From positions 1 to 11,031 of the forward strand of contig JBBCAX010000113.1 of NCBI GenBank assembly GCA_051382335.1: a stretch of DNA of 11,031 nt. Direction: 5' to 3'. This document shows, one piece after another, positions 1 to 11,031 of the stretch; position 1 is the first letter of the stretch, and each line of letters begins with the position of its first letter. Position numbers and translations under genes: made by a program. The notes below the pieces were generated by a model, which saw nothing but the letters and a program-made list of their open reading frames with translations, was not told the origin of the DNA and did no database searches. The DNA comes from Deltaproteobacteria bacterium TL4 (GTDB lineage Bacteria > SAR324 > NAC60-12).

Positions 1-132
1 CAAAGAGGGGTCTCGAAAATAAAGGCTAGCAGTGTCTACAGAGTTCAAGGGACGTGGAAACTCTCACACCTGAAGGCTGTAGCAACGGCTTGGAATAACC
101 AATGGTTTAGCGATCAGGGATTGAAAAAATAG
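1..132 (+). CDS. C-terminal end (5'-partial) of a probable group II intron reverse transcriptase/maturase (domain X end)
   Basis: Frame +1 is open from base 1 to TAG at 130-132: QRGVSKIKASSVYRVQGTWKLSHLKAVATAWNNQWFSDQGLKK*. The pattern 'RGVS...W+LSH..AV..A..N.WF...GL' resembles, from memory, the C-terminus of endonuclease-less bacterial group II intron-encoded proteins. Only 43 aa are visible, and it is not in the supplied ORF track. Confidence 0.6.
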   Translation, partial: QRGVSKIKASSVYRVQGTWKLSHLKAVATAWNNQWFSDQGLKK

Positions 133-211
133 TTCAATTGATTCAATTCAAATAATCCATCTCGTTTCTTTTTTCAATACAAATATTGGGTAGGTGAACG
201 GTTACGAGGGC

Positions 212-973
212 TTACCAGTAAGTGAAAATACCGATGCTAACACCACCTGTAAGGATTGCGGTTTCTTTTTGTGCTTGTGGGACAGAAATCAAAGTTGGTT
301 TTAAGGAAGAAGTAGAGATTACTTCCCCAGTCATATAGAGGTATTGAATCCGTAATCCGGCTCCCTCCAAAATACTATCAAAGCCGACTTTCATCACTTG
401 CACGGGGACCGCAAGGGTAGAAGTTTGTTTGGCCCGAAATCCTGCGAGTTTTTCCTCTTGATCATCGTTGCGTTCTCCTCCATTTTTATAGTCACTGATT
501 AAGGTAAGTGTTCCGGTTTGAATGCCAAGAAAAGGTTTGATCCCATTACTCTGATGATTAAAGGGATACATATTCAAACCCACCAAGGCTGTTGTATTTA
601 ATGACTGTGCAATATCTCCAATTTTTATTGAACTGTTACTGCTGTCCAACGTTTCAAAAGTAAAATGCCGTATCCCGGTTGTGAACCCGGTCACAACCTC
701 AAATCCGACAACACCCAACACAACCCACTCCAGCATAAATTCTGTTGTTTGCACCTCACCCACTGAAGTGGCGGTGACTTCTTTTTCCGCAGAGGTTGAG
801 GAGGCATCATCAAAACGCTGAGTTTCATAGGTATAGGAGATTCCCATAGTCGTTCGAGTTAAACCTATCTTCACTTTTCCTTTGCTATCCTCTTCAGCGT
901 GAACTACAGGTGTTATCTTCAAAAAACTGATGATGAGTGTGAAAATCAAAAGTAATCGCACAAAACCTCTCAT
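212..973 (-). CDS. Secreted protein, probable outer-membrane beta-barrel
   Basis: 253 aa. Sec signal peptide (MRGFVRLLLIFTLIISFLKITPVVHA/EE), Gly/Thr/aromatic-rich alternating strands (e.g. LVGLNMYPF, KPFLGIQTG), and a C-terminal beta-signal-like GVSIGIFTYW ending in an aromatic residue. Confidence 0.7.
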   Translation of the reverse strand: MRGFVRLLLIFTLIISFLKITPVVHAEEDSKGKVKIGLTRTTMGISYTYETQRFDDASSTSAEKEVTATSVGEVQTTEFMLEWVVLGVVGFEVVTGFTTGIRHFTFETLDSSNSSIKIGDIAQSLNTTALVGLNMYPFNHQSNGIKPFLGIQTGTLTLISDYKNGGERNDDQEEKLAGFRAKQTSTLAVPVQVMKVGFDSILEGAGLRIQYLYMTGEVISTSSLKPTLISVPQAQKETAILTGGVSIGIFTYW

Positions 974-1035
974 ATTGTTTGTTATTTGTGCACAAAATGC
1001 TAAAATGCCGTTTAATGCATTTCCAGTTAGGTTGA

Positions 1036-1069
1036 CTCTATACTCACCCCCTCAGGAGGGGTTATAGAG
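1036..1069. promoter_or_regulatory. Imperfect palindrome in the divergent promoter region (possible operator)
   Basis: CTCTATA(1036-1042)...CCCCTC-AG-GAGGGG(1048-1061)...TATAGAG(1063-1069). It overlaps TTGACT at 1032-1037 and lies between the divergent starts at 973(-) and 1106(+). Confidence 0.4.
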
Positions 1070-1105
1070 CTTTGCACTTATTTTATCGGTAATTGAGGTG
1101 ATTTC

Positions 1106-2878
1106 TTGAGTAGAATTTTAAAACTGTTTTCACAGTTACAACCCGCAACGAAATTATGTGTTGTTCTGTTGATCCTCTTATTTTCTGCAGGATGTGCCCC
1201 AAAAAAAGAGGGTTCTGATGATTCATCAACAAATTCCAAGGATTTAGTTTCCTCTGTGAATCCAGTTTCCCCCTCCGACCCTGAGGCTACACCAGGGTCC
1301 ACTTTTGCCGCGCTTTCTGAGCACAACGCTAACTTTCGCTGTAATTTCCAGTCCGCAACAGCACAAACAAAAGTTCCCCTCACCCGCTATTCCCGTCATG
1401 AGCATCCGCAAGAAGAAGATCGTATTTTGCGCTTATATACCCACGATGTTATCCAAAAGGGCAACCTAAAAGAAACCTTGAGAATCACGACTCAGGATGT
1501 GGTGTACAAGGAAAATCAATTACGCAGCGCAAGTTCAGACCTGATTATCCAGGTTCCAGAAGCGCTTGCTGGAGAAATACCGGAAGACGTACTGAAGCAA
1601 ACCTATGTTTTAACAGAGAAAACACCAACATGTCGAAAAAGTAATCAAACTCCCATTGATCTTGTTTTGGCACAAACTTGCTTGATTTACCAAGAAAGCT
1701 ACCTGTTTTCTGAAAACCTTCCAGACAACTTGGACCTCCTGTTAACCGCTGAAGACTATGTCTTGTATGCACAAAAAAAGGATCCCTATACCTTCTACTA
1801 TGCGGCTCAACAATTTAATGATGAGGTCCTTCCTTCGCTTAAAGGCGAACGAGCAGGAATTGGTCTCAGAGTTGAAGCCGAAGGCGTACTTACCTTAATA
1901 CGCGCGTCATCGACCGTTGTCACGATTAATTCAAACAATCCGTTAATGATCACGGGGAGGCGTTTATTTTCTCATGGCTGGTTTGATGGCTTTCAAAAAG
2001 AGGATCAAATTATGAAAATTGATAACACCTCCATTGAGGGCTTAACCTTTGAGCAGATTGCGCTGTTGTTTCCACACCTGGAGGAACAGACCGGAGTTAT
2101 TGAAGTGAAACGGAACAACACGCTTCTTTCTATCAAAACAACGGCGGCAGAGCATCTCTCTTGTGTGACCAGTGAAGGGATTGCCTACTTAAATGCACGG
2201 CAATTTACCACAGAAACGGGTGTGAGGATTAAAGAACATTTTGATTATTTGACAGCAAACTCATCGACGCCCATAACAAAACTGCTCTTTGATTTAAGGT
2301 ATAATGGGGGCGGCAGTACTAGCGGCGCAAGAGCTCTGGTGGATTATTTGATTGACAGAGACACTCCCGCAAAAACCCATCCTTTAATGATCATAGATGG
2401 AAAGGTCACCAAAAACCAGACGTATTACCTTGGAGATTATAGTCCCAATAACATTGGTGATTTTTCACCGCAGACATTTGTTGTGCTCATGAACGAAGGC
2501 TCTGCGTCTTCTTCGGAAATCACCTTGAATGCCTTAAAAGACTACAAGATTGCCACGCTTTTAGGGGCAAAGAGTTATGGCAAAGGAGTACAGCAATTTG
2601 TATATACCCTTTTTGATAACTCCGGAGTTTTTGTCACTGCAGATTATTTCTATTCCCCTTTGAGAAACACGCATCATGGTATTGGAATTATGCCCGACAT
2701 TTGTATCGATTCTGACATCCTTACGATTTCGCCCAATAATGACCCGCAACTTGCGGCAGCAATGCAATGGCTCACGCAGGGGCAGGTTACCAACGGGAGC
2801 GTGTGTCCGGAAGAAACAGTGCACACGTCCCTGGTAAGAGACCCCCTGTTACAAGTATTTCAAGAACGATCTTTTTAA
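1106..2878 (+). CDS. S41 family (C-terminal processing / tail-specific) peptidase, probable lipoprotein with degenerate PDZ domain
   Basis: Motifs DLRYNGGG, VVLMNEGSASSSE (catalytic Ser), GAKSYGKG (catalytic Lys) and GIGIMPDI. PDZ-like GIGLRV...DQIMKIDN. Lipobox-like LLFSAG-C followed by a Ser/Pro-rich tether. SD GAGGTG at 1095-1100 precedes the TTG start. Confidence 0.9.
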   Translation: MSRILKLFSQLQPATKLCVVLLILLFSAGCAPKKEGSDDSSTNSKDLVSSVNPVSPSDPEATPGSTFAALSEHNANFRCNFQSATAQTKVPLTRYSRHEHPQEEDRILRLYTHDVIQKGNLKETLRITTQDVVYKENQLRSASSDLIIQVPEALAGEIPEDVLKQTYVLTEKTPTCRKSNQTPIDLVLAQTCLIYQESYLFSENLPDNLDLLLTAEDYVLYAQKKDPYTFYYAAQQFNDEVLPSLKGERAGIGLRVEAEGVLTLIRASSTVVTINSNNPLMITGRRLFSHGWFDGFQKEDQIMKIDNTSIEGLTFEQIALLFPHLEEQTGVIEVKRNNTLLSIKTTAAEHLSCVTSEGIAYLNARQFTTETGVRIKEHFDYLTANSSTPITKLLFDLRYNGGGSTSGARALVDYLIDRDTPAKTHPLMIIDGKVTKNQTYYLGDYSPNNIGDFSPQTFVVLMNEGSASSSEITLNALKDYKIATLLGAKSYGKGVQQFVYTLFDNSGVFVTADYFYSPLRNTHHGIGIMPDICIDSDILTISPNNDPQLAAAMQWLTQGQVTNGSVCPEETVHTSLVRDPLLQVFQERSF

Positions 2879-3567
2879 GATTTCTCATCATAAATGGCTT
2901 GGATTTCGTCAGATTCAATTCGGTGGCAGCCCTCGCGTTGTTCCTTGGCGACCTCCAGCATTGAAAACGCGATGGTTTTTGCGTGAATAGGCTTTGCTTT
3001 TTTCAAGGGACCTTTCATGAGTGGAGCAAGCGTTTTCAAGGCCGCAACCCCCCAAGCTTCAAGAATTCTCTTTTCTTCACGTTCTCCTAAAATTATGGAC
3101 GGCTGAAAGATGAGAAGGCTTTCAAAAATAAGCTTTGAAATATCGGATTCCATATCGCCTTTGACTCGATTATAAAAGGTCAAGGATCTTGGATTCGCGC
3201 CTAAAGCGGAGACAACAATAAATTGGCGTACGCCTTGAATTGAAGCAAGTTTGGCCGCTTTTACAGGGTAGGCATAGTCGACTTGGCGGAACGCTTCTTG
3301 GGACCCCGCTTTTTTAAGCGTACTTCCCAAGCAACAAAAAACATCATCTACCTGGAATAACGAGGTGTGCTGCTGTAAGTTGTTAAAATCAACAATGTGC
3401 TCCTCCAGTTTAGGATGCGAGCGTTCTAATTTCCTTCGTCCCAAGACAATGACCTGTTCATAAGCATTATCGTTTAACAGGTAATCCAAGCAATATCCCC
3501 CCACTAGCCCCGTAGCTCCCAATAGCAACGCGGATCTGGCCTCAGTTTTAAAAATTTCTTTTTCCAT
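2875..3567 (-). CDS. NAD(P)-binding oxidoreductase, atypical SDR of the TIP30/CC3 (YraR-like) type
   Basis: Rossmann motif LLGATGLVG, plus DDVFCCLGSTLKKAGSQEAFRQVD, VSALGA and FYNRVKGDME, all typical of this family. Confidence 0.9.
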   Translation of the reverse strand: MEKEIFKTEARSALLLGATGLVGGYCLDYLLNDNAYEQVIVLGRRKLERSHPKLEEHIVDFNNLQQHTSLFQVDDVFCCLGSTLKKAGSQEAFRQVDYAYPVKAAKLASIQGVRQFIVVSALGANPRSLTFYNRVKGDMESDISKLIFESLLIFQPSIILGEREEKRILEAWGVAALKTLAPLMKGPLKKAKPIHAKTIAFSMLEVAKEQREGCHRIESDEIQAIYDEKS

Positions 3568-3617
3568 AAACGACCTTTCTTTTGAGATAAAGTATAGTGC
3601 TCAAGATAAGTTTTGTC

Positions 3618-3740
3618 GGGCTTGGTCGTAAGTTCGGCCATTTTGATGGTAGCCCTGGGTTTCGTCCCAGGGGATACCGCACACATTGTTCCTCGGGGCG
3701 AAACCCGAGGCTACCCCTGGCCGAAGTTAGACCCAAGCCC
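3618..3740. mobile_element. 123-bp MITE with 23-bp TIRs and 8-bp target-site duplication
   Basis: Left TIR GGGCTTGGTCGTAAGTTCGGCCA (3618-3640) versus reverse complement of 3718-3740, GGGCTTGGGTCTAACTTCGGCCA (19/23 identical). Flanked by the perfect direct repeat GTTTTGTC at 3610-3617 and 3741-3748. Confidence 0.85.
3649..3714. repeat. Inverted doublet of GTAG-type REP sequences (REPIN-like)
   Basis: GTAG-CCCTGGG-TTTCGT-CCCAGGG (+, 3649-3672) and GTAG-CCTCGGG-TTTCGC-CCCGAGG (-, 3714-3691), separated by an 18-bp spacer. The stems differ by compensatory changes. Confidence 0.8.
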
Positions 3741-3747
3741 GTTTTGT

Positions 3748-3803
3748 CCTGGGAGCGAGGGCGTCCCGCCCTCCGGTGAGGGCAAGAGGCCCTCGCTCCC
3801 AGG
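3748..3803. repeat. GGAG-type REP-like hairpin doublet inside the outer MITE
   Basis: CCTGGGAGC-GAGGGC-GTCCC-GCCCTC-CGGT-GAGGGC-AAGAG-GCCCTC-GCTCCCAGG: two short hairpins in inverted orientation. Confidence 0.75.
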
Positions 3804-3852
3804 GAAAAAACTTTCCTGGACAGCTATATTATCGGGTGTTCTGATTCCGTTT

Positions 3853-5697
3853 TTAAGGATTTAATTCGAAAAAGTAAGTTTTTACTCCAAATTCTGTTTT
3901 TTCAGTTTTAGGAAGATCAACCGCATCAAAGACACGCAACATTCCGTAATTGTCTGCCAAAACATCAGCTTTCAGTTTGGGAATATGGCAAGACTGGGCA
4001 ATGAACACCAAGCGATCCATTAAATATCTGCCTAATCCTTGGCCCTGCCATTCATCACTCACTTGAAACGCTAACTCCGGAACTCCATCATGTTCGTCAA
4101 TAATCCACTGTCCCATCGCAATGATTTCTTCTTGTTTACTCTCAAGATTGAGCACAATAAGGGACATATTACGTGAATAATCAATATCCACAAAGCCTTG
4201 CAGAACCTGATGTGGGAGAGAACGGAGATGTCTGAAATATCGCAAATAAATACTACGGTCCGATAAGGAGTGAAAGAAATCCCTCACATGATCTTCATCT
4301 GTAGGTTTGACAGGTCGTGCAAGGACTTCTACCCCTTTCTTGGTCTCAAAGACTTCTTCCCACTCAGAGGGATAATGGTGTTTGAAATAATATCCGGGCT
4401 GCTTCTCACTGATATAATGATTTTGTTTTGCGGCCTGCAGCAATTTATCTCTAAAATCAGGGTGAGCAATCTCTATCAAGCCAAGACAGCGCTCTCGTAT
4501 ATTTTTACCATAGACTTGAGCCACACCATATTCTGTCACAACACTGTCAACTTCGGCTCGGGTTACCACAACCCCTGAGCCTGGTTTTAAAGAAAAAACA
4601 ATACTCGAAGTTTTGCCTTCATTTCGAGTTGAGGGTAATACCAGAAATGACCGTCCACCTTCCGATAACATAGCGCCCCTAACAAAATCAAGAGTTCCGC
4701 CAAAGCCGCCATAAAACTCGTGCCCCAACGATTCTGAACAAACTTGCCCCGTAACATCCACTTCGTGTGCATCGGCAATGGCTATCATATTAGGATTCGC
4801 GCCAATATTGTCCCAGTTATTGACATAAGTCAGAGGATAAAATTCAATATCAGGGTTTCGATTGACAAATTGATAGAGTTCTTGACTGCCTGCAGCATGA
4901 GTAACCACCGATTTTCCTCGATGTCGAATTTTCGTGCTATTATCAATCACTCCACTTTTGATCAGTTCCATCAAGCCGTCATTAAAAATTTCCGTGTGCA
5001 GGCCCAAATGTTTTTTTTGCCTCAAATGAGGAATAACCGCATTAGAGAGAGTCCCTAAGCCCAAACGAATAATGGAACCATCCTCAATTTGGTCGGCGAT
5101 AATCCTTCCAATTTGATCATCGACTTCATTTTTAGCCAGAGGTAGTTGATGGCTAATTAACGGCTCATTACAGTCAATCCAATAATCGATTTGCTCCGAA
5201 TTGATCAATGAGTCCCCATAGGTCCAGGGTAAATGCGTTGTAACTTCCGCAATCACCAACTCCGCTTTTTGAATCATTTCCTTAGTGATATCAACCCCTA
5301 CGCCCAAGCTACACAGGCCTTCTTCATTGGGAGGCGTCACTTTAATCAATGCGACATCAACACGAATTTTCTCTCGTAACACCAACAGCGGAATTCCTGA
5401 AACAGAAATTGGAGTGTAATCACAACGTCCTTCTCTAATTGAATCAAATACGGTATTGTCCACAAAAAAGGTACGTGTACGAAACCGCTTGTGATGTGAC
5501 TCCAGATAATGAGCCGCTTCAAAGTTAATGAACTGAATGATTTCCATATCAACCAATCCATGATTTAGATTCACCATTTCCTCAATCAACGCCTTAGGTG
5601 TCGTTGCGCCATTACCTATGTAGACGTGACTTCCCACAGAAATCATTTCCAATGCTTCTTCAAGACTACGTTCTTTGGCATACCAATCCGTACTCAT
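3853..5697 (-). CDS. Acetyl-CoA hydrolase/transferase family protein fused to a C-terminal GNAT acetyltransferase
   Basis: Family I CoA-transferase motifs GLCSLGVGVD, LGLHTE (catalytic Glu), VDVTGQVCSES, GFGGTLDFVRGA, VVTEYGVA and LIEIAHPDFR. C-terminal Pat-like GNAT: RPVKPTDE..FFHSLSDRSIYLRYF, ELAFQVSDEWQGQGLG, VLADNYGM. SD AAAGGA upstream. Confidence 0.92.
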   Translation of the reverse strand: MSTDWYAKERSLEEALEMISVGSHVYIGNGATTPKALIEEMVNLNHGLVDMEIIQFINFEAAHYLESHHKRFRTRTFFVDNTVFDSIREGRCDYTPISVSGIPLLVLREKIRVDVALIKVTPPNEEGLCSLGVGVDITKEMIQKAELVIAEVTTHLPWTYGDSLINSEQIDYWIDCNEPLISHQLPLAKNEVDDQIGRIIADQIEDGSIIRLGLGTLSNAVIPHLRQKKHLGLHTEIFNDGLMELIKSGVIDNSTKIRHRGKSVVTHAAGSQELYQFVNRNPDIEFYPLTYVNNWDNIGANPNMIAIADAHEVDVTGQVCSESLGHEFYGGFGGTLDFVRGAMLSEGGRSFLVLPSTRNEGKTSSIVFSLKPGSGVVVTRAEVDSVVTEYGVAQVYGKNIRERCLGLIEIAHPDFRDKLLQAAKQNHYISEKQPGYYFKHHYPSEWEEVFETKKGVEVLARPVKPTDEDHVRDFFHSLSDRSIYLRYFRHLRSLPHQVLQGFVDIDYSRNMSLIVLNLESKQEEIIAMGQWIIDEHDGVPELAFQVSDEWQGQGLGRYLMDRLVFIAQSCHIPKLKADVLADNYGMLRVFDAVDLPKTEKTEFGVKTYFFELNP

Positions 5698-5760
5698 GCT
5701 TCTTTCCTTTCAAAATAATTCAACCCTACCCTCCACTAAAACCTGAGATTTGCGAGATTT

Positions 5761-5793
5761 GGGGTGCGCTCGCTTCGCTTAAACGGCACCTAC
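5761..5793 (-). repeat. Single GTAG-type REP-like sequence
   Basis: Minus strand reads GTAGGTGCCGTTTAAGCGAAGCGAGCGCACCCC: GTAG start, GGTGC/GCACC stem and a GCGAAGC mini-hairpin, forming a GC-rich island in an AT-rich spacer. Confidence 0.55.
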
Positions 5794-5963
5794 CTTAAGC
5801 TTCAAAAGTTAAAAATTAACCCGATGAAAGTATAACAAAGTCGAGGTAAACGAAGTGTTGTTACGATTGTATACCAATTGATGGCAGAAAGATCTAGGAA
5901 ATAGAAAGCGGCTTAGCATGAAAGCGAGTCTTGTTTTTTTTTACGAAATGGATGCTCTTCGAA

Positions 5964-8537
5964 TCAGAATTCAAATCCTGTCAATTCATGATACATCTGT
6001 TGTCCTTCTATGACGAGAGGATGTTTGTCTCCTAAGAGAGAGTAGACTTCTTCCAGTAAAAGTTCCAGGCGATCATCGCAAAGTTCCATGCCCATGATCC
6101 CTTTATAGGACTGAGCCACTTTACGAGGTGTGAGCGTTACTGCTTTTCCTTTGCTCGGAGGTTCCAGGGTCATCCCTTCTAAACTACCAATCGCTTCAAA
6201 AATCGGCCGGACTTTGACAATATATTGCGTAATGATGAGGGACTGAATACTATACTCTATATCACTTTTGTTTAGAAGTTTAAGCATTTCAGGCGATTCT
6301 GCCACTTGTCGAAACTTCGCCACAATTTCTTTCCCTCTCACATCCAGCGCCTCTTCAATTTGAGGTATAAAATAGGGAAGAATTTTTTTAATATTGTCTG
6401 CAGACACGGGGACGTTTGCCAAAGGCAGCAATTTGTTATAGTCCGTAGGCATGCGTCGAAGCGCTTTAACAAATGATTGACGAAACTTTTGCTGATGACT
6501 CGGCTCAATCATCATAATTCCCCATTCAATGAGTCTTAGAAATAAAGGAGGAGGAACGGCCGCTTCAAAAATTTCTTTAAACAATTGACGAAAAATTTCA
6601 ATAAGTTGACGATCTGCGCCCGGAATATCTTTATTAATTTTTTTCCAGCTCAAGCCTTCAAAATAAAAAGGATTTTTTCTTAAAATATCTTGAAAAATAT
6701 GAAACAGGGATGCGGGCTGATTTTGAAGTGATAATTCTCTTAAACGGTCTTCGGGATACTGTTGATACAAATCATGGACTAATTGATATTTTTGAGCACA
6801 TAAATCAACAACACATTCTCGTTCCGCTATGGGAGCATCCACCTCCTTAAGTTCAACTAACTCCTCTGAATTCAATTGATACTCTTCCCCATACGTTTTA
6901 ATGGTTTCCATTAAGCTGAAAATCTTCGTATCAATGTTGATACTGGCCTCAATATCAGCCTGACATCGTGGAAGAAATTCTCTGGGTGATTCTGGTTTCA
7001 AACCTACAGCTTTGGGATCCTTTAATAAACTCCTTCGGTACATATCCAGTTTTTGCATGAACATCTGCTGAGTTTCTTGAAACAGCAACTTTTGTTCACC
7101 TAACTGAGTCAAGGCTTCTTGTCCACTTAATTTACTGTCCGTCAGCTTTTCAAACACATGAACCGCTTGATCTAAGCGGTTTTTCAATTTACCAAATTCC
7201 TGAGCAAGTGCCCCCTGGGCTCCAGGTTGTGCCGTGGATTGGGAGGACTTCTCATGGGATTTAATTACTTCTTTAAAATGGGATTTGGCAACTTCCGGAG
7301 TCGTTTGTTGCTCAACAGGTATTTCAACAGCAGGCATTTGACTCAGAGGTATCTTCTCCCCTAAGCGATTGAAAAAATCCTCGACTGTTGAATTTTCAAA
7401 GTATTGCGCTAAGGACTCGGATTCCTTGAGGATCTCCTTGTTGAAGCCGCAAATATCAGGATGGACTTTCAACAATCTTAATAACTGACTGATCAGTTCA
7501 GACTCATTCGGTAAGCCTTTCACCTTTTTACGAAACGGAATTTGAATTTCTTTTTTTACTTTAAAAGTCATTAAATTGGAAACAAGTGTTGCCGCTTTTT
7601 GAGAATAACCACTCTTTAAAAACATTTCCACTTGATTGGCATCAATCCACTGAACTTGATAAAGATCTGCCAATAAATCAATCACCTGAGAACGTTGTAC
7701 CAATTCACTTTGAATGGCAGATACCTTTTTTTTTCGCAGCTCAATAAATAGTTTTTGATCCAGCAAGCGATATTCGTATAACAAGTCCAATTGACTGATC
7801 ATCATGCTGTTTTTCAGTTGTGCGTCAAACTCATCACCCGACGTTCTCATGATACTTAAATAACACAAGTAACTAAAATCACTCTGAAAGATAAGATGAA
7901 TCAATTCGCTGCCCACTTCAGCCCGACGTCCCAGCACGTGGATGTCATATAAAAGGCTTTTCATGTGTTCATTTAACTGATACTGCTCAGTTCCTCCCAA
8001 ATTATCTTGCAGCAACGCTGGTTTATTTTGCAAGACCTCAATATGATTGAGTAAAGTACTCAATCCTTGATGGTATTGTTCGTCAAACATCAGCGATTTT
8101 TCTGAGACCTGACTCATGGTTTGACGATAATCCTTCACATTGATATTTTCGAGTAAAGGCTTTACCGTTTCTTTGCTCGGATTCATTTGAAAATCGTTGA
8201 TAAAGTGACTTTCACAAAGACCATACAATTGACGGTCCGCACTGAGATGAGCAAGAACATCTTCGCCTAAAATGGCCTGGCCTGTATCCTTAAGTCTTTG
8301 CAATCTGGGTTCTTTAACACTCGGTAAAAGTTCAACCAGTTTTTTTAACTTTCTGACAGGGAGAGGGATTTCAAACTGAGCATCAGATAACTTTTTCAAG
8401 TAAAACGCACGCGTTAAATCATGCTTGAGAACATCAGCAAATTCCTGGATCAAGTCTTCCATGTCTTTAGGAGTTTTAGGATTCGCCGCAACATTATGGC
8501 AATATCGATCAAACAGGTTTTTTAATTCCTCATTCAT
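5964..8537 (-). CDS. Large hypothetical protein (~857 aa), predicted alpha-helical/coiled-coil
   Basis: Long L/E/K/Q-rich ORF with no motif I recognise and no signal peptide or obvious TM segment. Preferred start is the ATG at 8537 (MNEELK), which has SD GAGGA upstream and overlaps the TPR gene stop (ATGAATGA). The ORF track starts it at 8549. Confidence 0.8.
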   Translation of the reverse strand: MNEELKNLFDRYCHNVAANPKTPKDMEDLIQEFADVLKHDLTRAFYLKKLSDAQFEIPLPVRKLKKLVELLPSVKEPRLQRLKDTGQAILGEDVLAHLSADRQLYGLCESHFINDFQMNPSKETVKPLLENINVKDYRQTMSQVSEKSLMFDEQYHQGLSTLLNHIEVLQNKPALLQDNLGGTEQYQLNEHMKSLLYDIHVLGRRAEVGSELIHLIFQSDFSYLCYLSIMRTSGDEFDAQLKNSMMISQLDLLYEYRLLDQKLFIELRKKKVSAIQSELVQRSQVIDLLADLYQVQWIDANQVEMFLKSGYSQKAATLVSNLMTFKVKKEIQIPFRKKVKGLPNESELISQLLRLLKVHPDICGFNKEILKESESLAQYFENSTVEDFFNRLGEKIPLSQMPAVEIPVEQQTTPEVAKSHFKEVIKSHEKSSQSTAQPGAQGALAQEFGKLKNRLDQAVHVFEKLTDSKLSGQEALTQLGEQKLLFQETQQMFMQKLDMYRRSLLKDPKAVGLKPESPREFLPRCQADIEASINIDTKIFSLMETIKTYGEEYQLNSEELVELKEVDAPIAERECVVDLCAQKYQLVHDLYQQYPEDRLRELSLQNQPASLFHIFQDILRKNPFYFEGLSWKKINKDIPGADRQLIEIFRQLFKEIFEAAVPPPLFLRLIEWGIMMIEPSHQQKFRQSFVKALRRMPTDYNKLLPLANVPVSADNIKKILPYFIPQIEEALDVRGKEIVAKFRQVAESPEMLKLLNKSDIEYSIQSLIITQYIVKVRPIFEAIGSLEGMTLEPPSKGKAVTLTPRKVAQSYKGIMGMELCDDRLELLLEEVYSLLGDKHPLVIEGQQMYHELTGFEF

Positions 8538-10338
8538 GGTTTTCCTCACTGGCTTCTTCCGGCTTATCTAAGCTGTCATCCTCATATTTTCCTTCTTCCA
8601 AGTTGGCTAGACGACGACGTTCTGCTTCTTTTTTGTATTGTTTCATACGATTCTTATGTTCCACAATCTTATTATACCGATTGGTGACTTCTTCAATCAT
8701 GCCCATTTGTTTGGTTCGTCGATATAACTCCACCAACTTGAACAGAATTTCTTTCTGTGGATCAATCCGCAGCGCGTCTTCATAGGAACGAATCGCTTTA
8801 TGAAATAAATGATGAGCTTGAAAATTCATGGCTTCTTTAATTTTATTAGCGCATAGACCCAGTTGCTCCCGCTCCCGTTCTTCTTCTTCATAAAGAAAGA
8901 GTTCGTGCTTCCAATGGTAGTGTTGATCATTATTCTTTAACATTTCATAGATTCGGACACATTGCTCCATCGCTTCTTTAGTTCGTTGAAGTTCTAAACT
9001 TACTTCATAAAGCTCTACCGCCTTGGCATATTTCGTATCTCTAAACAGGAGCTCTGCTTGAGTCATCATCTTCTGATGAAGTTCAATAGACCGCTTTTTG
9101 ACCAACTCACTTTCAGGATCAAGATTTTTCATCTTGAAGAAGGTCTGTATTGCTTCTTTATACCGATCCAAATCAAGATAAGTCTTTAACATGCAGTTCA
9201 GTAACCCCATGGTTATTTGTTCGGTCGTGATGACTTCATACATCGCAAGCGCTTTTTCAAATTTTTCTTTTTCATAAAACTCATCCGCAAGCGTACGATA
9301 ATCCTCCAAAGCATAAAAGCCTTCAATCTTATCCACCAGACTTTTACCATAAAGATAATACTTTCTTGAAAGCAAAAATTCCTTCTTTTTTTGGTATAGA
9401 TATCCTAAATTGACGTTGGCATAGCGATTATAGGGGTTATTTCCCAACAAGGTCACCATCATATCAATGGCGAGATCTTTTTTTCCCCTGAGATCATGAG
9501 CCAGAATTAAAAAACATTTATACATGTCATTTTCAGGATCTTTTGAGGATAGACGGGCAAATATTTTCCAAGCGACATGAGCTAAACGATGACTAAGACA
9601 GTAGAATCCAAGAAGCCTCATGTATTCGTGACCTTTTTCGGAATTGAAATCAACTTCTTTTCTGAGATGTTGGAAAATTTCGATCGGAATAATTCGGAGT
9701 TCCCCACCTATGGTCGTCGTTCCGGTCTCAGTTTTTGTTTCCTCTTTTTTTTCCTGACTCTCATTCTCAGGCTCAGGCTCTTTACCCTCCTCGTCATCCT
9801 CCGATGAACTTTTCGCTTCTTCTGAAGGTGCGGCTGTCGCCTTGGCTTCGTTAATGACCATTTGAATTTCTAAAAGCCTTTTGGTCCCTTCCTCATGCTC
9901 AGGCAGTTTATAGGTTTGCATAGCTTCAAATTCAGAAATCGCAGAAACAGCGCTATGGTCATAATAATCAACACGAGCCATTGCCGCAGCCAGATTATAG
10001 GAGGCAAACTTGGTGTTGGGATCAATCTTCAGACAATGCTCATATAGTTTTTCCGCCTGGACATAATCCCCTGATTTGCGATAATTATTTCCAATCAGAT
10101 TCGCAAGTTCAACATCCTTATCATTTTGTTGGAGTAAGTTAGAACCAACAGCAATAACCGCTTGATAATTACCTGAAGAAGAACACACATCAAAAAGCTT
10201 TTTTAAACTGGTAGACGCATATTCTCCTCCAATTTTGATGGCTTTGTTAAACTCGAACATTGCCCGTTCGTAGAGCTTACTTTCCATCAGTTTTTCGCCC
10301 TTGGCAATCAGCTGATTAATCTCTTCTTCTTTGGTCAT
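8530..10338 (-). CDS. Tetratricopeptide repeat (TPR) protein
   Basis: 602 aa with multiple TPR-like helix pairs (LIGNNYRKSGDYVQAEKLYEHCLKIDP, ANVNLGYLY, KAIRSYEDALRIDP), an acidic linker (SSSEDDEEGKEPEPENESQE) and a charged tail. Confidence 0.88.
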   Translation of the reverse strand: MTKEEEINQLIAKGEKLMESKLYERAMFEFNKAIKIGGEYASTSLKKLFDVCSSSGNYQAVIAVGSNLLQQNDKDVELANLIGNNYRKSGDYVQAEKLYEHCLKIDPNTKFASYNLAAAMARVDYYDHSAVSAISEFEAMQTYKLPEHEEGTKRLLEIQMVINEAKATAAPSEEAKSSSEDDEEGKEPEPENESQEKKEETKTETGTTTIGGELRIIPIEIFQHLRKEVDFNSEKGHEYMRLLGFYCLSHRLAHVAWKIFARLSSKDPENDMYKCFLILAHDLRGKKDLAIDMMVTLLGNNPYNRYANVNLGYLYQKKKEFLLSRKYYLYGKSLVDKIEGFYALEDYRTLADEFYEKEKFEKALAMYEVITTEQITMGLLNCMLKTYLDLDRYKEAIQTFFKMKNLDPESELVKKRSIELHQKMMTQAELLFRDTKYAKAVELYEVSLELQRTKEAMEQCVRIYEMLKNNDQHYHWKHELFLYEEEEREREQLGLCANKIKEAMNFQAHHLFHKAIRSYEDALRIDPQKEILFKLVELYRRTKQMGMIEEVTNRYNKIVEHKNRMKQYKKEAERRRLANLEEGKYEDDSLDKPEEASEENHE

Positions 10339-10450
10339 TGCTTCCCTTTAGCAGCGCGAGTCATTACAACAATTGTTCGCCAATTTACAGGTGGACAGAA
10401 ACACAATCGTGTCATATTTTACGAATTTTCTGAATAACGTTCTTGATTAT

Positions 10451-10553
10451 TATAGTTGTCCAGATAAATTCCTGCTGAGAGCGCAGGCATCCCGCCTGCT
10501 TTTGCGGGCAAGATGCCCGCGATCCCAGGACAAAACTTTTCTGGAGAAGTATA
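10451..10553. mobile_element. TA-bounded MITE, uninterrupted sister copy (103 bp) with REP-like hairpin doublet
   Basis: Ends TATAGTTGTCCAGA...TCTGGAGAAGTATA (12/14 inverted match). Interior GCAGGC-ATCCC-GCCTGC-TTTT-GCGGGC-AAGAT-GCCCGC-GATCCCAGGACAAAAC is homologous to 3748-3828. Confidence 0.8.
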
Positions 10554-10990
10554 CCAATGTGATGATGTCTGTGGGTCTGCTGTCATGCAACAGCGTCGTG
10601 CAAAAAAAAGGCCTTCTTTTTTGGAACGGAAGAAAAAACTCAAAATTCAAGTTTTTTTGAGAGCTAAAAAATAAAAAGAATATAAAATCAGCAAACAGGA
10701 CAATCTAAAAATCGTAGCGTATTGTATCTTGGAAACGAAGGAGGGATTGGATGCGCTATTTCAGGACCACAGAAACTCAATAATTAGCAACAGTTGATCA
10801 GATCCCAATCAACTGAAAATTCAAATTAAAGAAGCTGGGTTTGAGGGGACTTCAATTCGTCACACGCTGGGCGACTTTTTTCAGTGGAACCAGTGCCAAA
10901 TTCAGTCCCCACTCTCTTTCAATCTTAACAATTCTTCATCCACACTATAAACGTTCATTTAAATAAATTCATTTGAGTCTAACCCAGACG

Positions 10991-11015
10991 GTGGAGTGCC
11001 AAAGCTTGCTTTGGC
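10991..11015 (+). repeat. GGAG-type REP-like hairpin
   Basis: GTGGAGT-GCCAAAGC-TT-GCTTTGGC: GGAG followed by a perfect 8-bp inverted repeat. Any partner copy would lie beyond the window end. Confidence 0.5.
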
Positions 11016-11031
11016 CAAATTCCAAGAAAGG

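Follow-up and report, generated by a model that had tools for sequence, protein, structure and literature searches.

A MITE within a MITE, each enclosing a REP doublet, in a SAR324 genome

The nested element and its surroundings

The window, by which we mean the whole 11,031-nucleotide stretch analyzed here, comprises positions 1 to 11,031 of contig JBBCAX010000113.1 from Deltaproteobacteria bacterium TL4 (GTDB lineage Bacteria; SAR324; NAC60-12; assembly GCA_051382335.1), a 6.59-Mb genome in 445 contigs that are labeled below in the style C1 to C445 (e.g. C281). Between two co-oriented minus-strand genes, encoding an NAD(P)H-binding protein (2875-3567) and a fusion of acetyl-CoA hydrolase with GNAT (3853-5697), lies a composite of a 123-bp inner MITE within a 105-bp, TA-flanked outer MITE. 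Its parts, and a sister copy elsewhere in the window, are as follows.

3593..3594, no strand: outer TA target duplication, left copy; the unit TA is read from a copy on C135 that interrupts a RAYT gene
3595..3617, plus: left end of the outer IS630-type MITE, which aligns to either end of the IS630-family element found on C180 and C86; the inner element used its final 8 bases as target
3610..3617, plus: inner 8-bp target duplication, left copy, identical to 3741-3748
3618..3640, plus: inner MITE, left terminal repeat of 23 bp, with the same sequence as the ends of a DUF6399 insertion sequence
3649..3672, plus: first REP hairpin of the inner doublet (family A), tagged GTAG, with matching hairpins on either side of the RAYT gene at C374:489-704
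3691..3714, minus: second REP hairpin of the inner doublet, tagged GTAG and in inverted orientation; an inverted-repeat pair by sequence and folding
3718..3740, minus: right 23-bp terminal repeat of the inner MITE, complementary to the left repeat at 19/23 positions
3741..3748, plus: inner 8-bp target duplication, right copy, by identity to 3610-3617
3749..3773, plus: first REP hairpin of the outer doublet (family B), matching the flanks of the RAYT gene at C336:3128-3358 and of RAYT relatives in other phyla
3778..3802, minus: second REP hairpin of the outer doublet, in inverted orientation, from the inverted-repeat pair, folding and the flanks of RAYT relatives
3804..3826, minus: right end of the outer IS630-type MITE, from the genome-wide family of ends and alignment to the IS630-family element
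3827..3828, no strand: outer TA target duplication, right copy, on the same basis (C135 copy) as the left
10451..10553, minus: uninterrupted sister copy of the outer MITE, of another subfamily and with an empty 8-bp target, from direct and inverted repeat matches and folding

Re-reading the sequence confirmed every feature named in a first-pass annotation of this DNA, among them the pairing of the inner terminal repeats and the identity of the 8-bp duplications. The outer repeats that it placed at 3593 and 3828 are real, but the outermost TA is a target duplication, since the RAYT flanks of the copy at C135:17285-17389 are in frame only with a single TA, and the element proper runs from 3595 to 3826. 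When the inner element and one duplication are removed, the remaining outer element is identical (0 mismatches) to a 105-bp copy at C281:7406-7510; it differs by one mismatch from six 105-bp copies elsewhere and by two from seven more. Because the outer element without its insert matches intact copies, the outer MITE came first and the inner second. This bears out the order proposed in the annotation on firmer ground than the empty-site string of the sister copy, which is indeed present on the minus strand at 10524-10538.

Long pieces of the composite fold far better than shuffles (z-scores of -6.4 to -9.8), as does a family A hairpin unit alone (z -4.2). A single family B unit, tagged GGAG one base ahead of a 6-bp stem, folds no better than shuffles (z -0.12), and its status as a REP therefore depends on its association with RAYT genes. 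The window gave no Rfam match at gathering scores, and a promoter and terminator scan of it picked up nothing at the doublets, its hits being two weak promoter-like sites (9 of 12) and three that resemble terminators. A weak promoter-like match (9/12) on the minus strand at 3591-3619 points from the outer left end toward the gene starting at 3567. Elsewhere in the window, a decayed single hairpin of another REP family (H), followed by the apparent end of another small element, occupies 5763-5825 upstream of the acetyl-CoA hydrolase gene, and two ORFs (212-973, 253 aa; 5964-8549, 861 aa) have no Pfam match.

No special significance of the nested, three-level arrangement noted in the annotation is supported: inner copies with repeats on both flanks number 4 of 27, and 9.7% of random non-coding points are so placed. 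We accordingly set aside nesting as a targeted event, and it looks like chance, an ordinary insertion into repeat-rich intergenic DNA. Other REP-bearing MITEs nested in one another, in either shell order, are found at C253:50875-51215, C182:11028-11281, C423:9374-9537, and C291:35718-36041.

Two shells and the insertion sequences that share their ends

Matches to the inner end number 176 genome-wide, compared with 9 in a base-shuffled genome, and form 51 facing pairs. Thirty of these pairs have an exact 8-bp duplication, at differing sites, so that further copies with target duplications, which the annotation had proposed to look for, do exist. The window's doublet occurs in 25 copies of 123 bp (an exact 8-bp duplication flanks 16 of them, one has 7 bp, and eight have none, one of these at a contig end). 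By mismatches to the window copy they fall into two subfamilies, one at 0-3 and one at 8-15, and six, the window copy among them, are identical. Near-intact 123-bp copies without a duplication (C147:35874, C233:10170, C311:7381, C423:9374, C425:1458, C80:8670, and C96:14103) possibly reflect recombination between copies, adjacent deletion, or misassembly. Two other doublets are found in this shell, a GTAG doublet in 17 copies that are 151-161 bp long and another in a single 307-bp copy; the spacers between end and REP are unrelated from one of these families to another. Short, non-coding, and multicopy, with terminal inverted repeats and a variable target duplication, the inner element is a MITE by the usual definition.

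The inner end also opens 16 left and 13 right IS termini (29 unpaired ends leading into identical IS sequence), mostly at contig breaks, and the likeness between MITE and IS is confined to these ends, the interiors diverging directly past base 23. The two ends of the IS sit on different contigs and the IS is nowhere assembled whole; its ends are also present in a related genome (G007). Behind them lie ORF pieces of 172 aa (N-terminal) and 209 aa (C-terminal), the latter a DUF6399 domain (E 2.8e-41), and a decayed relative at C291 carries both parts. Neither Pfam nor NCBIfam matched these pieces to IS256, ISL3, ISLre2, or ISKra4. Longer DUF6399 homologues, among the 120 listed of 247, are mostly ~559 aa and encoded on ~2-kb, IS-sized contigs. 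An alignment of 101 homologues has invariant D159, D213, and E484 and a DxxH motif at 233-236.

We used the predicted structure of one homologue, P0003 (pLDDT 88.5), as the fold model rather than the pieces in this genome. It matched the Hermes transposase (Foldseek E 1.3e-5; Z 13.5, rmsd 9.2 over 326 aligned residues, a loose match at full length with TM 0.30), ISCth4 (Foldseek E 5.3e-3), and integrase cores (Z 13.0, rmsd 3.0 over 145 aligned residues). A DUF6399 profile searched against the sequences of solved structures gave chance-level matches only, none below E 0.1. The model thus predicts that the DUF6399 protein is a DDE transposase of RNase H fold that has a helical insertion, as the hAT and IS256 enzymes do. 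hAT and IS256-type enzymes generate target duplications of ~8 bp. Given the shared ends and the length of the duplication, the DUF6399 enzyme probably moves the inner shell in trans. DUF6399 was not mentioned in the literature that we searched, which was mostly outside subscription journals.

Matches to the outer end number 325, compared with 17 in the base-shuffled genome, and form 120 paired shells, 117 of which hold family B cargo in the same place; two others enclose different hairpins, and the interior of another (C3:1526-1657) is not a REP. Most of 108 outer copies have TA outside both ends. The copy at C135:17285-17389 interrupts a RAYT gene, and comparison with RAYT N-termini implies an empty site with a single TA. 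This gene (C135:17050-17600) is broken near its start by the outer MITE and farther on by another REP-carrying MITE. Over ~27 bases the outer ends align with both ends of the IS630-family element and then diverge. That element is present only in pieces (C86, C180, and C311 of the 445 contigs), with a stop between its two ORFs, which score 96.6 and 72.2 bits against NF033545, each under the NCBIfam cut-off of 100. Judging from the shared ends and the TA target, an IS630-family enzyme would be the mover of the outer shell.

Pairwise identity in the outer family has a median of 78% and a maximum of 100%, and all four haplotypes occur in 614 of 1378 informative column pairs. The outer family is thus old and mosaic, and its mosaicism implies that something beyond plain copying reshuffles it. 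One 85-bp copy has the same end at both sides (C188:2335-2419). Among 88 genomes of the phylum, this one included and many of them incomplete, the outer MITE was detected in one other, from a different genus (G009), as six matches of a related form.

No empty shells were found, there being no facing ends 20-80 bp apart for either the inner or the outer shell. Both flanks are non-coding for 20 of the 27 inner copies and for 76 of the 106 outer ones.

REP doublets in shells, beside RAYT genes, and at intron starts

The genome has twelve Y1 transposase matches, and both doublets of the window belong to families that flank such genes, as the annotation had suggested should be checked. Family A, an inverted doublet with GTAG at the hairpin foot, lies on both sides of the RAYT gene at C374, which is truncated (55.3 bits, below the NCBIfam cut-off of 80) and is the sole gene linking this family to a RAYT; no relative of it was confirmed among 139 candidate stretches in metagenomes. 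The RAYT gene at C336 that is flanked by family B matches NF047646 at 92.1 bits (cut-off 80). This RAYT domain and its flanking hairpins lie in frame within a 1207-aa DUF1156 (methylase-like) gene (C336:2100-4900), where more family B doublets are also in frame, and another RAYT-like domain (C345:9252-9449) lies within a 628-aa frame.

We compiled a motif-free census of repeats, which found 23 families of at least three copies among 319 repeat regions with inverted ends. Interiors of the inner family matched the C374 RAYT flank in 8 of 8 cases and interiors of the outer family the C336 flank in 41 of 60, whereas five shuffled queries gave single hits. The cargoes of three further shells match RAYT flanks at C135, C302/C414, and C287, so that five shells carry five RAYT-cognate cargoes. 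Hits of census families 12, 16, and 26 to C135 were set aside, as they reflect a MITE piece inserted in that gene. Eight other census families (4, 11, 20, 22, 28, 29, 52, and 70) are shells whose hairpin doublets match none of this genome's RAYT flanks; some of these doublets may resemble the repeats that accompany GIY-YIG nuclease and GxxExxY genes. Three families with terminal inverted repeats (3, 8, and 9, with 16, 8, and 8 copies) have no REP-like core.

Beyond this genome, family B was found near 43 of 80 RAYT-relative loci from many phyla, on both sides in 25, with shuffles reaching at most 2. None of four shell ends, nor family A, matched any of the same 80 loci. The presence of family B at RAYT relatives without the shell ends indicates that it is a hairpin of the RAYT world, to which the shell is a local addition. 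With GGAG one base before the stem, it lacks a GTAG/GTGG guide at the stem foot; family B works like a REP and is not a canonical GTAG REP.

The locations of the REPs were tabulated for seven cargo families and thirteen shell groups, "free" loci including those in shells outside these groups. Among 45 family A loci, 28 are two-sided in the inner shell, two are in another, TA-flanked shell with a different spacer, six are one-sided, seven are free, and two are at a RAYT gene. The 160 family B loci comprise 101 two-sided in a shell, 45 one-sided, 11 free, and three at RAYT genes. Families H (57 of 118 loci) and D (16 of 44) are often free of the tabulated shells, and riding in shells is therefore not universal. 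One shell may hold several cargoes and one cargo occurs in two shells. The tabulation thus yielded several shell-cargo combinations, with most copies of families A and B inside shells. REPs mostly free of shells, or shells mostly without REPs, would have spoken against the annotation; neither pattern was found, nor was any other outcome that it had named as contrary. Its description of two unrelated DDE-type shells, each hardly more than ends around a REP doublet, is supported.

Folding z-scores fell below -4 in 24 of 34 scored shell interiors and in 2 of 150 ordinary non-coding segments; the outer family was left out, a 160-bp family scored z -0.2, and because the census selects palindromic-ended repeats and the shell list was picked by eye, the hairpin enrichment is probably overstated.

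Group II introns adjoin some of the shell-borne hairpins. Ten of 11 traced intron 5' ends, of three types, lie within a few bases of a REP hairpin in a shell, seven of them in the outer family, with introns starting just past the hairpin at C103:28864, C222:164, C396:553, C42:112, C147:12722, C431:941, C120:1582, C183:98, C365:388, and C69:1117. Rfam confirmed group II domains at two of the three intron loci scanned, and the copy on C103 (~660 nt) is too short for a reverse transcriptase gene. A 5' stem-loop target has been described as unique to group IIC introns (PMC10190682).

Origin of the units and comparison with known systems

The reading that we favor, with a probability of roughly 80%, is that one non-autonomous DDE-type MITE lies inside another and that each consists of IS ends around a RAYT-family REP doublet, likely captured once and likely copied together with its shell in trans. 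The observations behind it are the ends, the duplications, the copy numbers, the ISs with the same ends, and the hairpin matches to RAYT flanks. In this scheme the doublet was captured between IS ends, and the DDE transposase of the corresponding IS would then have amplified it along with its shell. The fixed junctions, the lack of empty shells, and the placement of the duplications at the borders of the shells indicate that shell and doublet move as a unit descended from single founders. The annotation had offered two routes, with REPs either riding DDE-mobilized shells or preferentially inserting into them. Riding is supported; ongoing preferential insertion is not, given the lack of empty shells and junctions that are fixed within a family. 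We infer that the hairpins are passengers today and hence that most copies of families A and B in this genome derive from DDE transposition, not from RAYT activity. For the founding step, palindrome-promoted repair or template switching beside an IS end has about even odds in our estimation. RAYT-catalyzed joining and other routes rank below it, the former seeming rather unlikely. The 85-bp copy with the same end at both sides and the mosaicism of the outer family would fit fold-back or template switching at palindromes.

It is possible, although we lean against it, that the doublet is not neutral and either aids movement of the shell by bringing its ends together or makes insertions tolerable or useful, as terminators or mRNA stabilizers. 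This is compatible with capture and amplification as a unit. The hairpin-rich interiors of the scored shells, the non-coding flanks of most inner and outer copies, the position of the window element between two co-oriented genes, and the stable folding known of MITE transcripts (PMC10969869) are in line with it. Multicopy families with terminal repeats and no REP-like core have nevertheless spread, one outer shell has a non-REP interior (C3:1526-1657), and no U-tailed terminator was found at either doublet.

Alternatively, RAYT (HUH) enzymes could build or refresh the elements by joining single-stranded REP doublets into IS ends or shells, in a two-enzyme relay, which we regard as unlikely. 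Both outer shell-cargo junctions fall at a CT step common to the IS end and the REP flank, and TnpA-REP cleaves between C and T 5' or 3' of REPs (PMC8266576); the same junction is, however, a 3-4 base microhomology for which no RAYT is needed. The combination of one shell with several cargoes and of one cargo with two shells, the mosaic outer family, and the cognate RAYT genes in the genome would all suit such a relay. Against it stand the unrelated spacers of the inner families, the lack of empty shells with junctions fixed within a family, and the state of the cognate RAYTs, truncated at C374 or in frame within the DUF1156 gene at C336. An extension in which this relay is a general factory for mobile families, with RAYTs joining at CT and DDE enzymes amplifying, would make it the main route for REPs where RAYTs have decayed and have the hairpins seed landing sites for group II introns; this too strikes us as improbable.

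We consider it very unlikely that the hairpins are inner parts of MITEs and not REPs at all, the free ones being truncated MITEs as proposed for small QMITE2 copies. Many copies are one-sided or decayed and the Coxiella REPs have been read as truncated MITEs (PMC5896051), but families A and B both flank RAYT genes here on both sides, and the presence of family B beside RAYT genes in many phyla without traces of a shell largely refutes the idea for that family. A mere chance overlap of abundant shells with abundant REPs, which does hold for the nesting, is scarcely credible otherwise, and is refuted for the shell-cargo unit by the same cargo in the same place in 117 of 120 outer pairs and by duplications that lie at shell borders, not REP borders.

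A close precedent is QMITE2 of Coxiella burnetii (Wachter et al. 2018; PMC5896051), a MITE of 150-190 bp with terminal repeats, variable direct repeats of 7-11 nt, and a GTAG REP inside; REP-only copies occur, and a different mobile element lands in the REP. It is a single family, in which the authors read the REP as a truncated MITE, and the term RAYT is absent from the main text of that report; in the present genome several shells and cargoes combine, and IS partners and cognate RAYT genes are both present. Type II MITEs (Minnick 2024; PMC10969869) likewise resemble their parent IS only in the terminal repeats and have a stable fold-back structure, and the IS630-derived Correia and RUP elements (PMC2817692) share the TA target of the outer shell. 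In contrast to these MITEs, the interiors here can be traced to RAYT-associated REP doublets, and the inner parent enzyme was labeled only as DUF6399.

REPIN/RAYT systems (PMC3116915, PMC3733652, PMC6006769, PMC8266576) likewise have tagged hairpins in inverted pairs with a short spacer, flanking Y1 transposase genes. Most copies here are, by contrast, bounded by IS ends and target duplications, so that the unit moved is larger than a REPIN and bears the marks of DDE transposition. TIRtrons and TIRYTs (Di Nocera et al. 2013; PMC3733652) similarly link long inverted repeats to tyrosine transposases, and some Pseudomonas TIRtrons join degenerate GTAG units to unrelated stem-loops (PMC3733652). 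Their repeats flank the tyrosine transposase gene, whereas the terminal repeats here are those of DDE elements and matched 0 of 80 RAYT loci. REP hairpins are also physically linked to the REP-targeting ISs IS1111, IS1594, ISPpu9, and ISPlr1 (PMC3184786, PMC4766695), but these insert into the REP, whereas here the doublet is intact inside the element and insertion sites differ.

The annotation's view of REPs in MITEs as undescribed is therefore only partly upheld. The arrangement has a precedent in QMITE2, and the hairpin nature of MITEs is known; several interchangeable shell-cargo combinations would be the new part. In the literature searched, mostly outside subscription journals, no description turned up of REP cargoes that are interchangeable among several shells.

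The DUF6399 family is now tied to defined ends and an 8-bp target duplication, and MITE-borne hairpins adjoin the starts of group II introns in this genome. The spread of REPs has been called poorly understood (PMC8266576). Copying within DDE-mobilized shells would provide a second, testable route, for which partner ISs and cognate RAYTs can be identified. REP counts in such genomes may gauge the activity of ISs more than that of RAYTs.
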